Of a stretch of DNA of 64,000 bases, positions 1 through 64,000 are shown piece by piece. Source of the DNA: an uncultured Nitrososphaeraceae archaeon (GTDB taxonomy: Archaea; Thermoproteota; Nitrososphaeria; Nitrososphaerales; Nitrososphaeraceae); the NCBI GenBank assembly GCA_963825865.1, contig CAWGVG010000022.1:1-64000 (forward strand). The letters are read 5' to 3'. Within the stretch, counting starts at the first letter, position 1, and every line of letters starts with the position of its first letter. The position numbers were made by a program, and so were the translations under genes. The notes beneath the pieces were generated by a model, which was given only the letters and a program-made list of their open reading frames with translations, had not been told where the DNA came from and made no database searches.

Positions 1-294
1 AGATGATGGATATGATTATCATTCTTTTATGATCATCATTCTAATGAATAAAACCTGGTCATCGTCTTTTTTATAATATCCAAATTCTGTTCAGCTTCTA
101 TAATTACATTGTTGCTTTCGTATTTGACGTTTATAGATTCTGAGAACACTATGATATAATTGCGAAATGCTTAAACTCATTTGAAAATACTTTTGCTATT
201 TTTGTCTTGTTAGACGAATTCCACTTCTGAAATTCAGCGATGGAATTTGTGTCCTTGCTTATATGAAAACAAAACAGATAAGAGATCGACGCAC

Positions 295-994
295 ATGAAT
301 CGAAAAAAAAATAATAACTTCAAAACAAACACAGCTAATGGCTGTGGCAATCATAGCTGCATCAGTAGTAGCAGCAGCCATGATAATTGGCATCAACAAT
401 AGCCAAAACCTACAGAAAGTAATGGCACAAGAAGTCTACCCATTTGGAAAAAATACAGCAACAAAACAAATGAATACAAGACTGCATCAGCAGTAAGTAT
501 AGTAGTACTATGCAGCAGCAGTAAAAGCAATTAACCCAAACCAATCAACTAGCAAGGAATTCTGGATAAACACAGTACACCTTGATGGAATGACAAATAT
601 ACATGCTGGCGTAAAATGTGATACTTGCCCCCAGAATAGTCCACTACATCCACCAGAGAAGCCTCCTGTAAATTCAACTATACCAACTGGAGGAGGATTC
701 AGGATAACACCACCAAATAAAGTAGGAGCTTGGGACTTTAGATTATTTACATTCGCCCCAGATCAAATAGTCGTTAACCAAGGCGATAAAGTAACTCTCC
801 ATTTCATAGGAATACAAGGTGCACATCATGTCATTGATGTCCAAGGAGTCGATACCTTTGAACTTATGAGAGGACAAATCCATACTGTATCATTCACAGC
901 AAACAACCCTGGAACCATAACTTACATCTGCCACGTACATCTGCCAAACATGGTTGGCCAAATATTGGTGCTACCTAAAGAAGCAACAGTATGA
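295..994 (+). CDS. Secreted cupredoxin (type-1 blue copper) domain protein, N-terminal part frameshifted
   Basis: ORF 590-994 has F.P..I.V..GD.V, an upstream His (GAHHVI) and C-terminal YICHVHLPNMVG (Cys/His/Met ligands); hydrophobic signal-like stretch MAVAIIAASVVAAAMIIG from 338 in another frame. Confidence 0.8.
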
Positions 995-1178
995 ACATGA
1001 TAAGAACAAAGAGAACAGCTACAATAACTGATACTTGTTATGCGCAGAAGATAGCACATAACAAATATCTTCCTCAATTTTTTGTTTGTAACAACAATCT
1101 CATTTACTACCATCATATTTCGTTATTATTATCTATAGTAGTAGCATTACTTTGTGTGGAGGGATATAATGTATATGC

Positions 1179-1691
1179 ATGAGAATAGCTTGAATAGAAG
1201 AAATAGATTACACAGAAGGAGAAGTAGCAATAAGAATAAGATAATAGTTCTCATGGCAATATTCTTCCTGTCTGTTATCGGAACCATAGCCACCTACTCT
1301 ACCTTTGATCAAATCCAAGTATAGCAGCTGCTCAACAAGAAAATAATAATAACACTAAATTTCTTTCCTTATCTACTATCTCAACTGCTATAGGAACTGG
1401 AGCAGCGCTACTGGAGCTATAGTAACCGTACCAGGCTTTTTAAGAGGAAGAAAGCAGTCAAAATTTCTGGGTACATATTTATTAAAAATCCATAATAAAT
1501 ATGACGAACTCTGTAAAACGACAGGACCTACAAACACAAACAAAAATGAATATCTGGGCTTTTTGGATGCTTTACGTTGTGACATTATATATCTGTTGCA
1601 AAAGGGAAACATAAACGAAAATCAATATAAAATGCTTGATGATAGGATTACTGAGTATTTGCGTAAGACTACTACTGATTTAAATAATTAA
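1179..1691 (+). CDS. Hypothetical membrane protein, frameshifted
   Basis: Manual translation gives hydrophobic segments followed by VTVPGFLRGRKQSKFLGTYLLKIHNKYDE...YKMLDDRITEYL; not one ORF. Confidence 0.4.
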
Positions 1692-2368
1692 CAATAGTCC
1701 AAATAAATGAGTGTGGGTGCATAATTCCCAATTCATAATTTTTACCAATTTCATTTGATAATTTGGTATATAGCTAGCCTTAGGATGTCTGATGTTTTAT
1801 AGTAAATAACAATCAAATCCACCTACAGAAGGCTAGCTGCAACAAATGCTTCAGAATAACTCTAATTGGCATTCCCTGGTTGTGTGTTGGCAACGTTAGG
1901 CTGAAAAACATGGAAAGTCAATATTAAAGCCTATTAGCACTAACACTTCAGCAAATGGTACGCCTTCACTAGATGATGGATTATTACTTATGATAGTTTG
2001 GCCTTTCTCCCGCGTTTGAAGCAATTTATACTGCTCCTCTAAGTTGCTCTTCATGATGGCAATCATGGGATTGATTATGATCCTGCAAGTAATAGATACA
2101 CATTCTATGTCAAAACTTATTTTATCGAATTCAAGGCTGGAGTTAACAAATACATCCGTCATTTAGAGGACGGAACTGAGAACATATACCTCTTTGAAGA
2201 GTGCTTAATCGATAGACCAATGTTAATCTGACCTATAACTCAATTATCCGTTTCAACATAAAACAATGAAGAAATAAGCACCAAATACCAAATACCAAAT
2301 GGGAAATGAAATTAGAAACATCTGTAACCTGTAACTACCATATCTGCAAGCTCTTTCAATAGTTGTTA

Positions 2369-3395
2369 TCATCTTTGATATTCACTTAATCTATAGAAGT
2401 GCATCGCCAGCCTAAAAGCGTCAAACACATCATCATATGATGTGGCTTCCTTGTTCAATACAGCATCATTTTCCACTGCCGTTCCGAGTGATGTTATCAG
2501 CTTGTCAAATTTTGGATTTATTGCAATATATCCCCCTTCTCTTTAAGAACATTTTGCAATTCCCCAGCATGGACTTGTGCTCAGTTGAAAAGTTTACGGG
2601 GATGACATCCATGCTAAACTCATAATTTCTCTTTCTGCTCTTTGCTTCCTTTTATCTCCTCATATTCTTCGTCTTCTCCTATCTGTATCTCAGAGCCCGT
2701 ATGAATGAGGGGTTGGAGCCATCGATGTATATTTTGTTTATTTTGCCAAACCTCCTGAAGAGGTCCCACACAACAGATAACATCTGGTTAAAGTCAGGCC
2801 TCTGGTATTCCTTGGCGTGCATTATCTTTTGGTTTTCGAATCGCTCGTAATCACAATTCCAAAGGCAGATGACCCAAAGGCCGGTCTATGCCCATTGATT
2901 TCTGGGAGTAGTCGTTTATCTCAGACGGGCTGTATCCGTGCTTTCTGTATCGCTGCTTCAATATCTTTGGTATGGAAGACATTTCCAATAAGTCCCAGGT
3001 ATTTTAAATTGTATTCCCTTTCAAAGGATGGCGAGGCCTTGGCCTTGTCTATCTCCTCTTGAGTGTATATCTTGTCAAGGCCATAACTATAATCTAAGAG
3101 CAATCTTTTGTATATGCAGGCTCTCATCTTCTTTCTATATGTTCAAACAAGCCGTCGGGAGCAATTGCGTTGAAACCATAACAATGTAAGGGTCTGATTT
3201 TGCAATGTATCTTTCCGATACATCTCTAACATCTTCTTGTTCTCCTTTTCTAAAGAAATCGGCTTCGTCTAGCAATATGAACTGGGATTATCGAAGACTC
3301 TGTAAGCATCTATGTGGTTAGAAGGATATGCTTCAATTCTGCAGCCATTGAGCTCGAATACCGTTTCCTTATTGGCAAAGGTTAAAACCCAGTTT
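2369..3395 (-). pseudogene. Terminase large subunit (viral DNA-packaging ATPase/nuclease), 5'-truncated, several frameshifts
   Basis: Reverse-strand reading across frames: ELNGCRIEAYPSNH, Walker B FILLDEADFF, coupling motif IVMVST, SFEREYNLKY, nuclease MGID, IYIDGSNP, terminal YDDVFDAFRLA. Confidence 0.75.
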
Positions 3396-3474
3396 CGCTC
3401 CGTGATTCCTCAGATCAAGCTAGAAAGTTCCGAGCGATGGTTTATGAGGAGCAACTGCACTGTAAACTACCACT

Positions 3475-5152
3475 ATGAGCAACACACCCAAGGGACTTCC
3501 GCTAACCAGATCTCATATCGAGCAAATATTTCCGAAATTAACGCCAGCACAGATTCGTCGCATTGCAGCGCGCGGGCAAATGCGTGCGATGGAGCGTGGC
3601 GAAGATACTTTACGAGCAGGGAGACAGCGGCGTGCCGTTTTTTGTGGTTGTCTCCGGCGAGCTTGAGGTTGTGCGCCCTTTGGTGCCCTGTTGAGACCCT
3701 TGTCACCGTACATGGTCCTGGTCAGTTCACGGGCGAGGTCGGCACGCTCTCCGGCCGACCGACTCTCTTTCGCGTGCGTTCCACTAAGCCGGGTAAGGTG
3801 ATCGAACTGGATCGGCAACATATGCTGGCTTTGGTCCAGAGCGATGCTGAGCTCGGTCAGATCCTGACGCGGGCTTTCATTCTCCGCAGGGTTGAGTTGG
3901 TGGCGGCTGGCGTGGGAGATGTTGTGCTCATCGGGTCAACGAATTCGGCCGGTACGCTTCGGATCAAAGAGTTCCTGATGCGCAACGGACACCCCTACTC
4001 CTACATAGACCTCGAACGCGACCCTGACGTACAGAACCTATTGGATAGTTTCCATCTCGCAGCCAGCGAGATACCCGTGGTGATCTGCCGAGGTAAGGTT
4101 GTGCTTCGGAATCCCAGTAACCAGCAAATCGCAGACTGCCTCGGCTTCAATGAATCTATTGACCAAACCCAGGTGCGCGATCTCGTCATCATCGGCGCCG
4201 GTCCCTCGGGGTTGGCTGCGGCAGTGTATGGTGCTTCAGAAGGGCTTGACGTTCTGATGCTGGAAACGAGTTCGCCTGGAGGCCAGGCAGGTTCAAGCTC
4301 AAAAATCGAAAATTACTTGGGATTTCCCACAGGTATCTCTGGCCAGGAGCTTGCAGGTCGGGCGTACAACCAGGCGCAGAAGTTCGGCGCAGAGATGCTC
4401 ATCGCCAAGGGTACGCGACTCGTCTGCGACAGCAAACCGTACGTTGTCGAAGTCGAGAATGGAGCTCGAATTCCTGCACGCACTATCGTGATTGCAACCG
4501 GGGCTGAGTATCGAAGGCCGCCATGCAAAAACTTGTCGCGCTTTGAAGGTGCGGGCGTATATTACGGCGCGACATTTGTGGAAGCGCAGTTGTGTGGCGG
4601 AGAAGAGGTGATTGTGGTTGGTGGAGGAAACTCAGCCGGTCAGGCTGCCGTGTTTCTGGCTGAAACTACAAAGCGCGTGCACATGCTCGTCAGGTCTGCC
4701 GGTTTAGTCGAGAGCATGTCGCGCTATCTGATTCGTCGGATCGAAGAGACTGCTACGATAGTATTACGGCCGTACACAGAGATCGTGGCGGTCGAAGGGG
4801 ACGATCATCTCGAATTCGTTCGCTGGCGAAACAATCAAACGGGACAGACTGAGGAGCATAACATCAGCCACGTATTCGTCATGACGGGTGCCGATCCGAA
4901 CACCCGTTGGCTCGATGGCTGCGTTGCACTCGATGCTAAAGGCTTCATAAAGACGGGTCCCGATCTATCGCCAGAAAATCTGAGCTGCTGCAGGATGGCG
5001 CCTTGCCCGTCATCCGTATTTGCTCGAAACCAGTTTGCCAGGTGTTTTCGCAGTGGGCGACGTGCGCGGTGGTAGCATCAAGCGTGTTGCGTCCGCCGTG
5101 GGCGAAGGATCAATTGCGATCTCATTTGTTCATAAAGTACCTCCAGGAATAG
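3475..5152 (+). CDS. cNMP-binding domain plus thioredoxin-reductase-like FAD oxidoreductase (bacterial type), frameshifts near both ends
   Basis: GPGQFTGE cNMP fold; IIGAGPSGLAAAVY, GGQAGSSSKIENYLGFPTGISG, VGGGNSAGQAA, GVFAVGDVR...KRVASAVGEG; true start probably ATG 3475 (MSNTPKG). Confidence 0.85.
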
Positions 5153-5276
5153 GAAACAGATCGAACCAATCAAAGCATACTTGTATGTAAGGTAATGTTG
5201 AAACTTCATTTGGTGTTTTACATTGGAAAAAAACTTCAGCATTGCAATATCCTCTTTGGAAGGAAGTGGAGTGCGG

Positions 5277-5639
5277 TTAGCCGGCGGTTGGATGTGGAGA
5301 GCCTAAATAAGGGGACGTTGCAAGCAGGTCTTGATGGGGGCCTACTTTGTCCGTAGTCACTCGTCCATTCGTTAAGACGGCCAGTTGGATATCGATAATA
5401 TCGTCAGTTAGCTTCCGACCATTACGATAGCCTTCGGAACTAGAGTAATCGTAGTCTAGGATATCTGGCAGAAGGCTGAGAGCTGTCTGCTGAGCACTCT
5501 CGGGGTTATGTCCAAACGACTCTAAGAGATCAGCAAACTTCTTGGTAAAGAGTTCCCGGTCGCGTGTTGGCTCAATGCGATTAAACGTGTCCTTATCCTC
5601 TGCCCTAGTAAAGGCTACGTTAACAAATGGACGTCCCAT
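5277..5639 (-). pseudogene. DUF4331-family protein, C-terminal fragment
   Basis: MGRP.VN, LLPDILDYD, NGRKLTDDIID and PYLGSPH are typical of the DUF4331 C-terminus; no N-terminal half upstream. Confidence 0.65.
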
Positions 5640-6314
5640 TCAGTCAATTTGGAAAAAGGGATTTCCATCTTTGGGAATCAGAACCCGGTACTTACTATGT
5701 TTCTTATCTATAGTAACAAGTACATTGCCTTATGTTTTTCTAATTCAAATCCAAACTCAATTTATCATATAGTTTGACAAGATTTTGGATGGTTGTCAAC
5801 CGAATACCTCTGAAATCCCTTCTAAGATATTCCCTTTAGTTCCTTTGGATATATTGAACGGAAAACCGTTGATTAGGGTACCATGGGAAAATGAAACCGT
5901 ATGACAAACATAAAAAGGGTTTCAGATATCTCTGATTAGAAAACAAACTGATATCGCATAAAAGTGGTGGAGAAGCAGGCATCCATACTGAATATGAAGG
6001 ATAGCAATCAGGATCTGGTGGTGGTGTTGAAGGTTCCGGTTGTCTTACTGCCATCTGATTCGTTATCTTATTAGAAATCGTCTGTGTAGGTATTAGTTGA
6101 CTTGTTACTACAACATATTGGTCAACGATAAGATATCCTCCTCCGGACAGTAAGACAGACAGTAATGATTATGTCAAGCTCCTGATTAACTCCAAACGAA
6201 AGCAAAGACATAACAAATAAGCCTTGCGAAATCTCGTTGTTTTACTACTGTCAAATCTGGAGTTGAATATAATAATAATGATGCGATGATTGATGGTGAC
6301 TGAACTCGCTATCT

Positions 6315-7293
6315 CTACAGCTGACCGATCAAATGCACAAGTCGTGACTGTTCATTATCGGCATCCGTTATAGGCACTAGGCCTACATATAGCTCATTTA
6401 AACCTGAGCCAGAAGTTCAGTAAACCGTGCAGCCACTGTTGCTTCATTTCCGGATACTATCAAACTGTCTATAAGCGATTCAGATATCATTTGACCGGCT
6501 GTTAATGGAAAACCTGCATCAGCAAACATTTTAGCATAAAAAGGAAACTTCGCGTACATATCAAGCAGTTGATGTCCTGCAGCAAGTACAGAATCACGAT
6601 CCTGACTAAGCGCCACTGAAACATGTGCCACCAATGGAGGAGCTGATCTTCCAACTGCAGAGCCTGCTGCTGTGTGTAACGTCGGAATTGCAGTTCGGAT
6701 CAAATACGGAACTGGACACATAAATGAAAGTGCTCCATCAGCGATTTCTCCAGCCAGTTGAAATGCTTTCTTTCCTAATGTTGAAATTAACACTGGAATC
6801 TGCGACGTATGTGGGAATGTCACTTTAACATTAAAGAACTGTCCATGATGATCTACTTTGCCTTCCCATAACATGTACGTAGCACATTTACATATTCGCG
6901 CAGGTGAGCTAACGGCGTTGTCTGTGGTAAGCCATAGATGCCCTCTATAATAGACTGATGACTGGGACCTATCCCAAGGCGCAAACGACCTGGTGCAATA
7001 TCATATAGAGACCGAGCCTGCTGTGCCAGAACGAGTGGATGACGTGGATAGGTTGGCACAATGGACGTTCCTAAGCGTATTGTAGATGTTTTTGTTGTTG
7101 CTGCTGCAAATGTAGTCAATATGTCTGGCGACCAAGGTGATTGTACTATCCATATTTGCCGTACTCCGGCAGCTTCTACTGCGGCAATAGTTTTTACTGC
7201 AGCCGCCGCATTCGTGCCATCCACGACAAGTCCAACGCGTTCTCGTGTTGGCCGCAGACTCGAGGGAACTTGAAAACCCGAATCTTTTGTCAC
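6315..7293 (-). CDS. LLM-class flavin/F420-dependent oxidoreductase, frameshifted
   Basis: IRLGTSIVPTYPRHPLVLAQQA, GRLRLGIGPSH, LAGEIADG in consecutive ORFs 6853-7347 and 6398-6874. Confidence 0.85.
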
Positions 7294-7399
7294 ATTTTCA
7301 CCTTTAGCTGTAGCCGGTCTGAGTAGGATTTCATCTTGAAGCTTCACTCAAAATCTACTATTTTAACATTAAAACAGCCCAGCTGGTTTTTTCATTTAA

Positions 7400-8559
7400 T
7401 AGCTCAGCTGCCTAGTGGTTCACGTTCATTAAATATCTGTGCAAAATGCTTGTTTGCAGTACAGTATTTACCACAAGGAGTTATTCTAATCAAAGGACTT
7501 TTAACAGTATTTCAATCAACATCGACAACATTCTGGTATCAATGGGTAAAGGATCTAGTGAATAAAATTAGCAATGGACTTTCTGCAAGCAGTGAGGATA
7601 AAATTGAGACTATAGGAAAAAAAGAAGTTAATGGCGTAGCTGTTGATACATTGCTTGCAATTATGAAAATGGGGATAAGAGTTAATCCCAATACTTCTTT
7701 GACTATGTGGCTATTATCAAATCTTGGAAATAAAGCAGATTGCCAACTAGATACAATTCCTAACTTCTCGTTAAACTTTCTGCATAAAGCTGCAAAATAT
7801 GGACTTGATAACGACATCAGAGAATTAACCGTTAAGGACAAATCTTATAATTATTCCTTCCTTAACTGCATTACCAAAAAGCTAGATTACCTTCCTTTAT
7901 ACCCGTCAAAGAAGTTTAGCAACGAGGGCGCTTCCTCTGAACTCTTCTTATTATATCAAACGCATATACGAAACTATCCAGCTAAAACACTTCATACTGC
8001 CTACAAAATAGCACAGTATGTAAACTCTAAGGTTGATCCTGAAAAGCATAAGGGCCTAGGCATAGATATTCATAAAGAAATTAAAAAGCAAAATACTGTT
8101 AAGCAGAGGATTATTGAAATGGCTGAAGAAGGAAGCATTACATTTGATGAATATTATAATCTCTTCGTTGTCTCTCATCTGGGTAATCCTTGGCAACTCA
8201 TAAGGTATTATATGCTCTCTGATATTGCAGGTTTTAAGACTATTGAGGAAGCAGATAATGACAAGTTAAACAATAATCAAGAGTTTAAGAATAGAGTTAT
8301 CACCATAGGAACTGCAATCTTTAACTCATACATTGAGAGAAGAGGAAGAGAGAGGCTTATTAGGGGCGTGCTAGGTGGGTTGGCTCATGGACGCATACAT
8401 GCAAATTGGTTGAGAAATCAATTCAAAAGACTAGCGGAAGAAAACGAGGACTTTGACTATAATGCTAGTTGGAAAGCACTCTGCATAAACAAGCAAGGCG
8501 AGGAGTCTGTATATGAAGTTCTATATCTCTTCAGACTTCTATTTACAACATTACTATAG
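7400..8559 (+). CDS. cas8: CRISPR-associated Cas8 large subunit (Cst1/CXXC-CXXC, Cas8a1/Cas8b1 family), N-terminally truncated
   Basis: LPSGSRSLNICAKCLFAVQYLPQGVILIKGLLTVFQS resembles the Cst1 second-CxxC region; SLTMWLLSNLGNKADCQLDTIPNFSLNFL resembles its conserved middle block; CRISPR repeats start about 35 bp downstream. Recognised by eye, no HMM run. Confidence 0.7.
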
Positions 8560-8592
8560 TACAGACTTGAACATTTACAGTGAGTGACGAAA

Positions 8593-8753
8593 TAAGTATA
8601 TAGTACAATCGACGATTTAAACGTCGATTCTAATTATATCCTGTCTTGTATTTCCGTGGTTCTAAACTATTATAGTACGATTTAAACTAATGGCTACTAT
8701 GACAATATAGAGCAGTATGGCGCGTTTCTACACTATTATAGTACGATTTAAAC
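8593..8753 (-). CRISPR. CRISPR mini-array: 2 intact 30-bp repeats plus 1 degenerate repeat, 2 spacers (35 and 36 bp)
   Basis: GTTTCTACACTATTATAGTACGATTTAAAC at 8724-8753; 28/30 copy at 8658-8687; degenerate copy ending ACGATTTAAAC at 8622; spacers 8623-8657 and 8688-8723. Orientation inferred from leftward decay and the GTTTAAATC...GAAAC reading on the minus strand. Confidence 0.8.
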
Positions 8754-9071
8754 AAACGTGTGTATTTCCATCGTGGGAAGAAGGTAATAAAAAAGAAGCT
8801 GTAAAATGAGATAATGGTTTGGATACTATTCAGGACATTAACAGCATATAGAGGATAGCATAATACTTTTCTTTCCCTTGCTATACCATGTTGATGCGTA
8901 TCGATACATATGTAATTTAGTATCATAGTAATTATAATTATTTATTGAGTTGGTACTACGTGGCCTTATCCAATATCCATTCTTTTACTATTTAATTAAG
9001 ATCATAATTTTCACTCATATGCTATCGATGACAAGGCTTATAAAAAAGAGAACATCCTATAGGTAGGAAGA

Positions 9072-9413
9072 ATGGCAAGTACAATATTCAGAGTGCAGTC
9101 ACACAAATTTAGCCAAGACAACATTCAGACAACTCTGGTATGTTCAAAGTGCGATGAGGTATTCTCTAAGGAATTTCCTTTAGACCTTGAAGGTCAGACT
9201 ATAGAATTTAAATGCCCAGTCTGTGGAGCATCTGGTGAAGCCGATCTTCCATATAAAAGCGCCGAAGAAAGAGAGGAGTTTGAAGAGGACTTTGAGGAAG
9301 CAGAGGAAGAAGAAGGCGGAGAAGAGTTCGAAGAAGAGTACATAGTTATGGTTTTTCTATATATGATGAAGGGTATTATTTCTAGACATGTGGCAATAAA
9401 CGATTTACTATGA
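9072..9413 (+). CDS. Small Zn-ribbon protein with a highly acidic C-terminal tract
   Basis: CSKC...CPVC followed by EEREEFEEDFEEAEEEEGGEEFEEEY. Confidence 0.65.
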   Translation: MASTIFRVQSHKFSQDNIQTTLVCSKCDEVFSKEFPLDLEGQTIEFKCPVCGASGEADLPYKSAEEREEFEEDFEEAEEEEGGEEFEEEYIVMVFLYMMKGIISRHVAINDLL

Positions 9414-10356
9414 TTTTTGATAATGTTTGATTTGCCTGACTACATTGCTAGTTATTTAATAAGGTCATACCTTATAGAACAACTTCTTTATTAGAATATA
9501 ATATATGATCTCACTGAGAATATGACTTATCGTAATTTTATAATACATGGATAATAAAAAAGCATAAAGATAAATATTGAAATTCATCTTGAATGAAAAT
9601 TGTGGTTAATATGTTTGAGCATTTACTCCTATATTGTTATTATTTTTCAAACTCATGTTTTAAGTAAGTTCACCGGCAAGATCTCTCACCAAATCATATT
9701 CCATCACTAGTGATTTTTGTAGGTAAACGGTTGTAATACGTATGCTATTGATAAAGGCTTAGCCACTTTTATATCCGATTTAGATAATATCACTTCTGAA
9801 TTATTTTGCAGTATCGAATGTTGAGATTTACAGTCTATATTCCAAACTGAAGTTGTAGTTGTTTTGTCGACGACAACTATTTTCAGAGACGACCGCTGTT
9901 ACTAAATTTAGATTTACCAAGATCATAATCATTCTTCTAATTCTATAAAAAAAGCATTCTTTACTCTTACTTTATTATGGAGACTGTTCTTGTGTATTGC
10001 AAATATGATTTCGATAATGCCTCTTTGAAATCTGTATGGTGAGTAGGAAAGTGATATCCTGTTTCCCGGAACAAACGCTTGAGTATTACGATATGAAAAT
10101 ATATAAGAATATTCCAATATGGACAGCCTCATAACGCGCATCCGAAATTAGCTTCTTGTTTAAGCTGTTTTTGAATTGGTATTGGAACATTTCTTCCATT
10201 AGATGACATTCAGAGACAGCTTCCGATAATGTATTAATAAAATGACTTCGATTTGGCTGACTCTTTAATACCATAATTTATGTTGTAAAGTTGTTCAATA
10301 TCAATAATAATAAAAAATCAAGTAGCTGCTCTAAAGAATAAAGGCAACAGCTACTG

Positions 10357-10605
10357 CTACTTTTTCTTCCCCTTTACAGTTTTCCTTGCCTTACTTTTTG
10401 TTCCAGGCTTTAGTGCAACCTTTGCCTTGCCCTTAGATTTTACTACGCTTCCTCCTCCTTCACCGCCGCCGATCTTGAACATGTTAGTTCCACATGTGGT
10501 GCATGTTCCAGATAGAGCTTTCCTACCATTTTTCATAGTTACCTGTTTTTCACCTTTCATTTCCCTCTTTGATTTACATTTTACACAATATGCTTGTGTA
10601 GCCAT
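10357..10605 (-). CDS. DUF5679-type Zn-ribbon protein with Lys-rich tail
   Basis: AYCVKCKSKREMK...KNGRKALSGTCTTCGTNMFKIG. Confidence 0.8.
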   Translation of the reverse strand: MATQAYCVKCKSKREMKGEKQVTMKNGRKALSGTCTTCGTNMFKIGGGEGGGSVVKSKGKAKVALKPGTKSKARKTVKGKKK

Positions 10606-11078
10606 TACTTTCACATTAGCTAAATCTAACTCCCTCTTAAAGTTATATTAAATATAGACCTACGGAGAATTCTATAACGCATATATATAATACAGAGCCT
10701 GTACAATCCTTAAATGATTCTTATATTCTATATATTATCAATAATTATATATGTTAATTCAATAGTTTGCCACAAAATGAAATAATAATGCCAAAATTAC
10801 AGATAAAATACAAGTTAAATAAATTACTAGGTTACGGGCTTAATTTAAGTCGGTTCATCAAATAACTTCTGCTAAACACAAAATTTATAATTTTTTTGTG
10901 GATTCTTCTCCTAACGAGTGTACTTTTCAAAACTATATAGTTTAAATCAATAATTTGAACTAAGTATTGTCTTTTATGCTAAAACACCTTTAACCACCTT
11001 AAGACCTTGACAATAAGAATTACCAGAAATCCAAATATTAGTGCACATTAAATAACTATCTTGTGGTTGAGAAAAATA

Positions 11079-11381
11079 ATGGCTGAAGATACATCATCAA
11101 CAGCTTCGAACACTATTCCATTTCCTACCTTGACTATTTTATATTTGCCAGCACAGGCAGAGGGCATAATAGAAGAAGTGAGCCAGAAATATTCGAATAT
11201 AACGGTAGAGGACTGCAAAGGATTTTTTCACAACGGGGTACAAAGAGAGTATAAAAAGGTAACTATCTGGAGTCAGGGAATTGATAGTTTGTGGTTTAAT
11301 GCGATCATTGCTAGCATTAAGGAACGTGCCAGTGTAGAATTTGTACCAATAGTATCAGGCGGAGTAATGTATTCTGTTTAG
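11079..11381 (+). CDS. Hypothetical protein
   Basis: Clean ORF of about 100 aa with normal composition. Confidence 0.45.
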   Translation: MAEDTSSTASNTIPFPTLTILYLPAQAEGIIEEVSQKYSNITVEDCKGFFHNGVQREYKKVTIWSQGIDSLWFNAIIASIKERASVEFVPIVSGGVMYSV

Positions 11382-11693
11382 ACTAAATGTTTTTGATCGA
11401 CCTTTCCATCATTCATATCTATCAATATTATACTCATTTATTTGTACTAACTGAATATCATCAATATAACATGATTAATCTTTTAGAACATATAACGAGC
11501 GCTATATGGGCACAAGATATGGAGTAAATCGAAGGAAACTGATTATTTTATGATTTATTTATTCGTTTTTTTGTAACTATGACTACTATAAAGCATATAT
11601 TTATATTCGAATGAGTATATAGACCGCATAGAAATCCGGCGGGTTATATTCAAACATCACGAGGTTGTTGTTGAGTTTGTTATCTCAAATGAA

Positions 11694-12356
11694 TCAATCA
11701 TTTTTTGTATAGTAGGCAAGTAAGTGGAGTATCTTGCTCGCTTCTGCGTTATAGGAAATGATGTATACTTTATCACTTTTTACTGTCCAAACCAGCATTG
11801 TCTCGAATTTGAATGGTACATTGTCAGTTGGAGGCAAAAAAACTATTTTGTGAGCTGGATTACCTGCAAGAGTTGTTGGATTTGATTCTATAGTCTTTAC
11901 ACCCGGTTGCTTTAATGTGTTGTTAAGTACAGTATTAAATTTCTGTAATGTTATATGTTGTGAATAACCAGTTATTGACAGAGTCAGATGTTCAGGAAAT
12001 ATGTCTGAAATGTTTTCTAGTGGCGAATAGAATGCAATAACGTTTGTATAATCTCTAAGACCGCTTTTGGAAGCTGACCAATCAGACGGATATTGCATTT
12101 TTATTGAATAATCGGGATTCTGATATGTTCGGAAATTATTATTTGTCGTTGTTGTTATATGGTTAGTCTGAAAAGAGCGCGACATTGTGGTTGTAGTCGC
12201 GTTGTTTTGCAGTAATGCTGATCCTTTTGAGAGAGTAAGTGAAGTAAATGAAAGTGTCAGTAATCCTATTGTTAGGAGTTGGAACAAAACATATTTATTT
12301 TTATCATACATTCCAAGTACTCTTATTAGTTGGGTATTTAATTTTTCTAAAACCAA
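11694..12356 (-). CDS. Secreted PsbP/Mog1-like domain protein, C-terminal frameshift
   Basis: Signal anchor, Thr/Asn linker, YQNPDYSIKMQYPSDW, TTLAGNPAHKIV, KVYIISY. Confidence 0.75.
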   Translation of the reverse strand: MVLEKLNTQLIRVLGMYDKNKYVLFQLLTIGLLTLSFTSLTLSKGSALLQNNATTTTMSRSFQTNHITTTTNNNFRTYQNPDYSIKMQYPSDWSASKSGLRDYTNVIAFYSPLENISDIFPEHLTLSITGYSQHITLQKFNTVLNNTLKQPGVKTIESNPTTLAGNPAHKIVFLPPTDNVPFKFETMLVWTVKSDKVYIISYNAEASKILHLLAYYTKND

Positions 12357-12520
12357 ATTTTGTAGTATATTTGCATAATTTAGGTTATATTGTTAACGCT
12401 GCCTGTTGTTGCCCTTGTGAGTGTTCATCTTTAACCAACCTCAATCCTCAATTTGAGCTCACAACAGAACTACTATATAGAACGAAACTCTAACTGTTTA
12501 AAAAGAGGAATCTATTAGTT

Positions 12521-12721
12521 ATGGGGTTATTAACGTGGATAATCATTGGTGTTTTGATTTTGGCTATTATCGGTCTAGGGTGGCAGGTATTTGTTTCAGG
12601 AGTTTTCAAAGGTGCAGAGAAAATAATCGGCAGCAATCCAGAATTGAAAAATATAACACTAAAAGCTAAACAATATATTATTAATATCACCAAAAATGCA
12701 TCGCAAGTATTAAAACGATAA
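12521..12721 (+). CDS. Small membrane protein
   Basis: MGLLTWIIIGVLILAIIGLGWQVF single TM helix then amphipathic tail. Confidence 0.65.
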   Translation: MGLLTWIIIGVLILAIIGLGWQVFVSGVFKGAEKIIGSNPELKNITLKAKQYIINITKNASQVLKR

Positions 12722-12991
12722 TGCCTATTGATAAGAAACATGAGTTAATCGCAGAAGAGAAGAGCGAATGAACTCATCAAGTGACGATATGCCTCAGAAT
12801 AGTTCAGTTCAATTATCTTTTACCAAAGATAACAGGAATATTCACATACCATCCGTTTACTATGAAAGGGGCTAACTATCGGTATTGTAAACCCATATCT
12901 TCTAGAAAGTTTTTACCATTTCTTGGCCATAATTTGACAAGCTATATGAAGAATTAAATAATGAACAGTGAAATTTGCCTGTGTTTGTTTT

Positions 12992-13065
12992 GCCCTAGTA
13001 GCTCAGCGTGGTAGAGCGAAGGTTTCGTAAACCTTAGGCCGTGGGTCCAAATCCCACCTGGGGCT
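12992..13065 (+). tRNA. tRNA-Thr (anticodon CGT), intronless
   Basis: Acceptor GCCCTAG/CTGGGGC, D arm GCTC-AGCGTGGTA-GAGC, anticodon arm AAGGT-TTCGTAA-ACCTT, T arm GTGGG-TCCAAAT-CCCAC. Confidence 0.92.
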
Positions 13066-13096
13066 TGAATAGGTAGTAAAATATTACATTGGTATA

Positions 13097-13549
13097 GTGG
13101 CGGGGTTGTTTCTCTATAAGACGAACATTCTAAATATAAGTAAGCCATCAGATGGTTTGCGTTATGGATTGCTTGTTGGTGTAATAGTTTACCTGGTGCG
13201 GGCCATTCCAGTTGGGCAATTTATTTTAAATCCAGAATTTGGACGTGCCTTATCATCATTATCAACATCATCATCAAATACCACTACCAATAATTTTCAT
13301 AAAAATAATAATAATGACATTATAATCAATAAAGAAATACAAGACCAACAATATGCTAACCTAACTTTTTCAAATCCTCAATTGAAACGTATAATCAATG
13401 CTATTATTATGAATATGGTATTTGGGATTACTCTGGGATTGTTTTCATTATTTTTGTCTATAAAGCTTGGCGCAAGATATAGATGCCCCTGCTCTGCGAT
13501 ATATCTTTTTTACGTATTGATATTGAATGATGGCTTTTTGAAAGGATGA
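13097..13549 (+). pseudogene. Membrane protein fragment, possibly with a C-terminal Zn finger
   Basis: Hydrophobic helices, ends GARYRCP before a frameshift; no good start, begins directly after the tRNA. Confidence 0.4.
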
Positions 13550-14171
13550 AAGGCGATTCTATTGTAGACTAATAGTTTGGACTAGACAGATGAGCACAGA
13601 CCTTATAAGTTAAACAAGAATATGATACATAAGACCATGTATTATTATTCCTCTTTGTCTGTACCTTCGTATAGCTTTGTTAATATATTCTTATTACTTT
13701 CTAGCAACATGTTGAGTATCTCATCAGCGGTCATCTCCTCTTCTGGCAATTGTTATGGATGTTCTCTGAAAAATTCGAGCCAGGAGATCAATTTCTGGAA
13801 AATTACTTTTATTCCTAATTCCCCGTTCTAGCTTTTGTATAACAATATCATAGTATTTCTATAAAACAAAAATAATTTTTTGTGTTTTGGTAACTCATCA
13901 TTTTGTTCATTCTTAAATTTTTATTTCTAAATAATATTTTGAGAAGTATTATTCCATGTACTGGCTTTATTAAATACATCTGATTGCAGGCTTTTTAGTA
14001 CTCTGGGATTAGCTCCTACTTTTTGCAGTCTGCCTACACTATTTCCTTTGTAATCATAGAAGTGTGTTAATTAAAGCCAAATCATCCATGATATTTAATG
14101 AAGTGATTAAAATACATATGAATAAATAAATAAATACCATATTGATTCTATGTAATAGGATAATATTTTAG

Positions 14172-15448
14172 ATGGCTAGACCTCAAATTCAATGTCTATT
14201 AGCCTTAGTATTGCTCGTTACGATCTCAATTGGAATTAATACATCCATTTAGTTCTGTTATTGCTCAACCAGCAGTATTAAAAGATCCTAATCTAAAGGT
14301 GGAGTTAGTTGCTCAGGGATTACAACCTCCTACAAGCATGGCATTTTTGGGACCAAACGACATTTTGGTATTGGAGAAAGAAACTGGCACAGTACAGAGA
14401 ATTACAAATGGCAAAGTGCTTCCGCAACCCCTACTTCAAGTTCCTGTTTCAACAACAAATGAAAGGGGTATGCTTGGGATTGCTATTGCAAAGCATAATA
14501 ATGGTCCTACATACGTCTTCCTGTACTATACAAAACTTGGCGGGGGAACGCAATCACTTGCAAATGTTCTTTACAGATATGAATTAGTAAACAACCAACA
14601 ATTAGTCTAACCCTAAGCTTCTGCTAAATCTTCCAGCTATTCCTGGCACTAATCATAACGGTGGCAAAGTGGTGATTGGTCCGGACAATAACGTATATGC
14701 TGTTATTGGTGATCTCTAAAACTCACAGAACTCAAGCTCAAAATGTAGCCAATGGACCACCCGCTGATAGCACTGGCGGTATACTAAGAGTTACACAGGA
14801 CGGTCAACCTGTACCAAACTCTCCACTAGGGCAAGATACAGCTGCTCCTCTGAATCTGTATTATGCCTATGGAATACGCAACAGTTTTGGGATAGGCTTT
14901 GATCCTGTAAGCGGAAAACTATGGGATACTGAAAATGGTCCTAAATATGGAGATGAAGTTAATCTTGTTGAACCTGGATTTAATAGTGGATGGGTACAGG
15001 TAATGGGAATATGGACTCCAGAGGGAGCAATAGGAAAAGAGACTGCAGGACCAGTCAATTCTAATCCATCATCTAACTTGGTAGACTTTGGAGGAAAAGG
15101 AACATACAGACCTCCTGAATTCATATGGTTGAAACCAGTAGCTCCTACAGCCCTCAAGTTTTTTGATTCAGTAAAACTTGGCAAACAATACCAAAATGAT
15201 ATGTTTGTAGGAGATATCAAAAATGGCAATCTTTATCATTTTAAGCTGAACCAAGATAGAACAGGACTAGTTATTAACGACATACACTATCTAACAAGAT
15301 ATCCAATACACCACAGGATAGTCAACCATTAATATTCGCCAGTGGATTTGATGGTGGAATCACAGATTTACAAGTCGGACCTGAAGATGGCTATCTCTAT
15401 GTTCTTACATTTGCAGGTTCAATATACAGAATAATTCCATCTTCTTAA
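14172..15448 (+). CDS. PQQ-dependent glucose/sorbosone dehydrogenase family, frameshifted
   Basis: Signal peptide; PTSMAFLGPNDILVLEK, ERGMLGIA, HNGG, YAYGIRNSFGIGFDP, WDTENGP, GGITDLQVGPEDGYLYV. Confidence 0.9.
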
Positions 15449-15768
15449 TTCTCTTGATTATCCTTCTTGATCGATTCTTAACAAAACATACAGCGTTATG
15501 CGATAACCCTGATAGTACTTGAAGTATTTTTGTTACTCCTTCCTGTCTGCTCATACTGCACATATTTTGAGTTCAACCAAAATCTCATGACAAAAGATGA
15601 TAATAGATAATTAACTGCTGATAGCAGATGACAACAAGGCGATAGCAATTATACTGTAATGATTTGGATGCGCTATGTAGCCCATGGTTTCAAACCTTTC
15701 TCTCTGTTTTATATTTACCGCCGGTATGAAATCTGATAGTAGGATCAACGTACACTAAGATATACTTT

Positions 15769-15924
15769 CTAATCTTCTTTGAAGAAAGGTCTGAACTGAA
15801 CATCAAAACCTGGACAGTTATTTGCAAATTGCTTTATAGTGATCATTTTGCATATTTTATCTTGCAACTCGTGATGTTCGCTCAATTTCTTTTTACAGAT
15901 AGGGCATGTGGCTCCTCTATTCAT
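15769..15924 (-). CDS. Small Cys/His Zn-binding protein (about 51 aa) with one frameshift
   Basis: MNRGATCPICK..LSEHHELQDKICKMITIKQFANNCPGFDVQFRPFFKED after correcting one indel. Confidence 0.5.
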   Translation of the reverse strand: MNRGATCPICKKKLSEHHELQDKICKMITIKQFANNCPGFDVQFRPFFKED

Positions 15925-16481
15925 TTACAAGATAACAACAGCTAATCTAGGAAGTATATTATAAAAAGATTGAGTCAGTGTCACTAATTCTATCTTATGA
16001 CTGCAGAAAGCTGTTTTTGATACATATGTACACAATAATACAATAGTCCGCATTTGGCATATTGATTAATGCATGTCAAGCTAAGGATAGGTCTTTGCTG
16101 TATGAAAGTTATAGGACACAAATCAATATTCACCACAATGAATAAAAACATAGTATAACAATATTTTAGTGAATATCAAATGTCAAAAAAATAGACACGT
16201 ATTGGGAAATAACGATCTTTAGACATGTCATAAAATACTGTTTCATTCCGATGAATGAAAAATTACATTATTATTTACGATGACCTAAATCAACTACGTT
16301 GTAGGAAATTCTGATACAGGAATTTTATAATTATAGACTAAAGATGATGGTAAACTGTTTGCAGAGACAACACACTGCTCATATGAGTAAGCCACATCTA
16401 ATAGTTTTGAGAGTAATAAAAGCAGCTGATTTGATACAAGAAATTACTTATTTGTTTTATTTCTGTTATTTGATAAATTGC

Positions 16482-17019
16482 TCACAATATACCAGTGCAG
16501 CAGATAAGATAAGCAATTAAAGTTCCAGCATTTTGAATCCTTCGTCCTTTTATCATATTTTTTAATTCGTCGATGGAGACAATTTCAAGTCTTATAATGT
16601 CTTCTGTGCCATCATGGTTAGATTTATCTTCAATCAGAATCGTTTGCTCTAAAGATATGAACAAGCTGTCTTGATTTGCTAACTGATGGGTGATACGTAT
16701 ATATATATTGAATTTCGTTCGCAAGATAACCTGTCTCCTCGAGTAATTCTCTTTTAGCTGTTTTCTCAGCATATTCACCATTCTCTATGTGACCTGCAGG
16801 AAATTCAAGCAATACTTTACGTAATGGATACCTATATTGCCTTATCATTACTAAAGTATCTTCGTTAAGAAAAGGAACGATAACAACAACGTCTGAAGAT
16901 TTATACCACGTGTAGTGCATTATCTTTCCACTTCTTATTTCGACCTTATCTTGATACAATTCAATCCATGGATTTTGGAAAATGAGGTCGCTTTGTATTG
17001 TCTTCCAATCAGAGGTCAT
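16482..17019 (-). CDS. Nudix hydrolase (ADP-ribose pyrophosphatase-like), frameshifted
   Basis: IRQYRYP..LLEFPAGHIENGEYAEKTAKRELLEETGY Nudix box. Confidence 0.9.
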
Positions 17020-17809
17020 GTTATTATGCTCTATATTCTATAAAGCTGTTGTATTACCTCATTATTATTTATTTATTATGAATCTTTATCCAACATATAA
17101 GTATAAATCTAAACTGAAATGTAAGTATCATTATCTATCGCATACCAACAGATTTAGAGGAATCTGTTTTAGATGTAATTGCTGGAATTGAATTTTTGAC
17201 CAAAAAAGCGGGCTTTTGTAAGCGCTGTAGTCATCCAAGCAGCGGCATATTGTTAATTCAGAGAATATGGTGAAAAACATCAGTTACCCTTGATACTCAA
17301 AGATATGGTACATAAAGCATACCAGTTAAAAAAAAGGGAATTGTTCTATTCTGTTGATTCGTTGCAATGATGATAATGTATTGCCGCCGCATTGCTCTTG
17401 TATGTTTACGAAAAAAATAAACCAAAATGTTCGATAATCTTTGATAAAGCATAACATGGCCTTAGTGGAGTAACAGACAGTGTTCGAACAAGTACATGAT
17501 TGGCTTGTAGAAAATTTAACGCAGCAGTATTATCTTCTTTTATCTCCTTTGGTACTGACCTTCTCATTCGGGAAACTGGATAAGCAAAAACAACTATAAC
17601 AACAACAATATTGAATTTTACTTCATAAAACATAGAAACTTGATATATTAATGCATGTTTGCAGCTGCATGAATATGCGACAATAATTTCTTAAAATAAA
17701 TAAATAAGGGACTTTTGTATAAGTTTCTTATTCCTATGATCTTACCATTTTGTACTTTTGCTGCCAATACATGTTGGAATTGCAATTCTACTAACACTTT
17801 CAACTACGC

Positions 17810-17914
17810 TTACCAGTGTTCATGCAATGGCAAAAGAAATAGACTGCCTACAAGAACTATTCCTACGACCATACCTATCACGTAGATATTAGACCTAATT
17901 TTTTCCTTCCACAT
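17810..17914 (-). CDS. 34-aa single-TM micropeptide, copy A (MWKEKIRSNIYVIGMVVGIVLVGSLFLLPLHEHW)
   Basis: Below ORF-track cutoff; paralog at 42683-42787 with 27/34 identity and many synonymous changes. Confidence 0.75.
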   Translation of the reverse strand: MWKEKIRSNIYVIGMVVGIVLVGSLFLLPLHEHW

Positions 17915-18402
17915 ACGTTAAGTATCTTTACACATGTTTTTTTACTTAGGTCATTACAATTATGTGATTTATTAAAAGTGCTGCTTAGAGATATCTCAAG
18001 GTATACTTCATCATATGTATATTTATTTTTCATTCGGTAGAGCTAATTGTATTTAGTAAATGGCTAACGGACTATCATTTTACATTAGGATCATTTGCTG
18101 TGTTAAATATACTATGTAACTCAAATATAATATGAGAACGTTTGTAAACGTAAATAAAAAGTGGTAGATGTATTACTTCTAATGCTTTCTGTAAACTTAT
18201 CGTCGGATTGCATATTTTCTTAGATGTAAACTATCATCGAATGACGTTACGGTCTTAAACTTTTATTAAGATTTTGCAATTTAAAGTAGTAAGCAACTAT
18301 TCATCTATCCTCTCTGCATATCTACATATAAGGCAGCAGTTATGAAAAATCACAGATGCTTCTTACAACACTATTTTAATATTCATCAATATATCACGAA
18401 TA

Positions 18403-18555
18403 ATGTTTGAAAACATAACTTTAATCTTGTATTCGGTAACTGGTTTCGTCACCAGCTACCTTGCGCTTGAAGTAGCCTGGCACTTTACTGCATGTAAAAT
18501 TAAGTATAAATCAATAAAACCTTGTATGTTTAAACAAGTTGGCTTATTAAAATAA
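18403..18555 (+). CDS. 50-aa small membrane protein (MFENITLILYSVTGFVTSYLALEVAWHFTACKIKYKSIKPCMFKQVGLLK)
   Basis: ATG-to-TAA ORF with an N-terminal TM helix and a paired-Cys tail; below ORF-track cutoff. Confidence 0.55.
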   Translation: MFENITLILYSVTGFVTSYLALEVAWHFTACKIKYKSIKPCMFKQVGLLK

Positions 18556-18597
18556 AAACAAAGATAATAATAAAATATAGAATGATGGCCAGCAGTG

Positions 18598-18645
18598 AAA
18601 ACAAGTAGGGTGTTAGACTATAGTGCTAATTACGCAAGAGATCTA
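18598..18645 (+). mobile_element. Solo right end of the IS5/ISL2-type element found at 24690-25733
   Basis: AAAACAAGTAGGGTGTTAGACTATAG..CTAATTACGCAAGAGATCTA is nearly identical to 25686-25735. Confidence 0.9.
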
Positions 18646-18938
18646 ATGTAGATGCATTTACAGAATCTCACAAGGCATTACAACAATTTGCACAAGTAAA
18701 TCCTTCTTACTATGATTTGGTAGTTATGGATATCAGAACGCCTGGTCTTAATGGGCTTCAATTATATTACAGACTAAAGGCAATGAATCCAACCATCAAA
18801 GTGCTTTTTGTATCAGCTCTTGATGCAGCACAGGAAATGATAAGTATACTGCCTGGCGTGAAATTAGATGATGTTGTCAAAAAGCCGGTAAACCAAGAAC
18901 AGTTCCTTTACAAGGTAAAAACAGCACTCGCGCAATAA
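18645..18938 (+). pseudogene. Response regulator receiver, 5'-truncated at the IS end
   Basis: NVDAFT...YDLVVMDIRTPGLNG...VLFVSA...KKP starts right after the IS terminus; N-terminal acidic motif missing. Confidence 0.8.
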
Positions 18939-19159
18939 TAATATATTCATTTAAGCATCTTCTATGGAGCTCAAATGGTTCTGCTGTTGGTTTTATGAAA
19001 TTGATTAGACATCTGTAAAAAAGGTATGTCTAATATAAAAATACATTTGTCTCAATTCCTGTTATTTTGCAGATGTCTTATTCTCTACAGAAACAGCCAG
19101 AAATCATGAAATACAAGACTTTAATACAAACCATTACGATTAACTAATAAAAGAACAAA

Positions 19160-19891
19160 TTGTTTAAAAATCTATTCAAAAAGCTGGGACATATTTCACA
19201 AAAACTACCAGAAGAAAAATTCTTTTCAAATATTGTAGGGAATGATGATGTAAAGAAACTATTGATGCGTGCCATAGTTGCAAAAGATGGAGTAAGCTAC
19301 TGCCTGATCGGACCGCCAGCTTCGGCTAAATCAGCATTTTTACAGGAGATGGAAAAAGGTTTGGATGATGCTGTGTTCATTGATGGAACAGGTGCAAGCG
19401 GCAGAGGATTAGTTAACGTATTAGTTTCAAAACCAAACGTAAAATATTTGCTGATAGATGAAATTGATAAAATGACAAAAAGAGATGTTACTGTATTGTA
19501 TAACGTTTTAGAAACAGGACGGTTGCAAAGGAATAAAAAAGACCAGAAGGTTGACATGATGTTTCCAGGGCTAAGAGTATTTTCAACTTCAAATAGTAGG
19601 GAGAGAATGCCAAAGCCACTACAATCAAGAATTCAACCTTTAATCATGCATGAATATAGTTATGAAGAATTTGAACTGATCGCAATAAGTTTGCTGACTC
19701 AAAGATACAAACTACCAGAAACAACAGCGATAAAGATTGCATCTGGTGTGTGGACAAAACTAAAGAGCAAGGATATTAGAAGAGTGTTGACAATAGGAAG
19801 GGTTGCAAACCGAACAGATTCTGACAACGATATTGACTGGTTGATTGATACTCATGCAAAGCACATATTTGGGGAGACTGAATTTGATTAA
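19160..19891 (+). CDS. Stand-alone AAA+ ATPase (RuvB/MCM-like)
   Basis: IVGNDDVK, Walker A GPPASAKS, Walker B LLIDEIDK, sensor-1 STSN, Arg finger LQSR. Confidence 0.85.
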   Translation: MFKNLFKKLGHISQKLPEEKFFSNIVGNDDVKKLLMRAIVAKDGVSYCLIGPPASAKSAFLQEMEKGLDDAVFIDGTGASGRGLVNVLVSKPNVKYLLIDEIDKMTKRDVTVLYNVLETGRLQRNKKDQKVDMMFPGLRVFSTSNSRERMPKPLQSRIQPLIMHEYSYEEFELIAISLLTQRYKLPETTAIKIASGVWTKLKSKDIRRVLTIGRVANRTDSDNDIDWLIDTHAKHIFGETEFD

Positions 19892-20401
19892 AAAATACAA
19901 GGTTGTAAATATGTTTGAAGACCAGTGGAATTGTATAGCTGTCTACTTATCCCATAGGCTTGTCTTATAAGTGATAATGCATACGGTCTTTCGCTTTCTT
20001 GAGTTATGATTATCACTCCGAAATTACCCCTCATTGTCGCTTTTATTATTCTCGTGTGATCATTAAAATCAGAAATTTTAACTACAAAGTCTGCACGTAA
20101 CCTTGATTTTATAATATGAACCCTTGTAATGTTATGCCACGACTAAATGCAATGTATGTTTTTGTGGGTCGTATTGAACGTATTCTGAACCTAAATTCAA
20201 TATTACGTTTCAAAGTTCTGAATACAGATCTTTAATATTCTTTTCAGCTGATTTAACAAATCTTCTTCTGTGTACACATGTATTTCTTTGCTTACTTTTG
20301 GTAATGGTGGATAGAGATTCATTTTTATCTATAGGCCTCTATCGTCCATTATTATAAGATGAATTCCCACGTTCTTAAATCCAATAGGTATACTACTTTT
20401 G

Positions 20402-20953
20402 TTATCTTTTCTTCTCCTTCTTTGTTATGCTTAATCCTTTCTGAATTTGTGAAACCTGTTTTTGTAGTTGTTCTAGTTGAAATTGAAGTTGCTTTATTAC
20501 TAATTTTGGTTGTTTCTCTACCGATTTTATTTGTTTTTGAATAGCTTGAAGCATTTGCATTATTTTATTGATTTGAATACTTTGTTTCTCCAACTGTTTT
20601 GATACACCTGTTAAAGGCATTATTTCCTCTTCCCCTTCCCTTTTGTTTTTTTGACTTGTTTTGGAGGGTCGTTTCGTCTTTAATGATGTTTTAGGTTTTT
20701 TGACAGTTGCTAGCAATATCTCCTCTTTCTCTTTTTCATTTGCTGGAAGCACTTCCAGCTCCTGATCACCCTCAGCTACATCTACATGCTCCTCTTCTTT
20801 TTCAGATTGTTCTTGCAGATCCTCCCTTGTTGTTGCTGCTGTTGGTGAAGATTCTTCTTCTTCCAATCCTTATCTTACCTCTTCCTTCTCTTGTACTTCT
20901 TCTTCCTGTGATGATATTTCTAATTCATTTTCTTCTTCATTTTCATCTGACAT
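20402..20953 (-). CDS. Low-complexity acidic/basic coiled-coil hypothetical protein
   Basis: Glu-rich N-terminus, Lys-rich linker, Gln/Leu heptads; 5' end uncertain. Confidence 0.55.
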
Positions 20954-21232
20954 TTTCTATTCCTCTCTTTTTCGTTCCATTAACTTCTTTACATTGAGTG
21001 TTATCTTGTTTAAATATTGTTGTGGGTCGCAGAAATAATATTATCCACCTTACGAAGGTCCCTACTACAAAATTGACTCAAATTAAAAATTGTAAGTAAA
21101 AATAGAGAAACAAATGGATGGAACCCCTGCGTTTATGAGTTCCAATCACCATCATAATCTTTAGTAGAATCTGATCTTTTGTTCCCTCTCTTCCGAAAAT
21201 AATTAAATATACTTTATCTAATTATATCATAT

Positions 21233-22264
21233 CGCTCTTATTCAGTAAATGTTTCAGCTAGTTGTAACCAAGAACTTTCATGAATCTTTCCTTTCTGTTG
21301 TCTGTATCACTCCTGCTGTTGTGAATAAACTGGAAGGTCTTTGTATATGACTGCAGGTTGTGTTTGTTAACACCCATGAACTTTCTGATCCATATCTTGT
21401 AAAGGTTGCTTCTACATTCACAATTGTTTACGTGTACAACTCCTCTTGCATATTCTTTTTGAGAATGACATACTTGTTTATGTACAAATCCATATTCTTT
21501 CAACTTCCTATAACCCAGATATTCGTCTGTGTATACTTTACAATGACGATGTACGGATTTACAAATATTACTGATCAGAGATTGTTTGGTACGAACATCA
21601 AAATATGTCATTCCTCCTCCTACTCCTCTTCTCTGATGAATACATGTTATCATTGGATTTTCCTTTTCATAGGTACCTCTTCCTCTCCAAGGTTTCAATC
21701 CTCTATGTCGTGGTAGTCTTCCAGAATTTAATATCTCTAGGTGATATGGTCTACCTTTCAGACCAGCCTTAATGTAGAATTCATCTGCTTCAACTATCCC
21801 TCCAAGTTTAACACTACCTAATGCAGAAGAAGAAGAAGAAGAAGAAGAAGAAGTTAATCTTTTCATGACAGATCTGATAAATTTGTAACATCTGTAATAT
21901 GACACACGTACTTCCAATGATGTTTCATGTATGGAACATCCAGGCCACAGTACAAAGAATAGGTATAATGCTAGGAACCATGCTTTCAATGGTGTATGTG
22001 AATAGTGAAATATTGTACCTGTTTTATCGTTGAACCACCTTTTACATTCTTTGCAAAAGTACTTCTGATATGAACGATAATACCCATCTTTCTTCACTTG
22101 CAGAGAATTACAATGTGGGCAAACTGCAAAGCTATTCCATCTGACATTTCTAAGTACTTTAGCACACCATCCTTCATCAGGGAGAGATTCGGAAAGCGTG
22201 AACATGTGTTTTCTAAGTAGAGGTTAGCAATAAGGCCGGCTGAAACATTCTATCAATAAGAGCG
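21233..22264 (-). mobile_element. Complete IS1595-family insertion sequence
   Basis: 26-bp imperfect TIRs (21233-21258 and 22239-22264, 22/26 match); perfect 8-bp TSD TATCATAT at 21225-21232 and 22265-22272. Confidence 0.93.
21258..22205 (-). CDS. IS1595-family (ISXO2-like) transposase
   Basis: Zn ribbon CPHC...CKEC, KTGTIF, VEADEFY, VYTDEYLGY, VHVNNCE; intact 315-aa ORF. Confidence 0.92.
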   Translation of the reverse strand: MFTLSESLPDEGWCAKVLRNVRWNSFAVCPHCNSLQVKKDGYYRSYQKYFCKECKRWFNDKTGTIFHYSHTPLKAWFLALYLFFVLWPGCSIHETSLEVRVSYYRCYKFIRSVMKRLTSSSSSSSSSALGSVKLGGIVEADEFYIKAGLKGRPYHLEILNSGRLPRHRGLKPWRGRGTYEKENPMITCIHQRRGVGGGMTYFDVRTKQSLISNICKSVHRHCKVYTDEYLGYRKLKEYGFVHKQVCHSQKEYARGVVHVNNCECRSNLYKIWIRKFMGVNKHNLQSYTKTFQFIHNSRSDTDNRKERFMKVLGYN

Positions 22265-22384
22265 TATCATATTAATTAAAATTAAATCGAAAACAAACTA
22301 AATAAGAAGATATTGTTAAAAAATAAGGTCAGTCGCCGATTTTATCACAAACGACTGTTTTTTGTATCTACGTATTTATCGTCA

Positions 22385-22705
22385 CTACCAGATTAGCCGA
22401 CCGCCGCCATCGCCTTTGCCGCCGCCATCGCCTTTGCCGCGCCGCCGCTACTGCCGATACTGCCACTGCCAATGACGCCGCCTACAGCACTAGTCATGTT
22501 GGTCGCATTGACGCCGCCTGCAGCACCAGTCATGTTGGCCTTGCCGCCCTGCAGCACCAGTCATGTTAGCGGCCTTGCCGCCTGCAGCACCAGTCATATT
22601 GCCGCCCTGTGCAGCAGCAAAATTAGATGCTGCTATCAAATAAAGTGCTAGCATTGTTGCCAGTAATCCGACACCAATGACCGCAAAGTTTAGACTTTTG
22701 TTCAT
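22385..22705 (-). CDS. Secreted Gly/Ala-rich repeat protein, frameshifted
   Basis: Signal peptide then NMTGAAGG repeats and GGGKGD repeats; DNA repeats CTGCAGCACCAGTCAT and GCCGCCGCCATCGCCTTT. Confidence 0.65.
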
Positions 22706-22950
22706 GGAAATATGATTGGATATATTTTATATAAAGATTTTATGCAATTTATGCATAATTCGAAGTCATAATACTATCATTAACTTCTTTATATCAGAAT
22801 ATTCAACTATTTTGAAAACTTGTCTTACTATATCAAACCTTAGCTTTTTGAATAGATTCTTAAAAATAAAAACTAGCTAATAGATACATCTCAAGCAGAT
22901 ATTAGTTATTTAATGAAACAACTAAAAGACACAGGAGCTTGTATGTGATA

Positions 22951-23205
22951 ATGATGATAGAATCTAATGATGCTATTAAGGCGGTAGAAATTATAGCTAA
23001 TAATCTAATCTCTGTTGCGAATAATAAGCAAAACTTTGAAAGACTTCCGGATATCTTTTGGGGGTATTTTGCAAGAGGACATGATAGCAAAGATAGGAAA
23101 TTTAGTGTAATAATCACATATTCTGAAAAAGAAGGAGACGTAGACGAATTAATCAAAATTTATGAGCATTGGGTTGCAAGCCAAAAGCAGCCAAAAGGTA
23201 GATAG
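22951..23205 (+). CDS. Hypothetical protein
   Basis: Clean ORF of about 85 aa. Confidence 0.5.
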   Translation: MMIESNDAIKAVEIIANNLISVANNKQNFERLPDIFWGYFARGHDSKDRKFSVIITYSEKEGDVDELIKIYEHWVASQKQPKGR

Positions 23206-23510
23206 ATTATTTATCACAAAAATGAATAAAGTATTATCAGATAAATGCTCTTTTCTAAAAAGTTAGAAATATGGATGAACAAAGAATTATTAGAGTCAAA
23301 GTATAGAGGCTGTATTAGAGTCAAAGGAAAGAATTTTGACTTGATACAAATAATACAGAGGAATTAGAACTCATTATACTTAATTTTTCCTTCTCCTACC
23401 CATTAATACAAATTTATAAAAAATAATAGCACCAATGTACGATGCGTATACAATTTATAGTGTGACCTACTATCATAGCATTTTATCCAATCTTGAAAAG
23501 AAGATTAGTC

Positions 23511-24196
23511 GGCTCTGTTCACTTAATGATTTGTAATTCTTTATTATGAAAGCCTACGAAAAGATTTAGCCAATTCTGTACATACTTTAGTTTACAATTC
23601 TTTTTTCTGCATGGAAAGTAATCATCATCAAAGCTTTCGGTTCTATCCTTAACATACTGCATAGTCCTTTCAATAATGCTTCTTTTCTCATAAGAGGAAT
23701 GAAGATGATGGATTATGTTCAAAAACTTACAAGCTGGTTGGTACCCAGATACCACCACCGTCTCTGTTGAGATGGGAGATGTTTGCCATGAATTTTGCAT
23801 AGTTTTGAAATAAACTTTTCTGCAACAAACATATTTCGTTCCAAGGATATACTAATTCCTAGAACCTCTTTTTTTGTTGGTTCTATGGCAATCCATAACC
23901 AAATATAGTTAAATCCAACCTTGATGATGATGGTCTCATCAATTATATATGCCTCAATTTTTTTTCTTTTACTTGCTATTTTTTCTGGTTTGTATCTTTG
24001 TATCCAATTCCAGATAGAAACATGATTTCGTTTTATAAGGTAAGATAATCTTTCAGATGCTCTTCTTAGTGATAGACCTGAAAAATACAAGTATAAGCCG
24101 TGGCATATATGTACTCTGAATGTGTTCTTTTTCTGATATCCGTAGTGTAAATAGAGCATCGTTAAGCTATAGATGTTCTGTTAAATGAACAGAGCC
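23511..24196 (-). mobile_element. IS6-family insertion sequence, transposase frameshifted
   Basis: TIRs GGCTCTGTTCACTTAA (23511) and TTAAATGAACAGAGCC (24181-24196), 15/16; flanks AGATTAGTC / AGATTAGCC; protein LYFSGLSLR, HVSIWNW, IDET, WLWIAIEP, IERTMQYVKDRTESFDD. Confidence 0.9.
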
Positions 24197-24235
24197 AGAT
24201 TAGCCAATACATCACTTAAATACTAAGGACTTTAT

Positions 24236-24661
24236 ATGAAACAACAATGTATGGGAGATATGACATTAAATCATAAATCAGTATTAGTACTTGACGATGA
24301 ATTTGATATTGTTGCCCTCATCAAACAGTCACTACAAAAAGCAGGTTTACATGTTTACGCTTTCACAGATCCATTATTGGCATTAGAACATTTTAAATTA
24401 AATTGCAAGCATTACATTTTAGTTCTTTCTGATGTAAGGATGCCAGGAATGGATGGATTTGAATTTGTAAGAAAACTGAAGGAAATAAATTCTACAACCA
24501 AGGTTTTGCTTATGTCCGCATTTGAAATTAATAGTAATGAATTATCAACAGCTTTGGGTTCAGTAAAGATAAATGGTTTTATACAAAAGCCACTCTCTCT
24601 GACGGAATTAAATAGTATAATTCGAAGTCTTATTGCTAATGAAATTAAAACTAGTGTATGA
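24236..24661 (+). CDS. Single-domain response regulator (receiver)
   Basis: LVLDDE, LSDVRMPGMDG, LMSA, IQKP. Confidence 0.92.
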   Translation: MKQQCMGDMTLNHKSVLVLDDEFDIVALIKQSLQKAGLHVYAFTDPLLALEHFKLNCKHYILVLSDVRMPGMDGFEFVRKLKEINSTTKVLLMSAFEINSNELSTALGSVKINGFIQKPLSLTELNSIIRSLIANEIKTSV

Positions 24662-24689
24662 AATCATAAAAATTAACGTTGTTTAAGTA

Positions 24690-25733
24690 GAATCTCTTGT
24701 GTAATTAGAAGCTTAGAGCTATATTCCTCTTCACATAGGATATCTATCTGACAAGCTCTTTGATGTCCTATAGCAAATTATGTAAGAAACCTTTGATATT
24801 CAGGTCATTTACCGGAGTAACTGTATCTGAATTTGAATCCATTTGTAACGAAATTGAACATAACTACGAAGAGCACGAAAGAAGACGTCTTCTATCAAGG
24901 ATGAGAATACGGGATATAGGTGCTGGTAGACCATTTAAGCTTAAAGTTAAAGAAAGATTCGTTATGCTTCTAGTATACTACAGATTATACATTACATATA
25001 CATTATCAGGATTTCTGTTTGACCTTGATCAAAGCAATGTTTGTAGAGATATATCAATGATGGAACCACTTATCAAGGAGTGTATTCCATTGCCAAAGAA
25101 GATATACAAACGTCCTAGGAGATTAAGAACTATAGATGAAGTAGAAGAGTACTTTCCTGGATTCAAGGCTTTCATAGACTCTACAGAACAAGAAATTCCA
25201 AGACCTAAGAACAAAAGAAGAAGGAAGAGTTACTATTCAGGTAGAAAGAAGAAACATACTGTCAAGACACAATTGATGGTAAACATGAAGGATTGATACT
25301 GCATAAGACAGGTCACAGAAGTGGAAGAAAACATGATTATGACATTTACAAACACAATCATTCTATAACTCCATCACAAGTTGAAAACATAGTTGATCTT
25401 GGTTATCTTGGCATTGAAAAGGACTTTCCCATGTAAAGTCTGTACTTGGTATCAAAAAGAAAAAGGGTACATTGCTTTCATGTGATGAAAGAACTTACAA
25501 CAAGAATCATTCTAGGCTAAGGATCATAGTAGAACATACCATATGTAAGATCAAAAAGTTTGGAATAATGGGTACTAAATTTAGAAACAGATTAAGGAAG
25601 TACAATAACGTATCTGATATAATATCCGGTCTCCTGAACTTCAGAGTTATACAGTCTGACAGCATTTCAATCTAAGAAGACGGCTAAAACAAGTAGGGTG
25701 TTAGACTATAGCTCCCTAATTACGCAAGAGATC
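24690..25733 (+). mobile_element. IS5-family (ISL2-like, HTH_Tnp_4 plus DDE_Tnp_4) element, transposase frameshifted
   Basis: Ends GAATCTCTTGTGTAATTAG and CTAATTACGCAAGAGATC, each flanked by TA; protein FRSFTG, GAGRPFKL, IDSTEQEIPRP, YYSGRKKKHTVK, DLGYLG, RIIVEH. Confidence 0.9.
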
Positions 25734-26300
25734 TAGTATACTAAAAATCAATTAAGCAGTCGATCAATTAGGGAAACAATCAAAAAAAGGCAGCCTGTAA
25801 GACATTTAGATAATTAATTAGGAATAGAGCTTTTTGATTATATAGATTTAACTAATCAAAGATCTTGAAGTCTTCTATTTTCGAAGAATTATCTTATTCT
25901 TAGTCTATACAACTATTAACCAGGGATACAGAAAGTAGGGGAGCTGGTTATTCCCTTACTTTTTTACTATTATTGCCGATAGCATTATGTTTCTGTTGCA
26001 TAAGGTTGTATTTTGAAACATTCTAAACAAGATTATGAAGAACGTCCTAGATAGTTATACTGTAGAAAAAAGGCTAGACCAGAAAAAGGCTCCCACACTA
26101 ATTAATCTGGGTCAGCAATAGTATATCTACAAACTATCATTGAATATACCTGTTAATAGGCTGGCTGCCAGTTAGTGTTTGACTCCAATATGTTGATATC
26201 AAAAAAAGAAAAAGGTTGTTGGCCTATTAAAAGGTCAAACGGAAACTTACTGTGACTTAATGAAATTATATGATAAAAAGGTTAATTGACTATTTTTCTT

Positions 26301-26856
26301 TTAGGGAAAAGGTAAAGGTAGATCGAAAGGCGTTGTATCTTTTGCAGGATGATGAGTCTCTTTAGGTGTGCAGGTAATAATATCATCACTACTACATTTG
26401 TTGTGATCAGCAGCAGCAACAACAGCAGTAGTAGTAGTAGCATTTGCTTGTTGCGATAATACTGCAGGTAATGTACCTGGCTTTAATGTAACAGTAGTAG
26501 TACCTGGAGATTGTGCACCTGGAAAAGAGCTTTGAGGCGATACATTACTGTCGCTTGCACTACTCATAAAATCTTTTGCAAAAATAGTTCCAACAATGTC
26601 ATTTATTACATGTTTTATATTTGTCAATGTAGCTGATGATTGTGGTTGTAATATTGGCAGCGATATTTGAGTAGTAGATATAATTCCCTCTTGTGAACAG
26701 GATGCATTGTTGTCTGGATGAGTACATGTCAGGTTTTGTGGTTGTGGTGCAAATGATGATGATGTTGCTGCCTCCTGCTAATGTTCCTGTTGTAAAGATA
26801 AGAACAACTACCATTACTATTGCTGCGAGAGCTCTTATAGTAGTCGCGTTGTTCAT
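26301..26856 (-). CDS. Secreted low-complexity protein, frameshifted
   Basis: Signal peptide MNNATTIRALAAIVMVVVL; C-terminus KDTTPFDLPLPFP. Confidence 0.55.
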
Positions 26857-27272
26857 ATATCATCAAACAATACATCTATATATTTGACTTGGGTAAGTTA
26901 ATTTTGACTTATCTAGTATATTTATTTAGAATATCAAATCAATTGAAATTATTCATTTAACTAATAATACTGTAATATGACAATGTGTTATTACTAAATA
27001 ATAGAGTGTGAAGAATATGATTTGAGAAATTAATATTCTATATGAATGTGCGATTCTATCTAGTAATTGTACTTTTTAATTTAATAGATGTATTGTTCTA
27101 ATATATAAACAGAAAAGTTAAGCAATATTTCCTATACCTCTTTCATTTTAAATTTGTTTATTGTATTGTATTTTTTATAAACAAAATAAAATGGAATAGG
27201 CTTCTTAGTCCTTCTCTTAGTCCATTTTGATTAATTAGCTTAGTGATCCTGCCTGCGATCCACTTTATACTA

Positions 27273-27701
27273 TTAATCGCCTGTGCCGTTACCCTGGCCA
27301 CTGCCACCGCCGTCTCCATCAGTAGTGTCAGTTGAGTTAGTTTCGCTGCCTTCACTTACACAGATTGAGGTTGGATGGGTACATATCAGGTTTTGTACTT
27401 CTTGTTCTAGTGTGTTATCAAATCCACTCGCTATGCCGTGTTGTTTGGCTGCCTGGACGGTAAGTGTGTTACCGTTCTCGTAACTTCCATTAGCATGCCT
27501 TCCTTTCTTGTAGGTATTTTCTCCTCCTTTCTTGTAAGTATTTTTCTTATAGGAGTCTTGTTTCTCTTTCTTGTAACCATCTTGTCCTCCTTTCTTCTAT
27601 GCAAATACTGAATGTGCTGTTGTCATTGCTGCGGATGTTCCGCCTACTACTAATGCTGCTATTAAGACAACAACTATTGCTAGAGTTTTCGTGTTGTTCA
27701 T
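27273..27701 (-). CDS. Secreted repeat protein (YKK repeats, ICTHP..C motif, Gly-rich tail), frameshifted
   Basis: MNNTKTLAIVVVLIAALVVGG signal; YKKEKQDSYKKNTYKKGGENTYKK; EQEVQNLICTHPTSICVSEG. Confidence 0.6.
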
Positions 27702-28544
27702 AATATTCGTTACCAAGCATTGTGATCATTCTATATATTTGACTTAGAGCCTATCTTAGCTAAGTAAGTTAGTACTATTTGTTATTGCTGACTTATCTAA
27801 ATTATTGATGATATTAAAAGAGGTGAAGTTACTCATTTAGTACATGATAATAACATTTCTTATAACTAAATGATAATAAATAAAATGAATAAATATAGTT
27901 AGTATTATGGCATCAACAGTCAGTTTGTTGTTTCTGAATGCCTATGTACAACGATACGTATATATAATATATATAGAGAGCAAAGTGGCACGTCACACCG
28001 CTGCTCATGTTCCAATTCCCTTAATGGTGGGTTCTTTAATGACCATTTTGGTTTTAGACATTCACATAAATTTTGTTTATGGCTATAGAATTGGCTACCG
28101 TGTATAATGGATCTATATGGAGTGTATATCTCTATTAGATTAGGTGACAAAAAGGAGAAAAATGATAGCAATGAAAACAAACAAACAACAATTGGTAATG
28201 CTAATGTTACTTGTAATACCGACCACTCTAAATATAGTAATGGCTGGTATCCTAGCCAGATTCAAGCGGCAGGACAATCCACATTCCCATAATTAGAGTG
28301 AGAAAAAAATGATAAATGACAAAAAGCTCGCCAACGGTGTCAATGATAACGAACAGTCTAAAAAGGTTAGTTGGTGGATAAACGAACTAGATTCGCTTGG
28401 AATTGAAAAAAGTAGCAGTAGCAATGATAATAAAAGTGAATCAAAAGATAGTCAAAAACTTGAGGATCTTACTGATAATATAAAACAAGCCTTCATTCAT
28501 GATTATAAAATCTGCTATAGTGATAATATACAAAGGTAGCCAAA

Positions 28545-28703
28545 ATGAAAGGAATGTCACAAGATGAGCGTAGAGGTTTTAACAAGTACAAACTCAACTA
28601 CCGGGCTGGTATGTACGAGCATTGGAAATGCGAAAAATGTGATAACCTGTTTTGGACATCGAAAGAATTAAGGCAGCATAAGCAAAAATATCACGCATAC
28701 TAG
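28545..28703 (+). CDS. 52-aa C2H2 zinc-finger protein
   Basis: CEKCDNLFWTSKELRQHKQKYH fits C-x2-C-x3-F-x5-L-x2-H-x4-H; below ORF-track cutoff. Confidence 0.8.
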   Translation: MKGMSQDERRGFNKYKLNYRAGMYEHWKCEKCDNLFWTSKELRQHKQKYHAY

Positions 28704-28872
28704 TAGTAGCAATGACGGCTCTAGGGATGAAGGGTTAAAGACAATTATTCAATTTTTAGTATAAAATGTTTTTCTTAAATAACAGTAAAGAAATTAGACA
28801 AGCTATTTGAATATAGATTATATTGAGAAAGATAGAATTTCATAAATATAGATTTCATTGAATATACACTAA

Positions 28873-29565
28873 ATGCCGCCATTTGGTTTTAAAAAAAAGG
28901 AATCAACACCATCTTTTACAACAAATATAACAGATAAGGATGACCTAGATGAAATTAAAAAAATAGCAGAAATGTTAAATCCAAATGAAGAGGTATTTGT
29001 TGTTGCAAGGCAATCCAGATTAAAGCCAGGTGGGTCTCATTTTACTCCTAATATTGTTTTTGCTACGGATAGGAGAATCATAATCAAAGACCCAAGTATG
29101 CTTGGAATGCGTGAAGAGGTAGTGGATATCCCATATGATATGATTACTAGCATTAGATTATACAAGGGAGTATTATCATCTAATGTTATTTTTAGAGCTC
29201 CAGGACTGAGGAGTACAGGTCGTCTAGGGATGATAGAAAAGTTAACTGGTAATGAATATGGCGATAGTGAAGATACAGTAATAACTGCGATTCCAAAGGA
29301 TAAGGCCCAAGACTTAGTTGAAGTAATAAGAAATGGTATGGATAGACAAAGAGAAGTGTATCAGCAACAGCCTCAGCCCCAACAACAGATTCAGCCGACG
29401 ACGACGCCACAACATATACATGTAGATGCAACTAGCAGCAATAATAATAATCCAACAATATCAACTGCTGACGAATTAGTAAAACTTGCTAAACTGAAAG
29501 AACAAGGAGTAATAACAGAATCTGAATTTGTGCAAATGAAGCAAGATCTAATTAGGCGAAATTAG
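28873..29565 (+). CDS. Bacterial-type PH domain protein with C-terminal SHOCT domain
   Basis: LNPNEEV...FATDRRIII...IPYDMITSI; ADELVKLAKLKEQGVITESEFVQMKQDLI. Confidence 0.85.
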   Translation: MPPFGFKKKESTPSFTTNITDKDDLDEIKKIAEMLNPNEEVFVVARQSRLKPGGSHFTPNIVFATDRRIIIKDPSMLGMREEVVDIPYDMITSIRLYKGVLSSNVIFRAPGLRSTGRLGMIEKLTGNEYGDSEDTVITAIPKDKAQDLVEVIRNGMDRQREVYQQQPQPQQQIQPTTTPQHIHVDATSSNNNNPTISTADELVKLAKLKEQGVITESEFVQMKQDLIRRN

Positions 29566-30304
29566 AATCAAGAATATAATAGATATAGCAATAAAAAGTA
29601 AAAAACAGGATTAAATAAAGATATATTGTAAACATAAAAAAGACTCAAAAATGATAACAAACCTAGTCATAGCTTGCCTATATATAATCAATAATCAGAT
29701 TATTGTTTCAAAATGATTATTTATAGATTTACATTAATCATCCAAATGCAGCTGCACTAAGCATGGCTTTTTGCCTTACCGCAAAACAAAAGAAAAAAGA
29801 TGACGAGCAAAATAATTGTATAGGATCGAACGTTGGTGAAGCTGCAAGACGCATTGCTGGTGGTCCCTTTCGAGCGGTGCCAGGTATGTCTGGTTTTATC
29901 AAGTGTTTTCAAAAATGAACAATGGTGTGAATAAAAAACCAAGTATTCCTATGATTTCACATCCATTTATAATTCTGTTCTTTTTGTTAATAATCTGTTC
30001 ATTACCAATTGTCAGCAGTTTAGACATACTGCAAAAAGTAATGGCACAGACTAATACAACTACTACATCTTCAACTGAAGGAGCAAAAGTGCTTGTAGAT
30101 GATGACCTCAAATCTTCTTTTGTTATTATTGTCATTACTTTCAACATTACCATGATGATACTCTTCTAAACCTGATTTGAAGGTCAAGTTGTATCGTATT
30201 ATCGTCTACAACTAGCTGCACATACGATGTGATATAACCCCACGTGACTAAAAACCACATATTCTTCTGTAACCACTAAATAATATTTTTTCTATTTAAG
30301 GTAT

Positions 30305-30736
30305 ATGAGTCTAGATAGTCTAGCAGGCATGTTTTCCCAGCGCACTGGAGCACAACAATCCATGTCAGGTTCTATAATGAATGCAATTATCGGGTATCTT
30401 ATGCAAAATATGATGCAAAAAGGATTAAGCTCCTTTTTAGGAGGCGGCGGAGGCGGAAGCGATGCAGGCGGATTAAAGTCAGCTTTGTCAAGTCTTGGCG
30501 GCGGTCTAAATCGGGACCACGCATTAGTGCAACATGTACAACAAAACACTGGTATTCAAGATCCAGATCAAGTCACACAATATACACGGCATGGGGTAAA
30601 TTTATTAAATGAACAAGCAAATAGTAATCCACAAGGATTACAATCATTGTTAGGTAACTTTCTGGGCAATAGCGGCGGCGGAAGTAATCAACAACAAGGT
30701 AAAGGTGGATTGTTAGGCGATATACTTGGAGGATAA
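30305..30736 (+). CDS. Gly-rich DUF937/YidB-like hypothetical protein
   Basis: 143-aa ORF, Gly-rich amphipathic helices, ends GGLLGDILGG; T-rich terminator-like tract follows. Confidence 0.55.
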   Translation: MSLDSLAGMFSQRTGAQQSMSGSIMNAIIGYLMQNMMQKGLSSFLGGGGGGSDAGGLKSALSSLGGGLNRDHALVQHVQQNTGIQDPDQVTQYTRHGVNLLNEQANSNPQGLQSLLGNFLGNSGGGSNQQQGKGGLLGDILGG

Positions 30737-30860
30737 CCTTTTTTTATTTTCTTAATTATAATGTTTTGCTGTTAATGAAAACCTGTCAATGATAGTTAAT
30801 TCCCCCAATATTTTCTGGTCTAAGCAATAATCCTTATTAGAATCATTCTCGTAATAATTC

Positions 30861-31220
30861 ATGACTATGGATTATGGCAAGCTGTCTAAAGATATCTTAA
30901 ACTTAGATCCAAAGGTTCGTTTTGCTGGAATATGTGATGATACTGGTGAAATTAAGTATGGAGGCCAGCGTGAAGGTATACAGAATCTTCTCTCTGCAGA
31001 TGAAACCAAAAAATCAAATCTGCAAGCATTAGCTAGATGGGGTTTACGCAACTCGCTCGCTCCTAAGACTGGCAAAGGACGATATGCTATGGCAGAGTAT
31101 GAAAAGATAAAGCGTATAACAGTCCCATTAGAAAATGATCATTTACTTTTAATAACAACTGAGGTAGAAGCAGATCATGTAAAGGTTATAGATAGTGTTC
31201 TTAACATGCTCAGGACTTAG
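30861..31220 (+). CDS. Roadblock-like (DUF6659-type) protein
   Basis: ILNLDPKVRFAGI...GGQREGIQNLL...YAMAEYEKIKRITVP. Confidence 0.7.
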   Translation: MTMDYGKLSKDILNLDPKVRFAGICDDTGEIKYGGQREGIQNLLSADETKKSNLQALARWGLRNSLAPKTGKGRYAMAEYEKIKRITVPLENDHLLLITTEVEADHVKVIDSVLNMLRT

Positions 31221-31266
31221 TAAAGTGGGCCATATTACAAGTTATGGTATAAAAATAAAAATATTG

Positions 31267-31656
31267 CTAGTGTTTATGCTCCCGTTGATCATGCGACGCT
31301 CCTCTTCCTGTTGGGGTTCCGGTATAATCACCTGTCACCTCTAAAACATCTTCAGAATTGCATATTTCCTTAAGTATTTCCAAAGTTAGTCTTTGGTTAG
31401 TTACATAATGAGTGCCGCTATCATATATAGCAGGAAGCATTCCAGTATTATCAAATATGCGATTCTTCATTGCGTCAGAATCTGTTTTCGGCTTTGTAAA
31501 TATTTCAACCATATAAAAAGGTGGATTTTTAGGATTCTCTTGTTCACGTATCAGTAAATCATGAATAAGGACAGGATCTACCTTTGGAAGATATGTCTCA
31601 TATAAGGTTTGCAATCCCTGAAAAACTCTCCTTATCTCCTTTAACTCGTTAGACAT
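31267..31656 (-). CDS. Hypothetical protein
   Basis: Clean 129-aa ORF. Confidence 0.6.
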   Translation of the reverse strand: MSNELKEIRRVFQGLQTLYETYLPKVDPVLIHDLLIREQENPKNPPFYMVEIFTKPKTDSDAMKNRIFDNTGMLPAIYDSGTHYVTNQRLTLEILKEICNSEDVLEVTGDYTGTPTGRGASHDQREHKH

Positions 31657-32110
31657 ATATGATCGTTATAATGGCATGTTGATTGTATAAGCATTTCTTC
31701 CTTATTGCCTTATGCATGAGTAAATATGCTAGTATTGTTATAGGGTTGTGCTGTTATTGTTGTGATAGCTGCTGCATTAAAAGGACAAGTCCATCTAGTA
31801 CTAACGTTATTAACTGCTTTCAGAGGATAATAAGCAATAAACATTTTTGTACCATTGAATACTTCCAAACTAGAGCCATTTCTGCACCTATTATTGCATG
31901 CTTGAAGCTTGAGGAATTTACCTTGTAAAATTTAGTACTGTTATATGATATGTATTGGAAAGTCCCACCCATAAGGTTGAAAGTTTGACCTCAACTACAG
32001 ATCAGACACAACTTAACACAATTGCAAAGTCACTCACAAAATCAGGAATCTTAAAACCTAAAATTAATAATAATAATGGCAATTAGGAATGATTGCCCAA
32101 CTTATGGATC

Positions 32111-32746
32111 TTATCTTATCGATCTAACCGCAGGGCTATTTATCACTATATTTGTCTTGGCAATTGTTAGCTCACTGTTTTTTCGAGCAGCCATTATTTC
32201 ATTAACAGATTTTAATTCCCTTGCAACAACAGTAGATGTAGAAGAATTAGAATTCCACTTTACAAAGTTTAGCTGAACTAGTGGAGTGTAATTTTTATCT
32301 CCAGGCAATGCACTTGCAACTGGAAGCTGGAATCCAAGGGATCCTTCTCCTCTAACGCCATTTATGAATTCATAACCTTGTTGACGAGTTGATTCCAGAG
32401 ACAACGCTAAAGCTGGGGCAAAATTTACTTTAAATCCTGGATTTTTGGTTATCGAAGCAGCAGTTTGATTATCAGATGCATCGGTTGCAATAAAAAATGC
32501 AATTTTACCATTTACATATCCTCTTGCTAGAAATAAAGATATAGAGTTTGGTGTATTTTTAGTATTTATAGTATTGTTGGTGGTAATAGTAGACGACGAT
32601 GAAGATATATTATTATTTTGGACTTGAGCAATACTATTTTGTTGTATCATAGAGGGCATGATTATTAGTATAGTGATTAATAGAAACGTTGCAGCTGTCG
32701 TTACAATTGACAATGCTACTGACCCTTTATTCTTTTTCTCTTTCAT
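32111..32746 (-). CDS. Secreted protein, DUF7482-like
   Basis: Signal peptide, Ser/Thr/Asn linker, GYVNGKIAFFIATDASD, GFQ..V, YTPL, VINSP. Confidence 0.6.
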   Translation of the reverse strand: MKEKKNKGSVALSIVTTAATFLLITILIIMPSMIQQNSIAQVQNNNISSSSSTITTNNTINTKNTPNSISLFLARGYVNGKIAFFIATDASDNQTAASITKNPGFKVNFAPALALSLESTRQQGYEFINGVRGEGSLGFQLPVASALPGDKNYTPLVQLNFVKWNSNSSTSTVVARELKSVNEIMAARKNSELTIAKTNIVINSPAVRSIR

Positions 32747-33059
32747 CTTGAATATAAGAGAGTAGCACAAATTTATAAATAATTAATGAGAATAAATACA
32801 ACTCTACAAGTTTAACTCGTTATAGATTTGCATCGTACTTCATAGGTTATTTCCAAACTGTTTCTGACATTTGGCCTAGGATTACGTGTTAAAGTAGTAC
32901 AATCTATTATCATTTCATTTGCCATCTTGGTTATTGTAGGGTATTCAGCTATTGATAGTCCAACAAGAAGAGTAAATTGTGTTATAGCTAGCTACTTTTC
33001 TCAAAAGGATTGCTCAAACTTTGATTGCTTATATTCTATTATGTACAACCGATTAATAT

Positions 33060-33567
33060 ATGAACAACAAGATATTGGTTTCAATAGCAATGCCTAATGA
33101 AAAGGATTTAGAAGTTATGAATGAATCTGTAAAAACATTGGGATCGTTCGGAGTGTCATATGAGGTAATGGTAATCTCTGCTCATCGAATCCCCGGAACA
33201 AATGATTGAATACGCCAAGAATGCAAAAGATAGAGGTATTGAAGTTATTATAGCGGCAGCAAGCGGTGCTGCACATTTACCTGGGATGATTGCTGCATTT
33301 ACAACATTACCTGTAATTGCTGTACCTTTAAGGTCGTCTCTTCTTGATGGATTGGATTCGGTTCTTTCTATACTACAGATGCCAAATGGGGTTCCTGTTG
33401 CTACAGTGTCAGTTAATGGCGCTAGGAATGCAGCGATCCTCGCTTGTCAAATCATAAGTTTGCACAATGAAAACATTAGACATCAATTTGATAAGTTAAA
33501 AACGAGTTTGGCCATAGAAGTCCAAGAACAAGCAGAGAAGGTTAAATCAAAATCGTCAATTGTATAA
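33060..33567 (+). CDS. purE: PurE-family N5-CAIR mutase, divergent, frameshifted
   Basis: [52 protein letters not shown]. Confidence 0.85.
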
Positions 33568-33793
33568 TACAATATTGTTTGGTGCATTAGATCCCAAGTC
33601 GCAGTAACATTTCTTTGGATTTTTTTTGATATACTCACCCTACACTAATCGAGGAAATCATCCCTTTTGAGATTTTGTAATTAACTTCATATATCCGAGC
33701 AATCTGTTTTATGATATATGCAATTTTTCATTTTTTATATAGATTAAACTTAAAAAGTTTAGTCAAACATATACTTTAGGAAATGAATATCAA

Positions 33794-34573
33794 ATGATTC
33801 CAGATGACGGCAAACCGATCTTATGGAAAGAGCTGAGTTGGAAGGATGTAGACAAATTTACAAAGACCATGAAGATGGCTATTATTCCAACAGCAGCATG
33901 TGAACAGCATGGTCCACATTTACCATTAGCGGTTGATACAATTGATTGTTATGAGGTGGCAAAGAGAGTTTCTGCAAAAACTGGAGTTCCAGTAGTCCCC
34001 GCCATTGTTGTATGGTTGCTCTCAGAGTCATGGTGCCTTTCAGGAACATTGTCAATCAGGCCCGAAACTATGATCATGACAATCTGTGAAATTGCAGAAT
34101 GGCTTTACAGGAGCAAGATTCGAAAATGATATGGCCGGTCCAATATATTAGCTAGGGAGAACCTGCGTTACGATTTTCCAGACCTTCAAGTAAGAATACG
34201 AAACTGGTGGGCAGCAAACAATGTCTAAACTTGTGGAAAATTGTCCCGTTTTTCCTTCATACATACATGCAACATTGCTGAAACAAGATGCGTATTAGCA
34301 ACAAGACCGGATTTAATAGACATGAAACAAGCAGTTGATGAGGACGACTATGAAACATTCTTTGAATACAGAATGGATCAATATTCAAAATCTGGGGTAG
34401 TAGGCAGAGGTGCAACTAAAGCAACGTCTGAACTGGGAGAAAAACTCTTGGGCATGGTCGTAAAAGAGCTCGTTTCTATTATCCAAAAAGCTCTTAACGA
34501 GGTAAAACCAAAACAGCGGCACCGCAACAACAATAGCAAGAGCAGTAACGTCACAAAAAAAAGTGAGCAATGA
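33794..34573 (+). CDS. Creatininase (creatinine amidohydrolase) family protein, frameshifted
   Basis: ELSWKDV, EQHGPHLPLAVDT, GTLSIRPET, H..IAET, SKSGVVG...AT.ELGEK. Confidence 0.85.
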
Positions 34574-34576
34574 AAG

Positions 34577-34780
34577 ATGTCAGAAAAGACGCGGGCTTAT
34601 ATAATAACTAACATAGGCGCATTGGTAGCCATGATTGTTGTAGTAATCAATATGTTTACTTTTAGAGAAATGTGGATATTATTTACTACAGTAGCAGTTA
34701 TGATTGTCTTAGTGGCATATGCAGTACAAGAGAAACGTAAACTTAAAAGGAAACAAACACAAAACCTAGGGTCGCCATAG
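34577..34780 (+). CDS. Small 2-TM membrane protein
   Basis: Two hydrophobic helices, basic tail; starts 3 bp after the creatininase stop. Confidence 0.65.
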   Translation: MSEKTRAYIITNIGALVAMIVVVINMFTFREMWILFTTVAVMIVLVAYAVQEKRKLKRKQTQNLGSP

Positions 34781-35122
34781 CGATAGAATTAAAATCAAGG
34801 CCCTAGCAAAATTGTTGTTGCTGCTAAGATCAAATGAGAAAGCGATATTTGATTAAAAACGGAATGGAGATAATGAAAGAAGTGAGAACAGCAAGATAAA
34901 TTCTAGGAATCACTAACAGATTAAAAATAAAAATTATTTATCATTTTTTCATTTTCATTTAATTTTTAACACAATTTTTTTATGTAAACAATCTCTTTCT
35001 AACATATCATAAAAAATAAAAATTTACATATATCATTATTAATTAGTTTTAGAATTTATATTAATTTACTCAAATTTTATGACATTTATTTATATCTAAG
35101 TTTAGTATGTTGAAATTATACT

Positions 35123-36712
35123 ATGGTCGAAGTAAAAGAAGAATATGCTGAGAAACCTGTTCCACAAAATGCAAGGTTGGGATTTTTAAAACCCGCTATG
35201 GTATGGGCAGGCTTTGCTCACGCATACATTTGCATCTTTATTGGAAGTCAAATAATGGGTGGTTTAGGTGCACCGATAGGATATGCCGCTATTATATCTG
35301 GACAAATATTTTTGTTCGTATATTCCGGCTTAATCGCACACAGAGGTGCTAAATTAGGATTAAATTTCTCAATGATGTGTAAAGCAGCGTTTGGAAAATA
35401 CGGATATATCGTTCCTGTGCTTTTGATATCAGGATTGGTTGCTGGCTGGTTCATCTTCCAAGGATGGTTGGCTGGAGATCTGACCGTGGGTCTTTATGGC
35501 GGCAAGTCTTTTAACGCAGGAGTAGGAAATGGCGTTCTTCCAGGCATTTTAGGTACTACAAGTTTTTGGGCTGGCATATGGTGCGTAGCATTCGGATTTT
35601 TAGCAGTCTCCGGTATGAGGGCCATGGCGTGGTTTGGTAAATTTGCCGTCTTCACGGTAGCGGCTTTAGAAGTATGGATGATATATTCAATATTGACAGT
35701 CGTCGCCTCACACACAGGGGGAAATCCGTTAGTTTCACCAATAGTAGGTAAACCTTGGACATTTGCACTTGGTTTTACGGCATCAGTTGGAACATTTATC
35801 GTTAGCAGTACTATGACAGGTGACTTTGTCAGGTGGACAAAAAATGCAAAGCAAGCATGGGCAGTGACAGGAATTGCTTTTCCAGTCTGCAATTTGGTAA
35901 CGTTAATGATAGGTGCAATCTATACAGCAGTAGCAGGAAAACTTGACTTTTTCTTTGGGTTAAGTGCAGTAGCTCTTGGATTACCAATCATGATTATGCA
36001 GTTGGCAAGCAATGGTTCAGTTTGCGATGGATGTTTGTACAATGCTGGTCAAGGATTCAAGAACATAACATATTACATCTCAAAGGGAAGAATCAATTAC
36101 TCATGGAAGAAGGTAACAATGATTGTGATGTTTGCAGGCGCTGCTATTGCTGTATCAAACTTGATTACCAATATAGTTCCATGGTTACTAACTATAGGAA
36201 CCCTAGTGCCCCTAGTAGGTGGGGTTTTGATAGGTCATTTTTGGATTGTTGCACGAAAGAACACTCTAGACGAACATCTCGTTGCGGCTGATAGAAAAGT
36301 AAATACTCCAGCACTAATTGGCTTGGGAGTTGGACTAGTAATAGCAGTAGTAATTCAATTCACTGCTCCAGACCTGCCAGCTGTTATTGGTGGATTGATA
36401 GGAGGTATTGGAGTATATCCAATTGTCGCAAAAACTACTGGCTACTTCATGAATGGAAGGCTTACTGCAAAAGGACTTGGAGGCAGCATTAGTTATGGGA
36501 CTGCTGGAGCCATGGATAATACAGATACACCAACTTCGCCAGATGCCGGAGCACCTAGTGCACAGACAAAGGACACCTATAATAAAAACACCAGTAGTAG
36601 TGGAAATAGCTTAGGGAGTGGGGGTACTGATCAGATAAGCGCAAAAATAGACAAACTGGTCGGGTTTTTGGCACCATGGTTCGGTTCATCATCGCGTACA
36701 GGAGGATCATAA
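35123..36712 (+). CDS. NCS1-family (cytosine/purine/allantoin, CodB-like) permease
   Basis: EEYAEKPVP...R, about 12 TM helices, GAKLGLNFSMMCKAAFGKYG, GWF, GDFVRW, LYNA. Confidence 0.88.
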   Translation: MVEVKEEYAEKPVPQNARLGFLKPAMVWAGFAHAYICIFIGSQIMGGLGAPIGYAAIISGQIFLFVYSGLIAHRGAKLGLNFSMMCKAAFGKYGYIVPVLLISGLVAGWFIFQGWLAGDLTVGLYGGKSFNAGVGNGVLPGILGTTSFWAGIWCVAFGFLAVSGMRAMAWFGKFAVFTVAALEVWMIYSILTVVASHTGGNPLVSPIVGKPWTFALGFTASVGTFIVSSTMTGDFVRWTKNAKQAWAVTGIAFPVCNLVTLMIGAIYTAVAGKLDFFFGLSAVALGLPIMIMQLASNGSVCDGCLYNAGQGFKNITYYISKGRINYSWKKVTMIVMFAGAAIAVSNLITNIVPWLLTIGTLVPLVGGVLIGHFWIVARKNTLDEHLVAADRKVNTPALIGLGVGLVIAVVIQFTAPDLPAVIGGLIGGIGVYPIVAKTTGYFMNGRLTAKGLGGSISYGTAGAMDNTDTPTSPDAGAPSAQTKDTYNKNTSSSGNSLGSGGTDQISAKIDKLVGFLAPWFGSSSRTGGS

Positions 36713-36716
36713 AGAA

Positions 36717-37606
36717 ATGAATCGCAAAAAAAATCTTCCACAGTCCGCAATACCAAATAAAGACTTTGTTTCGGCAGCAAGGGACGAAGTACTCGATAGA
36801 GTTGAAAAAGACTATGAAGAATTCAAAAAAACACACACTTTCGAGTTTCCAACTTGGCTACATGGTCCTCCAAAAGGTAAACTGTTCAAAGTAGAAGTAG
36901 AAGATTGTCCACGCTTTGGTGATAAGGCTTTTGTTGAATTTGACTCAGCTAGGACAGCATTTTTGAGCATTGATATGCAAGTGGATTTTTGCGGTCCAAA
37001 AGGATATGTTGACGTTATGGGATATGATCTTGGATTAACTTCAGCTCCTATAAAGCCAATCATGCATGTTTTAGACACAATAAGAAATGAAACTGACATT
37101 AAAGTAATACACACTAGGGAAGGACACTTGCCAGATCTTTCGGATGCACCATACAACAAAGTCCTTCGAAGCAAAATCATTGGAGACGGTGTAGGAATTG
37201 GCAATATTCCGACAAGGCGGACTAGGACGATTGCTAGTAAGAGGAGAAAAGAATTGGGACATAATTGATGAATCTGTATCCAATTCCTGGAGAATACGTA
37301 GTAGATAAAGCAGGAAAGGGAGGATTTGGCCAGAGCAATTTACCATTGATTTTGAAGAATCTGGGAATAACTCACCTAGTTATTACTGGAATTACTACCG
37401 ATGTGTGTGTACATACTATAATGAGAGAAGCAAATGATCATGGCTATTGGTGTACTCTACTAAAAGACGGTACTGGCGCCACAGATTATGGCAACTACCA
37501 AGCTGCAATAAAGCAAATCAAAATGCAAGGAGGAGTATTTGGTTGGGTATCTGACTCGAATAAGTTCGTTAATGCAGTCAAATCTGCTTTTAAAGGTGCC
37601 GACTAA
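36717..37606 (+). CDS. biuH: Biuret hydrolase (isochorismatase-like cysteine hydrolase), one frameshift
   Basis: IDMQVDFCGPKGYVDVMGYDL, HTREGH.PDL, DKAGKG, GITTDVCVHTIMREANDHGY, GATDYGN, KMQGGVFG: Asp-Lys-Cys triad plus BiuH signature residues. Confidence 0.85.
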
Positions 37607-39029
37607 TGAGTAGCCTAATTACACTAACAAGCATCAAGACAATGTCTGATAGAATAAGGCACGGAGATTTGTCTCCATCGGAGCTAGTTGAAGCCTGCTT
37701 AGAAAGAATCAAGAAATTTGACTCATCTCTAGATTCTTTCATTACTATTCTTGAAGAACGTGCGCGTCAAGATGCAAAAATAGCTGAAAAACAAATCAAG
37801 GAAGGACTCTGTATTGGTCCTTTGCATGGTATTCCATTTTCAATTAAGGATGTCATCTATGCAGAAGGAGTTAAATGTACTGCAGGTTCAAAAATAATGT
37901 CTGATTACGTTTCAAAAATTAACGCAACCTCTGTTGCAAAAATGAAAAAGGCAGGTGCAATTCTAATTGGCACTAATAATACCCATGAATTTGCTTGTGG
38001 GATAACTAACGTAAATCCGCACTATGGTTCTTCTAAAAATCCCTGGAACATATCAAAAATATCTGGAGGTTCAAGTGGAGGTTCAGCTGTTTCAGTAGCA
38101 GCAGGCATGGTACCTGTATCCTTGGCTACTGACACAAGCGGTTCTATTAGAGTTCCATCTTCACTTTGTGGTGTTGTCGGTCTAAAGCCAACATATGGTA
38201 GAGTCAGCAAATATGGGATTGTTGATTTGGCACCTTCGCTAGATTCATGTTGGGTGTATAACAAGAAGTGCATGGGATGCAGCTGCAGTATTGCATATTA
38301 TTGCTGGTCAGGATCCCCTTGATCCAACTACTGAAGATAAAAAAGTACCTGATTACGTTAAAGTTATCGAAGATGAATCTACCCCCATGAAGAAAATATC
38401 TGTTGGAATACCCAAAGAGGTACTTTTTCGATTATTTGTGGCTAGAAGTAGAAGAGGTGTTCCTTGATTTCGTTGATACTATAAGATCCATGGACATTTC
38501 TGTTTCTGATGTACACATTAGTGGAGCCGACAAAATCTATGAATCGTGGAGACCACTAAGACTTGGGGAATCAGCAGAGATTCACTTGAAATGGTTGCAG
38601 ACAAGATCAAAAGACTATGGTGAAGATGTACGAAGAATGTTGATACAAGGAACTGAAGTATCTGCAGTTGATTACATACGAGCTCACAAATATAGAAAGG
38701 AACTAAGAAATGAATTTGTGAAAGTATTAAAGAAGGTTGATGTGCTTATTATGCCAACTATTCCTCTCACTGCTCCGGGGTTTGACGAGCAAACAGTGGC
38801 TATTGGTAGCAGAACATTACAAATCTATCAAGCCTTAAGTAGAAATACTATTGCATTTGATAATACGGGACTACCTGCGGTTAACATTCCAGTTGGATTT
38901 GGGAAGGACAATATGCCAGTTGGAGCACAAATAATAGGGCCGCCATTTGAAGAAGAAAATATTCTGTCTCTAGCATATGCATACGAACATGCAAATGACA
39001 GTCTTATGAAATTCATGCCACCACTTTAA
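37606..39029 (+). CDS. Amidase-signature family enzyme (GatA/AtzE/allophanate-hydrolase-like), frameshifted
   Basis: GPLHGIPFSIKD, GGSSGGSA, DTSGSIRVPSSLCGVVGLKPTYGRVS, GLPAVNIP; start overlaps the biuH stop (TAATG). Confidence 0.9.
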
Positions 39030-39326
39030 CCTAAAGCATTTCAACTCAAATAAGAAATATCATTATTTTCGATCTGGCTTTAGGTAGAATATAAACTAGC
39101 TGGATAGGAAGCATCTTTTCTTTCCATTATTTTTGGTTCCACTTTTAATTTTATATGATAATATACTACAAATCCCGTAAATTACTGCTGTTTTAAACGA
39201 TTCATATAATTTTATTAATAACTTAAAGTTTCTCTACTTTTCATAGATAATAATAACAAATATTGTTATTATAGATTCGTTTATATGTATTCTAGGAGAT
39301 ATGCGTCATGTTAGAGATATTTCCAG

Positions 39327-40206
39327 TTGAAGATAGCCCGAATTCTGCAATATGGACAAGAGACTTTTGCGATTGTCAATGAAAATGGAAAGGCGATCAC
39401 GAGGAACGAAATAATCGATGAGACAGACTTGAATTTACCGTCTGATATAGAAGAGTTTATTTTCTCAGAATATGTCCACCAGGTAAAGGATCTTCATTTA
39501 AGCAGACAGTCCTTTATCCATGAGGTAAATGAGTTCCGTCTTCTACCACCTATAAGGAAATCTTTCAAAATAATATGTTTAGCATTCAACTACACTGATC
39601 AAGGAACATGGGTGCGATTCGGTAAGGATCCTCCTAAAGAACCTGTCATTTATTTAAAACCGAGGACGACTCTAATCGGTCCAACAGATGATATAATATG
39701 CCAAAATTTTGTACAGGAACTGGATTATGAGGGGGAGTTGGCACTTGCAATAGGTAAAAAATGTAGTAAAGTAGATGAAGATGATGCCCTCAACTATGTT
39801 GCCGGGTATTTTGTATTAAATGATGTTTCTGCTCGTGATGTGCAATTCATTGACAAGCAATATAGTAGAGCAAAGGGCTTTGATACATTTGGGCCATGTG
39901 GACCATGGCTAACAACTACTGATGAGATCTCTGATCCTTGTAATCTTCATATAACAACGAAGGTGAATGGTGAAACTAGACAAGATTCATCCACAAAGAA
40001 TCTTGTCTTAAAGATAGAAAAAATCATATGGAGCTTAAGCAAGATAATGACACTTGAGTCTGGTGATATAATATCGACCTGGCACACCAAGTGGCACTGC
40101 ACTATCTATGTCATCAAATACAAAATATCTAAAACATAATGATATAGTAGAAGTTGAAATAGAAAAACTTGGAAAAATCACAAACAGAGTCGTATTTGTG
40201 AATTAG
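39327..40206 (+). CDS. Fumarylacetoacetate hydrolase (FAH) family protein, C-terminal frameshift
   Basis: KIICLAFNY, LDYEGELA, NDVSARDVQ, AKGFDTFGPCGP, TLESGDIIS(TGTP). Confidence 0.9.
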
Positions 40207-40246
40207 AATACTTATTTTATTATTTTACATCGTCTAACCTGTGTTT

Positions 40247-40375
40247 ACTCTACAAATAGTGTTGTAACTGCAAGAGAATTAAAATCCGTTGATGAAATAA
40301 TGGATGATCAAAAAGAACCATGAGATAGCAATTACAAAGACAAATATTCTCATAAATAGTCCTGCAGTTCGATAG
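40247..40375 (+). pseudogene. 3' fragment paralogous to the secreted protein at 32111-32746
   Basis: ARELKSVDEIM...IAITKTNILINSPAVR versus ARELKSVNEIM...LTIAKTNIVINSPAVR. Confidence 0.7.
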
Positions 40376-40493
40376 GAAAACAGCTCTTACTTTTTTTATT
40401 GAATTTAATGTTTTTAATATTGTGCATTTATTTTTTACAAAATCATTTAATGGTATTGTACACCAAATCTTGTCTAACTAAAAATAGTGACAT

Positions 40494-41622
40494 CTACATT
40501 CTGATAGTTAGCGCATTATGTATAATTTGGAAGGTTGCTGGCAAGATTCCAATAGGCTCACCGTCGATCGTAACAGTTACGTCCCTTCTTTTTTTCTCTT
40601 CTTCTTTTGGCTTTATTAAAACCTTCTTAGCTTGTATATATAACACATCATCCTCCTTATCATAGGTACCTTTTTTTATGTTAATGAAGTCACTCATCAT
40701 CTCTAGACTATTGGAATCCTTCAGAATAACTATATCCAATAATCCATCAGAGACATCAGCGTTTGGTGCTGCTTTAAATCCACCACCTAGGAATTTACCA
40801 TTGGCAATTATACACATTGTTACCTTAGTAAGAATAATCTCTCTTCCATCATCGATTGAAATTTCACATATACTGCTCTCATAAGTGGATACTGTAGTAA
40901 TCAAACTTGAAACAGTAGAGACTAGTCGACTGTTAATCTTATTTCTTATTTTCTTTGATTTATCAATTATCTCTGCTGCTATGCCTATTTCAGCAGCATT
41001 GAGAAATATTCGTATTGGTAACGATAAGCGAGTTTCTGGATCGGTTGCTGCTGACGGAGATTACATCAATCTTCTTTTGTTTACCACACACAAATGTTTG
41101 ACAACATTCCTCAATTCCATCAGGCATATTTAAGGACTTGACAAGCACATTTCTTGTTCCTCTTGGTAACACTCCCATTATGGCATCAAGTGTTAATAGG
41201 TTTTATCATCATTGAATCAACGACAGCATGTGCATCAGCATTGTTGTTATTGTTGTTATTTTTATTTTCTATGTTTCCGACATATGATGATCTGAATAGG
41301 TATCTTTTCAACACAAAAGAAGCCATTTGCAACTTCATTTATCGTTCCATCTTCCTCCTATTGCTACAATTTTTTTGAATCCTTCCTTTAAGAATTTTCT
41401 TGTCAGGATTCTTCCATCTCCAGATTTTTTGGTAAACGCTACTTTAGGATTTTTACCAAATGTTTTTTTTATTTTATTAAAGAGATTTTCCCAGTCCTTA
41501 CCAGTCGAACCACTCGAGGATTTTGGATTTACTATCAATACGGTATCAGTAGTATCTTTTATATCAGCGGTTATGCCAGCCAAAGAATCCGTGCTTTGGT
41601 GAATGGAAGTGTGTGCTTTCAT
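40494..41622 (-). CDS. Diacylglycerol/lipid kinase family (YegS/DAGK), frameshifted
   Basis: LIVNPKSSSG, VAIGG(DGT)INEV, LPRGTRNVL, IANGKFLGGG, DGLLDIV, IDGE. Confidence 0.88.
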
Positions 41623-41924
41623 TTTTATTATCAAACGAGATATGTAATAATAACACTTACGTCACATTAACTATCTTTTATTATATTATTTTATAGTTTA
41701 TTGTTATATATATAGTGCATGTTGCCAATAAATGAAGTCAAAGGTAGGCAGCATTAGTGAAGAATTTAGAAACTATACTGGAATACATGAACATGACTTT
41801 AGAAAATAACAAAACAACAATACCAGAGCAAGAGAAATGTGCTACATATCGGATAGTATAGTATTATAGAATCTAATGATATTTTTATTCCTATTGGTTC
41901 TATATTCCTTATTAAACATTGTAA

Positions 41925-42290
41925 CTCATCATGACTACCTCTACCTTGATTCCAAATGGTTTCAGTTCATATGACATTGATTCGCTTAGACCACATGCAA
42001 ATTTGCTAATTATGTATGAATACAAAACAGGAAAACCTATGCGGCCTCCTACTATTGTACCTGATTTCCTCTTCCTCATGACAGGAAAAACTTGCGGTGT
42101 TACACGTATTACTCCAAAAAAGTTATCTCTTGTATTGATATATCCTCAAGAGATAAAAAACAAAAGTCCATATCCTGCGTTGTTTACCAATACATCGATC
42201 CTCTCTTTTTCTGCTATTATTTTGCCGATTGCATAGGATACGATGATGACCGATCAACCTATACAATGTCAATTCAATGTCACCGAGATA
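41925..42290 (-). pseudogene. Short-chain dehydrogenase/reductase remnant
   Basis: IDVLVNNAGYGL, NFFGVIRVT, SESMSYELEPFGIKV across broken frames. Confidence 0.7.
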
Positions 42291-42682
42291 GCAGATCAGG
42301 CACAGTATGATGACATTAACCTACCGTGATTAGAGTTAAAGCAACCGGTGTAATTATTATTAGAGAGGACTGGTGTAGCATTATAATGCAAGTCTGCAAT
42401 CGTCTCCGCTGTTCATGGCAAATGGGAAGTCAAAGAAGTAACCGACCCCACATCCATCTACTAGTTCTTAGACTTCACTTGAAGGTGCTAATAGCTTCTT
42501 TTTCAAAAAATGAGTGTGGTAATACTATCTATCCGATCAATATCAAAGCATTATAAAAGGTTAAATTATGAAGAATATACATATGATAAATCATATCCAT
42601 ATAGTATTTCTAAACTGCACTTATGATAAATCATATAATGTGCTGACATAAGTAAAAGAATAACTTCTGGTAACTTTGACAT

Positions 42683-42787
42683 ATGTGGAAAGAAAAAATT
42701 AGATCAAACATCCATATAATAGGTATGGTCGTGGGATTAGCTCTGGTTAGCAGTCTATTTGTAATTCCGCTGCATGAACACTGGTAG
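42683..42787 (+). CDS. 34-aa single-TM micropeptide, copy B (MWKEKIRSNIHIIGMVVGLALVSSLFVIPLHEHW)
   Basis: Paralog of 17810-17914; same length, start and stop conserved. Confidence 0.75.
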   Translation: MWKEKIRSNIHIIGMVVGLALVSSLFVIPLHEHW

Positions 42788-42982
42788 ATTGTTCAGGACA
42801 CTACTTTTTTCACAAAATTGAAGATCATATTTCATGATATTTTGATAATATGAAATCGACAATAATAAATCAATCAACAAAAGGATGTGAGTTCTCATGT
42901 TTTCAGACTGTTGAATACTAATACTACAACAGCAACAATCTAATTTCTGTGGCCGCTCAAGAACAATTACTAAAGACAAAGT

Positions 42983-43626
42983 ATGAGTCCATTAGAATTT
43001 GCCAGGTGAGGTTATTCTAGTCTCGGCATCCGGTGTACTATCGCCTGGACCATTATTTTTTATCAACATCATCTATGGGAGCAAACAAGGGATTACTGAC
43101 AGGAATTAAAATTGCATTCGGACATACAATGGTAGAATTCCCATTAGTCATAGCATTAGCTTTGGGTTTATTTACATTTTCATACGTTTTTCTAAATAAT
43201 GAAAATCTAAAAATAATTAGCATCATTGGAGGTATTGCAATAATTGTCTTTGCCTTTACCCAAATAATTAGTATCACAAAAGTTAAGGATGATAAGCAAA
43301 ATGCATATGTCGGAATTAGCAACAAAAAAGGACCAATTTTATTAGGAGTTATATTTAGCGCTTTAAATCCCTTTTTTCTAATATGGTGGCTCACAATAGG
43401 CTTAAAGCTGATTTCCGATTCAATTCATTTCTTCGGTTTTGTCATTGGAATTCTTTTTTTGTTTTCGTTTCACATATGGATGGACTATGCTTGGTTAGTA
43501 ATAACATCGTATCTGATATATAGAGGCGTCTCGGTATTAAAAACTAAATTCTATTCTGCATTACTTATTTCAACAAGTACCATTCTTGCTTTCTATGGAG
43601 TCTATATCATTCTAAAGATATTTTGA
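42983..43626 (+). CDS. LysE-family transporter, 5' frameshifts
   Basis: SASGVLSPGPLF, GHTMVEFP, SALNPFFLIWWLTIG, HIWMDYAW. Confidence 0.85.
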
Positions 43627-44190
43627 TGGCCGTCTGCAAAAGAAGACAACAGGGCAGGCGTTCTATCAGCAAAAATATGAGTTCTTGGGCTGCAATGTCA
43701 TGTCACTCAATAGTATTCTCTTCTTTGGCAAATATACTATCAATCATTTCTAGAAAGTTGTAAGGATAGTTTCCATTGTCTCTGCCTCGCATCCTCACAT
43801 CGCCGCTGATAAAGTCAGGGTTTTTCTTTGTGACGTACAGTATACCAGTTGCACGTTTTACTAGTATAATTATGGGATAATATCCACTGTTATCCCTAGA
43901 ATAAGCACAAGCTAGAAGATATCAAGACAAAAGGGGAGTGCTGCTTTAATCACATAATTTGCTCGCCAACAAAGGAGCGATTGGAAAAACCAATTTTCGA
44001 CTACCATGAATTGTTGTATGAGGCTTTGCTTTCACCAGACTTTTGCAATCCTCTGAATCATAGTCAAGGATAAACACCTGTGGATAAAGAAGACGACAGG
44101 ATTAGGAGTTTCCGAATTCTTTCTCAGGTTTATGGCATGGCTCTGTTTGAGAAACTATAATTATTGCAAGAAAGGAATATGAATTAAATC

Positions 44191-45858
44191 ATGAAGGCAT
44201 CAGACCTCTTTGTAAAATGCTTAGAATCTGAAGGTGTTGAATTTATTTTCGGCTTACCAGGAGAAGAAACTAATGATTTTATGATCTCTATGTTGGATTC
44301 GAAGATCAGATTCATTTTAGTAAGGCATGAACAAGGAGCTGCTTTTATGGCCGATATCTACGGCAGGCTAACTCAAAAGGTTGGAGTATGTCTTGCTACC
44401 TTGGGACCAGGTGCGACAAACCTTACTACTGGAGTTGCAAATGCAAATATGGACAGATCTCCATTATTAGCAATTACTGGACAAACAAATTCAGATCTTT
44501 TACATAAAGAATCTCATCAGAACATGGATGCTGTAACCATGTTCAAATCCATAACAAAATGGAGATGGTCCATTCGTAGTGCTGACAGCATTCCAGAGAT
44601 TGTTAGAAGAGCGTTCAAAATTTCCTTGGAAGAAAAAGGAGGAGCAGTACATCTTGAATTGCCACAAGATATAGCTAAAAAGAAATCTGATATCAAGCCA
44701 ATAAGAACACAAGAGTTCTTTAGAGCTATACCCAATAAACATTTGATCAAGGATACAGTAAAAATGATTTTGAATGCAAAAACGCCTTTAATATTAGTCG
44801 GCAATGGCTGTATAAGAGGAAATGCCAGTTTACTCTTGAGGAAGTTCGTGGAAAGAACAGGAATATGTTCAATGAATACATTCATGGCAAAGGGAATTAT
44901 ATCAGATAAATCAGAAAGGCATTTGCAAACAATTGGAATCAAAGAAGCAGATCATGCTTTGATTGCAATGAAGGAAGCTGATTTAGTTATTGCAGTAGGA
45001 TATGATCTTGTAGAATATAGTCCTAAGAACTGGAATGGGGATTTGAAGAAAAAAATTATTCACATTGATTTTACGTCTGCTGAAGTTGATACGTACTATA
45101 CTCCAACAATTGAAATTGCTGCAGATATTGGACATACCATAGATGCTATTCTGGATGAACTAGACAAACAGAAAAGTGAAAATCCTCATATGCAGGGATT
45201 TCCACATAACGAAATCCCAGAACTGTTTAAGAAAATTAAAAAGGAGGTAGTTTGGAGAAGTGTTGAAAAATTCAAAGATGACTTTTCATATCCAATAAAG
45301 CCTGAAAAATTAGTGCTTGATGTAAGAAATACACTTGACGAAAGTGACATTGTCATATCAGATGTGGGAGCTCATAAATTGTGGATAGCAAAGGTATACA
45401 ATACATACACTCCAAATACATGCATAATTCCTAATGGTTTTTGCTCAATGGGATTTGCACTTCCAGGTGCTATTGCAGCTCAGCTTGTAAAACCCAGGCA
45501 GAAAGTTGTTGCAATGTGTGGGGATGGTGGATTTTTGATGAATATTCAGGAATTGGAAACTGCGGTTCGGTTGCAATTACCAATTATAATCATTGTATGG
45601 TGTGATTCTGATTTTGGCATGATCTCTTTAAAACAAATAGATGAATTTGGAAAAAGTGCATTCACTAAATTTAATAACCCGGATTTTGTTAAACTTGCAG
45701 AAAGTTTTGGAGCATTCGGTTACAATGTTAAGTCTACTAAAGACTTTCCAAAAATATTGCAAAAAGCAAAGGATTCGAAAGATCTTCCAGTCATAATATC
45801 AATTGGTGTGGATTATTCTAGAAACCGCATTTTGGTAGATAATACCTTTAAAGTCTAG
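44191..45858 (+). CDS. Acetolactate synthase large subunit (ThDP enzyme)
   Basis: FGLPGEE, RHEQGAAFMA, TLGPGATN, SMGFALPGAIAA, GDGGFLMN; intact 555 aa. Confidence 0.92.
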   Translation: MKASDLFVKCLESEGVEFIFGLPGEETNDFMISMLDSKIRFILVRHEQGAAFMADIYGRLTQKVGVCLATLGPGATNLTTGVANANMDRSPLLAITGQTNSDLLHKESHQNMDAVTMFKSITKWRWSIRSADSIPEIVRRAFKISLEEKGGAVHLELPQDIAKKKSDIKPIRTQEFFRAIPNKHLIKDTVKMILNAKTPLILVGNGCIRGNASLLLRKFVERTGICSMNTFMAKGIISDKSERHLQTIGIKEADHALIAMKEADLVIAVGYDLVEYSPKNWNGDLKKKIIHIDFTSAEVDTYYTPTIEIAADIGHTIDAILDELDKQKSENPHMQGFPHNEIPELFKKIKKEVVWRSVEKFKDDFSYPIKPEKLVLDVRNTLDESDIVISDVGAHKLWIAKVYNTYTPNTCIIPNGFCSMGFALPGAIAAQLVKPRQKVVAMCGDGGFLMNIQELETAVRLQLPIIIIVWCDSDFGMISLKQIDEFGKSAFTKFNNPDFVKLAESFGAFGYNVKSTKDFPKILQKAKDSKDLPVIISIGVDYSRNRILVDNTFKV

Positions 45859-46483
45859 TTTTTGCCAATTTTTACTAATATTCGTTTCTTTTGATATTAT
45901 CTTTCTATTAATAGTGGTCTCTTCACAAGAGCATAGCGTGTAAAAGTTTGCAGGAAGAGTCTGATCAATAGGTCTTGCTTCACACTATAGGAAATAGATA
46001 TAGCAGCAAATCAAAGAATATAAGGAATTCAAAAATCTACTCACTCAACTTTCAACACACCATCAACAGTCATTTCCTTCAATTAAATATAAAAAGCGAT
46101 ATCTTTTTTTAACAAATTTCAACATGGCTCCATCAATGAAGATTGAAGTTACTGCGGATTTATCAAATAGGATTTACTGCTAACTTATTTCGTATAACTA
46201 TCGACCAGATCAGTGTAGGAGTAGTTATTCATGTACCTATTGATGTTGTTTTTGTCAGGGCTAATGTATCATGGTATATTGCGCGGAATCTTATTGAGGC
46301 TGACGCTGCTGAGGATATGAGAAGAGTATGTATGTATGTTTGTGTTTGTATATAGAAATTCGCTATAAAAAATATCTTGAAATAGACTTCCTCCATGACT
46401 ATTAATTAGTTAATCATAACTCTTCTTCCCTTGACTGCATATGATTATTAGCTCATAATGTAACTTTATGACTTAGTAGATAT

Positions 46484-46825
46484 ATGTATATGATGCCCGA
46501 CGAAAATAATATAATTGTTGTGGACGTTATAGTTGCCAATTGCCAGATTAGAGCTTTAAGGCCAGTCTTTGACTCTAAAAACGCTATGCCTAATTCAGAT
46601 GCTGAAAAACTTGTGTGGCTGAATACTACGGATTCAGACCGACTGAACAGGCGTGTTCTAGGAAGTCTTAGCGGCAACGCCTTGAAGAAAGCTCAGAAGC
46701 TTGTAAGTCAGAACAGCGGGACTAACATCAGCGGAGAGTACGGAATCGCTGCTTGTTTCCGAAGAAGATTTCAGAAGGATAATCTAATACTAATACCCAT
46801 AGACATCGGCTATAGATTATTATGA
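46484..46825 (+). CDS. Hypothetical protein
   Basis: Clean 113-aa ORF. Confidence 0.45.
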   Translation: MYMMPDENNIIVVDVIVANCQIRALRPVFDSKNAMPNSDAEKLVWLNTTDSDRLNRRVLGSLSGNALKKAQKLVSQNSGTNISGEYGIAACFRRRFQKDNLILIPIDIGYRLL

Positions 46826-47144
46826 ACTTTGCCTGCTGTTTTCAGTATAAAGTTTCTTTATCGTGTTGTAGACGACGATAAAGAAAAAGGTGTCATTGAA
46901 ATTATCGAGCAAATTCTAAATTGGGAAAGATCTTTATCTGGCCAATTACACGTGCTATTGATATTGAGTCTGGTGTGTAGAAGGTAAACAGGCGATTTAA
47001 GCTGCTTTAGTTATTGTAAATTTAACTTTATTAAATAACTGCTTGAGTTATGTTGATGATGCCGTAAGCTACTTCAATTCCCTATATATAGCCTAACTAC
47101 ATTTATTTATTACCTATAATAGCTGTGTGTAGGAGACAAAGATA

Positions 47145-47907
47145 ATGTCTGACTCCAATATCTACTATAAGAATTACAATAACAATCATTATTATCCTTC
47201 TTCTTCATCATCATTTTCAAGCTGCGAAAAAGAAGGACTATACAAGGCTATACTTTCTAGGCGGGACGTTCGCTCTCATTTTATTAATGATAAGAACATT
47301 CCTAACGATGTTCTACTAAGAATTCTAAATGCTGCCTCATCATGCGCCATCAGTAGGCTTCTCACAACCTTGGAATTTTATTTTAATCAAGGATAGGTCA
47401 ATAAGACAACAAGTTAAAGAATCTTTTTTGACGGAATATAAAAAATCAATTTCAATGCTTGACAACGATAAAACCAGACAGGAAAAATATCTATCATTGA
47501 AACTTGAAGGCATAATGGAATCTGCGATCAATATTTGTGTTACATATGATCACACTAAGTTTGGCCCATTTATTTTGGGGAGAACATCCATAGCTGAAAC
47601 TGGTGTATATAGTGTCTGTTGTGCTATCCAAAATCTATGGCTTGCTGCAAGAGCCGAAGGTATAGGAGTAGGATGGGTAAGCATTCTTTCAAATGAAGAT
47701 TTGCAAAAAATTCTATTGATACCTGAACATGTTAGACCTATAGCATATTTATGTCTGGGTTACGTTGAAGAATTTGCAGCAAAACCAGACCTAGAAAAGG
47801 CAGGATGGCTTCATAGAATAGAGTTAAGCGAAGTTATCTGCTATGAGCAATGGGGATGCGAGCAGAGGTGCGATTTCTCCATCAGATTCATGGTCAGAGT
47901 TTTGTAG
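47145..47907 (+). CDS. bluB: 5,6-dimethylbenzimidazole synthase, frameshifted
   Basis: LYKAILSRRDVRSHF, HHAPSVGFSQPWNF, LKLEGI, LGRTSI, YSVCCAIQNLWLAARAEGIGVGWVS. Confidence 0.92.
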
Positions 47908-48044
47908 TATTATCGAGTAGAGATTAAAAATGCTAAATATAATAGTAAAGAAGCAGTTGAAGAATCATTTACATTCCATCCTGAAGTTATTGCTCGAAGC
48001 AGCAAAAAATTGAAAAGCCTTTATTTTTTTATGGCGTTATCCTC

Positions 48045-48320
48045 TTAACTGATAGGAGTTCGTGAATACTTAATTTTAAGAAATAGAAGCACTACATTGA
48101 ATGACACACTTACGGTATTGCCAGTCGCAATAATAATGTCATTTTTTCCTATTCCATATATAATCCAGAGTGTCAGCCCGACTATTAAGGCCAAGATAAG
48201 CCAGATAGATAAATCATCTGTTTTCTTTGTTTTGATCCCTTTAATTATTTGAGGTACTGTACTTGAAAGTGTAAATAATGTAGCACATATTCCAATGCCA
48301 TATAACAAAAAATCAAACAT
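48045..48320 (-). CDS. SemiSWEET / PQ-loop transporter
   Basis: VPQIIKGIKTKKTDDLS, LWIIYG, three TM helices. Confidence 0.88.
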   Translation of the reverse strand: MFDFLLYGIGICATLFTLSSTVPQIIKGIKTKKTDDLSIWLILALIVGLTLWIIYGIGKNDIIIATGNTVSVSFNVVLLFLKIKYSRTPIS

Positions 48321-48819
48321 TATAGTAACATTCAACTTCTATCGTTTATATTAGATTGTCAGTCTTAACATACAATCAGTTAATTTTAATTAAAATTCTT
48401 TTTCAGAAGCACCAGCATAACGGAAATCATCAAACCAGCTAGCCATATGAGATTTCACATACTTCCTATCTAGAAATGATACGCAGATTGAATGTGATTT
48501 ACTGTTCTAATGTTCATTGCAGATTCCATAATGACATATAAAATATAAAGGCAACATATATGGTGATTTGTAAGATACAACTCATACCGTATTTGAGCCT
48601 GTTGTCTAGGGGTTTTATTGCTATTTTATACGTTTAGTTATTGGCTGCATAGTTGCGCTATTTGTAAGTCTTCCAAAGATATCACTGCTGAAATTATGTG
48701 CCTTGGTAGATAAGTACTAAGTAGCAGCGGTATTAACATTTTCTCTTGTTGAAGAGGCTTTCAATCTTTAAATTGCATATCTCCTCCTTTAACTTCCATG
48801 GGAAGAAAGGCGACTAGAA

Positions 48820-50814
48820 GTGAGTAACTCTCGTTCATTGACAACAGCTGAACTTATCAATAATTTCCCATTTACATCCCAACGTGAGAATCAACTAAGA
48901 GTACCTGAATGAAATTTGTAATGCTTTCAATTCAGACTACAAATACATCATATTAGAAGCTCCTACTGGCTTTGGTAAGAGCCCTGTGGCTATAGCAGTT
49001 GCTATGACTTTGGGCTCAAGCTACATATGTACTTCTACCAAGGATCTGCAGAGTCAATACTCAAGGGATTTTCCATATCTTAAAGTAGCGAAGGGAAAAA
49101 ACAACTTTGCTTGTTTAGTAAAGGAAGATTTTATTAAAAATGGCATTTATAGATGTGGAATTTGTATTTCAGATAATTTGAATGAATGCATCCATACAAC
49201 AGTAGAATATGGTCCCTGTATGACTAATGAATCCTTCAAAAATAGTGGCTGCAAATACAGGTCCTTTCTAAAAGATTATAAAATAAGCAATAAGGGAACA
49301 AAAGATGAACAAGTATTCATCGATAACGATAACAAAAACTACTATCAAAAGGAATACTCGCAATGGTTGCACCTAAGGAATCTAAAAGAAAAAAATCCGT
49401 GGAAACCATGCGAATACTTTAACCAGTTGAACATGGCCTTAACCTCCAGTCATTCTATATTCAATTACTCCATTTTCTTAGCACTTTTGCCAAGCAAGAA
49501 AAGTCTACCAGAAAGAGAATTGTTGGTATTGGACGAAGGGCACCTATTAGAGACAGAGATTGTAAAGTTCAGAGGACTAACTATATCTAAAAGAAGATGG
49601 AAGCGATATATTTACGATTTAAAGATTATTGATTATGGCTATGATGATATAGAAAACTGGATTGACTTTCTTGTAGAAGTTGAGACAAAAATGCTTACCT
49701 TGACTGGCAATAATTCTTTGGTAGAATTGTTGTCTATAGAACGAGAAGTCAAATACAACTATCACTACTATCAAGAACGAGCCTCAAAATCAAATGACAG
49801 GAACAAGAAGGTAGTCTCTGCATTTGAGTTATTTGAAAGCGATGATGAAATTGCACAGAAGTATGCTGACGTAGATGTATCAAGAAAATCAGTAGCAAAT
49901 ATTGGGGATGAGCTTGCTGTTGATGCGATTAGGGATACAGAGAAACTCACAAGAGCAATAAACAATATTCTCTCAAACTCCGCCGATTGGATAGTATCAG
50001 AGATAAAGAAAGAAAATTATGAAGTAGTTAAAGTTGAATTAAAACCGTTAGATATATCAGCATATTGTAAAACTGTATTTGAAAAATGCTCAAAAACATT
50101 GATTATGAGTGCAACAATCCTAAATGCTAAAGCATTTTGCAGAAGTGTTGGTCTAATTGGAGAAGATAATAAGGTGAAATTCGTACAAGTTCAATCTGAT
50201 TTTCCATTAGAACACAGACCTATTTATCCTCTTAATATTGCATATCTTAACTATAGCAACTTAGAATCTACAGAAATAAAATCCAATGTTGCAAGGACTA
50301 TTGACAATCTAATGACATTGCATAAAAATGACAAAGGAATAATCCATACTACATCTTATGACCAATTGAATTTTATTAAAGAAAATATATCACAGATAAA
50401 TGCACGAAGGTTGTTAGTAACTGATCCAGAGATACAAAGAGATGAGGTCATAGCTCAACACACTAACAGCAGACAAAACCAACTGTTCTTATCTCACCAT
50501 CATTACATACAGGTCTTGATTTAAAAGATGACCTGTCGAGGTTTCAGATAATAACCAAGGTACCTTATCCCAATAAAAACGATAGATGGATTGATGCAAA
50601 AAGAAAATCTGATGCAGAATGGTATTATTGGCAGACAGCATTAAAATTGGTACAAGCTTATGGTAGATCAGTAAGATCAAAGGAAGATAAGGCTAGAACA
50701 TACGTATTAGATTCTGCTTTTAATTCTTTTGTAAAGAAGAACATTGACATTTTACCGGAATGGTTTATTTTAGCAATTCATGGTATTAGAGTTAATAAAA
50801 GTAATAATAAATAA
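48820..50814 (+). CDS. XPD/Rad3/DinG-family SF2 helicase, frameshifted
   Basis: Q motif RENQ, EAPTGFGKS, Cys-rich Fe-S region, LDEGH, MSAT, KGIIHTTSY, GLDLKDD, VQAYGRSVRS. Confidence 0.9.
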
Positions 50815-51249
50815 TCAGTCAATAGGTGTAGATAAGACTAAAAGTGTTGAAGATCGACAGAATACTTAACGCTGACACATACTTATCGCTAGGGTTCCAT
50901 TCTAGAGATAAGCTCAACACTTTGCTTCCTAAACTTTTTCTACAGAAGAAAAGAACCTGCAACTCGGTATTGCCTCTTCTGTTTGTTCTGGGAAAAGCAT
51001 GTAACATTCCTAATTCTTCCTTCCGATGCTGATATATATCCAAATCATATAGATCTTTATTCTTCTTAGGTGAGCCTTGCGCATTTTTGGACTGATGTAT
51101 TAGGCGCCTTGTAGAAGAAGATATATTTTTACCTAACTGCCAATATAAAAATAAAAATCTATACAAGTTACTTTAATAATAATATACGTAATTCAAAGTA
51201 TTTGAGAACGAATTGCATTATTGGGTAGGTTCTTTTTGTCAAGTTGTTG

Positions 51250-51906
51250 ATGGATATAAACCTCTATTCCCCAGATGGAGTTATCGCCGTATCTGATATT
51301 ATAACACTAATTGCAGATATTGGAAATCAAATACCAGATAAATCCTGGATGCTTTACCTGCTTGAGGTCTTCAATATACAAAATATAGCAGTTGAATTGA
51401 ACCTCATATGCCAGTTTGATAACCAAAGTTACTTTGAGGCCATATTCCAAGGAATTAACCGATATAGATTTAAAAGTGTTTTACCAACGCTAGGTCATTC
51501 TTACCTACGCCAAATTGTTATGGATGCTCAGAGCAAATATATCAAATATATTCTAAGCGATCAGAATACAACACAATCAGAAACTTTCGATTTACCATTA
51601 GCGAACATGAAGTTTGATTTTATAGTAATAAACCATTTTACTGGAATAGAATGGTGGAATAAGATTGGTAACATTCCATATCCTCTAAGACATATGGTTG
51701 AAATATCACAATTAATGTTTGGTTTAAGTGATCATATAGATTCAGAGTCTATAACCTATCTGCCACATAATGCGTTGCTACCTAATAAGGATGGCTCCGG
51801 TATTAGATACCCTATTTCGTTTCAGAATATCAGAATCAAGGATGGGTGTATTTGCTATACAGTACAATCAGGTGATTGTTATACCGGAATGCGCTATAAT
51901 TGTTAG
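51250..51906 (+). CDS. Hypothetical protein
   Basis: Clean ORF of about 218 aa, Cys-rich C-terminus. Confidence 0.55.
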   Translation: MDINLYSPDGVIAVSDIITLIADIGNQIPDKSWMLYLLEVFNIQNIAVELNLICQFDNQSYFEAIFQGINRYRFKSVLPTLGHSYLRQIVMDAQSKYIKYILSDQNTTQSETFDLPLANMKFDFIVINHFTGIEWWNKIGNIPYPLRHMVEISQLMFGLSDHIDSESITYLPHNALLPNKDGSGIRYPISFQNIRIKDGCICYTVQSGDCYTGMRYNC

Positions 51907-52136
51907 ATTTAAGCAGAAGTACCAGATAGTAGTATAGAGGCAAACTAGTTCCTGCAAAGCCGACAGTACGACATAAATATATCAAATGCGGAGAGCCTCT
52001 CGGCCATAATCGATTTAAATTTAAGTCTATAGCAATATTTGTTTATCAAACGCTAGTTGCAGTAGCTTCCCGATTAACAAATATTTTAATCCACTATTTC
52101 ATACGTGGATTATAAAGTGTGTGTATTTCGTTTGAA

Positions 52137-52565
52137 TTAATAGAGATCAGAGTCATCTGTTAATTTTTTTGCTGATTGGGGATCCTTATCTGTGTAGTAG
52201 CTAACCATACCTAATTTGAGCACCTTTAGCGATAGTAGTGCACATTTGATCCTTGCAGGTCCAAGATTCATCAGCCCGATATTTTCTAAAACATCTTTCT
52301 TTGTGAGATCTTTTACTACAGTCAAGGGTTTGTCCATTACCATCTCGGTAAGCATAGAAGCACTTGCCTGGCTAATTGCACATCCTCTACCTTCAAATTT
52401 TATCTCCTTAATTTTGTCCTTTTCGACTTTTAAATGAATGTCAATTTCATCGCCGCAGAGAGGATTACTGTCGTGAATACTTACATCTGCATTTGATAAT
52501 TTGCCCTTATTTCGAGGATTTCTATAATGATCCAGAATAATTTCACGGTATATATCGTCACTCAA
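52137..52565 (-). CDS. sufU: Fe-S scaffold SufU/IscU
   Basis: ILDHYRNPRNKG, NPLCGD, GCAISQASASM, RIKCALL. Confidence 0.95.
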   Translation of the reverse strand: MSDDIYREIILDHYRNPRNKGKLSNADVSIHDSNPLCGDEIDIHLKVEKDKIKEIKFEGRGCAISQASASMLTEMVMDKPLTVVKDLTKKDVLENIGLMNLGPARIKCALLSLKVLKLGMVSYYTDKDPQSAKKLTDDSDLY

Positions 52566-53807
52566 ATCCTAAACAGCCTCCTTGCTTCCTCGAGTGCATT
52601 TATGAGTATATCAACTTCTTCTTTGGTATTATAGATATAAAAACTTGTGCGGGACGTCGCTACCACATTTAATCTCTCCATTAATACTTGTGCGCAGTGG
52701 TGGCCAGATCTGATTGCAATTCCATGATCGTTCATTATAGTAGCAAGGTCATGTGGATGAATATCACCAATATTAAATGATACTATTCCACCTCTATGAT
52801 TCGAATTGGACGGACCGTAAACAGTTACGCCCTTTACGCCCGTAATAGTTTTGATGGCATAATTCGTAATATCGATTTCATGCTCTCTTATATTGTTCAT
52901 ACCAATTTCGTTAAGATAATCAATAGCAGACTCCAAATCCAATTACATCTGCAATGTTAGGGGTACCACCTTCAAACTTGTATGGAAGGTCATTATATCT
53001 TGTTTCATATTTGTGAACTTCCTTTATCATATCCCCTCCCCCTATGAATGGTGCCATTTTGTCAAGTATCTCCCTTTTTACATATAGCACCCCCACACCT
53101 GTTGGTCCTAGCATTTTGTGAGCAGAAAATGCCATGAAATCACAGTCCATGTTCTGAACATCTACTGGCATGTGAGGAACAGATTGAGCTCCGTCCACCA
53201 TTACTTTAACACCTTTATCATGTGCCATTTTGATAATTTTGTTTATAGGTACTATTGTTCCAGGTACATTTGACATCTGGCTTACAGAAATTAGTTTAAC
53301 TTTATTGCTTTCAATATACCTTTTGTAATCTTCCATTTTTAGGTATCCACTATCGTCAACACCAACGTACAGTAGTTTACCTCTTTTTTCCTGAGTAAGA
53401 ATTTGCCAGGGAACTATGTTGCTATGGTGTTCAATTTCTGTGATTACCACGTAGTCATCTTTCTTGACATTTGCACGGCCCCATGAGTATGATATTAAGT
53501 TAATTGCTTCGGTTGCATTGCGGGTAAAAATTATTTCGTCAGTCGAATTAGCATTGATGAATTTGGCAATCTTTTCTCTTGTTCTTTCATAGGCAATGGT
53601 TGCTTCTTCTGCCATCTGATGAACCGCTCTGTGAATATTTGAGTTGTAATCCATGTAATAATCACGAATTGCATTAATTACAGACATTGGCTTTTGAGTA
53701 GTAGCAGCATTATCAAGGTAGACAAGCGTTTTGTTTCTATTAATCTTACGTTTTAATATGGGAAAATCTTCTCGAATTTTGGAAACATTGAGAGCAATTT
53801 TCTGCAT
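52562..53807 (-). CDS. sufS: Cysteine desulfurase, one frameshift
   Basis: YLDNAATTQKP, EHHSNIVPW, DGAQSVPH, SAHKMLGPTG, RSGHHCA. Confidence 0.95.
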
Positions 53808-53820
53808 TATGATTAATAAT

Positions 53821-54141
53821 TCACTCCATTAAGATATAAACCCAGTTGTCTTGTATCTTTACGCTGTAAGTTTTTAAAGGCTCTTCTGCAGGGAGATTTT
53901 GGGGAATACCATCTTCTAGTTTGAAAACAGACATATGTAGAGGACAGGTAACAGTTTTTTCATTCTCATTCATAAATCCTGTTGACAGGTCAGCATAAGC
54001 ATGAGTGCATATTCTGTTTGTCGCATAAATTTTGCCTCCTACTTTGGCTATCAAAATATTTTTATTCGCCATAATCAAAATCTAAGAGATCGGCCAATTT
54101 TTAACGAATCTTTCCTTACAGGCCTTTATCCATTCTGTCAC
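53821..54141 (-). CDS. Rieske [2Fe-2S] ferredoxin, frameshifted
   Basis: CTH...CPLH Rieske ligands. Confidence 0.9.
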
Positions 54142-54168
54142 TATCAGTATGATTCGTTACTCAACCAT

Positions 54169-55596
54169 CTATCTATATTTATAGTGTTTTTCGAAAATAT
54201 CTTGTGTTTCCCGGTATCTAGACTTTTCTACTTCAAGATTTGTTCCATTGCTTCGTCAGTCTTAAGCATAAGAGGTTTTCCAGACCATTTATTTTCAATT
54301 AGATAATTAACCCATGCCCTAATAGTGGGCCCCATTTTTCTAGATAGTGGCTCGAGGAATCCATTTACAATTTCTCGTTTTGCTAATTCTCTACTTAATC
54401 CTCTGACATTAGATAAAAGATCTGTGCCTCATCGATCTGTGCAACTGATGCAGAATGTGTTGCTTTTACTTCATTGGTCTCAATTTCCAGTCCTGGAATT
54501 GCATCTGATTTAGCACCTTTATCAAGTAAAATTGCATGACCTGCAAAATAAGACTCTGTTGCTTTAGCGTTTTTGCCAATCTTAATCATGCCTTTGAATA
54601 ATGACTTTGAAGTGTCTTTCATTACAGATTTGACCAGTACCCGTCCTCTTGAATTCGGACCATAATGAATGAGATTAGAAGTAACATCAAATGATTGATT
54701 CCAATTCCAAATATAATTTCAAAATCCTCTGCAGAAGAACCTGGGTCCTTTCATTATGCTATCAATCTTATATCTTGACAATTGCGTACCAAACATCCCA
54801 AGATACCACGACATTTTACCATCTCTCTCAATAAAGCCCTTCTTATTGGAGAAATTGACGGTATCTCCACCCATCGCTTGCAACGTTACCATATCAATAT
54901 GAGCATTTGGACCAACATGACATTCCATCAACTCAAAGTATGCCTGTTGAACATCTTTCCTATTCTACTCTTGGAGGAGCATAAATCTCTTGGACAACAG
55001 TTGCTTTAGAGCCCATATCGCCGACAATTATGTTCCGTGATATTGAAGAGGTCCCATCGTCTGCAAAGAACTAATAATTCTAATTGGATCCTCGATTATG
55101 ACATTTTTTGGAATATAAACAAAAACTCCGGAATGAAAAGCAGAGGCTTCTAATGCAAGGAACTTATCTTCAGCTATATTGTAGCTGATTGGTGAGTAGT
55201 TGTTTCTTGATAAGATCATCGTATTTCATTAGGCTTCTCTTAAGATCAGAAATGATAACTCCCTGATTCAAAATTTTATCAGGAACGAAATTTGATTAAC
55301 CGAAGAGCCAATTTGGACGATGCTAGTTCCTCATGCTCTAGTTCATTAAGCCTGTGTTGAAGCTCTTCGTGGGCTTAGGCATGTGAGAAGTCTTTTCGAC
55401 AGGAATGGGAAGATATATCTGCTCGGTGTCGAATACGATTTACATCAGAGTATTTTGTATAAAGTGGAGACACTTCTGAAGGAAGAGATCAATATTTGGA
55501 CAATGCCTTTTGTCGTATTGCAGCAAGCCACTGGGATCCTTATTTTCTTTGATTATGATTCAATATGTTGTCTGAAATAGAAGATAAACTTACCAA
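54169..55596 (-). CDS. sufD: Fe-S assembly protein SufD, several frameshifts
   Basis: GVFVYIPKNV, SLFKGMIKI, SDAIPGLEIETNEVKATHSASVAQID, FYLMSRG in fragments. Confidence 0.88.
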
Positions 55597-55672
55597 AGTT
55601 TAAACACTTCTCTTCTTAAAAAATTTAAAGGAATATAGAATGATCCCTTTTTTGTATGGATATTCTCTACGT

Positions 55673-57072
55673 CTATCCTACTGATCCTTCCATTTCCATT
55701 TTTACAAGTTTGTTCAGCTCTACTGCGTATTCCATCGGTAATTCCTTTGCAAACGGCTCCATGAACCCACCAACGATCAAAGATAGTGCATCAGATTCGG
55801 AAAATCCTCTACTCATCAGATAAAAGATTTGGTCCTCTCCTATTTTCCCTACAGTTGCTTCGTGAGAGATAGTGGCGTCTTCTTCATTTACCTCTACGTA
55901 TGGATATGTATCAGTCCTTGAGTTTTCATCTAACAGTAGCGCATCACATCTAACATTCGACTTTACACCTGTAGCCCCCTTTGCAACATGAAGCAATCCT
56001 CTATATGTTGTTCTACCTGAATCCTTACTAACTGATTTGCTTGTAATTCGCGAAGTTGTATTTGGTGCAAGATGTACTGCCTTGGCCCCTGCATCTTGAT
56101 GTTGACCAGACCAGAAAATGCAACTGATACGACCTCTGCGTGAGCATTCCTTCCCAGCATATAAACACCAGGGTATTTCATAGTTAGTTTGCTTCCAAAA
56201 TTTCCATCAATCCATTCAACTGAAGCATTCTCATACGCATATGCTCTCTTCGTTACTAAATTATACACATCTTTGCTCCAATTTTGGATCGTGGTATATC
56301 TGATCTTGGCACCTTTCTTTGCGATTAATTCAACAACTGCAGAATGTAGTGATTCAGTTGTATAGACTGGTGCAGTACATCCTTCAATATAGTGAACTTC
56401 AGAACCCTCATCTGCAATTATTAAGGTTCTTTCAAATTGGCCGATATTTTCAGCGTTAATTCTAAAATATGCTTGCAGAGGAAGATCAACCTTTACATTT
56501 GGTGGAACATATATGAATGAGCCACCAGACCAAACAGCACTATTCAAGGCTGCAAATTTGTTGTCTTCTGGTGGAATAACCTTTCCGAAATGCTTTCTCA
56601 GAAGTTCCGGATGTTTTTTTACTGCAGTATCTGTGTCAGTAAATATTACACCTTTTTGTTCTAAATCTTCTCTTAAATTGTGATAGACAACTTCCGATTC
56701 GTATTGGGCGCCAACGCCTGCAAGGAATTTTCTTTCTGCTTCTGGAATTCCTAGTTTTTCAAATGTATTTCTTACAGAGTCCGGAACATCATCCCAGCTC
56801 TTGCCTTGCTTCTCAGAAGCCTTGGCGTAGTAGTATATATTCTGAAAGTCAATTTTTGACAAATCGCCGCCCCAATCAGGCATAGGCTTGCTCATAAAAA
56901 CATCATAGGATCTCAGTCTAAAGTCCCTCATCCAGTCGGGCTCACCTTTCATCTTGCTAATCTCTTCAACGGTGCCTCTAGATAGGCCTTTTTTACTTAA
57001 ATAAACATATAATTCTGTAGAGTCCTTAAAGTCGTACTTGCTATAATCCATATTCAGCTTCTCAGTTGTCAT
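55673..57072 (-). CDS. sufB: Fe-S assembly protein SufB, frameshifted
   Basis: [54 protein letters not shown]. Confidence 0.95.
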
Positions 57073-57404
57073 ACTATATATAACGGCGTTATGTATTATA
57101 TATATTTTTGTGTACATTATTTCATATCCATAACAAAGTTATAAGTATCTCGTTAGCTATACTTTATATGTCCCTTTTAGGTGTAATAAGCATGCGATCA
57201 GGCTAACATCTATTGCCAAATATGAGCAAATGAACAGATAGGCTTCAAGATAAAATCAAAAGAGAATCTGTGGATGTAGCAACTCATGGGATTAGAACTC
57301 CAATAGTGCCGATTTTGAACTTAAGCGAGTCTGTTTATAGATCGTGATTTGGCCAATCTGAGCTACAGGTTTTCGGCCTTACTCCAAACGGCTTTGTTTA
57401 CATT

Positions 57405-58529
57405 TTAACGTGTGTGATTATATATAGAAGAGTGTGTCCCACCATAAATTATCTCCTTTATCATTTCAGAATTTAGAAAATCATGAGGAAAACCCAATTC
57501 TATCTTGCTTATTTCATTTAACCTTTGCAATTGCTCATCTGATAATTCATATTTTAGACACGCCAAATTATCCTTTATCTGTGATTCTTTCCTTGAGCCA
57601 ATGATTGGTATTATTTTGCTCTCTCGTGGTAGATTTTGCTGTCTAATCCAATTCAAAGCAACCTGTGCTGGCGTACATCCAATCTCTTTAGCCGTCTTGC
57701 TAACTTCTTCGACAATCAATAAATTTCTCTCATTTAGGAGCGCATTTACTAAATCAGGGGACGTAGACTTGAACATATTTAGCCTACTATTGCCTTCTGC
57801 CACTGCCACAGTTGATGATAACATATTTTGTTGCTGACGTGGTTGTTGTTGTTGTTCTTTGTTCTTGTTATACTTACCTGTAAGAAGACCGTTACCTAAT
57901 GGTGACCACGCTGTCACTCCAATATCCAATGCACTAGCCATTGGCAACAATTCGCGTTCTGGGGTTCTTTCAATTAAACTATATTCAATCTGTAAGCCAG
58001 TAAATTCAGTCCAACCTCTAAGATTTGCAAGAGTATTAGCTTGTGAAACTACCCAAGCTGGAGCGTCAGAGATACCAGCATAGAGAATTTTCCCTGCCTT
58101 TATCATATCATCTAAAGCACGCATCATCTCTTCAACTGGTGTCGTTTGGTCCCATGCATGCACCCAGTAAAGATCTACATAATCCGTATTCAATCTTTGT
58201 AGGCTTGCCTCTAAAGATTGCATCATACTCTTGCGATGATTTCCACCAGCATTAGGATCTCCTCTTCTTGTATTTGATGTATATTTAGTTGCTAAAACAA
58301 ATCGATCTCTGTCAGATGCGATAAATTCACCAATGTATTTTTCGCTTGTACCTTCAGTATATTTGTTAGCAGTATCAATAAAATTACCACCTGCATCTAC
58401 ATACGCATTAAAGATTTTACGACATTCGTCTTTGGATGCACCCCATCCCCACTCTTCGCCAAACGTCATTGCTCCAAGACAGATTTCTGAAACTCGGAGT
58501 CCACTCCTTCCTAATAGATAATACTTCAT
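57405..58529 (-). CDS. Aldo/keto reductase
   Basis: LGRSGLRVSEICLGAMTFG, IDTANKY, LATKY, DLYWVH, WSPLG; Gln-rich insertion. Confidence 0.93.
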   Translation of the reverse strand: MKYYLLGRSGLRVSEICLGAMTFGEEWGWGASKDECRKIFNAYVDAGGNFIDTANKYTEGTSEKYIGEFIASDRDRFVLATKYTSNTRRGDPNAGGNHRKSMMQSLEASLQRLNTDYVDLYWVHAWDQTTPVEEMMRALDDMIKAGKILYAGISDAPAWVVSQANTLANLRGWTEFTGLQIEYSLIERTPERELLPMASALDIGVTAWSPLGNGLLTGKYNKNKEQQQQPRQQQNMLSSTVAVAEGNSRLNMFKSTSPDLVNALLNERNLLIVEEVSKTAKEIGCTPAQVALNWIRQQNLPRESKIIPIIGSRKESQIKDNLACLKYELSDEQLQRLNEISKIELGFPHDFLNSEMIKEIIYGGTHSSIYNHTR

Positions 58530-59534
58530 GAGAAATTTCACATGTCGTTATAAATAAAAAGTCTTCCTATCAGAAATATCTCAATTAGTCGATATTTTTT
58601 TTGCTGAAATACAGACCAGTTGATTAATCTATCTATCCATCTCTAATTATCTTTTCCTTACCTACCCTAGTGTTATCTTTATTCTATGCTGATAGCCATA
58701 TGTCAGCGTATTTCAAAAGTGGCGTTTGGCCAAAGACACTGTGAAAATATAAAATGTGTAATGCACTTTAGTAATTCACTAGTGACACAGATATCAAGGA
58801 AAAGAACTTTTGCAAAAGATGTAAGATAGTATTGTAAATCACTAGCATTTCTAGATAAGATTTCTTAGATGTCTCTGTGGGGGAAGGGTACTTTTAACAT
58901 ATGACTGTGACCATCCCATGTGACTGAGTTACATGCTGTAAATAATTTCAATCTCACGGAGACACATACAAAAAAACTACAATCATACTTTTCGTAATTC
59001 TGTAAACAGGATCTGACTTTGTGCGTATTAATTTTCTATTGAGTTCAGTTTGAAATAAGTGGCAACAGAGGAAAGCAGGTAGTAACAAGGAGGTAGCAGG
59101 ACTAACAAATTGGTAACATGTGGTAGCAACTTTATCATTCTTTTTGCATTTTTTCAACCACATTGTAGGTTTACCTGAAAAGATGCTAAAGATATACCTA
59201 TTCGTATCGAATCTTGAAGTTGAACCACAAAAAGTAATTTGTGAGTTTTTTTGTTTGTTTGTACTTTTGAGTCTGCTGAATCATGCGTCAGTATTGAGGT
59301 TGAGGGTACGTGTTATTCAACGTGATTATACTTCCAATATTTGATTAGTTTTTAGCTCCTCTATCCTTAATTGAACTATTTATCGCTTCTAGAGAAAAAT
59401 CTGCATTCTTATAAATAAATGGAAAACAACTCAGATGTTCCTATAAGAATTTAAAATACAAGATGTATTCTCCTGTTTCTAAAATGAAAAATGATTTTCT
59501 ATCTTTTAAATAATTAAAAAACTTTTTATCTCCA

Positions 59535-59936
59535 CTATGGCAAAGTCACATTAAACAACTTCTTTAGTTGGGAGATGTGGTCTGGATTTATATTTGCCCT
59601 AGGCACTCTTTTTATAATCAGTTCCCATGCGTCATAAAAATCCATGCCGAAATACTTTACTAGAACACCAAGTGCAATAGCATTACTGCGAGAGATTCCA
59701 GCTACACAGCATATAACAACCCTGCCGTGTTTTTGAATCAGCTCCCATGCAAGATCAATCTTCTTGTCATAGTCTTCTAGAGAATTAGAGCCATCATCAT
59801 ATAAATCTCGTACATCAGCTACAGGCCATCTGTCATTTGTTATTCCCACAGTTTGATAATCAACGTCTTTTAATTCATGATAACTAAATTCACGTATGCC
59901 TTCTGTGGCTAGCTTATTTTCAATTATCTTGAACAT
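59535..59936 (-). CDS. Dual-specificity protein phosphatase
   Basis: P-loop CVAGISRS (CX5R). Confidence 0.88.
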   Translation of the reverse strand: MFKIIENKLATEGIREFSYHELKDVDYQTVGITNDRWPVADVRDLYDDGSNSLEDYDKKIDLAWELIQKHGRVVICCVAGISRSNAIALGVLVKYFGMDFYDAWELIIKRVPRANINPDHISQLKKLFNVTLP

Positions 59937-60004
59937 AGTCAGTCTAACTAGTTATTAATGTCAATAACTGTTTTTGTTTGATAATAAATAAGTAGAGATA
60001 ATTG

Positions 60005-60195
60005 ATGGTAGATAAGTTGGCTTCTAACATTGCTATACGTAGGAACATGGCTGGTGTTCATTATCGGAGTGATTATGTTGATTCATTGAAATTAGGTGAG
60101 CAGATTGCAATAAGCATCTTGGAAGATCAGACTTAAGTATAATGAGAATTATAAATTTTCATTTACTGCGTTCAATGTAATGCCAAAGACGATAG
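60005..60195 (+). pseudogene. Vanadium-dependent haloperoxidase C-terminal remnant
   Basis: DKLASNIAIRRNMAGVHYRSDYVDSLKLGEQIAISILEDQ carries the R-x5-H-x3-D active-site motif; tail YNENYKFSFTAF in a shifted frame. Confidence 0.7.
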
Positions 60196-60271
60196 GAAAA
60201 CTATATAAAAAGGGTTCAATAATTATTTGTCTTTTTTCGTTATCATCTATATACCTTCACATATATGCTTT

Positions 60272-60500
60272 TCATCGTTGTTGAGCCATTTTATTATTAT
60301 CGTCATTATCCTCTTTAAAATGAGGAGCAATCGCCTCTGCGACAAGCTTAACTAATTTATCTCTGTTGGGACTTGAGTTTGTCAGGACAATCTCAGTGAA
60401 TCCTAAATTTACATACTTTTGTAATTTTTCCATAGCTTCTTGACCATTTGATACTACAAGTAGCATATTTTCTAATGTATCATCACCAATAACTTGTCAT
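60272..60500 (-). pseudogene. F420-dependent LLM oxidoreductase C-terminal fragment
   Basis: EAMEKLQKYVNLGFTEIVLTNSSP...AIAPHF. Confidence 0.55.
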
Positions 60501-60529
60501 TATTGTCACTCCGATAACTTATATATCTA

Positions 60530-60780
60530 ACTATCTGTGGCAAAAAGAGATCGAGCCAAGTAATTCATTAAGAAAATGGTTTGGCCACGACCTGAAGAAA
60601 TGGAACGAATTCAAACATCGATATTATAAAGAATTAGATAAGAAAAAAGATTCAATTGGTATCGTTTTCAGGAATGCGAGAGAAGAAAGATCAGTAATCT
60701 TGCTTTATAGTGCAAAAGATGAGAAATTCAACAATGCAGTAGCTTTAAAGGAATATCTTGAAGAGAAGATGAAAAAGTAG
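60530..60780 (+). pseudogene. DUF488 (YeaO-like) fragment
   Basis: LWQKEIEPSNSLRKWFGHD..KWNEFKHRYYKEL...LLYSAKDEKFNNAVALKEYL; N-terminus missing. Confidence 0.8.
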
Positions 60781-60964
60781 AACATAACCTTAGATTCCAA
60801 CATATAGCCAATCTGTAAGTTATAGATTCTATCTGTAAATTCTCATTCAGCGAGTCTATAAGTCTTCCAGGTTGATGAAAAAGACGACTATCCTGAAGCA
60901 AGTGAAGCCTTCCAAACTTGACCGAAAAGTCTTTAACATTGTTAACGAGTTATTGGTACCAAAA

Positions 60965-61160
60965 ATGACATTAACCTTGAACTGCAAAGATGCAGGAGAA
61001 TCCTGTTTGCACGCATACAATGTATGGAGAAACTGAAGAAGAACTATTGCAAAACGCCAAGAAACATGGTATGGAAGTACATGGCTATACAGAACAATCA
61101 TGGAATGAAGAAGTTGCAAAGAATGGTGAGCATTTCCGCAAGCTAATAAAGAAAAACTAG
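60965..61160 (+). CDS. DUF1059-like small metal-binding protein, frameshifted
   Basis: MTLTLNCKDAGESC...GETEEELLQNAKKHGMEVHG. Confidence 0.7.
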
Positions 61161-61421
61161 CTAAATCCTTTTTCTTTTTGTTTGTTTGTTTCTGTCTTTT
61201 CACTAAATAATTATCTTATAAAATTGAACTCACTTTGGATCGAGGTTAATATTATATCTAATATTATATCTTTCTACTTAGTTGTCTGTCACATGCATAT
61301 AAAAAGAAACATGAGGTTTGGGTTACAGCACCCAAGCTTTAGTTTCGATTACAGCATACAGATACCTCTCAGGTTGTTGATTCCTTAAAGAGCAGGTACT
61401 AGTTAGTTATTTACCAACTTC

Positions 61422-62090
61422 CTAAATGAACCGTCTTTCAGCTGTGATGATTCCTGCCTCCACCAACGGTCTTTCTCCTAATGCTTTTTCTATTGCTTTG
61501 TTGCTCAATTGAATCGCTTGGTCAGTCCTCATATCTGCACTATATTCTCTCTGGATTACATCAAGGGCAATATCTGAATACTGGCCTATTGCAAAGCCAG
61601 CTCCTCTAAAGAATGTTCCACTTGGGTCTACTTGGTATAGCTGAATCCCTGTTTGGTCTATTCCAGCAATTATTATCGATGCTGCCTGCGGCCTTATCGC
61701 ATATATTGTATAGTTATGCAAGTAAGAACTGAGATGTTTTGCAAGCGAGCTTATGTCTATTGGGCTTTCATAGGTAAGCCTGTGCTTCTGAGCTCCCAAT
61801 CTTATCTCGTCAATTAACTGCAATATATCACCTATGTATCCTGAGCCAGTAGCACCTATATGTCCATCAATTGCAAATATCTTCTCAGCAGGTTCCACTA
61901 AGGGTTTGGTAGGCTTGATGTGGCTAGATATCAATGCAAAGGTTGGTGTTTTTATTCCTATAGTAGTTGAACCTCTACTAACAGCTTCTAAAGCACTATC
62001 TACTAGTACCAGCCTACCTTCAGGGCCGTAGTAGTAAGGGTATCTAGTGTTGTTACCAATACCTCCAGCGCCACCACCCATTTCCGCCAT
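61422..62090 (-). CDS. Proteasome alpha-type subunit, divergent
   Basis: GPEGRL...ALEAVSRGSTTIGIK, EKIFAIDGHIG, LYQVDPSG, AIG. Confidence 0.88.
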   Translation of the reverse strand: MAEMGGGAGGIGNNTRYPYYYGPEGRLVLVDSALEAVSRGSTTIGIKTPTFALISSHIKPTKPLVEPAEKIFAIDGHIGATGSGYIGDILQLIDEIRLGAQKHRLTYESPIDISSLAKHLSSYLHNYTIYAIRPQAASIIIAGIDQTGIQLYQVDPSGTFFRGAGFAIGQYSDIALDVIQREYSADMRTDQAIQLSNKAIEKALGERPLVEAGIITAERRFI

Positions 62091-62092
62091 TT

Positions 62093-62676
62093 CTAATGAG
62101 TCACCTCCTCTTTAACTACTAACAAGTTTGGCATCACCAGTACATCGATACCATTTCCTGATCCTGGGTCTCGTTCCATTGCTGCTGCTACAGCCTTAGT
62201 GGCGATTTCTTTTGCCTGTTCATTGGTTATATCCTTGTTGTATACACTTTCAAGCACTCCATATGCTATGGGAGAACCCGAGCCAGAAGATGCAAAGTCT
62301 TCACTAGTTATTGCGCCCTCATATCCGCTGCAAATACATGTCCACCTTCTCGGTCCACACCAGCCACTAACAATTCTACGAAGTATGGCTGGTAATTCTT
62401 AAGACCAGAATATGCAAGGTTTGCAATTAGCCTTGCTGATTCCTTTACTGTGAGTGGAAACCCCCTACGCACTCCATTAGCCTCCTTTCAGCTTTTGCAA
62501 CTTTAATCATATACTCCGCATCTGATAGACTGCCCAGCTATCGCTACTGCAAGAGTATCATCTATCTTTGCTATTTTCTGCGTTATCTTTGAACCTATGA
62601 AAAAGCCTTTGCTTGCTCTCTTATCTGATCCAAGTACAACGCCTTCTTTTGTTTTAATGCCAACTATTGTTGTCAT
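62093..62676 (-). CDS. Proteasome beta-type subunit without propeptide, frameshifted
   Basis: MTTIVGIKTKEGVVLGSDKRASKG...KIAKIDD, ASSGSGSPIAYGVLE, AMERDPGSGNGID. Confidence 0.88.
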
Positions 62677-62879
62677 TCTCTATTTTTCCCTAACTCCTGT
62701 AATACCATAGGAAAGATAAGCATTAATTGACTAGGATTTGCAGAAGTAAGTCACACATATACACATGTAGTAGTGGTGAAATCGCTATTGTGAAGGCCTC
62801 GACATTGGCTATGCTTGGCTCCAAAAGTAATCATGACAAAGGATGACCATCTTTGCTGAGTGTATGTGTCTGCATATAT

Positions 62880-63300
62880 GATAATCATTGCAAACTGTTA
62901 GTCACAAACTTTCTCCTGCAGGAATTAATGCCAAATTAATCAAGAAGATTGACTGCGTATTCTCGTTCAGCGATTCTAGGAGTTTCATATCTGTAAGCTT
63001 CAGCATATCAACATCTGGGCTGGCGTTTTTCCGTAGTTCTTTGCTACCGCCAGGATATTTGGGTGGTTAAGCTTCTTACCTATGGGCTGCGGTCTGTAAG
63101 CTTCCAGCTAAATCCTGTTCTTCTCGCAGAAACGTAATAAATCCTCCGGCTATAGAAATGGTTGAAATTCTACCGTTCACTGCAGGCACAACATCAGAGT
63201 TCCAAAGGATCTCTTCCAGCTGGTCTATCGGGTAATCACTCACCCCAATCGCCCTGGCTTTACCCTCATGCAATATCTGAACTTAGCCTGTCATGTCTCT
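62880..63300 (-). pseudogene. Aldo/keto reductase (2,5-DKG reductase-like) fragment
   Basis: EGKARAIGVSDY...PAVN, ENAVNLLD. Confidence 0.6.
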
Positions 63301-63501
63301 AGACCAAGCTAACTTGCTAGACCTAGCCTTGCAATGACCAGTGGGATCCACATAGGCCAAACTCAAGAATCAGCAAGAATATGCGTGTATAGTTTGGCTT
63401 TGTATTCCTCTATTCATTTAGCACACAAAGCAATTTAATTTGTAAAGTATAACTGTGACAAATCCTGTCGCACCTTGCCCAGAATCTCTGTTACCTTGTC
63501 A

Positions 63502-63760
63502 TTACTGGTTGTTTTTAAATGACATAGTCGGAGTCATCTTCATCAAGGTGTCTATTGTCTTTATCATCCCTTTGGCCAGGTCTTCTGCAGAGTAGGTTCT
63601 ACTCAACAAATTAAGATATGTCTCTCCAACATTTAAGATATCGTTCTCAGTTAAACCAAGTTGGAAAAGTTTCGTTAGCATGTTACCTACGAAGGGACCA
63701 GCCCCAAGAATCTGCAACATATTTTCTCGCTTCTCCTTGAGTATCTCTTGCCGAGCCTAC
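63502..63760 (-). pseudogene. Hypothetical protein fragment
   Basis: ORF 63502-63720 appears to continue upstream without a clear start. Confidence 0.35.
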
Positions 63761-64000
63761 AGTGATTATTACATTTTCCAATTTATACTTTGAATCATAT
63801 GTCATAGTTGATGCAATAGGAAAATTATGTCAGATAATAATGATAAACAAGAAGAACACGATGAAATGATTCCATTTTTTAGCATCAGCTTCTAGAGACT
63901 TTGATAAAGATCTGATTATTAAACCTGATTTTAACATTCTAGTAGGTTGTACTTTTGGCTCTAAGAGCACTACAAGTCCATGAGTAAAGATTCTTCCTGC

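Follow-up and report, generated by a model that had tools for sequence, protein, structure and literature searches.

Two short open reading frames in the archaeal DNA analysed here, in the following referred to as copy A and copy B, are very probably real protein genes kept by purifying selection. Judged by sequence searches, they belong to a gene family which is previously undescribed and restricted to one archaeal family. The analysed stretch, called the window, covers positions 1-64000 of contig C22 of a 4.98-Mb assembly. We give about even chances to the reading that A and B are functional copies of a gene for a single-pass membrane protein, transcribed as a leaderless unit, which would act by packing of its helix and by a tail directed to the outside. 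The features of both loci are collected in Table 1.

Table 1. Positions of the two gene copies in the window and of the sequence elements around them.
Feature	Position	Strand	Basis
Copy A, reading frame of 34 codons and TAA stop, MWKEKIRSNIYVIGMVVGIVLVGSLFLLPLHEHW	17810..17914	minus	translation; profile E = 5.3e-22
Copy B, reading frame of 34 codons and TAG stop, MWKEKIRSNIHIIGMVVGLALVSSLFVIPLHEHW	42683..42787	plus	translation; profile E = 9.4e-21
Conserved upstream region of copy A (-1..-108), read as promoter; holds the ATCTCTAA block at 17985-17992	17915..18022	minus	A/B alignment, blastn, family-wide upstream alignment
AAGTAAAA box of copy A, ending 25 nt before the ATG, putative TATA box	17940..17947	minus	own-genus form of the family TAGTAATA box
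AAGTAAAA box of copy B, ending 25 nt before the ATG, putative TATA box	42650..42657	plus	box-spacing scan
16-nt palindrome ATATGATAAATCATAT, first copy, candidate operator	42581..42596		motif search
Second copy of the palindrome, TTATGATAAATCATAT, 40 nt downstream of the first	42621..42636		motif search
T6 run, 17 nt past the stop of copy B	42805..42810	plus	sequence; putative oligo-T terminator
Cassette B, promoter to terminator, shared with the C48 copy (282 bp, 93.6%)	42550..42831	plus	blastn (5868-6149 on both loci), three-copy alignment

Coding character and distribution of the gene

An earlier sequence-only reading of the window had proposed a 34-residue peptide in two diverged copies, with mostly conservative replacements and many silent codon changes between them. 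Both reading frames are present, they lie 25 kb apart on opposite strands, and their products are identical at 27 of 34 residues, which is far above chance (E = 6e-16, tblastn against the 4.98-Mb genome). The seven replacements from A to B are Y11H, V12I, I19L, V20A, G23S, L27V and L28I. Nine codons carry a synonymous change alone, and the two stop codons differ as well, so that the description of the codon changes holds. The dN/dS ratio between A and B is 0.12 (Nei-Gojobori, with Sd = 11.5 of S = 21.3 synonymous and Nd = 8.5 of N = 80.7 non-synonymous sites), and 12 of the 20 differences are synonymous compared to 21% expected (p = 1.6e-4, binomial test for synonymous excess).

The same sign of selection is visible in the wider family. 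Among 24 distinct relatives, compared over 28 aligned codons, the mean pairwise difference is 0.314, 0.142 and 0.551 at codon positions 1, 2 and 3, respectively. The reading frame closes at the same Trp-stop in many genera, where the 24 relatives use TAA (13), TAG (6) and TGA (5). Taken together, dN/dS, synonymous excess and codon-position pattern bear out the proposal of a real protein under purifying selection.

A very different view would be that the reading frames are remnants of signal anchors from larger secreted proteins, or that the frame is incidental to a conserved non-coding element of DNA or RNA. The peptide does resemble a complete signal peptide with basic n-region, hydrophobic h-region and boundary Pro, it shows a weak likeness to the N-termini of SnoaL-like proteins of 175-179 residues (L008-L010, E ~1e-5 in a small database), and gene fragments abound in the window as in the genome. 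Against this stand the common Trp-stop with all three stop codons in use, the family's own conserved promoter at a fixed distance, and the fact that third codon positions vary while the amino acids are kept. No conserved RNA structure was found either, as RNAalifold on the segment from -75 to the stop in 24 sequences yielded -1.75 kcal/mol and 0 covarying pairs. A scan of 17600-18200 against Rfam by E-value gave no match at E <= 1, and at gathering thresholds the sole match in the whole window is a tRNA at 12992-13065 (+). We consider this view largely refuted by the results on RNA structure, codon positions and box spacing, and hence highly improbable.

To determine how far the family extends, two profiles were used. 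The first (A2, built from nine sequences, cut-off E <= 0.01) matches 99 out of 201 genomes of the same taxonomic family in 14 out of 18 genera; this tally includes four genomes marked as unpublished (G184, G176, G092, G050). The second (A5, built from 30 sequences) was run over 301 genomes of the class. Within the same family it matches 13 out of 39 genomes; the 261 genomes from elsewhere in the class gave three marginal matches (E 5e-4 to 1e-3), each within a reading frame of 188-577 residues, which we read as chance. Within the family the occurrence is patchy: the one-contig genomes G001, G014, G047 and G058 gave no match, nor did 29 out of 34 genomes of genus g2 and 32 out of 37 of genus g15. 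Matching genomes mostly carry 1-3 matches each. Among the matches listed, one outside this genome contains an in-frame stop and 15 end before model position 32.

The peptide had been called unannotated, which agrees with the database searches, as the gene is almost never called. A search of 5.8 billion cluster representatives with a natural 49-residue, GTG-started reading frame from a relative (L003) retrieved 3 proteins, unnamed or labelled "hypothetical"; with the profile, a set of 1.84 billion yielded 21 representatives at E <= 1e-3. Eight of these 21 end in x-E-x-W(Y), three extend past the Trp, and ten end otherwise (frameshifts, fusions, variants). Pfam gave no family for either peptide, and the best matches in NCBIfam (E = 0.013, in 2 of 30 members) and among PDB chains (E = 3.9) are not significant. 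The best score of a feature search in the ESM Atlas was 0.78, which lies below the mark of 0.9 and provides leads alone. No description of such a peptide from these archaea was found in the open-access literature.

Upstream region, cassettes and copies in the genome

The flanks of the two copies had been described as dissimilar. This is correct for the downstream flanks, which are unrelated; upstream, approximately 108 nt can be aligned, and blastn joins A and B over -108..+104 at 76% identity. The conserved upstream block consists of ATTTCTAA, about 12 nt, CTGA(G/C), 5-6 nt, and TAGTAATA, and is common to many genera and to both subfamilies of the peptide (see below). With at most one mismatch allowed, 24 of the aligned relatives carry the TAGTAATA box, and in 23 of them its end lies 21-24 nt ahead of the start codon. 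In the four copies of the type found in this genome the corresponding AAGTAAAA box ends 25-27 nt before the start codon.

In archaea the TATA box precedes the transcription start by about 23-30 nt. With the box 21-27 nt away from the start codon, we therefore read the mRNA as leaderless, and the TAGTAATA/AAGTAAAA box as its putative TATA box. Each copy would accordingly form its own small transcription unit with a conserved promoter, a transcription start at or next to the ATG, the 105-nt reading frame and, in most copies, an oligo-T run soon after the stop. Oligo-T is the kind of signal which ends archaeal transcripts. It is found within about 20-35 nt of the stop in most copies (the C48 copy, genus g16 and G008 are comparable), and copy A has no T-run within about 100 nt of its stop. 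The downstream alignment revealed no element past the stop that is conserved across genera. A scan with a bacterial sigma-70 promoter and terminator model stayed at shuffle level, and this model is not relevant to archaea.

The combination CTGA-N5-7-TAGTAATA was also considered as a general regulon motif and discarded, since it is not enriched genome-wide: in five relatives 3, 5, 2, 6 and 4 matches were counted compared to 2, 3, 9, 5 and 4 for the reversed control. Upstream of the own-genus copies the palindrome ATATGATAAATCATAT occurs twice with a distance of 40 nt, also at C48:45544 and C48:45584, with an exact match ahead of the C48 copy. The pair is a candidate operator for some regulator. 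Throughout the genome, ATATGATAAATCATAT has 25 matches with up to two mismatches and its reversed control has 14; one extra near-exact site (C12:22052) has no peptide reading frame adjoining.

The genome holds more than the two copies noted at first. By tblastn and profile search we found 11 family matches, four of them intact and seven decayed, plus one paralogue of the sister type. The intact copies A, B, C48:45646-45747 and C51:38592-38491 all possess the upstream region, and all four copies in which promoter and start codon are present are intact. Five of the decayed copies (C51:43091, C3:96778, C29:89485, C50:1455, C26:72674) lack the promoter as well as codons 1-7 and share one 1-nt deletion just before the stop. 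They represent the end of a 1.3-1.5-kb repeat (C3:95350-97000, C29:89400-91000, C50:1-1680, C26:72590-74100, C51:43000-43400) which has no long reading frame, contains internal repeats of about 250 bp and is 83-97% alike between its copies. Two further copies (C18:562-663, C3:241479-241576) are broken by deletions within a repeat of about 3 kb. The position of decayed copies inside repeats indicates that a part of the family travelled within larger repeats. The earlier reading had named such a larger mobile repeat as an argument against its proposal; by blastn it applies to the five decayed copies, and A and B lie outside any such repeat. The genome as a whole is large (4.98 Mb at 82% completeness) and rich in repeats.

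The intact copies show a different pattern of sharing. Beyond the 282 bp which copy B and the C48 copy have in common their flanks are unrelated, A and B have just a 215-bp unit in common (blastn), and in G008, which belongs to another genus, three copies of the sister type share 254-276 bp alone, at 94-97% identity. The sharing between B and C48 and within G008 indicates that the unit from promoter to terminator, with a length of about 270 bp, forms a discrete cassette, dispersed in two genera at least. The likeness of the copies would result from movement of the unit or from homogenisation by gene conversion. The alignments of the copies showed no clear terminal repeats. The copies are dispersed over contigs C22, C48, C51 and others and are not arranged in tandem. 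An integrative element between the two C51 copies, which lie 4.4 kb apart, was considered and rejected; the reading frames between them code for radical-SAM and nitroreductase proteins, and no integrase is present.

Such cassettes raise the question of a semi-selfish, type I toxin-like unit, in which the peptide in excess would harm or depolarise the membrane, an RNA from within the approximately 270-bp unit would silence it, and the whole would spread and decay like addiction or stress modules. According to Fozo et al. 2010 (PMC2887945), candidates for type I toxins are reading frames of less than 70 aa with a predicted transmembrane region, repeated copies classically stand in tandem in one intergenic region, and the families then known occur in Firmicutes and gamma-proteobacteria only. 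The 34-residue peptide with its transmembrane helix falls within these limits of sequence. The toxins Ldr, Fst, Ibs, TisB and ZorO share with it the size, the single transmembrane helix, a polar or aromatic C-terminus (here P-L-x-E-x-W, with E and W in 30/30 sequences), the presence of several copies, similarity that extends beyond the reading frame, and rare annotation. Regarding distance from neighbouring genes, copy A lies 1246 nt and 791 nt from the nearest reading frames of at least 90 aa in the ORF list; for copy B the gaps are 447 nt on the upstream and 246 nt on the downstream side, a borderline isolation. The discrete cassettes, the decay of seven out of 11 copies in this genome and the patchy distribution over species would fit as well.

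Other observations argue against a toxin. Neither an antisense RNA nor an antisense promoter was found (the RNA contigs leave the locus uncovered), and no post-stop element is conserved across genera. The copies are dispersed instead of tandem, most matching genomes show only 1-3 matches, and the mRNA, if leaderless, would be without the 5' UTR typical of many bacterial type I systems. Moreover, N9, G14, M15, G18, E32 and W34 are kept over 14 genera with dN/dS about 0.1, a tighter constraint than one would expect for a helix with a generic membrane-disrupting role. We therefore regard a toxin-like cassette as unlikely. Slightly more doubtful still is the specific proposal that the unit corresponds, in archaea, to a type I toxin-antitoxin or addiction cassette, restrained by RNA and spreading and decaying in the repeat-rich genomes of soil ammonia oxidisers. 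If true, it would be the first toxin-antitoxin cassette of this kind for this archaeal group, for which the open-access literature gave none.

Peptide anatomy and the C-terminal tail

The proteins of the family have 33-36 residues. In 30 aligned sequences M1, G14, M15, E32 and W34 are invariant, and at least 90% also have N9, G18, L25, F26 and P29. The most hydrophobic window of 19 residues covers positions 10-28 (mean Kyte-Doolittle value 2.69). The flank on its N-terminal side is basic in 30/30 sequences with a net charge of +2 to +4; the C-terminal flank is acidic in 24/30 and contains one positive and one negative charge in 6/30. The AF2 model of copy A is a single helix comprising residues 2-33 (pLDDT 87). 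The layout proposed earlier, with basic N-terminus, one transmembrane helix and polar tail, is thus supported by hydropathy, flank charges and structure model, and the GxxxG motif reported with it is present as a conserved small-xxx-small motif, G14xxxG18, in the membrane helix.

According to the positive-inside rule a basic flank stays cytoplasmic. A basic N-flank combined with an acidic or neutral C-flank leads to a predicted topology with the N-terminus inside and the C-terminus outside. This is in agreement with a metagenome protein of 226 aa (P0016), in which the same N-terminus and helix anchor a domain rich in Ser, Thr, Pro and Met, that is, an ectodomain behind the helix. In five related genomes this ectodomain was not found, and the peptide part alone was matched.

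Both copies in the window end in PLHEHW, and a tail His-Glu-His-Trp had been regarded as invariant. This is true for A and B but not across the family, where the 30 sequences show EEHW (8), HEHW (6), HERW (6), QEHW (4), HEQW (2), TEHW (2), AEHW (1) and VEHW (1). A fixed His-Glu-His site is consequently not a family trait. A residue other than His at position 31 or 33 is always accompanied by His at the other position, so that one His at least is present in 30/30 sequences, and both in 6/30.

A sister subfamily of the same length class has the form MFK-x-TKFN-x-C-x-IGM-x-VG...LPF-x-GL-x-C-[RK]-W-C, and in many cases a few small residues come after it. The sister subfamily agrees with the present family in the N-terminal half, the GMxxG face and the upstream block ATTTCT...TGAG...TAGTAATA, and is likewise dispersed as cassettes of about 265 bp; it differs by its tail, C-x-W-C instead of x-E-x-W. 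One copy is found in this genome (C5:47071-47169, minus), and further loci are L011, L014, L016, L019, L055, L056, L061, L062 and L065. Grouped by E-value class, the sister subfamily dominates in genera g9, g12, g13, g14 and g17.

These tails bear on the proposal that the peptide presents a metal-binding site for Cu, Ni or Zn, perhaps formed across several chains, which would serve copper handling in an ammonia oxidiser. The host genome carries the archaeal amoA gene (E = 5.4e-115), and the tail is predicted to lie outside of the cell. The lack of a conserved His pair weakens the reading: both His occur in only 6/30 sequences, so that the ligands of a single chain would be limited to one His, one Glu and the carboxylate. 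In its favour, no sequence lacks Glu32, none is without a His, and a CxxC-type pair is present in the sister tail, C-[RK]-W-C. The sequences are kin, so that 30/30 overstates the number of independent observations. A ZIP transporter (L055), a P-type ATPase (L054) and a plastocyanin-like gene (L060) are located nearby, each at a single locus, which amounts to metal-related neighbours at 3 of 22 annotated loci and not to a conserved association. The Met-rich fusion protein P0016 matches the Fe2+ transport protein family PF10634 with 19.4 bits where the cut-off is 21, a sub-threshold match from one sequence. All in all we hold a metal-binding role of the tail to be rather improbable.

Possible mode of action and genomic neighbourhood

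Returning to the membrane protein reading, a mechanism in which G14xxxG18 mediates helix packing and the outer Glu/His/Trp tail contributes to function is one we put forward tentatively, with somewhat less confidence than the general reading itself. The N-terminus would be kept in the cytoplasm by its basic residues, residues 10-28 would span the membrane, and the last six residues, P-L-x-E-x-W-COOH, would be exposed at the outer face, placing the Glu/His/Trp tail at the outer membrane interface. The conservation of Asn9, the G14-M15-x-x-G18 face, L25-F26, P29, Glu32 and Trp34 suggests packing against a membrane helix. The likeliest partner would be a larger membrane protein that is tuned or stabilised by the peptide; the helix may alternatively pack on itself. 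A homodimer prediction based on the 30-row alignment yielded a score of 0.06 where the mark is 0.42, and no verdict is drawn from this tool. Several observations count against the mechanism: no conserved neighbour gene points to a partner in 22 annotated loci, many copies are broken, and the patchy distribution would be unusual for the subunit of a core complex.

Small single-pass proteins which tune larger membrane proteins are familiar from bacteria, with MgrB, SafA, AcrZ, KdpF and CydX as examples. Like these, the present peptides have less than 50 residues, one helix, short conserved termini and stand-alone genes that are missed by gene callers. They differ in that there is no sequence relationship, the host is an archaeon and the copies occur as dispersed cassettes. 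In the Atlas feature search, clusters of YncL, YniD-like and YoaK proteins ranked nearest, with scores of 0.75-0.78 (<0.9).

A closer relation by host is sP24 of Methanosarcina mazei, a small membrane protein encoded by spRNA24 for which a preprint (bioRxiv 10.1101/2025.10.28.685009) gives an antisense RNA partner and a salt-stress phenotype. By its description there, sP24 resembles our family in being archaeal, with one predicted transmembrane helix, a short stand-alone transcript and a narrow range. It differs in the N-terminus, which is predicted outside, and the antisense partner and the salt-stress phenotype belong to sP24.

No class of genes is less annotated than that of the small membrane proteins, of which next to nothing is known in ammonia-oxidising archaea, the drivers of soil nitrification. 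The family reported here is conserved, specific to one archaeal family and nearly always missed by gene callers, has a well-defined putative promoter, residues suited for mutation (G14, G18, E32, W34 and the His pair) and a sister with a CxxC-type tail. Its conservation, promoter and mutable residues may provide a tractable entry to the roles of micro-proteins at the archaeal membrane. A role as a toxin-like cassette or as an extracellular peptide for metal handling would, if confirmed, make it a new type of system for this group; for an ordinary accessory helix, the gain would chiefly be a better annotation.

No gene recurs across genera beside the peptide, as judged by Pfam for 20 reading frames at the two loci of the window and 147 at 20 loci of other genomes. 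At six loci from five genera (L048, L050, L058, L053, L065, L090) genes for a histidine kinase or response regulator are found within a few kb of the peptide gene; two-component genes lie near the first five of these loci and near the copy on contig C51. This recalls the bacterial small proteins that tune sensor kinases; it could also be chance, and two-component genes may be common here.

Small shares of a 9.9-kb stretch around copy A are represented in fourteen RNA runs. Among these data, the contigs from four soil metatranscriptomes (X1-X4) cover 14182-15414, 16700-16997, 18415-18884, 19165-20006 and 22401-22597, and leave 17303-18295 without cover. This says little about copy A, since an assembly would probably miss a transcript of about 130 nt, and it is no evidence in either direction. 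Contigs of all four metatranscriptomes follow the window as far as 18601, where they pass into one and the same unrelated sequence; in one run the match resumes at 18644. The segment 18601-18644 looks like the boundary of a rearrangement or insertion relative to transcribed relatives.

At 14230-15332, 19160-19891, 38403-39029, 40494-41634 and 21258-22205 the window also contains a set of gene fragments together with a transposase; many of its genes are fragments. The fragments include a glucose/sorbosone dehydrogenase split into reading frames of 126 and 218 aa, an MCM/AAA fragment, the C-terminal part of an amidase alone, and a DAGK_cat/YegS_C pair split over two reading frames. The transposase, which lies beside them, is intact and of the IS1595 type.

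Follow-up and report, generated by a model that had tools for sequence, protein, structure and literature searches.

We found that three genes on the plus strand of the window, i.e., the whole stretch of 64,000 nucleotides that was analyzed, are arranged at positions 35123-39029 in the order NCS1 permease, BiuH-type cysteine hydrolase, and amidase-signature amidase. This three-gene unit probably converts biuret, or a compound closely related to it, to ammonia. With moderate confidence, we regard it as an intact and expressed operon of a soil Nitrososphaeraceae ammonia oxidizer, which is predicted to release NH3 from biuret or a close ureide. The features of the locus are as follows.

33057..33567, + strand: second purE-like gene (AIR carboxylase family), flank, with one spurious base at 33188
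33794..34780, + strand: creatininase-family amidohydrolase gene, flank, broken in the assembly
34577-34780, + strand: 67-aa two-helix membrane ORF, flank
34781..35122, + strand: AT-rich intergenic region, likely promoter, as read from the sequence
35123..36712, + strand: NCS1-family permease, CodB-like, 529 aa, proposed importer (PF02133)
36717..37606, + strand: BiuH-type isochorismatase-like cysteine hydrolase, ~295 aa when read through (PF00857, PDB ranking, alignment)
36717-37268 and 37265-37606, + strand: pieces of the hydrolase (PF00857)
37606..39029, + strand: amidase-signature amidase, GatA/AtzE-like, ~475 aa when read through (PF01425, NCBIfam, PDB)
37606-38322, 38291-38467, and 38403-39029, + strand: pieces of the amidase, the first and third of which match PF01425
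39327..40139, + strand: fumarylacetoacetate-hydrolase-family (FAH) gene, flank

The tight coupling claimed in the initial annotation was confirmed: a gap of 4 bases separates the permease TAA, whose last base is 36712, from the hydrolase ATG at 36717, and the last A of the hydrolase TAA (37604-37606) is common to the amidase ATG (37606-37608), giving the 1-base overlap TAATG. The locus is a compact form of the module, with permease, hydrolase, and amidase translationally coupled, and without allFGHK or bmpA-nupABC. The gene content of the host agrees with its proposed identity as an ammonia oxidizer, in that an archaeal amoA (383 bits, contig C11) is located in the same assembly and close homologs bear the source labels Nitrososphaera or Nitrososphaeraceae. 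Urease alpha is also present in this assembly (4.98 Mb), whereas a search for cyanase in the genome, which is 81.8% complete, found none.

Both enzyme genes are interrupted in the assembly. A single frame break had initially been assumed for the hydrolase, but two were found, at ~37211 and ~37271, between which the hydrolase is encoded in the third frame (GGLGRLLVRGEKNWDIID); the amidase has two breaks as well, at ~38244 and ~38419. The middle piece of the amidase (58 aa) matched no Pfam family and was assigned via its match to residues 220-278 of the amidase of a related genome, G015, in which the orthologous gene is intact (487 aa). Each of the four breaks consists of one additional base when compared with the G015 orthologs, and the bases at 37211 and 37271 are absent from the orthologs of both G015 and a second relative, G001. 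We compared four public runs from four studies, two of DNA (X1 and X4) and two of RNA (X2 and X3). Contigs of all four lack a single letter at both 37211 and 37271, and hence the hydrolase frameshifts are assembly errors, as had been supposed. An alternative is that both enzyme genes are true pseudogenes of a decaying operon, with frameshifts that are real in the organism, as four frame breaks within 2.3 kb of the window might indicate. We consider this very improbable: in addition to the absence of the hydrolase insertions from all four runs, contigs spanning the amidase breaks carry two gaps (X4 record 24), the neighboring purE, creatininase, and FAH genes as well as the unrelated gatA on contig C15 and an amidase gene on C33 are broken likewise, which together with the completeness value is what a long-read assembly looks like before polishing, dozens of relatives have intact orthologs, and the enzyme genes are present in RNA libraries. 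In the creatininase region, the X1 contig is longer than the window sequence by ~36 letters between 34125 and 34210.

With regard to transcription, a TATA-like run (tttatttatat, 35085-35095) is located ~28-38 nt before the permease ATG, which suggests that the permease mRNA is leaderless or near-leaderless. The RNA evidence, consisting of assembled contigs from runs picked for holding this stretch, spans 35132-38949, that is, just the three operon genes. RNA-library contigs of the two studies start at 35132 and 35134, whereas DNA contigs run through these positions, which is a weak hint of a transcript start. In X2, the contig cover begins at 35132, the last piece among the matches listed ends at 38777, and depth is zero in every bin of 32900-34907 and 38924-40400; the DNA runs cover the entire stretch evenly.

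The assignment of the hydrolase is based on pairwise identities, an alignment of nine sequences, rankings among PDB and NCBIfam entries, and the tree published in PMC12625717. The motifs GYVDVMGYD, DKAGKG, GITTDVCV, and KMQGGVFG, which the initial annotation had named as those of BiuH, are all found in the protein, which shares 54% identity with BiuH of Rhizobium 3841 over 231 columns. Its C-terminal piece scored 126 bits against Rhizobium BiuH in the PDB, 112 against Rhodococcus BiuH, 79 against TrtA, and 52 against RutB. Rhizobium BiuH is described as having an Asp36-Lys142-Cys175 catalytic triad and a biuret-binding shell formed by Lys145, Thr171, Gln215 of the neighboring subunit, and the Ile170/Thr171 backbone, with Phe41, Tyr47, and Val174 in the pocket (PMC5806882). 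In the alignment, the triad corresponds to Asp (IDMQ), Lys (DKAGKG), and Cys (TDVCV) of the window hydrolase, and D36, F41, Y47, K142, K145, I170, T171, V174, C175, Q215, and V218 of Rhizobium BiuH are all identical in the read-through of the window, every biuret contact residue among them.

Triuret hydrolase (TrtA) and guanylurea hydrolase (GuuH) belong to the same superfamily, and the window hydrolase differs from both of them. Six positions discriminate TrtA from BiuH according to PMC7948467. At five of these, the window sequence is BiuH-type (Y47, Y53, D173, T200, and V218), the TrtA-type residues (F, N, E, Y, and I) being absent; the sixth, position 147, is Gly in the window, Ala in G015, G001, and Natronorubrum, and Ser in the BiuH consensus. 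As stand-ins in this comparison, we used the second pRL10 hydrolase, which is TrtA-type by its residues, and the KHPS1 plasmid gene, which Table 1 of PMC9800807 lists under GuuH. The KHPS1 protein has GEG and Tyr at the positions of the BiuH QGG and Lys145, respectively, and neither this Tyr nor Glu for Gln215 occurs in the window hydrolase; the earlier argument that Gln points to biuret, and Glu to guanylurea, thus holds for the one GuuH-type sequence compared.

Profile scores were less discriminating. The NCBIfam equivalog model for BiuH (NF050097) has a cut-off of 370 bits, which Rhizobium BiuH exceeds (429 bits), whereas the archaeal orthologs of G015 and G001 remain below it (277 bits), at the level of a TrtA-type protein (280 bits) and a guanylurea-hydrolase-type protein (271 bits); the window hydrolase was scored in pieces only, with 139.5 bits for the C-terminal piece. 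The HMM score therefore fails to set the archaeal clade apart from GuuH-type or TrtA-type enzymes. Compared with BiuH from Rhizobium leguminosarum (johnstonii) 3841 (PDB 6AZO/6AZQ), with which it has its isochorismatase-like fold, catalytic triad (Asp-Lys-Cys), and every biuret contact in common, the archaeal protein has Gly for Ser147, a score under the NCBIfam cut-off, a 4-residue insertion adjoining the active-site loops in its clade, and the longer N-terminus that had been reported initially: the catalytic Asp is residue 86 in the window and residue 36 in Rhizobium, which corresponds to an extension of ~50 aa. The N-terminal extension and insertions of BiuH from ammonia-oxidizing archaea (AOA) are noted in PMC12625717 too. 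An AlphaFold model of the G015 hydrolase, built on a shallow alignment (24 sequences at >=75% identity), had a mean pLDDT of 67.8; the extension was predicted confidently as a helix plus strands, and the active-site loops, which the insertion of the clade adjoins, were disordered, with pLDDT <50 at residues 89-108 and 135-186. This predicted model bears out the hydrolase fold but is silent on specificity.

The permease belongs to the NCS1 symporters by its PF02133 score (77.5 bits, cut-off 23.5; E 1.2e-21), and its nearest solved chain is CodB (7qoa, 82 bits). It has a C-terminal tail of ~90 aa that is rich in S, G, and T. The NCBIfam cytosine permease cut-off was not reached (126 versus 326 bits), and the substrate is therefore not fixed by the family. 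An NCS1 ortholog is located directly upstream of BiuH in 17 of the 19 published relatives having one, the other two being cut by a contig end; the permease is thus strictly tied to the BiuH-type hydrolase, whereas codB is taken as a hint of pyrimidine use in the account given in PMC12625717. The gene neighbors of Rhizobium biuH, by contrast, are atzD and an ABC transporter, and include no NCS1 permease.

The third gene product contains the SIKD lysine, a GGSSGGS motif, and the DTSGSIR serine, i.e., the Ser-cisSer-Lys triad, which is common to the whole superfamily and hence not specific for allophanate hydrolase. The initial annotation had placed it with amidase-signature enzymes of the AtzF/AtzE kind. 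The AtzE part of this assignment stood, the protein being GatA/AtzE-like, but the AtzF part did not: PDB scores were 280 bits for GatA (3h0l), 230 for AtzE, 138 for AtzF, and 122-126 for allophanate hydrolase (AH), and the intact G015 ortholog reached only 235 bits with TIGR02713 (cut-off 511) and 248 with NF006043 (cut-off 487). The top-scoring NCBIfam family was AtzE (NF006631), yet its cut-off was missed (371 versus 461 bits), as were those of TIGR02715 (348 versus 426) and every other NCBIfam model. AtzE needs AtzG (PMC6219798). On the operon contig, we found no GatC/AtzG-like ORF, the sole GatC-like match of the genome being that on C15 beside gatA-gatB; no small ORF was seen between or after the operon genes, and no AtzH nearby. 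The amidase therefore differs from the AtzE/AtzG 1-carboxybiuret hydrolase of Pseudomonas sp. ADP (PDB 6C62) in its score and partners, and resembles it as a member of a family in which a GatA-derived amidase acts on an N-carboxylated ureide. A paralog of the amidase on C33 sits among cupredoxin, CopD, and alpha/beta hydrolase genes, a context that is uninformative on function.

Because GatA is the best solved relative, and TIGR00132 gives 354 bits, the amidase might be the cell's own GatA, a subunit of the tRNA-dependent amidotransferase that lies beside the hydrolase by accident. This explanation is extremely unlikely, given that a distinct gatC-gatA-gatB cassette is located on C15, GatB and GatC are both missing from the operon contig, the TIGR00132 score is under the cut-off of 481, the amidase start codon overlaps the hydrolase stop, and amidase homologs directly adjoin BiuH on the same strand in at least 28 of 55 published BiuH genomes. 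In PMC12625717, the AOA amidase is likewise described as distinct from the gatA of gatCAB, atzE, and atzF.

The synteny survey that had been called for demonstrated the same gene order in seven other genomes from three other genera, and the order of the module is not due to chance; no other species of the host genus was among the genomes compared. BiuH orthologs occur in 57 of 238 family genomes (56 of 237 when G235, an unpublished genome, is excluded). At least 37 of the 55 published BiuH genomes have an amidase homolog no more than 5 kb from BiuH on the contig that carries it, in comparison with 68% of biuH-bearing AOA metagenome-assembled genomes reported in PMC12625717 to have an amidase next to biuH. 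The complete genome G001 contains BiuH with neither amidase nor NCS1 permease nearby. The module of other genera has allFGHK and an ABC transporter of the Bmp type as neighbors, which fits a wider ureide metabolism; in G015, it is located between allK and allF/allH beside the Bmp transporter. A further ORF next to the G015 module is one that we take to be allG. The purE-like flank gene is conserved beside the module in G015 (a further purE copy, of 52% identity, is found on C60 of the host), and the FAH gene also occurs at the end of the G015 cluster (71% identity).

These neighborhoods bear on a second explanation, in which a module of the same architecture acts on a different small ureide derived from the breakdown of purines or pyrimidines (e.g., triuret, carboxybiuret, oxalurate, oxamate, or yet another), and biuret is at most a side substrate. 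Besides the G015 context, it draws on the equal BiuH-model scores of GuuH-type and TrtA-type enzymes, on E. coli plasmids in which a TrtA-type hydrolase adjoins allH-fdrA-allG-arcC, on the conserved and unexplained second purE, creatininase-like, and FAH flanks, and on the nearness of the amidase to AtzE, a carboxybiuret hydrolase. Guanylurea hydrolases are up to 65% identical to other family members (PMC9800807), and the discussion of the AOA clusters in PMC12625717 leaves the choice among triuret, carboxybiuret, and biuret undecided. We nevertheless judge this explanation unlikely, albeit a good deal less so than the two above. The residues touching biuret in the crystal structure are all identical, and TrtA-type and GuuH-type signatures are lacking. 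No orthologs of G015 allK, allF, allG, allH, bmpA, or nupBC were found in the host genome (tblastn, E 1e-10), and nupA of G015 matched generic ABC ATPases only (26-33% identity); since the genome is only 81.8% complete, these genes are not found rather than absent.

A haloarchaeal counterpart also argues for biuret. The Natronorubrum daqingense plasmid NZ_CP019329 encodes a long-form hydrolase that is 64% identical to that of the window, with the N-terminal extension in both, and an amidase that begins one base after the hydrolase stop. By the NCBI cut-offs (630 > 487 and 577 > 511), this amidase is a true allophanate hydrolase, and its identity to that of the window is only ~36% across the first 216 residues. 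An NCS1 permease (34% identical) is encoded nearby, on the opposite strand, whereas that of the window is on the same strand as the enzymes. Allophanate is the product of biuret hydrolysis.

If the operon acts on biuret, as we favor, the NCS1 permease would import biuret or a very close small ureide. The BiuH-type hydrolase, by means of its Asp-Lys-Cys triad, would then strip one terminal amide to give NH3 and allophanate, as the full conservation of the biuret-binding shell suggests. The GatA/AtzE-like amidase may take the next amide, most likely from allophanate, with the product going to NH3 and CO2; this step is proposed from position and family chemistry, and because the protein is not AtzF-like, we infer rather than observe that it finishes the pathway. 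If the amidase is inactive on allophanate, allophanate would decay to urea, which the urease of the genome could split. By both routes, up to 3 NH3 per biuret would be released intracellularly, to be assimilated and possibly also oxidized. More tentatively, permease and amidase could be read together as two previously undescribed activities: a biuret-dedicated NCS1 lineage, next to BiuH wherever found, and an AtzG-free GatA-derived amidase replacing AtzF (allophanate/carboxybiuret). Should this joint reading be true, soil AOA would draw nitrogen and energy from the biuret of urea fertilizer with genes that are already in soil metatranscriptome assemblies.

The idea of biuret use by AOA, put forward in the initial annotation, is not new. 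AOA clusters of biuH, a "gatA-like" amidohydrolase gene, codB, purE, FAH, and creatininase genes, from the same organism group and with the same families and proposed role, were described in PMC12625717 (mSystems 2025), where biuret-type use had already been proposed, and the present result is therefore a sound annotation rather than a new finding; the window represents another genome and the compact form without allFGHK or bmpA-nupABC. Bench tests of the biochemistry of the AOA cluster were not found in the literature searched. What is added here is that the genes are intact in nature and seen in soil RNA libraries, that the association of the permease with the hydrolase is strict, and that, in a haloarchaeal counterpart, a hydrolase of this type is paired with a true allophanate hydrolase. 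Urea fertilizer contains biuret and triuret as impurities, both of which are also breakdown products of purines and triazines, and urea and cyanate are the organic substrates known for soil archaeal nitrifiers. Import of biuret by these archaea and its degradation to ammonia, if real, would extend their known organic substrates past urea and cyanate, which would have a bearing on fertilizer nitrogen loss and on nitrification models.

The unit lies at window positions 35123-39029 on the forward strand and comprises three genes, which are presented below with their flanks.

Features of the three-gene unit and its surroundings
33057-33567: second purE-like gene, upstream of the unit
Upstream of the unit: creatininase-family gene
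Upstream of the unit: 67-aa membrane ORF
Between the upstream flank genes and the permease: AT-rich stretch of 340 bases
35085-35095: TATA-like run within the AT-rich stretch before the permease
35123-36712, forward strand: NCS1 permease (529 aa, PF02133)
36717-37606, forward strand: isochorismatase-like cysteine hydrolase (PF00857)
37606-39029, forward strand: amidase-signature amidase (PF01425)
Downstream of the unit: fumarylacetoacetate hydrolase (FAH)-family gene

The tight coupling of permease, hydrolase and amidase claimed in the initial annotation was confirmed by reading the sequence directly: 4 bases separate the end of the permease stop codon (36712) from the hydrolase ATG (36717), and in the TAATG at 37604-37608 the hydrolase stop (TAA) and the amidase start (ATG) have one base in common. 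All four hydrolase motifs quoted in that annotation were likewise found in the window. The source assembly (G000) carries a further purE copy at C60:101383-101868, which is 52% identical to that of the window; the window copy travels with the cluster, as it is 86% identical to the purE beside the corresponding module of G015, another genome of the family.

The frameshifts in the operon are assembly errors. Alignment with G015 and the complete genome G001, in both of which the orthologue is intact, revealed in the hydrolase a surplus base near each of 37211 and 37271, giving two frame breaks and not one; comparison of the amidase with G015 placed single surplus bases near 38244 and 38419. Logan contigs from four public runs of four studies (DNA runs X1 and X4; RNA runs X2 and X3; X2, X3 and X4 come from studies other than that of X1) were aligned to 32900-40400. 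In all four runs, contigs lacked one letter at each of 37211 and 37271, which bears out the earlier view that the breaks were errors to be repaired. Spanning contigs showed two gaps in the amidase region (X4 record 24) and one in the FAH gene, and contigs showed one gap at 33188 in purE. The same kind of breakage occurred in unrelated genes elsewhere in the assembly, including gatA (contig C15) and a paralogue of the amidase (C33), and the genes broken by indels include these two together with purE, the creatininase gene, the hydrolase, the amidase and the FAH gene. Across window 32900-40400, C15 and C33, the error rate was approximately 1 single-base indel per kb, with an insertion in every case visible; these features, together with low marker completeness and large genome size, are typical of long-read assemblies that have not been polished. 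Gene calling in this genome hence requires frameshift-aware reading. Only 39 stop-to-stop frames of at least 140 aa were present in the 64 kb of the window. X1, the best DNA holder of the region, may be the source sample. Relative to the window, the X1 DNA contig had approximately 200 additional letters at about 33703 and approximately 36 scattered across 34125-34210; the creatininase-like gene of the window is therefore either garbled in places or a true variant.

Among solved structures, both pieces of the hydrolase ranked biuret hydrolase (BiuH) first (Rhizobium BiuH, 126 and 87 bits; Rhodococcus BiuH, 112 and 85), ahead of Herbaspirillum triuret hydrolase (TrtA; 79 and 47 bits) and RutB, and a Foldseek search with the modelled G015 orthologue left this ranking unchanged. 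According to PMC5806882, BiuH has the catalytic triad Asp36-Lys142-Cys175, contacts biuret through Lys145, Thr171, Gln215 and the Ile170/Thr171 backbone, and lines its pocket with Phe41, Tyr47 and Val174. When the window hydrolase was aligned as a read-through with X at both breaks, all of these residues, as well as Val218, were identical. Six positions are described as differing between TrtA and the BiuH consensus (PMC7948467); five are of BiuH type in the window (Tyr, Tyr, Asp, Thr and Val), and the sixth is Gly, in place of Ser in BiuH and Ala in TrtA. This comparison discriminates, since the full TrtA pattern was seen in the same alignment in the second hydrolase of pRL10 and in an E. coli plasmid hydrolase. 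In the KHPS1 plasmid gene, listed as guanylurea hydrolase (GuuH) in Table 1 of PMC9800807, Tyr replaces Lys145 and Glu replaces Gln215; the original argument that Gln indicates biuret and Glu guanylurea is thus supported for this GuuH type.

Other features count against a BiuH assignment. On the NCBI BiuH equivalog model (cut-off 370), archaeal orthologues scored 277, below the cut-off and level with GuuH-type (271) and TrtA-type (248-280) proteins, compared with 429 for Rhizobium BiuH. In addition, the proteins of the archaeal clade are extended by 50 residues at the N-terminus and contain an insertion of 4 residues, and the window hydrolase is 54% identical to Rhizobium BiuH. Overall similarity does not decide specificity, and another small ureide might be the true substrate, which we consider possible but doubtful. 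The initial interpretation of the unit is well supported as annotation, and we moderately favor a unit that would import and hydrolyse biuret.

The amidase contains the amidase-signature triad motifs. Its nearest solved structures were GatA (PDB 3h0l, 280 bits) and AtzE (6c62, 230 bits), with AtzF and allophanate hydrolases more distant (122-138 bits), and all NCBIfam scores fell below cut-off (AtzE family, 371 against 461; GatA, 354 against 481; allophanate hydrolase, 235-248 against 487-511). Identity with the cell's own GatA was rejected, because a gatC-gatA-gatB cassette sits on C15. AtzE is reportedly insoluble without AtzG (PMC6219798), and no GatC/AtzG-like ORF was found on the operon contig; it is therefore from gene position that we infer a role for the amidase in removing allophanate. 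A second amidase, at G000:C33:64283-65735 (7185-8742 of the stretch L032), shares 58-68% identity with the G015 amidase that is linked to BiuH and is frameshifted too; around it lie genes for a cupredoxin, a CopD-like protein and an alpha/beta hydrolase. Two such amidases are present in many relatives.

Orthologues of the hydrolase were present in 57 of 238 family genomes, 35 of 116 high-quality genomes and 11 of 18 genera, tallies that count in G000 and the unpublished G235. An NCS1 orthologue (E 1e-50 or better) was found in 22 of the 238 genomes (20 of 236 once G235 and G236, both unpublished, are left out). In 17 of 19 published relatives BiuH follows it immediately in the same orientation, and in the other two the contig stops where BiuH would be; the permease-hydrolase linkage is strict. 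Positions of amidase matches were crossed by hand with those of BiuH, which gives lower bounds among the approximately 150 of 369 amidase matches listed: an amidase homologue lay within 5 kb on the same contig in at least 37 of 55 published BiuH-bearing relatives, and directly adjoined BiuH on the same strand in at least 28 (11 downstream, as in the window, and 17 upstream), with no such amidase among the matches listed in 18. The synteny survey initially proposed for the group recovered the full permease-hydrolase-amidase order in 7 genomes from 3 further genera. In G015, amidase and hydrolase lie between allK/purE on one side and a Bmp-type ABC transporter, allF, allH and FAH on the other, with a further ORF that we take to be allG, and in G001 the hydrolase stands alone.

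A likely biuret module was also recognized by sequence in a haloarchaeon. On the Natronorubrum daqingense plasmid NZ_CP019329 (stretch L018, 7959-12284, adjoined by a transposase), a long-form hydrolase 64% identical to that of the window shares its N-terminal extension, an amidase over both allophanate-hydrolase cut-offs begins one base after it, and nearby lies an NCS1 permease that shares 34% identity with the window permease. Of the indirect evidence, this pairing speaks most strongly for allophanate as the product that the long-form archaeal hydrolase would yield, and the same comparison speaks most strongly for a GatA-like amidase that may have taken over the place of AtzF in nitrifiers. 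The window permease ends in a low-complexity tail of approximately 90 aa rich in S/G/T/N (36440-36712), which both CodB and the haloarchaeal permease lack. The E. coli plasmid hydrolase with the full TrtA-type pattern (NZ_CP141198, stretch L021, 3965-8624) directly precedes DUF2877 (allH), fdrA (allF), DUF1116 (allG) and arcC (allK); the query matches approximately 90 plasmid records of E. coli, with 45% identity in the 12 E. coli records among the matches listed. Current schemes do not account for a hydrolase of triuret type linked to the oxalurate pathway.

The stretch or part of it was present in 20 public runs from 12 studies, 8 of the runs being RNA libraries; all 18 runs with a filled organism field were labelled soil or rhizosphere. 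RNA contigs of X2 and X3, from runs picked for holding this stretch and thus showing presence in RNA libraries, not expression level, cover 35132-38949. X2 had zero depth in each bin of 32900-34907 and 38924-40400, with contig cover from 35132 and the last listed piece ending at 38777, and X1 and X4 DNA gave even cover across the full 7.5 kb. RNA contigs in two studies start at 35132 and 35134, just past the ATG and approximately 40 nt past the TATA-like run, which hints weakly at a leaderless transcript.

The assignment of the host to ammonia-oxidising archaea (AOA) was borne out by gene content. The assembly (4.98 Mb, 62 contigs, the window being contig C22) contains an intact archaeal amoA on C11 (383 bits) and, on C14, urease alpha; cyanase did not turn up in it at 81.8% marker-gene completeness. 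Public close homologues of the hydrolase carry the source labels Nitrososphaera sp. or Nitrososphaeraceae archaeon. Elsewhere in the window, 2001-8000 has a G+C content of 41-49%, against approximately 33-35% in the remainder, contains no rRNA and may be foreign DNA; inside it, a 589-aa frame (3306-5075) fuses a cyclic-nucleotide-binding domain to a pyridine-nucleotide-disulphide oxidoreductase. An IS1595-family transposase with zinc ribbon and DDE domain lies at 21258-22223 on the reverse strand.

The operon is already known, as the same cluster appears in the available text of PMC12625717 (mSystems, October 2025). There, biuH was reported in 19 AOA MAGs and set apart from trtA and guuH, AOA BiuH was described as having an extended N-terminus and insertions, and an uncharacterised 'gatA-like' amidohydrolase, adjoining biuH in 68% of biuH AOA MAGs, was put forward as allophanate hydrolase. 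Genes for allFGHK, bmpA-nupABC, purE, FAH, codB and creatininase were co-located with biuH, also in cultured Nitrososphaera viennensis, and an earlier study cited there had high-confidence biuH in Nitrososphaera. The literature searched, mostly outside subscription journals, yielded no test of biuret use by an archaeal nitrifier and no assay of these proteins. Beyond the available text of PMC12625717, the present analysis adds proof that the frameshifts are artefacts, a residue-level test of the hydrolase, the strict permease-hydrolase linkage, a haloarchaeal counterpart and RNA-library evidence. Were permease and GatA-like amidase to prove new activities, the finding would be of greater interest.
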